Below the pieces are notes generated by a model. It worked only from the letters and a program-made list of their open reading frames with translations. It was not told the DNA's origin and searched no databases. From assembly GCA_977017645.1 (NCBI GenBank), contig OZ360239.1:39804001-39868000 (forward strand): DNA of 64,000 nucleotides, written 5' to 3'. Positions 1 to 64,000 of this stretch are shown one piece after another (positions within the stretch are counted from its first letter, which is position 1; each line of letters starts with the position of its first letter). The translations under genes were made by a program, and so were the position numbers. Source of the stretch: Torpedo marmorata (lineage: Eukaryota).

Positions 1-843
1 AGATTTTCAGTATCTGAAATTTTTCCTTTGTTTTTTTTTATATTCAGAAACATATAGCTTGAATCTACAACCACAAATATCATTAAAGTTTTAAAAGTCA
101 TCAGTGTTTATAATGAAACCTGTGGTAATAAGTCAAAATAATTCTAGAGTGCTCAGCTATGTTTAGTTTTGTTAATCTTCATGAAACCGTGCTGACAATA
201 AAAATTTACCTTTAATACTTTCCAACTTTCTCAGTTGCTTACAAGAGCTTTAAAGTGTGTGGTGTGTGTAACTTCAACAGCTAGAGACAACAACAAAGAA
301 CAAAGCTAACACCCTATGATGTTCACAATACAAAGGAAAGTCTTGGGGGCCTCCAGCTTCCCTCAGCAGGACCTCACTTTTCAATGAAATGACTGCATTG
401 AAACTTTCAACTGGTACTCAAATTAGTGGGAACATTTAACCAACTAGATTGAACGGTGATACTTGTGTGAATATAGAATTGACTAAGGAACAGAAATCAG
501 AGAGGAAGATGATTAGTTGATTTTCAGACTGGAGGGAGGTGTACATTCCTGGAAATTGGGACTTCACTCAATTTTGGTGCACTAAACAAAGATTGCCAAT
601 GCCTAATCTGATCTCCTGCAATCATAAATCTAGCCAGAATTATGTCAGCAACAGCCCTATGATTATTTGTACGCAGAAACATGCAGTAAAACCAACCAAT
701 GAATCAAAGAGGGTGTATCACCTAATTTGGTGGAGCTGAAGCACTTCTGAGCATTGCAATCAGAGGAAGAGACCAGTCTTTAAAAATACTCTGCAAACAT
801 CAGGAGAGCTGCACACACTACAATCCCAGGCTGATACTATGAT

Positions 844-1535
844 GTTCAAGATTCAAGAATCCTTTATTGTCATGTAATAGTACAGAGCACGTAATATTAC
901 ACAAAATTGCCTCTGCCTGCCATAAGGCAGACAAAGAGTCACCATTAGTTTGCCCGGCTCCCCTTATAGTAAGAGAGAAAGAGAAGAAAAACAGAGTCCC
1001 TTCAGAGTCACTAGCCCTTTTTACACTGAAAAGCCGCGTTATTAGCGTATACACGACCCGTCTCTGGAAGCCGGCTTGCTTGTTCACATAGAACTGAAAA
1101 AAGCCGGCTCCGTGAGTCCAATACGCTCCACCACTGAGACTATCTACCTTGGCGGATCGAAGCCGGCTAAGTCTAGACCCTCCAATCCGCCTTCGATGCT
1201 TTCACACAGCGCTCGAAAGGCGGATAAAACCCGGCTTTCGAGTGCTGTGTAAAAGGGGCTACTGAGTATTTGTGGATTCACCTCCAGCACTTCCGCAGCC
1301 TCTGCAGCCGCACAGGCTCCTGTTCAATTCATTGGCAGCCTGAGCTCCAGATCCAAACCTCTGACATGATCAGAAAGTCTTCAGTGCCTAAGGCCCCTCC
1401 GGAGCCCTTCTTGTCCTCAGCACCCTCTCGAATCCTAGCTCCGATACCTGGTTCCCATGAGTCAGTCTCCAGCAGCCCGCAGCCAGTGTAGGTCCCTCAG
1501 CCACTGAGACCCTCACTGGTCTGCTGCCGTGGTCA
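844..1535 (-). mobile_element. GC-rich non-coding retroposon with Rex1-like 3' tail, interrupted by a Harbinger MITE
   Basis: Minus strand ends in ...catgacaataaaggattcttgaatcttgaac, a short-repeat tail after the GACAATAA motif also seen in the Rex1 tails here. The body aligns with the plus-strand copy at 18668-19098. No coding similarity. Confidence 0.7.
1013..1260. mobile_element. PIF/Harbinger-type MITE (248 bp)
   Basis: TIRs AGCCCTTTTTACAC / GTGTAAAAGGGGCT, 3-bp TSD ACT (1010-1012, 1261-1263), CpG-rich. Removing it restores the host retroposon. Confidence 0.85.
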
Positions 1536-1589
1536 CTAGCACATCAATAGGCACTCTGTACTTGGGTAGTCAATAAATACAGACAAAAT

Positions 1590-2110
1590 GGTATCAAGAC
1601 CATCAGAGGCAAATTTTAAAGACCGCAGATAACAGGACAATAAAAGGAAGTAATATATTCAATCCAGCTGGTGTATGTGGGCAATTCTGGGCACCATACT
1701 TTAGGAATTATCTCTAAATTTTTACGAGAACAGCAGCAGGGATGAAAGACAATGTTTTGTAGATAGACAGGGTAAAGTGAGGTTGCTTTTATTGGGCGGA
1801 ATATGTGAAGGGAAGATTTGAAAGAATTGTTCAAAATCATTAATGGTTTTGATAGAAAACACAAGAAGAAACTGCTTCCAGAGACACACGAGTTGGGGAC
1901 CTCAGATTTAAGAGCCAGAGACAATAAGAGGGAAAATAAAAGTTAAACTGCTAGTCGAAAGGATGATGGATCAGGACCCTGAAATAACCTTCAAAATGGA
2001 ACTGGATAAATATTTGAAGGGGAAAATCTTGCAGACTCCTGGGGAAAGAGTAGGGAGTGAGACTTAATACGGGCTGCAAGCCCCCTTTCTGTGTTGTATC
2101 ACTCCCTAAT
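1590..2110 (+). mobile_element. Old CR1-type LINE 3' fragment
   Basis: Degenerate CR1 ORF2 C-terminal sequence (gggcaattctgggcaccatactttagg) followed by a 3' UTR-like ending (ttctgtgttgta). Confidence 0.6.
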
Positions 2111-3659
2111 TCTGTAAATCCTCTATTGACTTCTGGAATAAAAATACGTCTTAGAACAAAAAACCCTCCACAACTGTTTAAAATTCACTTTTCATTAGAA
2201 GCAGAAGACTTGCACAGCTGCCTCTACTTTTGGCACCCCACAACTGGCTGGCCTTCATTTGGCATTCAGCTTGACAGAAATTTTGAAATGTAAGCATTTA
2301 ATTGTACCCAATGTGATCAGTCCTTGTATTTTTTTTTTTGCTACACAGACAGCACTTTGCATGATCTGCACAGCAAGGGATAAAGACTAACAGTAACCAG
2401 AAATGTATCTTTTATTGTTTCCTTTTTCCCAATTAAGTGAAATGTAATCCAAGAACCATTAGGATCTCAGCACTGATGTGAGGGCAAAAGCTTCCAGATA
2501 GCTCAGCAAACCAAGCCCTGCTCCTTTTTTTAATATTTTCATTTAGTTCAGATGTTCTGCAGGCTTTGTTCAACTTGGAATTAGTAATTAGGTTCAGTGA
2601 TGACAGAAACATGATTTTAGACTATTGGTTATAAATCAATGGAATGAAAACCAGCCAGCTTCTCCAATGGACAGCCAATCTGTTCTGTCAATGTACGTGC
2701 CAGTTAGAGAAACTGAAAATTGACCTTGTTTTGTTGCCATCTGGAGGAAAATGACTGGAAGCAAATGAAGAGAAAAAAAATCCAGGCAGAGGGCCTCCAC
2801 TCAACAGCCTCCCTCGCAATTCTAACGAACAGAGTTCCTTGAATTTTGATACCGGCGTCACCAGAAGGAGTGGTACTCTGGACCAACACCTCATAATTTT
2901 GTTCTTTCCTACCAGCACACTCGAATGTTCCCTCATTTGCTGATGTACACTGAGCAGAAGACAGCATCAAACTTAACTATTGTGGCGAGGTTTGTTATCC
3001 ATTAAACTTTAACATCTTCATTCAGGATTCCCAGGCTGAGAAACCAAGCAGTTGAAAGTAGGCCAGGCATTGCTTGCATGCCAGTAAAAAGTAGGGCTGC
3101 CTCCTCTGGAGTCACAGTCCTTCTCACTTCTCTTGCAGAGCCCCATCTCTCCAGCCTTGTGAATGCAGCACAGCAATCTATTCCCACCACCCCACCCCCC
3201 CATCTCCATTCCTGACTCACTTTCAACATCCCCAAATCAGACCATCAGCACTTTGCTCCTCTCTACCCTGCCCCCAAACCCTAGGCAATCATCCCTTGGT
3301 CCTTCCTTTACATTCCAAACTGAGATCCGATCCAGCATGCCTGACAGCTAACCAATCTGCTTGGCGAATAAAGTCAAAAAGTTTAAATTCAGCAGCAGCT
3401 ACACAAAGTCTACACTGATAGATTTACTGAACACCACCCCTTAATCCTCTCCTCCCACATCAACCCATTCTCCTCATGATTCTGGGCCACTGACATTAAT
3501 ACACCACAACCTTCCTTGACTGAAGGATACAATTAAGAAAATTGGAAAACGAGACTTTAACAAGTCTATTGGTGCCCAGTAATATGCCCCTAAAAAGATG
3601 ACAGAACATACTGAGGGAATTCCTGGAAGCAGGGTAATGCTAAGTTTACAGCACAAAGT

Positions 3660-3870
3660 GATCGGGACCGGACAGGGGTTTCAGTCCCGCGCTGTCTGTA
3701 AGGAGTTTGTACGTTCTCCCCGTGTCTGCGTGGGTTTTCTCCGGGGGCTCTGGTTTCCTCCCACCATTCAAAGCGTACCAGGGGTGTAGGTTAATGGTGT
3801 GTAAATTGGGCGGCACGGACTCGTGGGCCGAAATGGCCTGTTACCGTGCTGTATGTCTAAATTTAAAATT
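3660..3870 (+). mobile_element. tRNA-derived V-SINE (HE1-like), 5' degenerate
   Basis: V-domain gtgggttttctccgggggctctggtttcctccca and LINE-like tail gggccgaaatggcctgttaccgtgctgtatgtctaaattt. Matches the other copies in the window. Confidence 0.85.
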
Positions 3871-5089
3871 TGGCATGAACACTGTGGTTCACAGAACAAT
3901 GCTTGAAATGGATTGAACACTCTGCCTGCTTATCTGATGATTTATGAAGCATGTACTCTATGTTCCATGTTCTATCTCAGGGAAAATTATTTTAACAATA
4001 TTAAAGAAGGGGGTCAGTTAGCCAAGATTTTGCAACACAATCTTGTAAAAAAAAAACTTTATTTCTGAAACCAAGTCACATGTGGCTGCAAAAAATCAAT
4101 TTGATTCATCTATCTGCAATCGTTAGAACAATTCACATTGGCCTGTGAATTGTTCCAAATGTAACACGTATCTTCACTCTTTGAAAGTTTCAACAAAATA
4201 TTTTTCTGCCTCATTTGGTCTTTGATCCACCTTTTTATCCAAGTCTATAGAAATTTTATGTTCTGTGAATCTGTGTAGGAAATTGAATGCGGACTCCGCA
4301 GCTGGAAGTAGAACATATAGGTTTCTGTGTCAAACCTACTGTTCAGTGACATCACATGTCCATGTAATGTAGTAATAAATACAATACTAAATTACATATA
4401 GTGCTCTCCCAACACTGGCAACAACACAGAAATTTCTGATCATTATCCTCCAGAGCTTACTGATTATTGAAGATTGCTTTTTAAATACACAAATTTTTGC
4501 AGAAACAGCAAGTCTATATAAGCAATAATTGTCTCTGGTGCAGCCTGGAAAGTCTGACTTTAAACTCTTAAATTCTAGAAATGGGATTGCACCTACTTTT
4601 TAATGCACTAAAACACAGATCTCTCTCAGAAAAATTAAACAAGTTTGTAGCAGCATTAGGTATTTTTTAACTCAGGAGTTCAAAAGCAATGTGTAGTTCC
4701 TGATGAAACCATGTTTCAGTTTAGAGCTGCTTCTGAAACTGCAGCATCGCAACGACAGAAGTGCTTCAGCTCCGAAAGGTACCCCACACCAACCCCCATT
4801 GCAGGCAGATCACAGCATCACACACAAAGTAAGAGGGGGAGACTGCGGGACAGAGGCTTGAGGAGAAAGGAAAGGAGTGACCAGATTTACACAACGGGAC
4901 AAAGAAATGTTCATGGGTGAGAGAAATTCTAGGAAGGAAACCCTGTAGGCCGGGGAACGAGGAGTTCCTCCTGGACAAACAGGATTGGTCTGGCAAGAGA
5001 TTGCTCCAGTTTACTCCAGTGAGAATAGTCCCTAAATGAAGCAATAACAGAAAAAAATGCATTAGCTCACACAATAAGTCAAAGTGAGC

Positions 5090-5093
5090 TGCG

Positions 5094-5129
<36 letters not shown>

Positions 5130-5138
5130 CTCTCTCTT
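5090..5138. repeat. (CA)n-(CT)n microsatellite
   Basis: Seen directly. Confidence 0.95.
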
Positions 5139-5327
5139 TCCAGTGAACACACAAATATTCACAAAAATGTCAATCACACAAACTGTCATTCCATTGATAC
5201 ACTCATCTCACTTAGCATTTCATCGGGCAGGCAGGACCTTGCCTGGAAAAGGAGTTAATCCATGCTCTGAGAATGCGTTAACAGCCAGTTAGATCCCACT
5301 TCCTTGCACCCAACATACAGGGGTCAA

Positions 5328-5528
5328 ATAGAACCATAGAACTACAGCACAGAAACCAGGCCATTTGGCCCTTCTTGTCTGTGCCAAAACATCATTCCGC
5401 TAGTCCCACTGACCTGCACCCATTCCATAACCCTCCAGACCTCTCCCATCCATGTATCTATCCAATTTATTCTTAAAACTTAAGAGTGAGCCCGCATTTA
5501 TAGATATATATATATATATATATATATA
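5328..5528 (-). mobile_element. CR1 LINE 3' terminus followed by (TA)n
   Basis: Nearly identical to the 3' end of the CR1 at 23645-23825; (TA)n at about 5504-5528. Confidence 0.85.
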
Positions 5529-5646
5529 AATCTCCAGGATAGGACAACGAAAAGTTTACTGAAGGGTATCCATCATCCATAAATGCCCTATGAGCTGAGG
5601 CTGTACAATATCTACTCATTGGCCGTGGGCATCTTCATTACTATCA

Positions 5647-5815
5647 TGAAATAAAAACAGAAAATGCTGGACAAATTCAGCAGGTCAGGCAACTCTGATG
5701 TTCTGATGAAGAGGTTTCAACCTGAAATGTTAACCATTTTTTCTTTCCGTAGTTGCTGCCTGACCTTCCATGTATTTCCAGCATTTTCTGTTTTTATTTC
5801 AGACTTCCAGCATCT
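5647..5815. mobile_element. Older PLE-derived fold-back element
   Basis: Arms gaaataaaaacagaaaatgctgga / tccagcattttctgtttttatttc flank a CTGATGA...GAAA motif. Confidence 0.75.
5700..5734 (+). ncRNA. Minimal type I hammerhead ribozyme motif (canonical C3 core, probably decayed)
   Basis: gtt-CTGATGA-ag-AGGTT tc AACCT-GAAA-tgtt-aac: conserved core, stem II AGGTT/AACCT, stem I gtt/aac. Confidence 0.6.
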
Positions 5816-6087
5816 GGAAATTGACTTCGATTTACTGGCTTCATCATTGCCTCTGCTCTCAACATCCCAGGGTTACCACGGACCAGAAAAAAGACTGGAA
5901 CACCCACATAAGTAAAGCAGAGTAAATCAAAGGCTGGATATTCTACAGCAAGTGAATTACCTCTTGAGACCAACTTTTATAACCCACATCAGGAGTGCGC
6001 TGGTACAGTCTCTGCTTTCCTGGTTCACTGGAAAATGTATTATAAAACTATGCAACATCTAAGAAAAGTAAATTGCAAGCGTGCTTG

Positions 6088-6795
6088 GTAAAATTTAAGT
6101 TCTTGGGAGTCACTATCTCGCAGGATCTTTCCTGGACCCAACACACTAATGGCATGTGAAGAAAGCATGTCAGCGCCTCTATTTCCTCAGACGTTTGCGG
6201 AGGTTTGGTATGACATCGGAAACCCTGGCAAATTTCTACAGATGTGTGGTGGGAAGTGTGCTGACCGGCTGCATCACGGTCTGGTATGGGGACACCAATA
6301 CCCCTGAGCGTAAAGCCCTCCAAAAGGTAATGGACAGCCCAGGACATCACAGGTAAAACCCTCCCCACCATCGAGAACATCTACAGGGAACGCTGCCATC
6401 ATCAAGGATCCACACCACCCAGCACACGCTTTGTTCTCGCTGCTACCATCACGAAAGAGGTATAGGTGCCACAAGACTCGCACCACCAGGTTCAGGAACA
6501 GCTGCTACCCCTCCACCATCAGACTCTTCAACAATTAACTCAATCAGGGATTCATTTAAGGACTCTCACTTTTGCACTTTATTGATTTTTTTAATTCTCT
6601 CTGTATTGCACAGTCAGTTTGTTTACATTTCTTTATCTGTTTACATTTCTTTATTTGTTTACATGTGTATGTTGTGTACAGTTTTTTTACCAATAAATGG
6701 TAATTCTGCCTCACCTGCAAGAAAAAGAATCTCAGAGTTGTATGTAATGTCATGTATGTACTCTGACAAATCATAAATCTGAAAATCTGAAATCT
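6088..6795 (+). mobile_element. Rex1/Babar LINE 3' fragment
   Basis: Translation KKACQRLYFLRRLRRFGM...GCITVWYG matches the Rex1 ORF C-terminus; ends in (aaatctg)n tail. Confidence 0.9.
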
Positions 6796-7640
6796 AATAA
6801 TAGGACAAACATCCGATAGACTAGAAAATCTGCTATTTGGGAATGTCCAAAGTGCTGCATTGAGTTTTACTTCATTTGATTTTACTTTGATATAAATTAT
6901 TTTAAGACACTAACAACATTCAAGTAAATTCCTATTTAATGCACCTAACATCCTTCTGTCTGCAGAGATAAGAGAGAGTAACAACCTGAGTCTTAACATG
7001 GACAAGGGAAAGGAGATGATCGTGGACTTCAGGAGGACCAGGAATGACCAGCCTCCACTACACATCAACAACTCTGGAGTGAAGAGAATAGAGAGCACAA
7101 AGTTCCTTGGAGTTCACTTAACTAGTGACCTATCGTGGACACTCAACATCTCCTCACTTGTCAGGAAGGCGAAACAGTGACTGGAATTCCTGAGAAGACT
7201 GAAGCGGCCACCATCATGTCAACCTTCTACGGGAGCTCTATTGAGAGTGTCCTGGCCGGCTGCATCACCGAGTGATACAGTTGCTGCAGAGAAATGGATT
7301 GGAGGATTGGAAGTCAATCCACGGGACCATCAGAGTGGCACAGAGGATCACTGGAGTCTAACCCCCCCACATCGACGTGATCTACCGGGATCGTTGTCTG
7401 AAGAGGGCGCTCAAGATCATTGAGGACTCCTTCCACCCTGCACTCAGCATTTTCAACTGCTCCCGTTGGGAAAGAGATACAGGAGTATCAGAGCCAGCAC
7501 CACCAGGCTGAGAAACAGCTTCTTCCCACGAGCAGTGAGAATGCTGAACGACCAAAGGAACTGCTCACACTAACCATCCGAGACTCACAAAACGATATGT
7601 ATATGGATATGTATGTGTGTGTGTGTAAATATATATAGTT

Positions 7641-7800
7641 GATACGAAACTGTTGGACGGATACATGGATTAGATAGATTTGGAGGGATATGGGCCAAAC
7701 GCAGGCAGGTGGGACGAGTGTGGGTGGGACATTTTGGTTGGCATGGGCAAATTGGGCTGAAGGGCCTGTACCATGCTGTATGACTATATATATATATATA
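7641..7800 (+). mobile_element. CR1 3' tail nested in the Rex1 3' UTR
   Basis: gagggatatgggccaaacgcaggcaggtggga...gggctgaagggcctgtaccatgctgtatgact followed by (TA)n. Confidence 0.8.
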
Positions 7801-7830
7801 TATATACATACTTGTCCTGCATCTGTATTA

Positions 7831-8292
7831 CTGTATATACCAGTGTATAGGACGACCCCAAGGAATTTCCACCTAAAATATAGGTTTTAAGCGACATCCT
7901 TTGTATAAGATGACTCCCCCAAATCTGGCACTTACCTCTGACCAGCTAAAAGCAAATCACAATATTTTTTTATACCAAATTACCCTGTAAAGGGTCTAAT
8001 TTTATGGTCATATTTTAAAATAAACCACCGTCGGCTTCTGTAACAGGCTGTTTAAAGCCTGTACAGAGCCGACGGCAGTGGACTGGGCGGATGGACTCCG
8101 CGGGAGAGCGCTATGACTTCGTTGATGACTAACAGGACATGCACAAGATTGCGTCGGAGCCAGCGGGAAGATGGCAGTGGTGTTGAGACTTCACTATCAA
8201 GGGTCAGATTTTAGACCCAGCGTATAAGATGACCCCGATTTTGAGGTGACATTTTTACGTTTCGGGGTCGTCCTATACGACGGCATATATGG
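7831..8292. mobile_element. Tc1/mariner-pogo (Tc2-like) MITE
   Basis: Imperfect TIRs ctgtatataccagtgtataggacgacccc / ggggtcgtcctatacgacggcatatatgg with TA on both sides; second copy at 38944-39346. Confidence 0.8.
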
Positions 8293-10410
8293 TATGTGTA
8301 CTATGTCTGGTTGTGTGTCTGCATGTTTGCACTGAGGACCGGAGAACGCTGTTTCGTCGGGTTGTACTTGTGCAATCAAGTGATAATAAACGTGACTTGA
8401 TTTGACTTGTAGTTGCATTGGTGTGACCACTGCCATTGCAGCATATCATGTAATGCCTCACTTAGAAAAGTTGGTAATGTTGTATGATGTACTCGAGAAA
8501 AATTTTGTTTGCTGCTCAACCTTTGGTGATTCTTCTCTATCAAAAATGGCTGCTTCACTGTAGCAGAGCCCAGCTGCCGTGGGGATTGGAAAATGAAGAG
8601 AGGTGAGAAAATGCTACTCAGCAGTGGTTGCTGGTGACACCACATTGATCATATATAATTGTAAGCTGAGTGGAACTCACAGGTTTCCCACTGATTCTTC
8701 AGTTCTTCCCCATTGTGTAACTTGAAATAGTCAATTGGTACAAAGGGTTTCTTATTGCTGAATGACTTTAGGCTCTCAGCCCCTTTATCCACTACAGGCC
8801 AAATTGATCATTATGTTGTGATGTGCTTCACTCTCAACTGCACTGAATATAGTAGTGAATAGCGACCATCAGTTTTGAACAATGGATCATTACATTCAAG
8901 CTTTTGATCATTGTTTAGACCTTCAGATTGGAGATTCTCTGCACAGATATCAGAGTTATTTAAGTGGGAGTTCTATCTATCAGGACATTATGGCAGGCCA
9001 TTTAAATACCCAGATCATGCACAAAAGGGTAAGAAGGAACATTATGCAAAAAGTCATTGCATAAGCCTGTGCTTGCTGTGGGTAATGATTTGATCTTGAA
9101 AAGGATCACTTAGTGTTCATTAGAAACTATTATTTTGCAGCCCCTTATGAAAAGCAACGCTTCCATTGATGACAAGGCCTGCATTATCAATCTAAGTACT
9201 TATCAGCAGATGAGTACATCATTGTTAGAATTCATTGGGGGGGGGGGGGTCAGCAGTATTGATAAATCCCTGTGCCACAGTGAATAAAAACATGAAGTTC
9301 TTCCTTCATGAGTAGAGAGGCTCAGTGACCTCTCTGTTATTATGGTGATCAGCTAGTTTAAATCTAGCCCAAATCTACTCCTGGTGTCCAGAACGATACA
9401 ATGGCCAGGAAATTGAGTTCAACGTCAACATAATCTCCAAAGAGAGATATATCCAAAACTCTCACATTTCTCTTTGAAATCCTAAGCCTGTGAATATATT
9501 GCTTTGCAGACTCGTCCAGTTACAATGTCGGAAGCCTCTCTGGGTTCTCTTTGCCCTGATGTCCTAAACTTCTTCAATGCCAAAGGTTCCCGGAACTGAT
9601 GCCAGCCATTGAATATGGCACTGAGGCATTCATTGATAGAGGCTTCTGCAACTGAATTCTGGTCAAAACATTCACTGGGAGTTGTAGTATGTTCTGTGGA
9701 TTTTGGATGATGTTGCAGCAGTCTGCAGGCAGTTCCCGAGCTACGCATTCAAGACTCTTGTTGTTCGAAGGGCATTGCTTCAATGGAGAGAAAAATGAGA
9801 ACGCAGTGTGATGTAGTCTTAGTTTAATTAAAACTGTTCCATACTAATCGATACTTACTAAGGTCCAGTTTACGTTGGTATGGGCGGAAACCTGGTTTGC
9901 ATGACCAGTGACGTTATTAGATGGCTGTCTTACAGCCCAAAAGTTTGGTTTACTTATGTGTTTGTGAATGGAACTGACATGTTTTCATCACAAAATGATT
10001 ATCAACTGAGTCTAGTTTGAGTGAAAATCAATATTGTATTACACCATCCTTCAAAAATGCTATGTTATCTAATTTCTAGCTTTAAGTGCTGCACTTCCAG
10101 AAAAATGCTGCCAATTCATTTTCATGTGACCTGGGTATTAGCACTTCAACATTCTCATGGAAGAGCTAATTATAATTGGTGTCAATCAAACTTTAAAGTG
10201 TATCTACAATTTGAACACATATAATGTAGATCTATTAACTTTTTTCACTCTGTGGGTTCATACATAATTATGTATCGCATCCTATTCTACCCTTATACTT
10301 TTTAGTGATGGAAAATAAAATACGCTTAAAATAGGTTTGGCTCCTAATAGTCGGTACCATGTGGAATTTTCAGGCTGCAAGATCAAAAAACATTACACGC
10401 AGAGGACGAT

Positions 10411-10486
10411 ACACAAAAGTGCTGGAGAAACTCAGCAGGTCATGCAGCATCCACAGGAAGTAAAAGCCAGTCAATGTTTCAGCCTG
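10411..10486 (-). mobile_element. 76-bp PLE terminal-repeat insertion with 16-bp TSD
   Basis: Perfect direct repeat acacgcagaggacgat at 10395-10410 and 10487-10502 around tgctggagaaactcagcaggtc... Confidence 0.9.
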
Positions 10487-11444
10487 ACACGCAGAGGACG
10501 ATGCTGCTGTATCGTCTGTTTGATAGTTTTACAAAGAAAATCCTAATTAGCACACCATGATTTAACAAAGGATTACAACTCAAACATCCATGGTGTTCTT
10601 AGATGCACTCTCACTGGTTAACAGTGTGGTTTGATCCAGATTACTATTTAACTTCTCTATCAAAGTAAAATAAAATTAAAAAATTAAAAAAAATAAAATT
10701 ATCTTGCATGTTCAAAACATTACATTATTTATGGCATTGGAAAACAACTCATTGTTAATTTCCCACAACTATTTATCAATCACATACAAAACTGTGATCC
10801 ATGTATTTCTACACAGCAGGTTTTCTTATTTTGAGGAACTAAAAAGAATCCTTTGAGCAGCTAGTTCGGCTGTTCATTGTGCAAAACCAAAACTATACAA
10901 AAAATGTGTGGCTTTGCATGAAGACAAAAATGAACATTTTGATGTTAATAGCTGAATATAAACACAGTGGGTTTCTAACAGGGTATGTGACTGAGAAGTC
11001 ACCCAAATTTTTAATGTTTTTCATTTGTTTTAAAGTCCATGAGACTGTCATCCACATGTCCTTGAACCATTTACCTTTCTGCCAGCATGCTCCTTGGCGC
11101 AGCCATCCATCGAGAAGCTGGGTCCTAGATTATGGGCAGAGCCTAGTACAGTTTTAGATACCCTAGCAGATGGGGCTTGACAGCTGGTAAGGTCCCACAT
11201 CCCACCAATCCCACACTCCCTTCACTTCCCACTTGGGTCAACAGCTGTCTTTGACGTCTACCCACATTCAAAAACATGCAGGAAATAAATTTGTTGAAAA
11301 TTACTACATTAAAACAACAATTAAATACATGTAAAATTAGAGAAACAAGTAAACCAAAAGATCTACTTTCCACTTTCCAGAGCCTGTACTTTCCAAGTGA
11401 TTTCAAAAGGAGCACAATGCATTCTGAGTCAAATATAGATTCAG

Positions 11445-11635
11445 AATGACACACGAAAGTCTGCAGACACTGTGATTGTAGTAAAAACACACAGAAATGC
11501 TGGAGGAACTCAGCCGGTCTCGCAGCGTCCACAGGAGGTAAAGATATATTATTGAAACGTCAGTAATATACGTTTACATCCTATCGATGCTGTGAGACCG
11601 GCTGAGTTCCTCCAGCATTTCTGTGTGTTTTTACT
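11445..11635. mobile_element. PLE-derived fold-back element
   Basis: Long inverted repeat (tagtaaaaacacacagaaatgctggaggaactcagccggtctc and its reverse complement); 13-bp TSD aat(a/g)tagattcag at 11432-11444 and 11636-11648. Confidence 0.9.
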
Positions 11636-11869
11636 AATGTAGATTCAGCAAAGGGCTGGGAAATTCGAGGAAGTTTGCGCTGCCCAGTCAGATTCCTTTG
11701 GTTGGTGCAGTGTATGCACAATCAACAATACATAATACAAAGTGGAAAATGCAGGCACATCACTGAACTTGGGAACTTCTGAAAAGATGTGCAGCTATGT
11801 TGAGACAGAAGCAGTGGTGAAGAATACATCAAACTACTTATTTAAATTCTCCTCACCAGTAAAAGTATG

Positions 11870-12075
11870 ACACAGCAATAACACAATTTTCTTGCTTGAA
11901 AGTCATTGCGAATATTTATTATCTATCTTTTGTATTTGTTATCTCTTTTTAATTTAATTTAATGTATACCATTATAGTTTTTTTTAAACAAAGTACCAGT
12001 TCGGCTGCAGCAAGTAAGAATTTCAGTGCATCTGTACATTGTGCAATGTATATGACCATAAACTCATTATCATGA
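11870..12075 (+). mobile_element. Old Rex1-type 3' UTR/tail
   Basis: Ends in gaccataaactcattatcat; similar to 60970-61425. Confidence 0.55.
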
Positions 12076-12129
12076 TCAAAATAAACATTGGGCCAGATCC
12101 TGCTGGACCAGACCAGCTGAGCAGATTAT

Positions 12130-12440
12130 GAATTGCTGGAGGAACTCAGCTGGCCAGACAGCATCCATGGGTAGAAATGGTCAGTCAAAGTTTCAGGTCT
12201 GAACCCTTTATCAAAATTAAGATTGAATATGTGAAATTACATATATAAAGGGGGAAAGAAACTGGGTAGGGGCCTAGAGGTGGTGGGACAGAAGGCATAT
12301 GAGGTAGAGAAATAGTGGAAAGGCAGATAGAGGGTGAAAAGAAAAGTTAGAGGGAGTAAAAAAGTAAGTACAGGAGTAGGTAAAGAAGAGGTGGAAACAG
12401 TGGAATCAAATGGGGTGTAGGGTTACCTAAAATTAGAAAG
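12130..12440 (-). mobile_element. Old PLE 3' end (terminal repeat plus UTR)
   Basis: tgctggaggaactcagc...tttcaggtctgaaccctttatcaa followed by a purine-rich stretch as in the other minus-strand PLE ends. Confidence 0.65.
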
Positions 12441-12609
12441 ATACCAGTAGCTTTTGTGTTTCTCAGTTGAGTAGATTTGCCATTTATGGTGTCTGACCCA
12501 ACAGACTCGTTTTTTTCAGATATTTGGTGATCTGGAATATGCTGTCAAAGGCTTTTGAACCATTTCTGTGTCCCCCATAGTTGGGCACATTTTAAAACTA
12601 TTATAAAAA

Positions 12610-12857
12610 AAAGGTAAAGGTTCCATTATTGTCACGTAATACTACATTTAGAATGTAACATACATGAAATTCTTTAATTTTTGTCTACCGTAAGTAAGGC
12701 AGACAGAGGGTCGCTATTTTGTCCAGCGCCCCTCACAGAAACCTACAGCACCTGGTGTTCCTTGGCGGTCTCCCCTCCAAGTACTGACCAGTCCTGTGCC
12801 TGCTTAGCTTCTGAGATCAGACAATCCCAGTTGTATTCAGGCTATTGGTGCTGTAAG
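12610..12857 (-). mobile_element. 5S rRNA-derived SINE (SINE3 type) with Rex1-like tail
   Basis: Minus strand 12857-12740 reads CTTACAGC...TCTGATCTCAGAAGCTAAGCAGG...AGTACTTGGAGGGGAGACCGCCAAGGAACACCAGGTGCTGTAGG (5S-like, A and C boxes). Tail ends GACAATAATGGAACCTTTACCTTT. Confidence 0.9.
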
Positions 12858-13094
12858 AGGCTTAAATTATTACATAAAGTAAACAAATGTGCTTAAAATC
12901 AGGAAGCATAAATTTTTACAAAGTATTTTGAAATACTCATTAAATAATTTTTAAAAATAAACAGAAATACAGCAAGCACTTCACTTTTTTCATAGAGCTG
13001 GGCACTCAAATGAACGGAAATGTCCTTCTTATGCAGTAGTTGCCATTCCTGGCATAAAGCTCAGCGGTGGCTTGCAAAATGTACTCAGCTCCTT

Positions 13095-15237
13095 TCAGAA
13101 TCAGAATTTATTGTCATGAACAAGTCATGAAATTTGGTGTTTTGCGGCAGCATCATAGTGCAAACATTCATATTATTACCATCTTACGACATTACTATAA
13201 AAAAATATAAATAATAGTGCACGAAAAGTAAGTCAGTGTCTTTGGTTCATTGATTATTCAGGAATCTGATGGCAGCGGGGAAGAAGCTGTCCTTGTGCCG
13301 TTGAGTGCTCAACTTTAGGCTCCTGTACTTTTTTCCCGATGGTAGCACAGTGAAGAGGGCATGGCCTGGGTGGTGGGGGTCTTTGAGTACAGAGGCTGCT
13401 TTTTAAGACACCGTCTCGTGTAGATGTCCTCGATGGAGTGACGTCTAGTGCCTGTGATGTCACAGGCCGAGTTAACAACCCTCTGGAGTTTATTCTTGTC
13501 CTGAGAGTTGGCGCCTCCATACCAGGCAGTGATGCAACCAGCCAGAATGCTCTCCACGATACACCAGTAGAAGTTTAAGAGACTCTTTGGTAACATACCA
13601 AATCTCCTCAGACACCTCACAAAGTATAGCCGCTGGCGAGCCTTCTTTGTGATTGCATCAACGTGGAGACTCCAGGACAGATCCTCGGAGATGTTGACAC
13701 CCAGGAATTTTAGGTTCTTGACCCTCTCCACTACTGAGCCCTCAATGAGGACTGGATCATGTTCCCCTGACTTCCTCCTGAAGTCCACAATCATCTCCTT
13801 GGTTTTGCTGATGTTGAACGCAAGGTTGTTGTCGTTACACCATTCAACGAGCTGATCTATCTCATTGCCGTTTGTGATTTTGCCGACAACTGTGGTGTCA
13901 TCGGCAAATTTGTAGATGGCATTGGAATTGTGCCTGGCCACACAGTCATGGGTGTATAACGAGTAGAGCAGTGGGCTAAGCACACATCCTTGGGGTGCGC
14001 CTGTGTTGATAATCAGTGAGGAGGAGACGTTGTTTCCAGTTCGTACTGACTGTGGTCTTCCGGTGAGAAAGTCAAGGATCCAGTTGCAGAGTAGGATACA
14101 GAGGCCTAGAGTTTGTAGCTTCTTGACAAGCACTGAGAGAATAATGGTATTGAAGGCCGAGCTGTAGTCGATAAAGAGCAGCCGTATGTATGAATTGCTG
14201 TTTTCGAGGTGATCCAGAGCTGAGTGGAGAGCCAGCGATATTGCATCTGCTGTGGAGCGATTGTGGCGATAGGCGAATTGCAGTGGGTCCAGACCTTTGC
14301 TTAGGTACGTGTTAATTCTGGCCAAGACAAGCCTCTCAAAGCATTTCATCACAGTAGAAGTTAGTGCGACTGGGCGGTAGTCATTGAGGCAGCTCACACT
14401 ACTCTTCTTGGGTACCGGGATGATTGATGCCCTTTTGAAGTAGGTGGGAACCTCTGACTGCCGGAATGAGAGGTTGAAAATGTCCGTGAACACTCCGGCT
14501 AGTTGGTTGGTGCAGATTCTCAGTACCCTGCCAGGTACGCCATTAGGGCCTGACGCCTTGCGAGGGTTCACCCTCTTGAATGATGTTCTGACGTCGCCCT
14601 CAGAGACAGATATCACAGGGTCCTCAGCCTTTTCAGGGATTCTAGTAGGCACTGTTTGGTTCTTCTTCTCAAAGTGGGCATAGAAGGTGTTCAGCTCATC
14701 GGGTAGTGAGGCATCACAGCCGTCTATAGTGTTCGCCTTCGCTTTGTAGGCTGTAATGGCCTGCACTCCCTGCCATAGTTGGCGTTTATCTGTCTCTGTC
14801 TCTAGCTTCCTCCGGAATTGCCACTTTTCTTCAGAGATGGCCTTCCACAGGTCGTGCCTGGACTTCTTGTAAAGATCCCAGTCCCCGGCCTTAAACGCCC
14901 TTGTTCTCGCCCTCAGCAGGATGCGAATTCTCTGATTCATCCAGGGCTTGTGGTTGGGGAACACCTGGTATTTGCGCGTGGGCACACACTCATCCACGCA
15001 GGTCTTGATGAAGTTGGTGACACTTGTTGCATATTCATTCAGGTCTATGGATGAGTTCTTGAATATGTTCCAGTCCACCGATTCAAAGCAGTCCTGCAGA
15101 CGCTCCTCCGCCTCCATCGACCATACTTTCGCCGTCCTCACCACTGGTGCTGTGGTCTTCAGTCTCTGCTTGTACGCCGGGAGTAGAAGTACAGCCATGT
15201 GATCAGACTTGTCGAAGTGCGGTCGTGGTATGGCGTT
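13095..15237 (-). mobile_element. Rex1/Babar LINE, 5'-truncated (~2.1 kb)
   Basis: Contains the RT ORF, a 3' UTR and a (TTCTGA)n tail after GACAATAAA. Confidence 0.95.
13315..15198 (-). pseudogene. Rex1-clade reverse transcriptase ORF (627 aa, 5'-truncated, C-terminal frameshift)
   Basis: Motifs DYRPVALTSTVMKCFERL, LFIDYSSAFNTI, GAPQGCVLSPLLYSLYT, YKFADD. Only the end of the endonuclease (SDH) lies upstream, and the frame shifts near KKQPL. Confidence 0.92.
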
Positions 15238-15470
15238 TAAAAAAAAAAATTTACAAAAGAGTAGAAGCCAATTCCGGCCATTTAAATCCGTGCCGCTGAA
15301 TTACACCCAATTAATCTGCAGCCCTATATGCTTTGGAAGGTGGGAGGAAGCTGGAGTACCCAGGGAAAATCCATGCAGACATGCGGAGAATGTACAAACT
15401 CTTTACAAACAGCGTCGGATTCAAACCCAGGTCGCTGGCACTGTAATAGTGTCGTGCTATCCGTGCTAAG
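15238..15470 (-). mobile_element. V-SINE (HE1-like) abutting the assembly gap
   Basis: V-domain and B-box (GGTTTGAATCC) on the minus strand. Confidence 0.8.
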
Positions 15471-15772
15471 NNNNNNNNNNNNNNNNNNNNNNNNNNNNNN
15501 NNNNNNNNNNNNNNNNNNNNNNNNNNNNNNNNNNNNNNNNNNNNNNNNNNNNNNNNNNNNNNNNNNNNNNNNNNNNNNNNNNNNNNNNNNNNNNNNNNNN
15601 NNNNNNNNNNNNNNNNNNNNNNNNNNNNNNNNNNNNNNNNNNNNNNNNNNNNNNNNNNNNNNNNNNNNNNNNNNNNNNNNNNNNNNNNNNNNNNNNNNNN
15701 NNNNNNNNNNNNNNNNNNNNNNNNNNNNNNNNNNNNNNNNNNNNNNNNNNNNNNNNNNNNNNNNNNNNNNNN
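15471..15772. other. Assembly gap (302 N)
   Basis: Run of N. Confidence 1.
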
Positions 15773-16293
15773 GTCAATGAGTGAATTCCCTGGTGAAGAT
15801 AGGGGCCAGGTGCACTGGCATCCAATCTCCCCCACTTCCCTGATTTCCACATTTCATCGAGAGCACACCAAAACCCTGTGATGTGCTGAGATCCAAACGG
15901 CTGACCATCACTGGTTCAATCAGGAACCACTGGGCGGCAATCGCTCCATTGTGGTCCCTTAACTGTGTTTCATTTCCCAAAAATGTCCTGAGAATGTCCA
16001 GAGCTAGCCAGATTTCCATTAATTTCAGTGATCAAGACTCTATGTTAATGACTTGTGGCCTGAAATAACTGTTCTTGGTTTCATGTTTCAAGAAAAGAAT
16101 GGCAATTAGCCCTGTGGATACACTTACTGTACTGGAACCCAATAAAACAAGAAAGATGGTTGTTCTGCTTTACTCTGCTCATGCTCAAACTCCCTGTGGA
16201 ATACGTATACCTTGCAAGAATTCCTGCACAAATTGACATGCAGCTTTGACTGTCATTAACACAGATAACTGACAGAAGCATGGGGTAGGCATT

Positions 16294-17140
16294 AGCCCCT
16301 TTCACACCGCCAACCCTCCACGGAAGCGGGTAAACTTACTGGGCATGCTGCAGCCGGGGAGTCTTTCCCACTGCACCATGATTTACCTGGTTCATCGGGA
16401 ACCCGGGATTTTAAGGCGGGTCCCGCCTCCAGTGGTGCCATCACGAGTGATGTATTACGTACTCGCAGGGCAGTGAAATCGTAGCGGGAATAAAGCACAT
16501 ACGCGCTCAATGTATAAAAGACCGTGGGGAAAAAAGCGCACAGTTTAATAAGGCATACGCGCTCAATGTATGAAAGACCGTGGGAAAAAACGCGTACAGT
16601 TTAATAAGACATACGCGCTCAATGTATAAAAGACCGTGGGAAAATCTACCGCAATGGGCTTCAGACTGTTCAAACTTAGGACAAACTTAGGACAAACCTA
16701 TAGACCAGCTTGTCATTATTCCCTAAACAATAGAGTATAACAACAATTTACATAGCATTACATTGTATTAGGTATTAAAAGTAATCTTGTGATGATTTAA
16801 AGCAAGGGTACGCTCTGACAGCCTCGCCGACTGCACAGTTATATTTCACAGCGTGGCCAGCCACGCTCTGACAGTACCGCCGGCTGCACTCTGACAGACT
16901 GACGCAAGCACGCAGGCACTAACGGTACCCGGTAATTCGAGTGGACCATTCACACCGCCACAGAGTGATTAACGAGTTAACTCGGCCGGGCTCTGACACT
17001 TGCCCCCACTAAGGGTCAGAGCCCGGTTGATTTTTACTCGCCCTGCCCGGTTGGAACCTTTCACACCGCCAGATTACCCGCTCCGGACCCGCTAATTTGG
17101 CCGGTTCAACCCACATGTACTTGGCGGTGTGAAAGTGGCT
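16294..17140. mobile_element. PIF/Harbinger-type non-autonomous DNA transposon (847 bp)
   Basis: 20-bp TIRs AGCCCCTTTCACACCGCCAA / TTGGCGGTGTGAAAGTGGCT (1 mismatch); flanks ATT/ATC; internal copies of ttcacaccgcca; TIR related to the 1013-1260 MITE. Confidence 0.85.
16498..16644. repeat. 56-bp tandem repeat (~2.6 copies) inside the Harbinger element
   Basis: catacgcgctcaatgtat(a/g)aaagaccgtggg starts at 16498, 16554 and 16610. Confidence 0.95.
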
Positions 17141-18667
17141 ATCGACTCACCCCCATATGCCTCCTGGTATTGTTAGATAGTTGTAAAGGCAGAGATACTT
17201 GAAGTCACAGAATTTGTGTTTAGATCACTAAGTTTGGTCCATCATAATTCTTATCTGTCAATGCGAAGGTGTTTGGTTAACCGAAGAGTTTTTCGATGAA
17301 TAAATAGATCATGATTTATTTCAATGCCAAAGTCACACAGCATGTTTTTAATTTACCGATATTCAAAAGTATCAAAAGCCACTGGGCATTATCACCACCA
17401 TCAGCTGGCAGGAATTGTACTCAAATCTCCCTGCAGCATCATTCTGAATTGTCACTTGATGTTACAAATGGCAGGCTTCCTCATCCATATAACGGAGTGA
17501 TAAAATCAAAAAGCTCCTAGCAGCAGTGAGAAAATAAACTACTATGTCTGAGAGTGAAGAAGGCTTTATTAAGCAGCAAGGCTCAGGAGTAGGCTTACAC
17601 ATCTTATTCTCTTAACGGTGTCACATTTCTTCCTCTGATTCTTCTATCTGATCATTTGAAAGCTGGGAAGCTACCTAAACACTACAGGGTTAGTGCTGTA
17701 TTTTTCAGAAGCAAGTTCCCCTGGACTTTATCTCAGCATTCAGAGAATAGAACAATGGTCTCCAGTCACCAGAACTACCTGGACTGGGGCTCAACAGCCT
17801 GGCAGAACTCAAAATTTACTGACTTTTGGAGTGATGCACATGTGACACACATGGACCAGAACCCATAACCTTCTAACTGAGCATGTTTATTTTTTTTCAG
17901 TATGTGTGGATCCTTTAGTGCCTATCACTTGATTTTATTTTAACCATCTGGTTGTAGAAATTTTATCCACCAACTATTCATTCCAGTTTATTTTAACCAG
18001 TACATTGCTTAGAAATTATTGTGAGTTGGAGGAATATATTTAACATGTTAATATGATATTTCCAGGGTAGTACTTCAGTAGAAGTGTAAAATGATTTAAA
18101 TATCCACGATAAAGTAGGAAAGGAAGAGCAAAGGGATGCATTAACTCTTCATCCAGTAGTATTACTAACAATAATTTCTTGGTTTACTCTTCTGCCAAGA
18201 TAACTTGAGTTGAGATCTGGGATGGTTCAACACATTACATTCCTCAAGCTTTTTTTCCTCAAAAAAATAGTTTGAGCAGATCTTAATTATGAACAGTAAA
18301 TAAGCAAATTATTTGCACTTAGGAAATTAGGATCACCAGAACAAAGGATGTAAAGCAAAGCATCGGAGCTGGCACAAATATCACAAAATAACATGATCTG
18401 CAAGGAACCTGTAGCCATCCGTATTGGTGTACACTCACCACCACAGATACTTCCACAGGGCATTATACCACGATTTGAGCTTTGGGCATAAAGAGCAGAC
18501 ATTCAACATCATTACTGGAGGTTCAATCAACTCCTTCAAGGAAGATAATGTGAAAGCACTTGGAACTAGACACGATAATTTGCTGTGTATATAACTTGAA
18601 ATAACCCTGATGTAGTTGATCTATAATATAGTCGGGTTCAATTTCATTAATAGATTAATCATTCATA

Positions 18668-19098
18668 GCAGCAGACCAGCAAGGGGTCAGCGGCCTAAGA
18701 CTTCACACCAGGCTGTAGGCTGCTGGAGAATGGCTCATGGGAACCAGGTATTGTGACCCGGACTAGATGGTGAGCAGGGATCCCGAAGGGCCTCGGGACA
18801 GTTTCCTAATCATATTGGGGAGGATTACTCTGGATGCCTTCAGCTCGTGTTCACCGCTGGAACGGACGGGAGGCCGCGCAGCTACCGAGGTTACAGGAGC
18901 GCAGGAGGCGGCGACATCAGCGGAGGTGGCGGGATCCACAGACACTCAATGTCTCTGAGGGGATTCTCTTTCATTTCTCTTTCATTTTTTGGCTGGGCCA
19001 CCGGACTCATGGTGCCTTTTCGTGTGCCTTTACAGGCAAACAATAGTAAACACATTTTGTGTGTTGTGTACATGACACAAAGGAACCTTGAAATGTGA
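18668..19098 (+). mobile_element. GC-rich non-coding retroposon related to 844-1535
   Basis: Shares gcagcagaccag, ctgctggaga..ctcatgggaaccaggtat, atccaca.a.actca and a tail ending catgacacaaaggaaccttgaa. Confidence 0.7.
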
Positions 19099-19221
19099 AT
19101 ATTTAGTGTTATATATTATTGTTCATGCTGTCCATTACAATGCATCAATTTTTACTTTTAAATTTAATGTCTACTGCCAGAAAAAAGTGGCAATAGCAAA
19201 CAAGGTATTAATTTTGCTTTC

Positions 19222-19289
19222 CAATCTCAGGGTTGTATGTGATGTCATGTATGTACTCTGACAATAAATTTGAACTTTGAACTTTGAAC
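19222..19289 (+). mobile_element. Rex1 extreme 3' tail
   Basis: aatctcagggttgtatgtgatgtcatgtatgtactctgacaataaa plus (tttgaac)n, as at 6728-6795 and 48901-48960. Confidence 0.85.
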
Positions 19290-19619
19290 CAGATTTTTTT
19301 TGCCTTTGACAATGTCATTTGCTCACAACTTCTGTGTCTCTAATCTTCGCCTTTTCATATTTTTTGACTCTCTCTTCTGCTCCTGTTTTTGATCGACAAC
19401 TTCATCTAATGCTCCATCTAATTTAAACGTTATCCTCATAAGTCTCTTGGATTCTTTGTCCTCAGTGCATCTATTATCCACAAGTAAATGCCTCTGAATT
19501 TATTCTTGCCCTATGACTTATCTTAAATCCTTTTGTCCGAGATTTCTCTCTCCTCAGAAATTGTTTGCTTTCACCGATGGTCTTCCAACTGACTGCAGCT
19601 AGAGAGTTGAAGAGCCACA

Positions 19620-21250
19620 CAGTCACAGAAAGCATGGAAACAGGCCCTTCGGCCCAACTTGTCCATGGTGACTAAGTTGCTCATATGAGCTAATCCAATT
19701 TGCCTACATTTGACCCATATTCCTCTAAACCTTTCCAATCATAAACCTGTCCAAATATTTTTTTACATGTCACACTTTGAACATAACTCTACAGCTTCCT
19801 TTGGCAGCTAATTCCATTTATGCAGCATCTTCTCTGTGAAAAATCTGCCCTTCATGTCTCATTTAAATCATTCCCTCCCCTCACCTAAAGCCGATGCCCT
19901 CTAGTTTTAGACTCCCCTACCCCGGGGAAAAGACTATGATTATTTATCTATCTATGCACCTCATGATTTTATATAACTCCATAAGGAAACGCCTCAGCTT
20001 CTTGTGTTCCAGGGAAAACATTCAAGCTCATCCAGTATCCCCTTATAATTCAAGTCCGCTAGTCCTGGTAACATCATTCTGAATCTTTTTTTCACCCTTT
20101 CCAGATTAATGATATCCTGCCTATAACCAAGTGACCAGAACTTCACGTAATACTCCAAATATGGCCTCATCAATTTCTTGTACAGCTGTAACATGGCTTC
20201 CCAACTCCTGTTAAACAGGAAAGTCTGCAGATGCTGGGATTGTAGTGCAATACACAAAAGTGCTGGAGAAACTCAGCAGGTTACGTAGCATCTATAGGAA
20301 GCAAAGGGTAGTCAATGATTCGGACGTAGGCCCTTCGTCAAAGTGTGAGCAAAATGCGGCAGGCTCAGGCCCGAAACATTGGTTACCCTTTACTGCCTAT
20401 ACTGTAGATGATGCGTTACTTGCTGAGTTTCTCCAGCACCTTTGTGTATTGCACTTCTCAACTCCTGTACTCAGTGAACTGATTGAACGTCAAACTCTTA
20501 CTTCACCATCTTGTCTAGCTGTGTCATCACTTTCAGGGAACTATGTAATGATATCCCCCTGTCTCTACTACACTCTCCATTTACTGTGTAGGTCCTGCCT
20601 TGGTTTGACATAAAATGCAACAGTTTGCACTTAACCGCCATTCTCAACCCAGTTATCCAGTTGATCAAGATCCTGCTGTAGTCTGAGATAACATTTGCTA
20701 ACCTTCTTTACTGTCCATTATACCACCAATGAGTATCATCTGCATATAAATGATGAGCAATGTGGACCCAGCACTGCTCCCTGTAGCACACCACTTGTCA
20801 CAGACATACAATTTGAAAAAGAACTCCTACCATCTTTCTCTGTCTCCTTTCACCAAGCCATTTTTGTATCCAAATGGCTCGCTCATCCTGGATCCCATAT
20901 GGCCTAACCTTCCAGGCCAGTCTTCCATGCAGTACCTTGCCAAAGTCCTTGCTAGAGCCCATGTGGACAATGTCTACCACTCATCGCTCATCAATTTTCT
21001 CAGTCACCTCTCCAAAGAAATTCAATCAAATTTGTGGGACACAATTTCCCATGGAGAAAGCTACACTGACCATCCCTAATCAATCCTTGCTTATCCAAAT
21101 GCTGGCGACTCCTCAGAACCCCTCCGGTATCAGGCTCATCAGTCTGTAATTCTCACACTTGTCCTTGCAGTCTTTCTTAAATAATGGTGTAACATTAGCC
21201 ACCCTCCACACTTCCGGTACCTCAGATGTGGCTAATGATGATACAAATAT
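19620..21250 (-). mobile_element. CR1 LINE fragment (decayed)
   Basis: Translations MLQLYKKLMRPYLEYYVKFWS and DFGKVLHGRLAWKVRPYGIQ...WIQKWL; 3' tail at the low-coordinate end. Confidence 0.85.
20211..20453. mobile_element. PLE-derived fold-back element inserted in CR1
   Basis: Inverted arms; 14-bp TSD cttc(c/t)caactcctg at 20197-20210 and 20454-20467. Confidence 0.85.
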
Positions 21251-22114
21251 TTTCATTTCACAGTATAATCTTTGAGAAAATTGTGGATGCTGTCTTTAAT
21301 GGTAAGATTTAGATTAATTTGTCAAACAGTTAAAATGTTTGGCCTAAATTATCAGTGTGCATGTGACTATCCATGTTATCTCCATCTGAAACGTTTCCTT
21401 TAAACATAGGATGCTTCAAAAACCTGTTCAAATTGTGTATGTTCTGGCTATTCACCATGTTTACATTCATCGAGATCATTTTTACCCCAACATACGTCTT
21501 TCCTTGCACATCCCCTTGTCGATCAATTGTTGATTTATCCATTCTTATCCTTTTTTTGACGAGGATAACATTACTTCGATTTTAGCAGTAAAAGGTGTTG
21601 CTTATAATTACACAGAACAACATGCACATTGAGGAACATTTGCCAGTTTTAAACATTCGACTAATTGCCAAGATGGTGATGAATGTGACGAAATGTACTT
21701 GAATGCAATTACCAAAATACACAGCCATTGCTTTCTCCGACTTTTGATCTATGCTATGTCTCAAATGAAAATATTTAGTCTGGGAGAATTTTTCTGAGTT
21801 ATGTTACATATGTAAAGATTATTGCCTTGATTTTGTACAGAAGAGCTGTCTGCGAGTTAAGTAAAGAGAATATGAACAGCTGATACCATTCATTATGTTA
21901 ATCTTCAACATATCATTAAACTTGGAGAATGTTGTACTTGGAAACAGGATACCTCTCAAGCAGTGCCAGAAATTATTGCGGACACCATCGTGCATCTCAA
22001 ATTGTAAGAAAAGAAGTTTCTAGATTTCTACGTTACCAGTGAGCAAGATCAGAAATGGGAAAGATTACTTCACATAACAGATACACTACAGTGCTTGGAT
22101 ATTGATTTCAGGTA

Positions 22115-22465
22115 ACAGAGAATAGAACAGCAACGGGCTCTTGGGCCCACGATGTCTGGCCGAACATAATGCCAAACTGAACAAAACCTCTGATGCTTGC
22201 ACATGATACATATCCTTCTATTCCATGCATATTCATATGTCAATCTGGAAACCTCTCACAAGCTATTAACATATCTGCTTCCACCAGCAGCAGCCCGTTC
22301 CAGGCGACCACCACTTTCTGTGTTAAAAAAAAATTTGCTCTGCACATCACCTTTAAACCTTCCCCATCACCTGAAATGCATGCCCTCTAGTATGTGGCAA
22401 TTTTATCTGGGAAAAAGATTCTGAGTGACTGCCTCACATGGGTTTGTAAACTTCTATCAGGTCTT
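22115..22465 (-). mobile_element. CR1 3' fragment
   Basis: CR1 tail and 3' UTR pattern (ccactttctgtgttaaaaaaa, aacttctatcaggtc). Confidence 0.7.
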
Positions 22466-23644
22466 TTTACATTGAATAATAGCAAGGAATTTGCTCTGGA
22501 TCCACCAGTGGGGACATTCTTTTGCAAAGCAGCATTACTTAGCAATAATGATTATGAATTCAGAACAGAATAAAAATAAACTAAAACTGCCAGAGCTAAC
22601 TTTATAAATATTAGGGCTAGGTCAAAGAATGAGGCAACTACTAACATTGCTTTTTAAGAATCAATTACAGTTAAGTTTACCATCACATGGTTCATGCTTT
22701 CCACTGCTTTTGAAGTTTTTTGTTACGGCACTGAATGTTGATAGCATCATTCAGGGAATCAATCTGCAGAAGTCAAAAAGCAAAAACGTGTAGATGCTGG
22801 AACATTGAAGTAACATAAAATTCTGGAAGTATTCAGGAAGTCACGCAGCATTTGTGGAGAGAAAGCAAACTCTGCAAAAGCAAGTGCGAGGGAGTGTACA
22901 ATAATCGACAGTGATAAAATTAATAATCTTGCAATTGTGTCTTTTAAACTGTGTTTGCAATAGATATTTATATTTGCAACATTTGGAGAAATTTATGGGC
23001 ATAAATCTTAATTTTTTTAGTTGCTTAAATTTTGATGAGAGAGGCTAATTAATTAATATTTTCCATTTTCTGGTCATGGATTGCACAGAGCAACACCACA
23101 GTTTTAGATGACACAAAGCAGAAAGGTTCAGGTTAATTCAATGTTTCAGCTTTATTACAATTATTCTGAAAATGATTACCGGTAATTAGATCTCAGGCTG
23201 ATAAGTTTTCATCTCTAGTGATTAATACAGCTGTCTTTATTTTAAAACCATTGAAACCTTTGAAAAAGATAACAATGTTCCAGGATTTTCTGATAATTTT
23301 TGTTCGAAAGTTGTGCTTTAAAGTAAATCTGATTTTGGTGCTGCGCCACATTTCCACTCATAAGCCACATCTGGACAGGATGATGAGCGACTGTTCCCTT
23401 CTGTTTTACTTCTTCTGTTCAGTTAAATGATGATGCAAACTACTGTTTAATCTGCGGTGTATTTAATTTTTTAAAATTTAAATTTAGACATACAGCCATT
23501 TCAGTCCACAAGCCTGTGTAGGGTGTGTCCGGTCTAATTTTGTGGTACTTTCTTTCACCTGGAAATGATTGCTAGTACTCACCATCTGGGGTAAAATAGA
23601 TTATACATGGTGAGCATCGAAGAAACTTGAATTTCTAGGCTTTT

Positions 23645-24660
23645 AGAAACATAGAACCATAGAACACTACAGCACAGAAAACAGGCCATTCGGCCCTTCT
23701 AGTCTGTGCCAAAACATTATTCCGCTAGTCCCACTGACCTGCACCCATTCCATAACCCTCCAGACCTCTTCCATCCATGTATCTATCCAATTTATTCTTA
23801 AAACTTAAAGAGTGAGCCCGCATTTACCAGGTCAGATGGCAGCTTGTTCCACACTCCCACCACTCTCTGAATGAAGAGGTTCCCCCTAATGTTCCCCCTA
23901 AACCTTTCCCCTTTCACCCTAAAACCATGTCCTCTCATATTTATCTCTCCTAATCTAAGTGGAAAGAGCCTACTTGCATTTACTCTGTCTATACCCCTCA
24001 TAATTTTGTAAACTTCTATCAAATCTCCCCGCATTCTTCAACGCTCCAAGGAATAAAGTCCTAACCTGTTTAATCTTTCCTTGTAACTCAACTCCTGAAG
24101 ACCCGGCAACATCCTAGTAAATCTTCTCTGCACTCTTTCCATCTTACTGATATCCTTCCTGTAGTTTGGCGACCAGAACTGCACACAATACTCCAAATTT
24201 GGCCTCACCAATGTCTTATACAACCTCACCATCACATCCCAACTCCTGTACTCAATACTTTGATTTATGAAGGCCAATATGCCAAAAGCTTTCTTTACAA
24301 CCCTGTCTACCCTGTCTACCTGGGCCGAACTGGCTGTTTCTGTGCTGTAAATGTTATATTTTATATGGTTACCTGTGACGCCACTTTCAGGGAATTATGT
24401 ATCTGTATTCCCAGATTCCTTTGTTCCTCCGCACTCCTCAGTGCCCTACCATTTACTGTGTATGTTCTACCTTGGTTTGTCCTTCCAAAATGCAACACTT
24501 CACACTTGTCTGCATTAAATTCCATCTGCCATTTTCTGGCCCATTTTTCCAGATGGTCCAGATCCCTCTGCAAGCTTTGAAAGCCTTCCTTGCTGTCCAC
24601 AACGCCTCCAATCTTAGTGTCATCAGCAAACTTGCTGATCCAATTTCCCACATTATCATC
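23645..24660 (-). mobile_element. Relatively young CR1 LINE 3' fragment
   Basis: ISKFADDTKIGG, LYKTLVRPNLEYCVQFWSP, RGDLIEVYKIMRG; tail agaaacatagaaccatagaac on the plus strand. Confidence 0.95.
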
Positions 24661-24819
24661 ATGCCCAGCACATGGGGAAAAAAAGAGGAAACTTGAAGGT
24701 GACCAACAAAAACAAGAAACATGGATTCTGATTTCTGAGCTGCAAGTACATTTCATGGTGATGACTGAAGGAGGGAATGAGTCTCCATTTATACAGTAAG
24801 TGCTTTCAATGGGTTCTCA

Positions 24820-25273
24820 TGCAAAAATGCTGGAGAAACTCAGCAGGTCACACAGCATCCATAGGAAGTAAGGGGTAACCAAAGGGCAGCATGGTTAGTG
24901 TAGTGGTTAGCACAATGCTATTACAGCGCCAGTGACCTGGGTTCAAATGCAGCACTGTATTTAAGGAGTTTGTACATTCACCCCCATGTCCACATCGGTT
25001 TCCTCCAGGTGCTCTGGTTTCCTCCAACGTTCAAAAAGACGTATGGGGTTAGTAGGTTAATTGGTCACATTGGTGTATTCAGGCGGCGTGGGCTCGTGAG
25101 CCTGAAAGGCCTGTTACCGTGCTATATCTCTAAATTAAATTTTAAAATTAAACACCGTTTCGGGCCTTGGTTAACCCTTACTTCCTATGGATGCTGCATG
25201 ACCTGCTGAGTTTCTCCAGCACTGTTGTGCATTGCACTCGACCCCAGCTTCTGCAGATTTTCTTGTTTAACTG
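24820..25273. mobile_element. PLE-derived fold-back element with a nested V-SINE
   Basis: Inverted arms; perfect 12-bp TSD aatgggttctca at 24808-24819 and 25274-25285. Confidence 0.9.
24884..25150 (+). mobile_element. Full-length V-SINE (HE1-like)
   Basis: A box tagtgtagtgg, B box ggttcaaatgc, V-domain, LINE-like tail. Confidence 0.88.
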
Positions 25274-25509
25274 AATGGGTTCTCAACTGAAGTTGTGAAC
25301 TAAGCCCTTGTAGCCCAACAGTCAGTTTACAGCTTGGAATCAAATCGCAAAGGAGGATTAGAGCAGAATGATGGAATACTGGCAGCTGCTTAAACAGTGG
25401 AGACAGCCAGCTGTTTGATGAACTCATGAAATTGTTTTCAATTTATAAATATTTCAGGAAGGAGTCCCTAATACACAGGCTAACTGCAAACTGTGAGATG
25501 TAGATAATA

Positions 25510-25837
25510 CAGTAAAAGTCCAAAATTCCGCATGTCAGAAATCCGGACCACCCGAGAATCCGTACTTCTCGAAAACTCTCGAGGTTTGTGTGCGTGCGTG
25601 CGTAAGCACTACAGATGCACAACGGAAGTCGCGGAAATGTAAGAATAAAATATTTATTTGTTTTTATTTTGTACTTTGTATTTTATATGAAAAAAATGTT
25701 TCATTAATCAACTATCAAAATGTGCCTGTTTATTCTCCTTAAGTTTGAATTTTAGAAGTACTGCCCGAGAATCCAGAAAATCCAAAAATCTGAACTGACC
25801 CAATCCCCGAGGAGTCCGGATTTTAGGACTTTTACTG
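25510..25837. mobile_element. Tigger/pogo-like MITE
   Basis: TIRs cagtaaaagtccaaaattccg / cggattttaggacttttactg with TA TSD on both sides. Confidence 0.88.
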
Positions 25838-26144
25838 TATCACCTGATGCTGCTGAAAGGCAGTCGAGGGGTGCAGATGGCTGTGACCTGGTATGAAGTT
25901 GGAGTTGGGAATTGTGCAGGTAGAAATAAAGGCACCTCACTATTTACTCCTCACTCAAGGTAAGTTCTAGCTGTACACCCACTGTGCCTATAGCCTCCCA
26001 TGCAGAGTTCTCTTCCTCCTCATCAGACAACATCTCCTGCTTCCTCTTGTATTGCTTGCTGGTCCTAATGATTCCTCTTTACCGAACTTGTTAACTTCAA
26101 AACTTGCTTCTGCAGACAATTAAAGCCAGAAACAGCAAAACAGA

Positions 26145-26868
26145 GTGAAGCACGAATGCTGTGATTGTAGTAAAAACACAGAAACGCTGGAGGAACTCTG
26201 CAGGTCTCGCAGTGTCCATAGGAGGTAAAGATCTTTTACCAAGCACTGCATCCAGTGCTCCCGCTGTCGCCTCCTCTACATCGGAGAGACTGGGCGCAGA
26301 CTGGGAGATCGCTTCGTTGAGCACCTCGGCTCTGTCCTCCGCAATAGCGTGAGTCTCCCAGTGGCCACCCATTTCAATTCCCCATCCCATTTCCTTATCG
26401 ACATGTCTGTCCATGGTCTCATGCACTGCCAGACTGAGACCACCGCAAATTGGAGAAACAACACCGCATATTCCATCTGGGCACCCTCCAACCGGATGGC
26501 ATTAACATAGACTTCTCCGGTTTCCGTTAGCCACCCTCCCTCCTCCCGTTCTTTCTCTATGTCTCCTTTCCTCTTGCTTTGTCTCTCCTTCCCTTTTCCC
26601 CTGCTCTACATTCATAGAGAAACCCCTCCCCCTCCCCCCCCCCACAATCAATTCTCACCTTTCCTCTCTCCTGGTTTCCTCGCCATATCCAATTAACACC
26701 TTTTGTCTGTTGGTCTGTACTCCTCTCCCTGCCCTTTCTTTTAATTCAGACACCTGCCTGCTTTTTACTCATACCTTGAAGAAGGGCTCAGGCCCGAAAT
26801 GTCTGTAAAAAAAATCTTTACCTCCTATAGACGCTGTGAGACCTGCTGAGTTCCTCCACTTTTGTTTT
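26145..26868 (+). mobile_element. 5'-truncated Penelope-like element with inverted terminal repeat at its 5' end
   Basis: Plus strand encodes the GIY-YIG region CIQCSRCRLLYIGETGRRLGDRFVEHL...HFNSPSH, then a pyrimidine-rich UTR and terminal repeat. An inverted terminal-repeat copy lies at 26145-26240. Degenerate TSD acag(c/t)aaa(a/c)caga. Confidence 0.9.
26772..26807 (+). ncRNA. Hammerhead-like motif in PLE terminal repeat (U3 variant)
   Basis: tacc-TTGAAGA-A-GGGC tcag GCCC-GAAA-tGTC; perfect stem II. Confidence 0.55.
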
Positions 26869-28189
26869 ACAGTAAACCAGACACCAGCATGTAGACATTA
26901 TTCACTTCAGCGTAATGGAGAGTGGGCTTCATAGCAGTGTCAAATCCAGCAGTGTGAGATCAACATGTGGCAGGCGAAGGACCATATGGTCACTCAACTA
27001 CCTAGACTGGTTCCTAACTTAGACATCTGTCCGTGTGCACCCCTGGTGCATGTGCTACCTGCTATTTTGGGACCCTTTTAGGTCCCATGTGCTTAGTATA
27101 AGGCAGGAGCAATACAGCTGAATTCTAGGCCCTTAATTTAGGCCATACTACATTGTTGTAACGAAACAACAATGGTTTGACTAAAATTGATTCCACATTT
27201 TACAACACAATTTGAGAAAAGAATTGTAGTTTGTACAGGGAAACAAAGCAAGCACAAATTCAAAATCTTTTCAATGTTGTTCATTTTGAACGTAGTCCAA
27301 GTCGTAAGGAAACACTTCATTTAAATCATTTAGGAAGGTCAAATAGAGAGCCACTACCTCTTTCTTTGGACTTTGAGGATGAGATACATATGCTTAACGT
27401 TCTAGGGTCACAAGCAAATTAAATCACTAGCAGTTGCTGCGGAGTCCCAGAGGATATGTGTCTGAACTGAGGTTTACAAATGGTAACCTCTCCTCAGAGT
27501 ATCATGAAAACATCTGGAGAATACAAAGTCAGCAGATAGCTGTGATTTAGCTTAATGTTTTGGTAAATATTTATGTTGAACAGGGATCAACAAGCAAATA
27601 ATCCTCCTCATTTGGAAACCAGAATTATACACATAAACTCTCAGTTGGTGCTTCTTAATGTAGATTTATGTACAAGTGCTATATCTGTTAACTTCTGCTT
27701 ACACTGCGCAGGTCAACCATACCAGTAATGGATATTCCAGCTAAATCATTCTGAAACCAGCACTCACTTAAGTTTATGTTTTCAAGCTTACTTTCCAATG
27801 CTTAAATGGACTCTCATTTCAATTGTCGTGTGTCCCTATATTCCCTTATTAGATGCACAAAGGATCAAAATGAGTTACAGTATATATGTGCGATTCTATT
27901 TACTTTGTTCCTAGCCACAACAGGCGAATGCCAGAGAAATTATGCCTGCTCATTTGCATGAAATGAACTACACATATAATACTCAATTTCCTGTTAATTT
28001 TAACATACCGGTAAGTTATCCTGTCTGATGTCTCTGCTTCTTGTTTAATGTTTTAACAGATGCCAGTCATTTTGCCGATAGGTTTGTGAATGCAGTGAGA
28101 TGTCTAATACCCTGGCCACTGAGCGCATTTTCTTTCATTCCATGGCCCTCTCTGGCTGCCATGGGTTCAGCAGTCCACTGATACTACAA

Positions 28190-28770
28190 AACCTCTTAAC
28201 CTCCTCCGCTCCAGGGAAGACAGAACTTGCCTCTAATCTCTCCTCGTAACTGAACTGTTCCATTCCAGGCAATATATTGGTGAATTTCCTCCGTTCCTTC
28301 TCTCACACTGTCACATCCTTCCTGTAGTGTGCAGCCCGGAACTACCTGCTGTACTCTTGATGGGGCCTAACAAAAGTTTTATTAAGATGGAGCATAACCT
28401 TCTTGCTCTGGAATTCAATACCTCGACTAATGAAGGCCAGAATCCCATTGCCTTCCTAATTGCATTGTCAACTTGTGCTGCCACTTTCAAGGTCTTTGAA
28501 CTTGACCACCAATGTCTCTCTATTCATCAATACTCCCCAAGACCGTACCATTGATGGCATATGTCCTAGCCTCATTGGTACTCCCAAAAGGCATCCCCTC
28601 ATATTTATCTGGATTGAATTCCAACTGCCATTTATCAGCCCATTTCACCAACACATCAAAATCATTCTGCAACCTAAGACTATGCTCCAAATGATCATGA
28701 CTCCACCAATCTTCCTGTCATCTGTGAATTAAATGATCATGCCTCACACATCCACATCCAAATCATCCAG
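28190..28770 (-). mobile_element. Old CR1 fragment
   Basis: Colinear with the CR1 at 24050-24650 (gaattccaactgcca, ctccaccaatctt). Confidence 0.7.
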
Positions 28771-30049
28771 ATCCCACCCAGCCATTCTCAACAGGGGCCC
28801 TCTGTTTCCCACCTCCCCCCCCACCCCGGGGGCCACAGCACATTATTTTCTTGTTTTCTTTTCACCTCACGTAACATAAATATTTTAACATGTGTTTTTA
28901 ATGTAATCGGTAGGAGAGAAGTACGGAAGAAACCAAAACTTGACTGCTTGACAGGGAAGGGGGGCCCAGAAATTTTGAGCAAAGTCCTCAGAGGCAATTG
29001 TTAAAGTCGACCCGCACTGTATCTCCTCAGGATAAAACAACAGCAGAACAAATGAGCTACACAAACTACCTTTATTGCATATCACTAGCGGGAGTGGGGA
29101 GCATAAAGGAGGAGTAGCTGTTGATACTCATTTCTTTCTGCTATACCCACTCAATTAATACAGACTTTCGTTCACTTTAAATAGTGTTTTCAAGGTCGAC
29201 ATCAGACTCTACGTGCAGTGGTCTTGGCTCGGAGCATCCCCCGGTTGCTTCTCATTAGGTCTTTTACAAAATCTCTTTGTAGTCGACTAAGCAGGTGCAG
29301 TTACATGTCTTTGTAGCTGAGCATACAGTTTCAGTTACGCTATGTCTTGCAGTTTCGATAACATGATGTCTGGCCACTTTCCTTTGTCTGTTAATGCTAA
29401 CAAACTTATGTCAATTTATTTTCTACAACAGAAGCCCCCTAGCACCCTTACATTTTCCTGCCCTCCTCTTCAACACAATAGCCGAAAAGAAGTTGAGAAT
29501 GGCTGCTTTAGACGGCTATCTCACTCCTTAAAACTTCTGTGGCAAGACCTCATGGCCTTCTGCATGGGGGTATGGGTGGGGGAGATACCACAGGTGGGCT
29601 TCAGTCAGGAGTGGGGAGCTAATGATTAGGCCCAACAAACTGATGCTCTGAAGACTTGAGGTACAAGAGCACTAGGAAAGGAAAACTGGCACTTAGGGAA
29701 CAAACACGACTGATTGGTTTATTTTGAATATATCTTGTCATGATTTCATTCATAAAATTATTTGGCATGCTTATTTTGCAATGGGTTTGATTTTCTCCAC
29801 TGTGCCAAGCAGTCAACGTGATGACTGTTAACATAGAAAAGTTAAGATATGGGCAGCTGGTGAATAGGGACGCAGGCTTATTGCTATCGGATGCAAATTG
29901 GTTTTTTGTTACTAGCCCAGGAAGAAACGCAGAAACGTAGAAAATAGGAGGAGAAGTGGGTTCTTCAACACTTCGAGACTGCTCTGCCATTCAATGTGGC
30001 TGACCATCCAAAATCAGTGGCCTGTTCCAGCTTTCAAAAGGGCAAGAAA

Positions 30050-30500
30050 GATACGGTAGCTAAAAACTGAAGCATGAGACAAGGTGCAGAAAGGTTTCCA
30101 AGGGTTCTATCAGAATTTGAAAGATTCACTCTCAGTAAAGACTGGATAGTGCCTTCCTCTTTACAGGAGACCTGATTAAGAGCTTTAAAATTGTGACATG
30201 GTCTGACCTAGTGGATGTGTTTCCTTTTGTTATGGCAGCTCAGAGCAAGGGCAGAAATATAACAAAGCCAGATCGAGTAAAGAATTTTAGGAAGAATTTC
30301 CTAACATATAAAACAACTTGAATGTGGAACTTACGGTCAGGTGAAGAGATGCCACAGTTTATTGATGCATTTAAAGGTGACTTGATTCCTATATGAAAGA
30401 GAAGTAATAGGGAGAAACAAAAGGAGGGAAGTGAAATTTGAGTTTGAGGTGGCTTTGGCAGAGTGTAACACTGGCTAAATGGCATGATTTTATGATATGT
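30050..30500 (+). mobile_element. Old CR1 3' fragment
   Basis: ggagacctgattaagagctttaaaatt, RGDLI-like; decayed. Confidence 0.55.
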
Positions 30501-31205
30501 AGGGCAGAAAGGGCTACAAGGGTTTTATCAGATTTGTGTGTGTAATGAGTTGTTATTTTAGTTGTGGCTGCTGTGTGCACTAGGCCTTGTGGAAGGTATT
30601 GATGTGCCTTTTTGGGATTGTCATCTGTTTTGTATGGTTCATCTGTAAGTATTAAAAACATTTCAGAGGAAAAGTAGTAAAATATATATTTTGTATTTGA
30701 CTCTAATATAAATAGCATTGACTGACATTTCTGGAAATTAAATTTTGTGGGGTCCATCTGTAAGAATTTTAATTAGACTTTCGAGAAAAATAAGTAAAAT
30801 ATATATTTTGTATTTGGCTCTTACAGTATATAAATAACACTAACTGATAGGTCTGCAAATTTCTACTGTAGATAACAAGACAGAATTGAAAATTTTCAGC
30901 AAATAAAAACAGAATATAAATCTTATTTGTTAACATATTGTAGGTACTGAAAAGCAACAAGAGTTGCTAATGGATTATGTAATTTATGACCAAGTAGTGG
31001 TTAATTAGTACCATCATCAAATTTTAAGAGAAGCATATTTTCTTTGATTGATATTATCAGGGCTTGAGCAGAAGCAACCAAGAGGAAAAGTAGTTGTTTG
31101 TACTCAACTACTTTTATACATCACAGAATATAATTGGTAGAGACACCTGTATTTATCTGCTGAATGCACCAGAAAGAAACTAGCGTTTAAATGGCAAAAT
31201 ATATT

Positions 31206-31470
31206 TTTTTTAATTAAAAAAATTTTTTAGACATACAGCACGGTAACAGGCCATTTCGGCCCACGAGTCATGCTGCCCAATTTACACCCAATTAACCTAT
31301 ACCCCCGGTATGTTTCGAATGGTGGGAGGAAACCGGAGCCCCCGGGGAAAACCCACGCAGACATGGGGAGAACGTACCAACTCCTTACAGACAGCGCGGG
31401 ATTCGAACCCTGGTCCCGATTGCTGGCGCTGTAAAGGCGTTGCGCTAACTGCTACGCCAACCGTGCCGCC
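31206..31470 (-). mobile_element. Full-length young V-SINE (HE1-like) with TSD
   Basis: A box TGGCGTAGCAG, B box GGTTCGAATCC, V-domain, tail; perfect TSD aaaatatatt at 31196-31205 and 31471-31480. Confidence 0.93.
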
Positions 31471-32177
31471 AAAATATATTAGAGATTGACCAAAGTTTCT
31501 CCCAGTTCACATCAAGGGAGATGAGCCCAGCAATTTAGCACGCTGATTTAATTCTAGATGTTCCTACATTTGTAATAGGAATGCATCTCAGCAAGTACAT
31601 TGGCAAATCAAGAGAGATACAGCCAAAGAACAAATAGAGTACTCCCCCACCAGCTGGCATTAAATTCTTACTGAATTGCCGCAGCCATTTTGTACCCCTG
31701 ATTTGATATAACTTCTATTTCTGCATGTGAAACTGTAAAATCTTCTTTCGAGGGGGATCTTTCTTGGCCAATAGATTACTGAATGAATTTGTCTCCATTT
31801 AAGACTCAATTGCTAGATCCTATTCAAAAGTGATTCCTTTCGACCAGCAATAAAATTCTCAGGTTTGTGGGTCACCATTTTTTCAAATTCTACTTTTTTT
31901 AAAATTCATTCTCTACATGCTAATAAATTCTCTTGTTAAAGGGGTCCCTATTCAACCTTGACAATCATTTACATTACGTGATTCATGATAATCTGCTGCT
32001 TGAAAATTAACTGTGGGCAAATAATTAGATAAAAGCTGAATCTAATTAATAGCAATAAGGATCATTCGCAGTTCATAATTACCTTTTTGGATAGCTATCT
32101 AAAATATTTACTCTAATCAGTAATGAAGAAAGGTTTGGGATTCTCCAATTCTATTTTAAAGGTAAATGCATCAAAGC

Positions 32178-32416
32178 GCAGCAATTAGCACAACACCGTT
32201 ACAGTGCCAGTGACCGGGGTTCGAATCCGGCTCTGTCTGTAAGGAGTTTGTACGTTCTCCCCGTGTCTGCTTGGGTTTCCTCCGGGTGCTCCGGTTTCCT
32301 CCCACCCAACAAAACATACAGGGGTTGTAGGTCAATTGGGTGTAATTGGGCGGCACGGGCTTGTGGGCCAGAAGGGCCTGTTATTACGTTGTATGTCCAA
32401 ATTTAAACTTAAAATT
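32178..32416 (+). mobile_element. V-SINE (HE1-like)
   Basis: ggttcgaatcc B box; V-domain gggtttcctccgggtgctccggtttcctccca. Confidence 0.9.
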
Positions 32417-33168
32417 AGAAAAACTTTCCCCATATTTAATGTGCTAAATGCACAGTTAATGTCAAATCAAAGATTAGCATTAAAAAATGGCAAAATTTGG
32501 ACATCCTTGTTTTAAAAAAATCATAATTGCTGCTTGCTCCCTTTAAAACGTGTTAAAACCTGACTTGAGCAACTGACAGGTATCAATTGCTTGCTCGGTC
32601 GGGGTGATGAAGATGTCACATGGTGAGAGTGGGGCGGATGTCATGAAAAATGGAGGTTGAGGGGGAAAATGGAGGGGAGTGGTGGAGGGGAAGATGGATA
32701 GGGCAGAAAGCTCTTCACAGAAACCTGAATCAGAACTGAGGGCTACTGGCAACAATTTACATAAATAAGAATTACAATGGATAATTTTTATCACACAAAA
32801 TTGATATCCCAATTGGAGAGGTTTTGCTACTTTCAGTGTGAAGTACTCCTCAGTGAACTGTGAATTAAGTACAAAGGTTGTAAGTTGCCAACTTTTGATC
32901 TAGTTTCTAATGGGTAACTAATCAGTAACTAATGGGTGCCGAGCAGAATGATTGGATTATCATCAAAATATGCCCAAATTGCTGTCTAATTCATTATTTC
33001 TCCATGAAAAAGGTGCAAATGTTTTGGCTCTAATCTATTCTCCAGGTTAACAAAGTTCTTATCAATAAACCATGTGGCTGAGTTGGATCACTTGCAACTT
33101 GAGCATTCAACTGACCCTGAGACCAATAAAGCCACTGGCTGGAGGTATACCATCAATTCTATTTGTAC

Positions 33169-34010
33169 CATATCATAAGACCATAAGACGTAGGAACAGA
33201 AATAGGCTTCTTCAGCCCATCGAGTCTGTCCTGCCATTTAATCATTTTCCCACGCAGCCGCACTACCCACCTTGCTCCCCCTAACCTTTGATGCCCTGGC
33301 TAATCAGGAGCCTATCAATCTCTGCCTTAAATACACCCAATGTCCTGGCCTCCACAACCGCCTGTGGCAACAAATTCCACAGATTTACCACCCTGTGGCT
33401 GAAGAAATTCCTCTGCATCTCTGTCCTGAATGGACGCCCTTCAATTCTGAAGTTGTGCCCTCTTGTCCGAGAATCTCGTACCATGGGAAACAACCTTTCT
33501 ACATCTACTCTGTCCACGACTTTCAACATTCAAAATGTTTCAATGAAATCCCCCCTCACTCTCCTAAATTACAATGAGTACAGGCCAAGAGCTGTCAATC
33601 ATTCCCTTTCATTGCCAGAATCATCCTTGTGAACCTCCTTTGAACCCTCTCCAATGTCAGAACATCCTTTCTTAAATAAGGAGCACAAAACTGCACACAC
33701 TGCTCCAAGTGTGGTCTCACCAGTGCCTAATAAAGCCTCAACATCACATCCCTGCTCTTATATTATATTCCTCTTGAAATGAATGCCAGCATTGCAACTC
33801 AACATGCAAATTTACCTTCAGGGTATCCTGCACGAGGACACCCAGGTCCCTTTGAATCTGGGTATTTTCAATTTTCTCCCCATTTAGAAAATAGTCTGCC
33901 CGTTTATTTTTTCTACCAAAGTGCATGACCGCACACTTTCCGACATTGTATTTCATTTGCCACTTCTCTACTCATTCTTCTAATCTGTCTAAGTCCTTCT
34001 GCAGCCTCCC
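33169..34010 (-). mobile_element. CR1 LINE 3' fragment
   Basis: RTRGHNFRIEGRPFRTEMQRNFFSHRVVNLWNLLP; (ttatggtc)n-type tail. Confidence 0.92.
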
Positions 34011-34309
34011 AGAGAATTCCCAGAGAAACCGGAGGGCAAACAAAACTTTACAAACAGGATTCAAGAACCTGTGAACACTGCAAAGACTACATTTATTAAA
34101 CATACCTGAAGGTAAGATTTCACCACTCCGCAACCGTGTTTGATCTCTGCATTCCCACATGAACAATCCTCCTTTATGTTGGAAACTTAACATCCAAGAA
34201 TAACGCGATAGAAACTCATGCTTGGTCGCCAGCATCAAAATTGTGCAAGAACATTAGCTGTTGGCTTATACATGCTTCAGGTTATTCAGTTGAAGTCAAT
34301 GTATTTTAA

Positions 34310-34600
34310 TTTAATTGAGTTTAGAGATACAGCATGGTAACAGGTCCTATTGGCCCATGATTCGAGATTCAAGATTCAATTTATTGTCATAGTAATAAGA
34401 CAGTGTCATATTCCATGAAATTTTTTTTTGCCTGCTGCAAGGCGCCACCCAAATGCACCCATGTGACCAATTAGCCTACTCACCACTTACGTCTTTGGAA
34501 CGTGGGAGGAAACCAGAGCACCCAGAGGAAACCCACATGGACAAGGGGGATGAATATACAAACTCTTTGCAGAGAGTCGCTGGCGCTGCTACTCTAATTG
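34310..34600 (-). mobile_element. Decayed V-SINE with an inserted Rex1-like tail (~34361-34443)
   Basis: SINE tail and V-domain interrupted by ttcgagattcaagattcaatttattgtcat...gcctgctgcaaggc. Confidence 0.7.
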
Positions 34601-34727
34601 TGCCACTCCAATGTGAGTGGCTAATGCATTTTCAATGTTAAAAGTCCTTAAAATAATGAAGACTTTTAAAATTCTACATTACGCACAAGAGTGCAGGCCT
34701 CTAGGTGTTTACTGAGGAAATAAATCC

Positions 34728-35056
34728 AGAGAACACTGCAGCACAGAAACAGGCCCTTTGGCCCATCGAGTCTATCATGCTGAATTATTACTCCGCTTAC
34801 ACCCATTGACCTGCATCCGGACGTAGCCCTCCCAACCACGTACTTATCCAAACTTCTCTTTAATGTCAAAATCCACCACTTCTGCTAGCAGCTCATACCA
34901 CACCCTCACTTCCCTCTGAGTGAAGAAGTTTCCTCTAATAATCCCCGTAAACATTTCACCTTTCACCCTTAACCCAGGTCCTCTAGTTCTTGTCTCACCC
35001 AACCAACCTCAGTGGAGAAAGCCTGATTGCATTTACTCCATCTGTGTCCCTCATAT
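34728..35056 (-). mobile_element. CR1 3' end
   Basis: Colinear with 23660-24000. Confidence 0.85.
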
Positions 35057-37468
35057 AAATACAATAAAAAATGAAAAGTAAAATTATACGCCCTACTTCC
35101 TCATCACAAATTCTTTCCTTTCAGGTATTCTCCAGCTCCCTTATGAATGCTGCCTCCATACTACTACCCTGACAATTCATTCCACACCTCAGTGATTCAC
35201 TGTGTAAAAATATTTAATTCTCATAACAGTTTTGCTTCCTTTGCAATTCATCTTCATTCCATGTCTCCTAATTTTTGAATCCTCTGTTAGAATTCAATTT
35301 ATATGTTGTAACATCTTTGGCCCATCCTGGAATAATCTTCTTAAGAAAAACCAGTTCTTTTCTTTTTACCTCTATTCTGTCACCAAACCATACAGCAGCT
35401 GCAAAGACATAGGTTTTCTTCTTTTGTTGAAAAACAGGAGAATTGTCAAGTTAAATGATAATTTACAACCCACTAAAGCATCATTGTTGGAAAGGGTGGT
35501 TCATAAGAATTCAATCTCTTTCGTAGTAACAAAACCTAACATCTGCAATAATGATTCTTTGATGCTCAACAAGCATCCAATAAGCCACTGGACTGATATA
35601 AATGTGGAAGTCATTGTTAGTATGGCTGTTCAGTGTATTAAGTTTATGTAACATGACTCACCAGTCCCTTCATTCGCTGGTGTCTTCTATCGTCAGCAAA
35701 TTCTTGGGCTAGAGGACAGTCCTAAATATCCAGAAATGCCAAATGTGTCAGCCTTGATTAACTCATACTGTGATCTTTCCTGACTGTTCTTTAATATTGT
35801 GCAGATCTTGAAGTGAATGTGGGGGACATTCATGAAATCCCATTGAACCCAGTGACAACAATGCTATTTATGGCAAGTGTTCTGATCACATATGGAGAAG
35901 GCTCTGGTTTTCTCAAAGTACAATGCACACGTGAATATCTGATCCATTTAATATTGGCTTAGGTTCTGCCCTTATTGTTATGTTTATCTTATTTCCCCCT
36001 TTTGCTGCAGACCTTCTTCTGTCTGTCACAACAGTATGCAAAAGTTATTTAGCAAGCTATGGTAACCTTGGCACATACTGCAAGTGAGGCTAAACTGTAG
36101 AACACCTCTGCTCTTTCCAGGCATCTGAAATGCTCCTTGGGGACATCAATCAAATCTTTCCCTGGTGCCACATTTCATCTTGCCAGTTCCTGTCCCTGGA
36201 TTATACATTTTGTGAGCTGGCTGTGGTACATTTCTGGTCTCCCAGCAGCCACTCCTGCAGATTTCAGAGCCCTTCAAAAATTGCTGGCAGACTTGACTGT
36301 TGTTGGATGAAAGAACCATTGAAGTTGCCAAGGTAATGACATTCATATGCACAATGTGGCTGGAGAACAGTTGTATATTCTTGGAGCAGCAATTCTTTCT
36401 GTTCCAAAAAGAAGTGTCTCGGGTTGGGACGCAATTATAACCTGCACACTGGGTAAACCTGCCGTAAGGCAGAAATGGAGGGTTATTTCCTGTTGGAGTC
36501 TGCTTTAGAAGGTTTAGTTCACTGCCTTTGGCAAACAACAGGGAGCTGGAACTAGGACTGGGACTCAAGCTGGGTAATTACTGAGGAGATTGGGTCAAAC
36601 ACCAATTCTCCATTCCCTATCCCTCTCCTGTACCTCCCAATTCCCACTCCAATTTTACTTTCCACTGAAAAAGAAAAAAATATTAAAATAGAGTGGAGTG
36701 TTAAAGCAACAAGAGATCTATGGTATTTCCAGTTGGGCAAATCCATTTTAACAGTTGAATGGCAAAATTGGGCTCTAACTGTTGGGAGATACGACAAAAG
36801 ACAGTTATGATTGCTTGACTGAAATTCTCCCCGGTGTTCATTACAACTGTAACTGCTTGTAACGATTCACAGCTGACTGTGTTTTGGAAGCAGTTCCCAA
36901 GATTTGCAGGATTGTGTATGATTTTGTTATGGCCTCTGGGGAAACTTAGACTGTGCATTTAGCATGCATCGTTAGACTACTACAAAGAGGGGGGGAGCCT
37001 TGAGTCGTGTTGAGGTGAGGATAGATCATAATTTACTGTAAATATATGTCTGATAAGCTTCTGCTGAATTTCCCTGCCCTCTCCAGAATGTGCAAAAGAC
37101 AGAGGTGTGCACTCAGAATTTCCGAAGTCCCTCAACAATAATTCCAATTTTTGGGTAATGGTAATGTTCTTCTTGATAAATCTTTCAGGAAGTGCCTCAG
37201 AATATTCATCACCTTCCTTTGACCAACAACAGCAATAAAACATACAACAAATGACTGCAAAACAGCAATATACATTTAAGACTAACAACTTTTCTGAAGT
37301 GAGGCTATTTCTCTTGTAGCAATTGTTTTATATGCTTGTTCATGAGTGAATTGAAATTCAAGGTCATTCTCTTTCCTTTGAAAATGAACTGAGCTATGGG
37401 AGAGTTCACCACATACTTGGGATGCAGGCTCCATACATCTGGTGCACCAGCTGATTCCCTTTTATAGC

Positions 37469-37626
37469 AAAAACACAATGCTGGAGAAACTCAGCGTGAC
37501 AAGCCCGAAACGTTGGTTATGTATCTTTATCTTTGCTATATAAAGTACACTGTTTGACCTGCTGAGTTTCTCCAGCATTGTTTTTACTTCAACCACAGTG
37601 TCTGCAGACTTTTGTGTTTTACTTCT
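37469..37626. mobile_element. PLE-derived fold-back element
   Basis: Inverted arms; 14-bp TSD ttcccttt(t/g)atagc at 37455-37468 and 37627-37640. Confidence 0.88.
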
Positions 37627-38591
37627 TTCCCTTTGATAGCGATGTGCACAAGCATGAGGAACTGACATGGTGATGCGATGAGTGCCAAAGATTACATTCT
37701 GATGGACAATATTTCTCTAATTTTGGACAGGGAATAATATGGGGTACTTTTAATTATTTTATTGCTTAATTTAAAATTAACATATAGATCTAATAAGGTC
37801 ATCCACAATGCTCAATTTATTAAAATAAGGATGGTTATGACCAAATACTCTACACCCATATGTTGCTCTGCTTACCACAACAACATAATGGAGGTCAGCG
37901 AAAATGAATCAGAGAAAATTCCAATTTCCAAAAACAAACAAAAACTAAAACTGCTTGAATTTAATTTACCAACTGATACTGCATTCAGTTGGAGTTGAAA
38001 CATTAGGTTTAAACTAAACTCATTTTGTTATGACTGATGAAAAGTTTGGACCACAGTTTGGAAGAAAAAGGTATTAGTAACTTGGAGCATGCCTAGCACT
38101 CACTGGAAGCTTTCAGAGAAGTCAGGCTGGTGGACACGTCTGCCTAACAAAACTCAGCCAGCACACAGAGCCCATGATGCCAGATTGCCTGCAATGAATA
38201 GTGTTGCTCCTAAAGGAACACAGAAAATAAAAGCACATTTCCGTTAAGTACTCAGCACAGTGGCCATGATTCTTGACATGTAGACTACTGACATCAAGCA
38301 GATTAAGACAAAGTTACTAAGGGAAGCTTACAGCAGGAAGTCTGACCCAAGGCTAACAGTTTCTGCTGAAGAAGGGAAACTGACTCACAGACAGACCGTA
38401 AATACAGTCTGTGGGGTCCAGAAGTGGAAAAATACTGCCAACTGCCTGCAGATACTATTGGAAAATCTGACAGCATTCTTCAGGATACACAACTTAAAAG
38501 TAAAGCCACCAATTCATTTTGATTTCAGATGTGCTGTACAACACAATCTTCCCACAATATTCTATCTACGTCATAACCAACAAAATCAAAC

Positions 38592-39890
38592 ATTCCTCTT
38601 CTTAGACAGTCCTTCAGGATTGAGGATGACTTGCTTCCACTCCAATTTTGTGGATTCTGAGGAAACTAAGGAGACCAATCTGGGTCCCGCAGCTTCTCCG
38701 CAGGTGGGGCAGGAGATGCACCATAAGGTGGGCAGGTGATGTGGCTTTGCTGCCATTAACTTTGGGCTTCTGGGCCTTCCCAATGAAGAACTCAAGATTC
38801 TCAGTGTCATCCCAGATGCTCCTTCTCCACTTTGAATGGGTTTGGGCCATGCATTCCCATGAGCCAGTCAGGACATTTTAATTCTTAAAGGAAATCTTGA
38901 ATAATTTTCTCTGTAATCTCTTGTTCAGATGGAATTTAGAGTACCATATGTCGGCATATAAGACGACTCGTGTATAAGATGGCTCCCAGAATTTCCACTT
39001 AAAATATAGGCTTTGAGCTATACTTGCTGTATAAGACTACCTCAAGTCTGGCATTTACCACTGACCAGTGGAGTGTTGCTGTCACAATATTTTAAAAGCA
39101 AATTACCCAGTAAAGGTTTACATTTTATTAGCATATTTTAAAATAAACCACCATCAGCTCCTTTAACAGGCCGTTTAAAGCCTGTACAGAGTCGACGGCA
39201 GTTGGACTGGGTGTATGGACCCCGCGGGGGAGCACTGAGACTCCGCTGTTAAGGTTCGGATTTCATACTTGGCGTATAAGATGACCTCTGGTTTTTGGGT
39301 GACATTTTAAAGATTCAAATACCGTCTTATACGCTGACATATATGGACGGTACTTGTTTCATATGTTTGATGTTACTCATGCAAATAACCTATCCTATCC
39401 GTCAGAGACAAATAAGTGTAATTAAATCTTCGATGTTGGGAATGCTGTGCTGGAAGAGAATTTTGATGCTTGTTCCCTTATCCTGCCAGTGGATTTGAAG
39501 GACTTTGCAGTGATAGCATAGATGGCATCTTCCCAGTGTTTAACAGAGTCCATGTCTCAAAAGTATTTGCGGATTACTGCTGCCCAGCAGATCCTGCGCT
39601 GTGTGCTGAATTTGAGGTCTTGATTTCAAAAACTCTCATCAGCAATGACTGTCATTAATAAGAGATGACTCCTGAGATTTGGGATTGTTTTTCAGGGACT
39701 CATTGTGAACCTTTTTTGTCAGGGACAGTGCTGTACAGTTGAATGAGAATCTTTGTTTCATGGTGTTCAATGCACTACCCGTTCCCCTGTAAGCCTTAGT
39801 CAACAGGTTGATGGCGACTTGGGAGTCTGCCCTCCAAGCATGTGGATTTCCAAGTAACATCTGAGTACTTCAGCTCCATGACTGAGACCT
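38592..39890 (-). mobile_element. RTE-clade LINE 3' fragment (decayed), interrupted by a MITE
   Basis: Minus-strand peptides LQIHWQDK and SWE..AQTHSKWRRSIWD resemble the RTE ORF C-terminus. Confidence 0.65.
38944..39346. mobile_element. Tc1/mariner-pogo (Tc2-like) MITE, same family as 7831-8292
   Basis: TIRs ccatatgtcggcatataagacg / cgtcttatacgctgacatatatgg; body aligns with the first copy. Confidence 0.85.
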
Positions 39891-40114
39891 TGAGACTGAA
39901 AATGAGACCAAGTGAGGTGGAGAGGAGATAGATTTAATCATTTACTATTTGTCTTACAGTTAACTCTATTTCAGTAGGAAGCTTGTCAGAGTTGGACAAA
40001 ATTTGACAAAGATTGACAAAAAAGTATCGGGGTAGCATCACTGTCTTGCTTGCACTGGTCTACAATGGAACTGGGTCTACTGAGAATGGAAAAGCATTTA
40101 GCCTTATACAATAA

Positions 40115-40222
40115 AAAATAAAATCTGCATATGCTGGAGTCGAGTGCTATACACACGTGCTGGAGAAACTCAGTGGACCCGCAGCATCCACAGGAACATC
40201 CATCCAGCACATTTGTGTATTG
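40115..40222. mobile_element. Collapsed PLE-derived fold-back element
   Basis: atacacacgtgctgga ... tccagcacatttgtgtat. Confidence 0.65.
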
Positions 40223-40762
40223 TGAAGAGAAAGCATTCATGCCTCTGCTGTAATTGGAATAGGCTCTAACAGATTCCATTCAATCAGAACCAAAGAATTT
40301 GTGACTATTAACTGAAGAATTAAGCTAAATTATTTTAAAGTAGTCCATTAACAATTTAACTTAGTTACAGTTTAAGCAAGGCACTGAAAACAAAAACTCT
40401 CTGTGCCTCTTCAAAGTGAATCGTCTATTGAATTTGGGCAATGAAAGAGCAGGGTTTCTCTGCTTCAATTGCGTGACATGTTGTACTTGCCAGCACAGCT
40501 TCTGCTTCATGGCCTGCCTCTCTGCTCGTGTCCCACCTCAACCAGTCAACTATTCTCCCATTTTTCTGATCTCCAAGCGTGCCATCAATGATCTATTCAA
40601 AGATCACCATTTCCAACTTATCCCAAATGTTAGCCATAAATGTCAAAAATCTTTTTATTGCTAAACTGAAATTGAAGTGCCACCTTTTACAATTGACTTG
40701 AAATAGCAAAAATAAAAAAATCAGCAAATCCCATACCCTGTCAATCAGCAAGTCTGCAGAGG

Positions 40763-40914
40763 TCATTCTGCTTATTCCTTGAAGAAGGGCTCAGGCCTGA
40801 AACGTCGGCAATATATCTTTGCTTTTTATGGACGCTGAAAAGTCCGGCTGAGTTCCCCCAGCATTTTGGTGTGTTTTTACTACAATCAGAGCATCTGCAG
40901 ACTTTCGTGTTTCA
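40763..40914 (+). mobile_element. Solo PLE terminal repeat with hammerhead-like motif (40777-40808)
   Basis: cc-TTGAAGA-AGGGCTCAGGCCT-GAAACGTC-gg; 9-bp TSD ctgcagagg at 40754-40762 and 40915-40923. Confidence 0.85.
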
Positions 40915-41624
40915 CTGCAGAGGCCCAGGGCTTGCTTCAGTGAGAATGGCTTTTTCATTGGTGGTTATCTTCAGAATCGCCAGCCTTATGACTACCCAGA
41001 TATCCCTCCCATCAGGACTCTGGTTCAGGTGCAGCCTTTTTCAGTTCCATGATTCTTGTTACATGTACTGGGATAAAGTGAGAAACAGAGTCCCAGTTAC
41101 CTCTGTTGCAGTCACTACTTATCCACATTACAAGGTGCACGTATGGAATGCAATGAATGTTGTAAATAAAAGCTCTGCTTATCTGCTCACTATTTTGGCC
41201 AAACAAAATTGTAGTAAGATATACAAAGAAGTGAAACAAAATCTATTGTTCTCAAAGTGGAAACAGAATTAGTTGGACACCTGAATATTGACACGTTGTC
41301 TCCATTCCAGAAGACTTTGAAATATGAATGTTTTGGAGGTCTACAATTACAGGACTGCATTGCTAATCTATTTTAAGGCAACTATATAAAGCTTTAAAGC
41401 TGTTCAGTACATTATAGCCGTTATGATTCAATTTTTAGTTTTGGGAACACTTAGCATGCTGAATAGAATGATGATAGGCATTAAATATGGGAGACTCTCA
41501 GACACTGTAAAATATCACCCCTGGTTTTGGCCAGAGCCAAACCTTCTGCCATAGACAGTCAGGACAAACTGGAAACTGAGCCAATGCACTCTGCCACGTG
41601 CAGCCGAGACACTGCTGAGGCCTT

Positions 41625-41764
41625 TGATGAAGGGCTCAAGCCTGAAACGTCGGTTATGTATTTCTACCTTTGCTACATAAAAGACACTGTTTGACCTGCT
41701 GAGTTCTCCAGCTTTTGTGTTTTTTACTTCAACCACGGTGTCTACAGATTTTCGTGTTTACTTT
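41625..41764 (+). mobile_element. Solo PLE terminal repeat starting at the hammerhead-like core
   Basis: (t)TGATGA-AGGGCTCAAGCCT-GAAACGTC-gg; 9-bp TSD tgaggcctt at 41616-41624 and 41765-41773. Confidence 0.85.
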
Positions 41765-42019
41765 TGAGGCCTTGGTATGCCTTGCTGGATGACTCCACTG
41801 GGAGTCAGTGCTTGCCTCTACCACAGGTAAATTCAGGCAGGCATGCAAGGATGATTAGTAGGGTCCAGCCTAATACCAATAACAATTCCAAAATTAAAGG
41901 AGGAAAATAGAACGTTAATCAAAATTCACATAATAGGAAATAGTTGGTTGAAAGTAGTAGAAATGTGAAAGAGAAATATGAAATATGGGTGCTTTGAAAC
42001 GGAAAGTTGGGCTTGGTTG

Positions 42020-43620
42020 TGCGGCAGAACTAAACATTCTTTATGCAGATGCCCATCATACATACAAACAGAATAAATTGCCGGCTGAAATTCAACTGGG
42101 AGGATATGAAATAGAGGCTGTTCCTGAGATATGGCTGCAAGATAGTCAGGACTGGCAACTGAATATAGCAGATTAAAAGGAAACTGTGGGGAAACTGAAG
42201 CCTCAGTGATTAACACTGAAATTGTTTCATTGCTGAGAAAGAAGATAACAAGCAACAAACAGGTACTGAGGACTTTATGACAAGGACATTCAGTAGCATC
42301 ACAATGTTCTTTTTTGTATTATGTATTTGAAAATGGACTTTACTTAAATGAAATGCAATAAAGACCATTTCTAAGTCAATTAGTGCCACTTTGGAAATTC
42401 AGCTGGACACTTCCTCGTGTGATCAACCCTTGCATGCCTGATGTGATTTCTGCATCACTTGAATACAAGGTGATGTTTACTCCTGACTGTTGACATTTTT
42501 GCCCCGTTTCATTCACAAGTCTGAACTCTGAGGGTTTCCAATCAGAGGAGAATCGCTCCCTGACGTACTGAAGCCTAAATTAAGACTTAGAAATTTTCAA
42601 TCAATCAGAGACATTTGACCAGTTTTTGGAAAGGATGCTTGACAAGTCTGATGGATGGTTTGATGATAGAGCTGAAGTGGACAGGATCTTACCATTAGTT
42701 TTATATGGACATCTGATAAACCTCCTCACAAGAGTATGTTCCTGAAGTTGAATGATGTCCAGAAGTCTAGGGTTGGGGCCTCAACTATTCCCTGCATTTT
42801 TTAAACCACTTACAGTAAATGATGGAGATAAGAAAGCTATATTGTCAAGCTTTTCAACACAAAGCTAGCAGTGTGGATAGAAACATTATATTGCTATGAT
42901 ATAATAAGAGATTAACATGACGGCAAGTAAAATTCAACATGGGCAAATATGGTATTGTTCACTTCTGAAATGGAAAGAGTACTAAATGTGAAAATTACTA
43001 TCAGTGGAAGTTCAAGGGGGCTTGGACATCCATGTATAGAGAACATTAAATATTATGGAAAAGGTGTAGAATTATTCAAAAACATTAATGGAATGCTGAT
43101 GTTTATATCTGGAGGATAAGAACGTAAGGGTGTTGAAGTTAAGGTTCAACTTTATAAAGACCTAGTTAGTTCATACCTGTAATATCGCACTTTGGTATGA
43201 ATTTATTGACCTTGAGATGAGGGCATTATACCTCTGCAGGAATTAAATTACGAGGAGAAATTACACAAATATGGGCTGTTTTCCTTGAAATTTCAGATAG
43301 GGGGGAGATTTGGTTGAAGTTTGCAAAATATTAAGAAAATCTATCTCTACTGTTTTGGGATGAATTGTAAAAGAATATAAGATTTTGAAACAAATCATTT
43401 AAAAACAAGCAAACTGATAGAAGTTTAAAGCTTTGGAATGGATTTTCACAAATAGCACGATGCTAAATTGATTTATAATCTTAATCTCAGGTTAATGGAT
43501 TTTTTCAAAAAACTGAAAGTCATAAAAAATGTGAAGAAATGATGGGTGTATGGACTTAGGCCCCTGTAAATGTCAAAATAGCTCATGGGACAGAATAGCT
43601 TATTCAGTCTTGTCTTTGCT
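42020..43620 (+). mobile_element. Ancient, heavily deleted CR1 LINE
   Basis: Scattered CR1 ORF2-like stretches (gagatatggctgcaaga, ggggcctcaactatt, gggggagatttggttgaagttt). Confidence 0.55.
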
Positions 43621-43955
43621 ACTGTGTTCCCATGACAAAGGAGTGACAATTTCATTGCAGGATTGGAAGAGTAGAAATTGAAAGTGGAAGACAGACAGCA
43701 TAAATGAACAGAAACTCAAGGATTAAAAGAAAATAAAAGAAGTGGCCTCAATGAATACATGGGGCATTTGTGAGAAGAGGGAGGATTTCTGTAGCGGGAG
43801 CTCAGAAGAATGGACCTGCTGGGTGTTCTGCACAAAGTAACTGCAGGATTTCTCTTAAACTTTTATTATTTTTCTTGCCTGCTAAGCAGCCAACTTGGCA
43901 GGTTGGCTGTCTTTAGGATGGGCAAGCAGCCAAGAAGTATAGTGAGACTAAGAAC

Positions 43956-43985
43956 GGGGGGGGGGGGGGGGGGTGGGGGGGGGGG
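43956..43985 (+). repeat. G homopolymer tract (~30 nt, one T)
   Basis: Seen directly. Confidence 0.95.
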
Positions 43986-44072
43986 ATGGATAGCTAGCTA
44001 TGTGGGAAGAAAGACTAGAGTTGGAGATCAATAGATTAATGCACAAAGAATGAAGTGGACCACTTCATTTTA

Positions 44073-44095
44073 AACACACACACACACACACACAC
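44073..44095. repeat. (CA)n microsatellite
   Basis: Seen directly. Confidence 0.95.
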
Positions 44096-45339
44096 CTCGT
44101 AGACGCCAAAATCTACTCTCTCCCTCATTGTTACAAGAACAGAAAATGGGACAACTTTCTATTTTCACTCCAAGCAATTTCTTTCAAATCAATCCTCAAT
44201 ACAAAAGCTAAGATGCTTCAGACCCAAAGGAATAATAAAATATGTGGGGATAAAGTTTTGGCTATAGATTCTACGTCAGAACTGAAAGGTTGCTTACACA
44301 TTACTTGGAACATTTAACTACCCCATGGTTTTTAAGTTCTGAAGGAAATTCTGGATATTTCCAAAATCTTCATTTCATTTCAGATCATCAGCAACCAGCA
44401 GACTATTGTAGGAAGAGTCCGTGCATATTTTAGAAACATAAGTTCAGGTTGTGCCAAAGTTCAGGTAGATGCAGGATCAATCCTGGACCCAGCCAGGAGC
44501 CCAGACTGTCTGTGGTCCTCAACCTCCCACATGAACACCCAAAAGAGTTTGATTGGATGAGCTGACATGGCAAAGCAGAGTGGTCTCCAGTTATCAATGA
44601 GTTTTAGTCATTTCATGCTGAGGGCCCATTCCCAAGATAACCTGAGACCCACTGACTGCTTGCCAGTGTCAAGGAATCAATTGTTTTTGAATGTTTCGGT
44701 TGTTTTAAAAATTACTCAAATACATTAAAAAATTACTCAAATAAATTTAAATAATCAAAACTATATTAAAATGTTAAGTGAATAAACAAATGAAAACACC
44801 ATAAAAATGTAAACATGATTAAAATCTATTTTATGTAAAATGTACACCTATTTTTTTCCAAAAAGGGTGATGACTGCAGTCAAGTGAATGGGGTTGTTAT
44901 GAGTACATTGGCTGAGAGTTGGAGGGGGGTGTAAAGTTAAGTTTATGGGAGAAAGAGTTGAAGAGCAATAGGTCACTGCCCGCAGTCCCCACGCAAACTC
45001 CACTTTTTTCACATGCAGAGATATGGATGAACTGTAACTGAGACCATATAGGGCACTTCTCATATCAGAAGTCATTCTGTATTTTATATTTTGTACTTTT
45101 GTGGATCCCTGCAAAGGGGCAGTGGGACTGCTCTGTTGGGAGTAGGCATAAACCCAATGGGTTGAACAGCCTCCTTCCATATTATTAGAAGTAAGCAGAA
45201 CCCATCTGCTGAAGTGCAGCCATTTCCTCCGCTGAACATGTCAGTGCTCCACTGCTCGGCTCTATGGCGAGTCAAGTAGCGGAGCAAGTGGTCAGGTGTC
45301 CCATTGGACTTCTGCATTTGGCTTTCCATGCATCTTCCA

Positions 45340-45895
45340 AATTCAGCTAACCCACACTCCCTGTGCTCCTTTCTCACTCCTTCGGCTTCCCCATCACTCA
45401 ATTTTGTTCCCCATCTCTACCTGGTTCCATCTACCTATCATTTCCCCTTTATCTGGTTCCAACCATTCCAAATATCACCTTCTGACCTTTGTCTCTACCT
45501 CCCCGACCTGGTTCCATCTTCCCATCATCCCTCCTTTATCTGGTTCCAACCATTACCTTCCAACCTTTGTCTCTACTTTCACATCTGATTCCATCTGCTC
45601 TTCTCTCTCTCTCTTTCCTTATCTGTCCCACCAGCCACTATCTCCCAACTCTACCCCTCCATCTCACCTGGCTTCAACTGCCCATCATCTCCACCCACTC
45701 CTGGTTCCACCTGCCAGCTCTTGTTTTGCCTTCCTCCTCACCTCTCTGCTGAACACTCTCACTCGTGATGCAGGGTGTCGACCCAAAACATCAACTATCC
45801 CATGGCCTCCAGTGCTGCTGCCTGACCCATTGAGTCCCACCAGCAGTTTGCTTTTTGCTCTAGATTACAGCATTTGCAGTTTGTTGTGTCTTTTG
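45340..45895 (+). mobile_element. Old PLE 3' UTR plus terminal repeat
   Basis: Pyrimidine-rich ctggttcca repeats, then gtgatgcagggtgtcgacccaaaacatc and gctgcctgacccattgagtcccaccagca. Confidence 0.65.
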
Positions 45896-48263
45896 ACATG
45901 ACCCAATGTTACTTGTTATTTCACAAAATCTGCCTAGTAGGAGTCCAAAACTAAATCCAAATTGTACATTGACATCAGTAAAATAATACAATGATAATTT
46001 TTGTGTAAAACTTGTAAAATGTTCCTTTGTAGAAGAAAACGAGTTCCAAATTGATACTTCTGCCAAATCGATAAAATTAAGCATTTCTTGTACAAAACAG
46101 TTAGCTTTAATTTAATTGTTGATAAATTGGCTTTACATCCCTTTAAAGAATCATAAATTAAAAAACACAAGAGCTACTCTTTTATTTGTGATGTGCCATA
46201 ACTTGTGCATATAAATTTAAATACAACTGTTTGTGGCAGGGTATTATAAACAGATCCTTATCATGGTTAAAAATTATAAGGGAGAAAAGGGCCCATGTCC
46301 CCTGTGTGTACTACAAACTCAGTTGGGTCTTTTTTTATCATTATTGTAGCAATAAGAATCCAGACAATATGAGCTCTACAGAAGCAAAGGGTTACGCTGA
46401 AAATACATAAAGCCTTTCAGCTCGTATTTCCTTGCTTGCGGGAGTACTGCACTATTGAAATATTATGTTACAGTTTATATTACTGAACACCTGATATTGA
46501 CACCTAATGTTTTATTTTATCCTGTGCATGTTGGACATAAATGCTATTTTCATTTGGCGTAAAAAATCTGCACTTGGAGGTAACCACACAAAAATGGCAC
46601 AGGACTCTTTCATAACCTCAGTAACCTTAGCTTTCTCCCTCAACCCCATGAGCCCAGTCACAATGAAGCCTCTGTCTAGATTTGGTAAAGGAGACATGGG
46701 ACAGATGATTCTCTGCATTGATTTATCCTTTGGTGGAAAGGTGAGGTGATGCAAAAATACATTAATGAAAACATATATTGTGTGTGGGCTGAGACACTGT
46801 TTGCTCACTCAAACCTTTTATAAGTTATTTATTGCAAAAAAATCTTTATTCTTGTACAGGAGAGTTTATTTAACTGCCAACTATTTTATAGTCTTAAAAA
46901 GCACATCCAAAAAAAATCTGTTACCTATCCACTTCCTGCATTTACTTCTGCCAGAGAAACATAAAATGGCTATAAATGAGGCTAAACTGTGCCCTCACTG
47001 CAATACTAACCGTTACATTTTAAACTTTCCATTTTCTGTGGACGTTGCAAAGCAAGCCTTGCTGTTGTAATGTATTTGCAAAGATCATGTGTAGCAACTG
47101 AAAAGTTAATTGGTTGGCCACTGAACGAAGGCAGCAGACTACATACAGAAGGTAGAACACTGGCAAATGCTCAGAGCAGGGCTGTTGGAAAATGACTCCT
47201 CCCAATATTGTTAAGGCAAAATCAACAACTTTAGTTGCTCAAAAGGTCTTCGAGGCTGGGGCTGGGGGTGGATGGTGGGCGTTGGTTGTAGTGAGTAGTT
47301 AATGCGGATGTATTGTTGGGAACACCAAGGACAAAGTGATGGAGTTTCAAGTGGAATCAGAAAAGTGCTGGAGGAATAGAGTTAACCTGTTCCACTGAAA
47401 ATTCAACAACCTAAAATGTTAGCTGTTAATTACTGACTTGGTATTCCCAGCATGTTCAGTCTTCTTTTAAATTTCCAACAACAATATTTTTGTATTATGG
47501 AATTTAATGTGGAGACTGGAAATATGGACTCGGTGCAAGATTTTAGGGGGCTTTCCATGGCAGGAGTACTCATTTGGAAGAGGTTGCTAATGTTGGGGAT
47601 AATACTGGCTGAGAGGAACAATGGGAAGAGTAATTAGCTTCTCTGCCAGACTTCCCCTTCTGTTTTTGATCAAACCCAGACCTTTGAACGTAGATACAAT
47701 AACTCTTCTCAGCCACTGCTGAAACAACTGAGTAGTTATTGGCCATTTTAACTTTCTCTCTCATTGCAGATTGTGGATTATTGATGAAGATTGAATTTCA
47801 AACAAAAATAGTGCTCACTAACTACTCAGGGTCCATTTTACCAGCTTCCCAGCAAGCTTGGTTGTGCACAATATAAAGCAAAGGCCTGACAGAGGTATGA
47901 AAAAGGTAAAACCAAAGTTAAGGGCTCAGAAGGGGGTATGATGTCCTACATGAAATAGTGAAGCACAGCCGCATGGTCCCTGGAACATTGTCCTCAGCTC
48001 CTAAACACTCTTCATTTCCAAAACAACTTATTAACATCTGTTGTTGAAACTTTCATGCATGCGCTCATCAATACAGACACAATTACTCCATTTCTTTCTT
48101 GGCTAGCTCCCACCCTCCACCCTTCATAAGATCCAGATCTCCCATAACTCTGCTGCTTATACTTTATCCCACACCCATATGCTCACTGGCTCCCAATCCC
48201 ACATTTCTCCTTGTTTTTAAATCATGCCATGGCATCTCTCCATACAAGCACATTAATTCCTTT

Positions 48264-48960
48264 GGCACAGCCAAGGACATCACAGGCAAAACCCTCCCCA
48301 CTGTCGCAAACATCTACAGAGAACGCTGCTGTCGGAGAGCAGCAGCAATCATCAAGGATCCACACCACCCAGCACACGCTCTGTTCTCACTGCTACCATC
48401 AGGAAAGAGGTATGGGTAAAGGTAAAAGGTTAAAGGTTCCATTATTGTCACGTAATACTACATTTAGAATGTAACATACATGAAATTCTTTAATTTTTGT
48501 CTACCGTAAGGCAGTTAGAGGGTCGCTATTTTGTCCAGCGCCCCTCACAGAAACCTACAGCACCTGGTGTTCCTTGGCGGTCTCCCCTCCAAGTACTGAG
48601 CAGTCCTGTGCCTGCTTAGCTTCCAAGATCAGACAATCCCAGTCGTATTCAGGCTATTGGTGCTCGCACCACCAGATTCAGGAACAGCTGCTACCCCTCC
48701 ACCATCAGACTCCTCAACAGCAAACTCAATCAGGGACTCATTTAAGGACTCTTACTTTTGCACTTTATTGATTTTTTTCTCTCTATTGCACAGTCAGTTT
48801 GTTTACATTTCTTTATTTGTTTACATGTATTCGTATCTTCTTGAGAAGTTTTTTTTGCACTACCATTAAGTGGTAATTCTGCGTAGCCCGCAGGAAAAAG
48901 AATCTCAGGGTTGTACGTGATGTCATGAATGTACTCTGACAATAAATCTGAACTTTGACT
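48264..48960 (+). mobile_element. Rex1 3' fragment interrupted by a 5S-derived SINE
   Basis: DITGKTLPTVANIYRERCCRRAAAIIKDPHHPAHALFSLLPSGKRY; colinear with 6340-6795. Confidence 0.9.
48416..48664 (-). mobile_element. 5S rRNA-derived SINE, second copy
   Basis: Near-identical to 12610-12852; lacks the first few 5S bases. Confidence 0.9.
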
Positions 48961-51079
48961 CTGTCCTTGTCAGATCCCTTGACGAGGAATACAGTTCATC
49001 ACAATCTTGTCCTACCCTTTCCCCATGTCTGTGCAATCTTTTCTCCAAATGTTGATCCAATTCCCCTTTGAAAGTTACTGTCGAACCTATCACTTGATTT
49101 CTCCTGAATTTCCTCCACTTTTGCAGAACTCTTCTTAACAAACTCAACTTTCCCCTGATTTTGTCTTTTGCTGTATCACATCTTCCTTGTATTGGCTGTG
49201 CTTTTAGCCATCTCTTGCTCTGTAGTTTTCCCCTCTCACTCTTCCACCTCTCAACCTCCCCATTTTCCCACAACGCCCTTTGAAATCCACCAGTTCAGCC
49301 ATGCTTTTATGTACTCCTTCAATTCTCTGATAATTTGACTTAAAACCATTTCATGTGTCAGTGAAGTGCCTAAGCACACTGCCATGTCGAAGGTGACAAA
49401 TACAAACTCCTTCAGTTGTAGTTGTATAGCATTATTTTGTCTGGCTTTCTACCTGAGACATTAATCTGCTGACAATAACATTGTAAATTTTAATCTCTAT
49501 ACTTCCTGGTATCACATTCAATCAGAGGCGTTAAACATTAAACAAAATAAATTAGTCCTGAGTGTGGGTTCTAGAGCCTTCCTCAATTATTTATATAAAC
49601 TGCAGTCTTCAAGTTTTGAACCAGGTCTAATTCTTGAAACAGTTCTGAAAACTGCTCAAAAGATGCCACGACTGGACAAGGGAGAAGTCTGATTGCAGCT
49701 GACACTGTAATCAGCTATCATACATTTTCAATCTATTTCTGTTCTTTGATCTTTGCATATTGCAGTTGACAAATAAATAATTAATCAGGATTGGCAAAGT
49801 GACCCTTGGGTATCCAGCTGCAGTGGTGAATTTGGCCAAAAGAACACTAATAGTTGTAATACAAACAACTGGATATAAAGGACATCTCATATTCCTCAGT
49901 GGCATTCCTAAGGAGCAATATGTACCGGGATAAGATTTATTCTGACTGGCAGGCCCCAATAGTTACAGAGAGGAAGGAAGTGAGGGGAGGGAAGGGGGGG
50001 TTGGGTGACTGTGACTGGGACATCTGGAAAATCCAAGATCACAGTCGTCCTGGTGAATTGAATGAGAGAACTTTTATTTCGTCCATTTTCTGCCTAGACA
50101 GGAAATCCAACAGTTGAGAGTCACAGCCAGGGTCAGTCGAGATGCCCTGCCAATTAGAAAAGATCAAGGCACAGGGAGGGGGGGGGGGAGGGGGAATGAG
50201 CAGAGATTTAATCAGCAGCGCTGGAGAGCAGGAGAAGGAGAGATTGCAGGGCGAGTGAGGTCGGAGTCTGCAGCTCACGTGGGAGCAGGGCTACAGGCAG
50301 ACTGTGGCAGAGGAATAGCTGCAGGGACAAAGGGGAGCATTTGCTAGACCTGGCAGCCACCATTGGAAGCCATTAAATTCAAATAAGAAAACAGCGTCAC
50401 TTAAAACACTGTCATCACAGACCTTCCTTTCTGAAGTAACTTACTCAGTTGCCCCTAAATCAGGTGCTGGTAAATCAGAAGAAGGAACACTCACACTTAC
50501 CTGCTTAACTCTTTCTTGACACAACTACAAACTGGAAGGGAGCGAATGGTGCTTGCTTCCATACTATGGGATTGACTGTCCTGTGGCCCACTCATCTTGT
50601 TTCAGGGTCAATAACAATGCATTCAAAGTAGCGTGCAGTGCACTTTGGAGAGCCCTGCATCAGTGGAAAGTGCAGAAAAAGTGGTGCAGGGAAATAAACC
50701 ACAGCTTAGGCCTGCCAGCCAGATGGTTCTGATTGGATATAGATAAAAAAATACATTGCAGATATGTCTCATTTGAAACTGCTGGCCTGCTCCCGTGTCT
50801 ATGATAGTCCAGGGCGGACCACAGCATCAGGTTATTACAACCTCTTGCCAAGGAAGAGAAGATCTCATCCTGCCTCACTGCAGTGCTCCAGATAACATGA
50901 CTCGACTCAAGACCCAAGTCATGATCTGTTCTTCTGGAAGTCCCAGTGAAACACAGGGAAATAAACCATAGTAATCTGAATTGTTATCCCTTTCCTTACC
51001 AATACACATGGGGAGCTGGACATTGCCCAGGTCAAAGTACAGAAACATTTCCTCCCCCAAGTGTTGTATCACTGATTTA

Positions 51080-51781
51080 TTTGAACCCCTGTTATCTGGA
51101 ATTCAAGCAGCCAACTGCCTCAAGCATCTGGCAAAACAATGAGGAAAATAAATTAAAAAAAATATGAATAAAATAATTGGTAAAAAAAACTATATATTTA
51201 AAATTGTAAAAGTAAATGTTCTCTGAAGTAACACATAAACATTTGGTGAAGATGGGAGAAAATATTCAGACAGTGGAGTGCCTTGGTCGTGCTTTGCTCA
51301 TAGCAGCTGATTGAATAAAGTTGTATGAAACAACAATGGCGTCGCCCAGGATGAAGAGCTGGTTGATGCCACTCACCGTTGGGGTGAATCTCTTAAAGTG
51401 TCTCCTTATCCCTGCTTGGTAAGAGTCGCCCCAGTCAGAGGCTTTATCTGTAAATTTGGGGGAGGGTAGGTTAATTATCTATAATCTTATAGTTCGTCAG
51501 TGGAGGGGGAGGAACCTGAAGATGCAGCGACGGTTAAATGTTTTCAAAGAATGTGACTGAAAATAAAGTAAAAAGCTTGTTTAAGGTTTATATATTCATG
51601 CAAGTGAAGTTTGTCCAGTGTAATTACAGCATAGCATTTTTGTCTTTTGTCTTTTAAACTGCTTATTCTTAATGTAGGTGTATTAGTTAGGCATTGTAAG
51701 AATAAGTCTCAAGCAACTGGAAAATACACTTATCCGGCATCTACCAATCCCCATAGGTGCCGGATACCAGGGGTTTTACTG
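51080..51781. mobile_element. Tigger/pogo-like non-autonomous DNA transposon (left end decayed)
   Basis: Right end ccggataccaggggttttactg+TA; left end aacccctgttatctgg is its partial inverse. Confidence 0.6.
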
Positions 51782-52917
51782 TATTTAAAGAAGCATTACA
51801 ACGACAACTGCATGAGAAAAGCAATTCATGCTCCAAGCATGTTGCCCAAGGTCACTATTTGTCAATGAGCAGCAGGAAAGGCTTTCCTTGAACCCTCCAT
51901 CAAGTACTATGCCCTCAGGCCGGGCATTTTATAATTGAACTAGTGAGGACATTTGCCAAATAGGAAACAGCATAATATGGAAAGGGTTGCAAGGCAATCT
52001 TATGAAACGTTTCTGTCTGGATTTGTACTCAGATTCCATAATAAATGCTTTTTTTTCCATACAAAAATAAAATGAACACAGAATTATAAATCAAAGCTGA
52101 CAAGCAAAAAATAATTTAGTCCTCAATGATGCATAAAAATATGAAATAATATTTGTGGGAAAATCTGCAAAAGAATGAAAAATGTATAATTCCATTAATT
52201 GCCCCCTCCAGATGTTATTATACATTGATATCCTTATATTCCCTATAGGCTATCTTAGTACAAAAAGGAATGTCAGACCACAGTCTGTGAACGATGCAGG
52301 GCTGGTGCACACGTAGTTGTTCCTAAATTGATGCCAGAAACTTTCATTCCTTGGATTCAATTTAGAAATTGGATAACACCAGTGTAATAGAGCTTGCCTC
52401 AAGACAATATTCACATTGCAATTTCTGCTCCTTACAGGACTCAGGACTTTGCTTAGAAAACTTACACTGCACATGAAGGTGTGAAATATATTGGATTTGG
52501 TTGGTCTATGCAAGTTAATTTCAAACCTCAAAAAAATGCAACTTTGGACTCTGTCCTGAATGCAGCCTAGCCTTCCAACACTGCTTTCAGCTGTCATATT
52601 TTGGTACAAATGTACCCATCCCTCCACTAAAAGAGACTGTGAGTGGATACAGCGAATATGGCCATCTGTGTGTTAATTTCTCCACAAACAAATGTTCTGC
52701 CTGGCAATATTCCGATCCAGTTTTGCAAAGATCAGCCAAGAAACTATTGTTTATTTTCCAATGCTACAAGATCCAACATAGATTTACACCCAGTGTAAAT
52801 CAAGTTAGCAATCATTTCCTGGTGAAAGTGTGTCAATTTTGAAATTAAACCAAGCCTTTCCTGTCGTTATTCACATTAGCACACCTAACATTGTCTCAGC
52901 AGCATGCAAGTTCATTT

Positions 52918-53810
52918 TAGAGTCATGGTATCATTGGCTCATACAGCACGAAACAAGACCTTTGATCCACTATGTCCACCTTGCCATCATACTTACCTAT
53001 ACTTATCCCAGTTTCCAGCACTCGGTACCAAGCCTTCCATGCATGGTATTGAGGTGCTCATTTAGGTACTTCATATATGTCGTGGGAGTCCTTGCCTCCA
53101 TCACCCCCACAGGAATTGCATTCCAAATTTCAACCATCCTTTCGTGAAAAAAAAATTCAAGTCTCCTCAGAAACTCCTCTGCCAAACATTAAATCTATGC
53201 CTTTTAGTTATGAACACATCTGGAAAGAGGAAATGGTTCTCATTATCCACCCATTCTGTACTCCTCATGATACTGTAACCCTCAATCAAGTCCCCTCTTA
53301 GTCCTTTCTGTCAAAGGAAAACAAAGCCAGCCTATCTTGTCTCTCCTCATATCTGAAGTACTGCAGCCCAGGTAACATCCTAGTGAATGACTTCTTCACT
53401 CTCTAGGAGTACAGTAATTTCCTTACTATGGTGTGATGAGCAGAACTGATTTCACTACTGTAGCTGCAGCATAATTGATGTTGAATGCAATTTACCATAA
53501 TATCTCGTTCTAATGTTTGATGGTATAGATAAAGAAAGTAAGTATCCCATATGCCTTCCTAACCACCTTTCTTCCCATGCTGAAGCATTTTAGGGATTCT
53601 TGGACACATACATGATCAGTACTTCCTGTTCAGGTACATGTCCTACCCTTCTCAGTCCTACTCATATGCATCACCTCACATTTTTCAGGATTAAATTCCA
53701 TCTGCCAGTGTTTTGCCCATTTTACCAATTTGTCAAAATTGTTCTGTAGCCAAAGAACCTTGCTCATCATCAGCACCAATACTCACCAATCATCCTCAAA
53801 TGTTAATGAT
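52918..53810 (-). mobile_element. Old CR1 3' fragment
   Basis: FFFHERMVEIWNAIP; colinear with the other CR1 copies. Confidence 0.8.
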
Positions 53811-53873
53811 CGTATAATGCAGGTTACAGCCCACATCCACATAAACCGGAACTCAAAACTCTACATAGTGAAT

Positions 53874-53963
53874 TCTACCTTTGCTACATAAAAGACACTG
53901 TTTGACCTGCTGAGTTTCTCCAGCATTTGTGTTTTTTACTTCTACAGATTTTCATGGTTTACT
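53874..53963 (+). mobile_element. 90-bp PLE terminal-repeat insertion
   Basis: Perfect 14-bp TSD tctacatagtgaat at 53860-53873 and 53964-53977. Confidence 0.9.
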
Positions 53964-54210
53964 TCTACATAGTGAATGTCAAGGAACACCATCCACAGAA
54001 CCTGGGGTGTGCTGCACTAGAGTCTTGCTTTACTCAAGATAAAAGGACAATCTGCAATCATGGGGTCAGTTCCAAAACTCCAAAACTCAGAAGGGACTGC
54101 TCATACACATTCCAAAGCGTTCGGTCTATGCTCAAATCTAGCACCGTGTGCTTTTTTTTTGAGAATGTCACTAATAAGAAAATAATATTAATTTCAGTTA
54201 TACAATGTGT

Positions 54211-54455
54211 AGGAATTTCTTCAGCCAGAGGGTGGTAAATCTGTGGAATTTGTTGCCACAGGCGATTGTGGAGGCCAGGTCATTGGGTGCATTTAAGACA
54301 GAGATTGATGGATTCTTGATTAGCCAGGGCATGGAAGGTTATGGGGAGAAGGCCGGTCAGTGGGGCTGAGTGGGAAAATGGATCAGCTCATGATTAAATG
54401 GTGGAGCAGACTCGATGGGCTGAATAACCTATTTCTGCTCCTATGTCTTATGGTC
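54211..54455 (+). mobile_element. CR1 3' end, same subfamily as 33169-34010
   Basis: aggaatttcttcagccagagggtggtaaatctgtggaat...ctcctatgtcttatggtc. Confidence 0.9.
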
Positions 54456-55203
54456 GTACAAATAGAATTGATGGTATACCTCCAGCCAGTGGCTTTCCTG
54501 GTCTCAGGGTCAGTTGAATGCTTTGTCATATGGTCTTATAATCATCCTGCAGGTAGAACACGTATGGGGCTTCATGTGGCAGGCAATTCAGGGAGAGTAA
54601 ATGACTGAACTCCAAAGGCCTTCTCCTCTTCAGCTTCTCTTTTCCCCCTTGGCAGCTTGCATTTCTCTGGTATTTGGCTAGCATGGGGATTATGCCTTCC
54701 AGGGTTGATGATCTTTCCAGCGTGTGGCTCAGCAAAGCGGTGAAAGCTGTGTTACAGTCACACTGCTCCCATTGGGGCCTAAACAGACTGTGCTTCAAGC
54801 ATTGTTTCATGTTGAAACCATGCTAAGACAGTTGTACAAATTCTTTACCAATTCTGCGCTCTTCTGGGACGGGGAAGCTAATTTGCCAATGCACACAATG
54901 ATATTTCAAAACACCAAAAAAAAAGTTCAATCCAATCAATCTCTAGGCAAATGTGTTTGCAGTGTGTGTAACTCATGGGTCAGCGATTTGTAACTCAGTG
55001 AACTAAATAATTAAGTCAATATGTAACAGCATTGACATAAACTTTTATCACGTATTCAAAAATGATGACATTCTTTGTGAATTTGTAATCCTAAAATTCA
55101 TTTTGTTTTAATTCAGTTTTCTCAAGCTAAGGAAAACATCGTTTCAATCACTGGCCCACAATATAGGGCTGATTTCTAACTTCAATAGTCTTTTATTTTG
55201 CTA

Positions 55204-57155
55204 AGAGTGAAACACAAAAGTTTACAGATGCTGTGATTGTAGTGAAAACAAGACTGCTGGAGGAACTCAGCAGGTATTGCGGTGTCCATTGGAGGTAAAA
55301 ATATATAACTAATGTTTCGGGCCTGAGCTCTTCTTCAAGGTATGAACAGAGACTAGGCAGGCGTCTGAATAAAAAGGCTGGGGGAGAAGGGAAGAAAAGG
55401 CAGAGGAAGGAGCACAGGCTAACAGACAAAAGGCGATAATTGGACATGGATAGGAGGACAAGAGAGGAAAGGTGAGAATTGATCAGGGAAAGGAGAAGGA
55501 GTGACTGTGAAAGCAGAGCTGAAGGAAAGGAGACAGAGGGAAAGGAGAAAAGAGAGAGAGAGAGAGAGAGAGAAAGCTGGAGGAAAGGATAAATAGGAAT
55601 AGGGGAAGGGGAGAGACAGGGAAGGGGGTTGTGTCTGACGAAAACCGGAGAAGTCGATGTAAATGAAGGGTTGGAGGATGCCCAGATGCATTATGAGGTG
55701 TTGTTCCTCCAATCTGTGGGTGGTCTCAGTCTGGCAGTACATGAGACCATGGACAGACATGTTGGCATGGGAACGGGGCGGGGAATTGAAATGTGTTGCC
55801 ACTAGGAGATTCTTGCTTTGCGGCAGACGAGCAAAGGTGCTCGACAATGCGATCTCCCAGTCTGTGTCCAGTCACTCTAATGCAGAGGAGACCACAACGG
55901 GAGCACTGGATGCAGTAGATGACCCCTGCAGATTCACAAGTGAAGTGTTGCCTCACTTGGAAGGACTGTTTGGGGCCCCAAATGGTGGTGGGGGAGGAGA
56001 TGTGGGCTCAAGTGTAGCACTTCCTGTGGTCACAGGGGTAGGTGCTAGGGGCCGATTGGTGGGAAGGGAGGAGTGGATGAGGGAGTCATGGAGGAAGCAG
56101 TCCCAGCGGAAGGCAAAGAGGGGAGGAAGAGGAAGATGTGTCTGGTGGTGGGATCACGTAGTAGGTGGTGAAAATTGAGGAAGATGATCTGTTGGATGCG
56201 GAGGCTGGTGGGATGGTAGGTGAGGACAAGGGGAATTCTGTCCTAGTTGTGCGTGGGGGCAAAGGGGACCAGGGCAGATATGCGGGTAATGGAGGATATC
56301 TGGGTGAGGGCTGAATTGATGGTAGTAGAGGGGAACCCATGTTTTTTGAAGAAGGAGGACATCTCGGATGATCTCGCATGAAAGACCTTGTATTGGGAGC
56401 AGATGTGACAGAGACAGGGGAATTGAAAGAAAGGAAAGGAATCCTAACAGGGGACAGGGTGTGAAGAGATGTAGTCAATGTATCTGTGGAAATTTGTGGG
56501 TTTGTAGTAAATGTCTGTTGAGAGTTTGTCACCCGAGATGGAGACAGATGGATCGAGAAAGGGGAGAGTGTTGCTAGAGATGGACCAAGTGAATTTGAGG
56601 TCAGGGTGGAAGTTGGCTGCAAAGTGGATAAAGTGGACAAGCTCATACACTGCCAGACTGAGACTACATGCAAATTGGAGGAACAGCTCATATTCTGTCT
56701 GGGCACCATCCAACAGAATGGCATTAACACCGACTTCTCTGGTTTCTATTAGCCCTCCTCCCTTCTACCCCTATTTTTCCTTTAGCTCTCTCTCTCTCTC
56801 TCCTCCCCTTTCCCTCTGTCTCCTTTCCTCCAGTTCTTCATTCACAGAGCCACCCCCTCCCCTGATCAATTCTCACCTTTCCTCTCCTGTCCACCTATCC
56901 ATGTCCAATTATCACGCTTTGTCTGCTGCCCAGACATAATATGAGCTGTTGTTCTTCCAATTTTCACGTAGTCTCTCAGTCTGGCAGTGCTCCTCCTCCT
57001 GCCCTTTCTTCTCTTCTCCCCCACCTTTTTTATTCAGGCACCTGCCTGCTTTTCGCTCATACCTTGAAGAAGGGAACAGGTCTGAAACGTTCGTTATATA
57101 TCTTTACCTCCTGTGGACACTGCGAGACATGCTGAGTTCCTCCTGCATTCTTGTG
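55204..57155 (-). mobile_element. Penelope-like element (RT C-terminus + GIY-YIG + 3' end on minus) joined to an inverted copy of its 3' end
   Basis: Minus peptides FHPDLKFTWSIS..LPFLD..KLSTDIYYKPT..YIDYISSHP and FTCESAGVIYCIQCSRCG; plus-strand 3' end at ~56642-57155. Confidence 0.9.
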
Positions 57156-57508
57156 CTTTTATATTTCTTACTTCAGATGAACATATCTAAAAAGAAACTG
57201 AAAGTAGTCAATTTACCCAATCTATTTAAGACAACATTTAACCTCCAGAATCTCAAAACAGTTTAATAACATCTGTACCCATATTACATTTATCCTTTTT
57301 CCTCATCCATTCAGACCCCTCAATGGAATGTAATTCCGACAAGTTGTCCCAGACAACAAGTAAAAGGCTGATCTCTTACAAATGGCAGTACAACACATTG
57401 ATTATTAAACATCAAACTGGTGCAATTCATAAGCTACACATATTGTGATAGTGCACATTTCGCATTAACTGCTTTAAGTATTTACTTAAACAGCAGCAGT
57501 GAGAGTTT

Positions 57509-57578
57509 GGTAAAGGTAAAGGTAATACTACATTTAGAATGTAACATACATGAAATTCTTTAATTTTTGTCTACCGTA
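57509..57578 (-). mobile_element. Tail-only copy matching the 5S-SINE tail
   Basis: ggtaaaggtaaaggtaatactacatttagaatgtaacatacatgaaattctttaatttttgtctaccgtaa. Confidence 0.85.
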
Positions 57579-58489
57579 ATAGCAAAATAAAGCAAGCCAA
57601 ATAAATGCAATGAAATATTCATGTTAAGTGTGTAATGTAATGGATGAATTTCGAGAGCACAACATACAACAGGAACAGTGATATATGAGTTTGGATATAT
57701 GGGAATGCTCTGTCATGACTCACAGAACATGTGTTGTTAATTCAGTGTTTAGTGAAGAAATGAATCGCAATTCAAAATACATTCTCCCATAAAATATACT
57801 TTGACAGTGGAGTGCCATTTGGTCATATGTAACGCCTTCCCCCTGAAATATAATAAGATTTTACTGCAATGTGTAGTTCGAACTTTGTAATTGGTGCAGC
57901 CTTCAAATTAGATTTTCAAAAGTAGTCATGAGCAAAAAATAAAGGCTGACCCAGTCACATACTTCTCAGGCCATGCAGGATTGTCGTCTTTTGCACAAGT
58001 ACAGAATGTTCCCCTGTATTACACCCAACTCCTCCAAATAGTGCTATGAAATTATGAAAATTACTCCTCAGTTTTATTTTCAAATATGGAAACCATCAGG
58101 TAAATTACATTAAAAAAAAAGCATATGACAGAAAGAGCCAGTGAGCATTTGCAGATATTTGCCAACCTCTTTCTCCCTAATTTGGAGAGTGGACAAATGG
58201 AAATATGCTGGCATGTCCAGGATTCCGTCTTCTGATATGAGCCAAGTCAGCTGTTGCACATCAACAATGCCTACGTTGGCACAGCAGAAGATGGCCTGTC
58301 TCTCCGTAAATCTCTTCCCAGCTAATGGGCGTAAAAATATCAACTCTCTCGCCACCTGACAGGACATGGGAGGAACTGGAAGTGAAGCTGAGCAGCTTCA
58401 GGTCAATGGCCCTGTGACCCTGCTGGCACTGAGGAGGTGAGGTAGACATTTACGTTCAATGTCCCTCAGGCATTTGTAATAGTCTAAAA

Positions 58490-59730
58490 AGGCCTGGCAG
58501 CATTTGAAGAGGAAAAAAAATGCAAAGTTAAACATTTCAGGTCGATGACTTTGCTTTGGAACTGAGAAAGAGTAGAAATTAAACATGTCTTTCATTACAA
58601 AGGGTCAGACAGAACAAAAGGAATCCTTGTAATAAGGTGGAAACCAAGAGAAATTAAATGTTACAAGCGCTGCTGTGCAAATTTGGAGAGAGTAGAGAAG
58701 ACTTGTTAATCACAACTGATCTGCCTGGAGAAGGGGTGCATTGCCACTTCACCTGGAAGGAGTGTGTGGGTCCCTGGATGATGGACAGGATAAAGGTAAA
58801 AGGGCAGTCGCCTGGAAAGATGCTTTAAGCCTTTGGACTCCATGTCCCTGTTTTCAGGGACTACCAACAGGCGCATATACTCCGTGTCCCCATTTTCCAG
58901 GACTGGTTTTATACCCAACCACCAGCTGGTTCATACTGATTTTTAACCTTTCATAATGTAGTTTACCCATGGACCCAGTCTGGAGTAGATATTCTGAAAG
59001 GTTAAAAATGGCCGGAGTCCAAAGGGTTAAGGAGGAGAGTGGGTGTTTGTGGAGGCGGATATTATTTTAATAATATTTTGTAAGTATTCTTTATTACCAT
59101 TTTGGAGTAATACAAATGGATAGCAGATATTTCAATGCTTTAATGAGCCTTATGTTGTCTTGTATTCCTGGAAATGGAAAAGTGAATCAGGGATTAGTGG
59201 TGATTGATGGAGAGGGAAGTTAAGTATCTGGTTGTGGCATCATATTTAAGGTAATGGGAATAAAATACAATCCATTGAATATCAAATCTGGTGGAGCGAA
59301 AGGTTGGGACAAGGGGTCCCTGTCCTTGCTCTGGTTGGGAAGAAAGACGTTGAGAGCAGAAGCTGGGTAAATGGAAAAGACCTAATTCGAGAAATCTTCA
59401 ACCTCATCAAAAGGAACTAGAGCAGGGACTGTTTCAAGCATCATACAATGAGGCTTGAGCCCATACGAGTTCCCCTTGTTACACCATTGAATTGGAGAAA
59501 GTGAGTGGAGTTAAAGGGGATGTTGTTCAATAAGAAGATGAATTCAGCCAAGCAAAGGAGCAGGGGTGCAGAGGAGGACGGTTTGGGTTTCTGTTCAAGG
59601 AAGAGAAAGGCCCTCGTGCCATCCCGGTACGGGATGGGGGTGTACAGTGATTCAATGTCCAAAGTCAGGACCAGGAAATTGGAAAATGTCAAAGTGGCAG
59701 AGGACATTAGAGGTGTCACAGATGGATGAG
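58490..59730 (-). mobile_element. Old Penelope-like element fragment
   Basis: LTLDIESLYTPIPY.DG...LAEFIFLLNNIPFNSTHFLQFNGVTRGTRMG matches the PLE RT core; terminal-repeat remnant near 58490-58570. Confidence 0.75.
58829..59026. mobile_element. piggyBac-type MITE (198 bp)
   Basis: TTAA-gcctttggactcc ... ggagtccaaaggg-TTAA; internal inverted repeat tttttaacctttca / tgaaaggttaaaaa. Confidence 0.85.
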
Positions 59731-59754
59731 GCAAAAGAACAGAGTAATGGAGTC

Positions 59755-60330
59755 AGAAGAGACAGCAGATGCTGGAATCTGGAGCAAAAAACAGACTGCT
59801 GGAGGAACTCAAAAGATCTTCGAGCATCTGTCGGGGGAAGGAATTAATGATGTTTCAGGTCAAGACCATGCATCAGGACTGAAAGTGGAAAATGGAAGAC
59901 AGACAATATAAGGAGGAGAGGGTGAAGGGGTGAGACAGGAGCCGGTAAATGATAGGGTGAAGAACAATGGGCACATGGAACCAGATGGGGGAGGAGGGGC
60001 AGAGTTGGAAGATAGAGTCGTGGGTGATAGGTGGAAGTGGAGAATTAAAAACAAAGGCAGAGAGAGCCAGGGAACGATGAAGACAGCTACTGCATGGTGA
60101 TCAGTAGGGACACTGCTGGTCTAGAAGCCTGATAAGGAAGGTGAAAATGGGAGTCCTTAAGGGGGAGATGAAGGGTGGATGGGGGAGGATCTGGCAGATG
60201 AAATGTGTGGGTAGTAGGTGGATGGAACCAGCAGGGAGAGGAGTAGGAGAATGAAAATTGGTGATGGGAAGGCTGAAAGGGGTAAAGGAAGTGGAACAAA
60301 AATGGGAGGAATACATGTGGATCCAAAGTG
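59755..60330 (-). mobile_element. Old PLE terminal repeat plus UTR
   Basis: gcagatgctggaatctggagcaaaaaacagactgctggaggaactc; minus strand cctgatgcatggtcttgacctgaaacatc; mirror of 45340-45895. Confidence 0.7.
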
Positions 60331-60769
60331 GGAGGTGGAAGAGAGAAAGAGAGAGAGAGAAAGAAAGAAAGAAGGACAGAAAGAAAGACATAAAGAAAGA
60401 CAGAAATAAAAAAAGAAAGAAATGTGTGCAGCAGAGCCTCATTTCCAATCATCCTGCACCTTCTTTTCATTAAACCAAGAGCATGTGAGAACTGGTGTGT
60501 AACTGCCAACCCCATATTAAATGAAATCACAAAAAATGCATCAAGAGGGCACAGGTTATATAACATGTCCATTTAACTGTCCATTCAATTTACTGATGGA
60601 AGTTTGACAGTAACCAGTGCCTGACATCATGCCCAGTAATTTTCCCAAGTGAAACCCTTGAAAACTAATTATTTTGAAATAAGTAACTGAAGGAATTGCA
60701 TCACCCTTAAGACTGATTTGTGCAGCTTTTGTTTGCCTGCCAACTTAGAGGGATCTGTGTCTCCTGATA

Positions 60770-61425
60770 GAATATGTCCTCCGTCACCCTGGTCACAGCC
60801 TCTTCTCACTGCAACCTTCAGGAGGAATGTACAGAAGCCTGAAGACCAAGACCTCCAGGTTCAAGAAGTTTCTTTCCAACAGCCATCAGGCTTTGAGCAT
60901 CCCCTTGTTACGCTAATCATGGACTGTTCCGACACCGCAAACGTCCTGTCTGCATTATTGTAATGCCACTTTTTCTTGCATGATTGTAACAGTGAATATA
61001 TATTATCTATCTTTTGTATTTATTATTTCTTTCCATACAGCAATATAAGATGGACTATTTCTTTAAGAGATACAGCACGGTAACAGGCACTTCCATACCA
61101 CGAGCCTGTGCCGCCCAAATTCATCAATTAGCCTACAAACTGTGTACATTTTTGGAGGGTGGGAGGAAACCGGAGCACCCAGAGGAAACCCACGCAGGGC
61201 ACAGGACCGGATTCAAACCGGATTCAAACCGGAGCACCCAGAGGAAACCCACGCAGGGCACGGGACCGGATTCAAACCCGGGTTGCTGGCACTGTAATAG
61301 TGTTGCGCTATTGCTATGCTAACCATGCCACTCATTGTTTCCCCAAAGTCTCAGTTTGGCTGCAGCAGAGTGTTGATGCATATACACTGTACAGTGTATA
61401 GGACAATAAACTCATTATCATTATA
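60770..61425 (+). mobile_element. Old Rex1 3' fragment with nested V-SINE
   Basis: caccctggtcacagcc...aagaccaagacctccaggttcaaga; tail ggacaataaactcattatcatta. Confidence 0.65.
61062..61330 (-). mobile_element. V-SINE with an internal duplication/deletion
   Basis: aaaccggagcacccagaggaaacccacgcagggcac(a/g)ggaccggattc occurs twice. Confidence 0.85.
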
Positions 61426-61716
61426 ACAGAAAAATATCAATATTCATAGTGTGCTTTTGTAACAAATATGATTAGATGTGAACTGACAAGTGAAATGGCT
61501 ATCAAGAAACTGAACAGAAAGTTAATCAAGGGAAATCTTTTCAGGAAAATCTGGGAGCAGGAGATGGTAAATCTATTCTATCAACTTATAACTTTGGTAA
61601 CTTTATAAACCAAACAGCTTTCAATTACTGATTCCTCATATTCAATGCTGATGAACACACTGATTAAAATAAAATAAGTAAAACTATTTTGATTTTTTTT
61701 TTGGTGCTGTCTGAAG

Positions 61717-61804
61717 AATGACCAATGTAGAATTACATAGAGCATCTGGTCATACCCACGAATGACCAATGTAGAATTACATAGAGCATCTGGTCATACC
61801 CACG
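61717..61804. repeat. Perfect 44-bp tandem duplication
   Basis: aatgaccaatgtagaattacatagagcatctggtcatacccacg x2. Confidence 0.97.
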
Positions 61805-62311
61805 AAGTAAATAAATGAGAGCAAGGATCCATTTGGCTGGTGAAGAATAACTAACTGTCTTGTCTTTGGCACACTCCACACTTCTGTGTAATGTACAACC
61901 CTAGAAAGGAATAGTATTGTATCCTCAGACAAAAATAGATAAATAGATATAATTACCACACAATCCTTTCCTTATCTTACCACAACAAAATTACATTCGC
62001 ATGCAAGTAGACATTAGTTATTTATCAAAATATGAAATTATATTATAAAATCTCAACAGGCTAACCAGAAAAAATTTAGATTCAAAGATTGATTGTGCCG
62101 AAAGCAGAACTCAACTGACTGTCTTGCAGTAAAGCTGTGTTTATGCAATGAGATGGGTTTGAATAATATTCATGTCACAAAATAAAATACAGTGATACCT
62201 TGTGGCAGCATGTTTATTACCACTGCCTCAGACTTCATTTAACAGTAGGATTGATTGAACTGGTATCAGAACCAGGAAGGCTCAGACATCAAAATCATAT
62301 GACTATATCAT

Positions 62312-62312
<1 letters not shown>

Positions 62313-62342
<30 letters not shown>

Positions 62343-62360
62343 TTGTGTGTGTATATAAAC

Positions 62361-62398
<38 letters not shown>
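62313..62398. repeat. Compound (TA)/(TG)/(TA)/(CA) microsatellite
   Basis: Seen directly. Confidence 0.95.
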
Positions 62399-62535
62399 TG
62401 CTTTAATTATGTGATATCATAATGGCTTAAGTTCCACATTTTGTTAATTTCAGTGCAGCTAAAAACATCAATGTTCAAAAACATTAATAACTGGAAATAT
62501 CAGAAGCCTACCACTCAGTTATTCTTTTAAAACAT

Positions 62536-63158
62536 CAAGTCAAATCAAGTAAAGTTTATTGTCATCTGATTGTACGTACAACCCGACGAAACAGCGTTCT
62601 CTGGCCCCCGGTGCAAAACATGCAGACACACAACCAGACATAACACACATACAGTCAAACAATACATATGCAGGACAAGTATTTCATCTATACAAATAAA
62701 TAAATATTGTTTTATACACATGAGAGTCTCGGATGGTCAGTGTGAGCAGTTCCTTTGGTCGTTCAGCATTCTCACTGCCCGTGGGAAGAAGCTGTTCCTC
62801 AGCCTGGTGGTGCTGGCTCTGATACTCCTGTATCTCTTCCCTGATGGGAGCAGCTGAAAGATACTGTGTGAGGCGTGGAAGGGGTCCTCAATGATTTTGT
62901 GCGCCCTCTTCAGACAACAATCCAGGTAGATCACATCGTTGGGGGGAGGGAGACTCCATTGATCCTCTCTGCCACTCTTATGGTCCTTTGGATTGACCTC
63001 CGATCCATTTCTCTGCAGCAACTGTACCACACTGTGATGCAGCCGGCCAGGAAGCTCTCGATAGAGCTCCTATAGAAGGTTGACATAATGGTGGCCAGTA
63101 GCCTTGCCCTCTTCAGTCTCAGGAAGTGCAGTCGCTGTTGCGCCTTCCTGACAAGTGA
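62536..63158 (-). mobile_element. Rex1/Babar LINE 3' fragment (family of 6975-8409)
   Basis: RKAQQRLHFLRLKRARL...AGCITVWY and FQLLPSGKRYRSIRASTTRLRNSFFPRAVR; (cttgatttga)-type tail. Confidence 0.92.
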
Positions 63159-63202
63159 CATCATAAGACATCATAAATTTATAATAGTTTGTTGATTCTT
63201 AT

Positions 63203-63565
63203 AATAAAAACAAAAATACTGGAAACAATCTGCATCTCAGCCAGCATCTGTGGATCAAGAAACAGAGTTAATGTTTCAGGTAGAGGACCCTTCAGATGCT
63301 GCATAGCTTGTGAGTGTTTCCAGCATTTGGTTTTTATTTCAGATGCCCAGCATCTGCATTTTTTAAATTTTGTGCACTGTTGTCTCCAATGTTTTCTACA
63401 GAATTATGCTTTGAAACCCCAACATTTCTCAGTAAAGGGTTTCCACCCCAAACATCGACCAATTACTTCTGCCCATGGATTCTGCCTGCCCTGCAGGGTT
63501 CCTGCAGAATTCCTCCAGGTCCTGATTGTTTGCTCAATATTCCAGCTCCTGCAGTTTTCGTGTTA
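63203..63565. mobile_element. Old PLE-derived fold-back (63203-63365) plus an adjacent terminal-repeat remnant
   Basis: aataaaaacaaaaatactggaaaca / tgtttccagcatttggtttttatt arms; a second remnant follows from ~63430. Confidence 0.65.
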
Positions 63566-63919
63566 CCCTGAGATTATTTCACCCATTTAAATTCACTCAT
63601 TTGGCTAGAGTTGATAAATTTGGGATTGTAAGTGGATTAAGAGATATGGGTTAATATGGGAAAGTGGCATAGCCCTGAAAGATCAGCCATGGTCTCACTG
63701 AAAGGCAAAGCTGAAAGAAAGACCAATAGGACAACACCCCTGCTGTTTATGTTCTTTTCTGCAACTGAACTGTAAATCCAATGAGATTTGATTACTGAGT
63801 TGCCTGCCAAGGAGGCAAACACGATGAAAGATGTGAAGTACATGAGGATAACAAACCATAAATCATCTCTGAAACTCGCAACTGCTCTGCCTTTTACAAG
63901 CATGCAGCTATATACATAT

Positions 63920-64000
63920 GTAAAACACGAAAATCTTAGACACCGTGGTTGAAGTAAAAAACACAAATGCTGGAGAAACTCAGCAGGTCAAACAGTATCT
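63920..64000 (-). mobile_element. PLE terminal repeat running off the window end
   Basis: Reverse complement of ~41680-41760. Confidence 0.85.

Follow-up and report, generated by a model that had tools for sequence, protein, structure and literature searches.

A U3·G8 variant of the minimal hammerhead motif in the terminal repeats of Penelope-like elements in Torpedo marmorata

The window analyzed here, a 64,000-nucleotide stretch of Torpedo marmorata DNA, contains on its plus strand, at 40773..40813, a sequence that reads as a minimal type I hammerhead motif with a U3·G8 core and that falls into subfamily D of the repeat family described below. Written out, the motif is uauucc-UUGAAGA-A-GGGC-UCAG-GCCU-GAAA-CG-UC-ggcaaua. 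The core lies at 40779-40785 (U3 at 40779), stem II at 40787-40798, and the GAAA-CG-UC segment at 40799-40806, with C17 at 40806 and the predicted cut at 40806/40807. The stem I arms, at 40773-40778 and 40807-40813, pair as uauucc/gg(c)aaua with a single C bulged, and stem II contains a G10.1·U11.1 pair, which is the pattern of CpG decay. The preliminary description had quoted a consensus with acc/ggt as stem I; this does not apply to the copy described here, in which 11.1 is U, and the consensus matched none of the window copies exactly. The motif is carried by a 5'-truncated terminal-repeat fragment on the plus strand at 40760..40915 (ends approximate; profile match 40768-40875). An Rfam scan of the window with E values up to 10 gave 28 matches, none of them to hammerhead families, as expected for a motif without stem III. 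Judged from its sequence and setting, the motif is real: it is a type I hammerhead of the minimal form, and it sits in a terminal repeat that belongs to an endonuclease-positive Penelope-like element (PLE). A C3-G8 or other Watson-Crick core pair (CUGANGA) was absent from this copy and from subfamilies A-D, E2, and G, all with U3·G8; such a pair was present in E1, E3, F, I, J, and K (C-G) and in H (U-A). Thus, with its U3·G8 pair, the motif is a core variant of the minimal hammerhead and not a canonical member.

The recurrence of the motif in the window, which had been described before, stood in amended form as the following related copies (motif positions in brackets). A fragment of subfamily A, the youngest, lies at 41622..41763 on the plus strand with 96% identity to a full unit (U3·G8 at 41624+; G10.1·U11.1; 5' stem I arm gone). 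Two copies are joined to coding remnants: at 26245..26868 (plus strand), a GIY-YIG end at 26245-26525 is followed by a U3·G8 motif of subfamily C (26776+), and at 55206..56646 (minus strand), RT and endonuclease pieces at 55669-56646 are followed by a decayed U3·G8 motif (55338-). Another subfamily C terminal-repeat fragment, with U3·G8 and a broken stem II, is found at 57053..57159 on the plus strand (57064+), and the copies at 26776, 55338, and 57064 all have additional stem or core changes. A decayed E-type fragment on the minus strand at 20245..20356 combines U3·G8 with C7 (20341-) and has an inverted partner at 20362-20454. The copy near 12185, previously taken as a decayed form, is not merely decayed: it is an older subfamily H1 fragment at 12131..12221 on the minus strand with a U3-A8 core (12214-). 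The fragment at 5688..5794 on the plus strand has, as claimed, a canonical C3-G8 core with different stems (5703+) and an inverted partner at 5654-5693, but it belongs to the old and distant subfamily K and is not a direct ancestor. Old subfamily J is represented by a decayed fragment at 45755..45860 on the plus strand, with G at position 3 where the subfamily majority has C3 (45765+), and by a fragment with C3-G8 at 59782..59883 on the minus strand (59876-). A further decayed, partly deleted copy lies on the minus strand near 63290 (~63290-). The J majority reads CUGAUG-C-A, with a C between G8 and the next A that could be either an insertion or A9C. Stumps of terminal repeats form inverted pairs at 5654-5794, 11486-11629, 20245-20454, and 37469-37585, a layout known for PLE insertions (PMC8557442). 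The motifs at 40779 and 41624 share the plus strand at a distance of 845 nt and could in principle pair within one transcript; against such pairing, both have G10.1·U11.1 and the latter lacks its 5' stem I arm. Overall, the window copies are likely inactive, decayed stumps, and dispersed self-cleavage in host transcripts from these decayed, mostly unpaired copies appears unlikely.

The window also holds two 5S rRNA-like matches from the Rfam scan, both on the minus strand, at 12740-12858 (55.8 bits) and 48552-48661 (30.7 bits), which are possibly 5S-derived SINE heads or pseudogenes. The former lies about 460 nt beyond the 3' end of an RT open reading frame (ORF) on the same strand. A 661-amino-acid open frame at 13318-15300 on the minus strand matches RVT_1 (E 1e-31), with a PF09004 match directly behind, and on these domain matches is a LINE-type element unrelated to the PLE.

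Long copies of the carrier element contain an ORF with an RT (YIDD) plus a GIY-YIG domain at its C-terminal end, and the stop codon of the frame lies about 190 nt upstream of the motif. The Pfam matches of this ORF were all slightly below the Pfam cutoffs (RVT_1, E 1e-6 and 5e-6; GIY-YIG, E 2.5e-4 and 9e-4), and the RT and GIY-YIG motifs were visible in the translation. A C-X4-CxxC linker of Neptune type is visible between RT and endonuclease in the long copies; a CX2-5CxxC linker in that place is, next to RT phylogeny, a feature of the Neptune clade of PLEs (PMC8557442), to which the element may belong. Two 9.5-kb stretches show head-to-tail units with a motif in every junction, and each stretch holds three motifs, spaced 3.9 to 4.3 kb apart. 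The family shows what is typical of endonuclease-positive PLEs: a single ORF with RT and GIY-YIG, tandem units forming pLTRs, and inverted 5'-truncated partners. At ORF starts, the motif was located about 175 nt before the ATG in 10 of 12 stretches (14 of the 40 matches listed, with 97 to 100% identity to the query), always with U3·G8. Thus, the most recently amplified coding lineage has the wobble in both repeats of its tandem 3.9-kb units, and the placement of the minimal hammerhead in PLE terminal repeats, proposed before from the letters of the window, was borne out by the ORF upstream and by the motifs in unit junctions and before the ATG. Coding constraint on the core was rejected, since the motif lies outside the ORF, about 190 nt beyond its stop and about 175 nt before its start; an ATG across positions 6 to 8 opens just 17 codons and is missing when N7 is A. 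In subfamilies A and B, A6-U7-G8 opens this 17-codon upstream frame before the main ORF (L358:903 and L359:849, reverse strand). Cleavage would remove the frame, and types with N7=A lack it.

Searches of the 6.2-Gb genome gave 77,117 exact matches to the GGGC/GCCC form compared with 0 for a reversed-pattern control, and only 734 of these matches had C3. With stem II left free, U3 cores numbered 140,458 (control, 728) and C3 cores 6,446 (control, 1,306); these patterns demand an intact CpG and therefore favor young copies. The subfamilies come from 355 distinct copies clustered on sequence downstream of the cut site only, and subfamily counts were taken from a 1.11-Mb sample and pattern-picked loci. 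In 111 evenly spaced 10-kb stretches, the young subfamilies A-D made up 53 of 108 classified copies, and a rough extrapolation from these stretches gives 3 × 10^5 copies. Mean divergence from the subfamily majority was lowest in A (2.8%), followed by D (5.2%), B (7.3%), and C (10.4%); the values for the other subfamilies were 11% (E), 12% (F), 11 to 17% (G), 12 to 18% (H), 18% (I), 21% (K), and 22% (J).

Among core-holding copies that were not picked by a core-fixing pattern, U3·G8 was found in 33/35 copies of A, 21/24 of B, 16/18 of C, and 5/6 of D, U3-A8 in 16/18 of H1 and 9/13 of H2, and C3-G8 in 6/8 of I. With positions 3 to 8 left free, we scored by eye the first 100 matches listed for three older subfamilies. 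Subfamily H (1,679 matches) had 77 U-A, 8 U·G, 6 C·A, 1 C-G, and 8 others; subfamily G (938 matches) had 46 U·G, 26 U-A, 14 C-G, 3 C·A, and 11 others; and subfamily F (1,031 matches) had 80 C-G, 10 C·A, 7 U·G, and 3 others. All three pairable 3-8 states have been amplified, and the C·A mismatch is the majority in no subfamily. In F, 6 of 9 copies had raised the suspicion that a C3·A8 family was amplified; with 10 C·A rows among the 100 F matches listed, this found no support. Position 4 is C as well in about one-third of the H rows among the first 100 listed, and U3-A8 lineages with this second core change comprise H2 and part of G (e.g., L288:1499 and L266:1499); the position-4 variants appear as TCG, TTG, and TCA forms, typical of CpG decay. 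In contigs from two public runs (X8 and X9), which may come from the same or a close species and whose RNA label was guessed, C3 was below 10%, and all counted T>C rows were assigned to other places. The claim that U3·G8 is fixed in the young subfamilies thus agrees with the 140,458 U3 against 6,446 C3 cores and with U·G in 33 of 35 A copies. The equation of U3 with younger copies holds for the dominant clade but not in general, since older U3·G8 and U3-A8 subfamilies with 11 to 18% divergence exist.

The origin of U3 in the young clade was examined with 30 E-type loci chosen without constraint on the 5' arm or on positions 3 to 8. Compared with the C3 types E1 and E3, the U3 type E2, which is basal to A-D (tree support, 93/93), differs by one additional base directly before UGA. 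A one-base shift gave the better alignment of upstream majorities in 18 of 18 comparisons and was favored by 6 of 8 E1 and 2 of 5 E3 copies, with one copy of each against it and the rest ties. The young-clade U3 therefore looks like a one-base insertion with a register shift of stem I, the old C3 now being position 2.1. The variant had been described as a C3-to-U change; the U3 is there, but a plain substitution is not what the alignments suggest. Stem I of E1 and E3 is predicted to be more stable with C3 drawn into it, so that an extra base would give back a free position 3. A single U insertion would be the shortest path to the young U3, and a C insertion followed by C-to-U is a possible alternative. 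The other register, in which C3 stays in place and the core gains a U, was rejected: stem I was worse in five of six young majorities, the sixth was unscorable, and A has no C there. In subfamilies G and H, U3 stands in the old register, and trees of majorities with positions 3, 4, and 8 masked placed three changes at position 3. These trees were built from short alignments, and a 96-copy tree resolved few deep forks. A single clade of all U3 types had an AU p of 0.031 with 12 majorities and of 0.09 with 11, and separate U3 origins are therefore likely.

Among copies collected with a pattern that partly fixes the core and stem II, none of the 21 core, stem II, and palindrome positions varied between the six young subfamily majorities. 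Of the free positions within the motif, 3 of 7 did (p=0.011), and so did 62 of the 105 columns in the flanks (59%). The same invariance was seen in majorities clustered on downstream sequence alone. U4, G5, A6, G8, and A9, as well as G12, A13, A14, A15.1, and the NUH triplet, were invariant in the six young majorities, while N7 and N17 varied. The palindrome ACGU (15.2-16.2), in place of stem III, was in all young majorities, and G10.1-C11.1 and one extra base after A9 were present in subfamily majorities (G·U in the copy at 40773..40813). Stem I has lengthened, from three predicted pairs in the basal E2 and in C2 to six in A, B, and D, and its pair 2.6-1.7 is C-G in 43 of 54 A and B copies; in D, it is U-A in all six copies.

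Pairing was scored in 25 representative copies, which are related rows chosen as closest to their majorities; because the subfamilies are related, the counts are not independent events. The 3-8 pair was U·G in 15, C-G in 6, and U-A in 4 of them, with no mismatch. Pair 2.2-1.2 was C-G in 11, U-A in 10, U·G in 2, and other in 2, and pair 10.4-11.4 was C-G in 17, U-A in 3, and U·G in 3. Overall, 91% of cells paired, compared with at most 48% in slid controls, and 17 cells were changed on both sides, a value reached by 0 of 500 shuffles; the number of pairs with double-sided change, three, was not above shuffles. Cognate stem I arms were better than swapped arms across 12 subfamilies (permutation p=0.003); within the young six, where one arm was spoiled by a CpG-decayed majority, 108 of 720 permutations were equally good. 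The expected covariation of the open stem I and of stem II across subfamilies was thus found, with both C-G and U-A at 2.2-1.2 and at 10.4-11.4. The fold still seems to be selected, because core and stem positions did not change (0/21) while the flanks did, and because stem I lengthened. The suggestion that the ribozyme is no longer needed fits poorly with this invariance of the core and stems and with the longer stem I that followed the arrival of U3.

A second block 3' of the motif, at 40840-40868 of the window (35 to 60 nt beyond the cut site), shows a conservation across subfamilies close to that of the hammerhead core, with runs of eight invariant columns in the young majorities. It is a candidate for RT recognition. 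As this block is conserved too, conservation alone is no proof of catalysis. The compensating A8 was at background level in the young clade (1,825 copies, compared with 1,169 for the lethal-type G5A). A8 was never amplified in the young lineage, and restoration of a Watson-Crick pair was therefore not strongly favored. The cut site is intact in nearly all copies, which means that their templates were uncut or religated. Junctions were inspected in 1,272 A-type copies without the core AAA. Among the first 100 listed, of which about 10 are indels and not truncations, 6 to 9 rows by eye started at 1.1, while other positions had about 5 starts each, with a maximum of 12; this is no pile-up at the cut site. 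Folding prediction gave core-sequestering folds that were more stable than the hammerhead dimer in 10 of 10 copies, as monomer and dimer and with C3 types included, and U3 and C3 types could not be told apart by the folding energies of their dimers. The predicted sequestering folds are in line with a need for help.

The reading that we favor, with a probability of roughly 0.55, is that the ribozyme of the dominant young lineage is attenuated and depends on helpers, while selection still acts on its structure. The attenuation is inferred by analogy with published mutants. When a type III hammerhead was fully mutagenized, the 3-8 pair was rescued by the G-C swap alone and other single and double mutants of the core region were low (PMC9901934), so that U3-A8 would be low too in that construct; in contrast to this implication, U3-A8 is cited as active in PMC3088659. 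The main rival, which we think possible but unlikely, is that U3·G8 RNA no longer cuts and that its fold persists because it serves as a structural signal, such as a binding site for the element's protein in RNP assembly or priming. The weakness of C3U-type mutants in vitro (PMC9901934) would fit such a loss, as would the finding that catalytic mutants were without effect on Anolis insertion in vitro (PMC11167929). The lack of an A8 rescue among more than 140,000 copies and of a junction pile-up at the cut site among the first 100 listed points the same way. A purely structural role agrees less well with the invariance of the NUH triplet and of G5, A6, G8, A9, G12, A13, and A14 next to variation at N7 and N17, on which catalysis makes no demand, or with a 3-8 pair that is pairable in every subfamily majority. 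This pair is known only from the catalytic conformation, in keeping with the type III mutagenesis (PMC9901934).

We give little credence to the opposite idea, that the longer stem I, dimer contacts, or the protein make up in full for the wobble in vivo, with activity near that of the C3 form. Stem I did lengthen after U3 arose, and U3·G8 was amplified in at least two lineages; however, copies that nearly all span an intact cut site imply uncut or religated templates, and published core mutants were weak (PMC9901934). Just as improbable to us is a dead relic riding on successful master elements, its sequence conserved because of some role of the DNA itself, such as an internal promoter, or because the time for divergence was short. 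PLE promoters do lie within the terminal repeat (PMC6765202), hammerheads may parasitize PLEs (PMC8557442), and the covariation comes from few independent events, but compensatory changes occurred in stems I and II and at 3-8, and 59% of the flanking columns changed over the same branches.

For the attenuated, helper-dependent ribozyme, we propose that stem III arises when two copies within a transcript pair by way of the ACGU palindrome, that the U3·G8 wobble lowers the cleavage rate, and that cutting would require either a dimer or the protein of the element itself. Residual cleavage, in 5' processing of read-through RNA or in turnover, would be what selection keeps. New insertions would likely be copied from uncut RNA, and the 3' start site of reverse transcription would remain attached to the ORF because cleavage is slow. 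More speculatively, and with doubt prevailing on our side, PLE lineages may tune the ribozyme through the 3-8 pair, with repeated moves between C-G, U·G, and U-A; the register-shifted U3 lineage would then have become dominant because slower cutting leaves the start of reverse transcription on coding RNA. If true, retrotransposition would be throttled by a hammerhead whose wobble core is natural and selected. As to why PLEs keep hammerheads, cleavage was dispensable in one in vitro study, and some clades lack the motif. This one genome offers matched natural alleles of the tertiary 3-8 pair (C-G, U·G, and U-A) in related subfamilies that were once or recently active, and its near-intact autonomous elements carry the wobble; from the activities of these alleles one could learn if activity and the success of an element go together. 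Searches with descriptors that require C3 may miss large families, here with 140,458 exact matches.

The U3·G8 variant itself is already in print and is not unprecedented: Fig. S3 of Cervera and De la Pena 2014 (PMC4209133) gives one PLE-linked sequence of this kind, from the acorn worm Saccoglossus kowalevskii (1). Our literature search found no study devoted to a natural U3·G8 PLE hammerhead, although Lunse 2017 or 3-8 mutagenesis papers may describe the variant, and none devoted to PLE hammerheads of sharks or rays; the available text of PMC3884650, PMC6257768, and PMC6155905 contains nothing on U3·G8. For PLE minimal hammerheads, weak cleavage was reported for dimers and none for monomers, and Schistosoma was described as having U3-A8 (PMC4209133). 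Naiad PLEs have spread without canonical hammerheads (PMC8557442). In the Poseidon element PAc of Anolis carolinensis, the hammerhead cut only with the PLE protein (Frangieh et al. 2024, PMC11167929). In the same report, uncut RNA was the main insertion template, cleavage was dispensable for insertion in vitro, and RNA ends at the cut site were not found.

With PAc, the Torpedo motif shares a pLTR hammerhead placed immediately upstream of the start of reverse transcription; PAc, however, has a canonical C3-G8 pair and an ORF that begins at stem II (PMC11167929), whereas the Torpedo motif is noncoding and lies about 175 nt before the main ATG. Natural core variants have been collected (Perreault et al. 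2011, PMC3088659; PMC7151607), among them U3-A8 covariation, U4C, and insertions beside position 3, which slow cleavage; one halophile variant is written with U3 and G8 plus a two-base insertion. Those variants are rare single loci in microbes and phages, while the Torpedo variants belong to retroelement families of 10^5 copies. Non-LTR retrozymes carry type I hammerheads related to those of PLE pLTRs, but they are short noncoding tandem units with a hammerhead each (bioRxiv 10.64898/2026.07.22.740005), and the window copies are dispersed truncated ends of a coding PLE. The closest relatives are the metazoan PLE minimal hammerheads (PMC4209133), which have in common with the Torpedo motif the type I topology, the palindrome in place of stem III, the pLTR location, the extra base between 9 and 10.1, and G10.1-C11.1. 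Among the sequences listed there, U3·G8 is a single entry given without comment or assay, and cartilaginous fish are not listed; in Torpedo marmorata, U3·G8 is the dominant state of the autonomous lineage, and the same genome also holds subfamilies with C3-G8 and with U3-A8 that were amplified.
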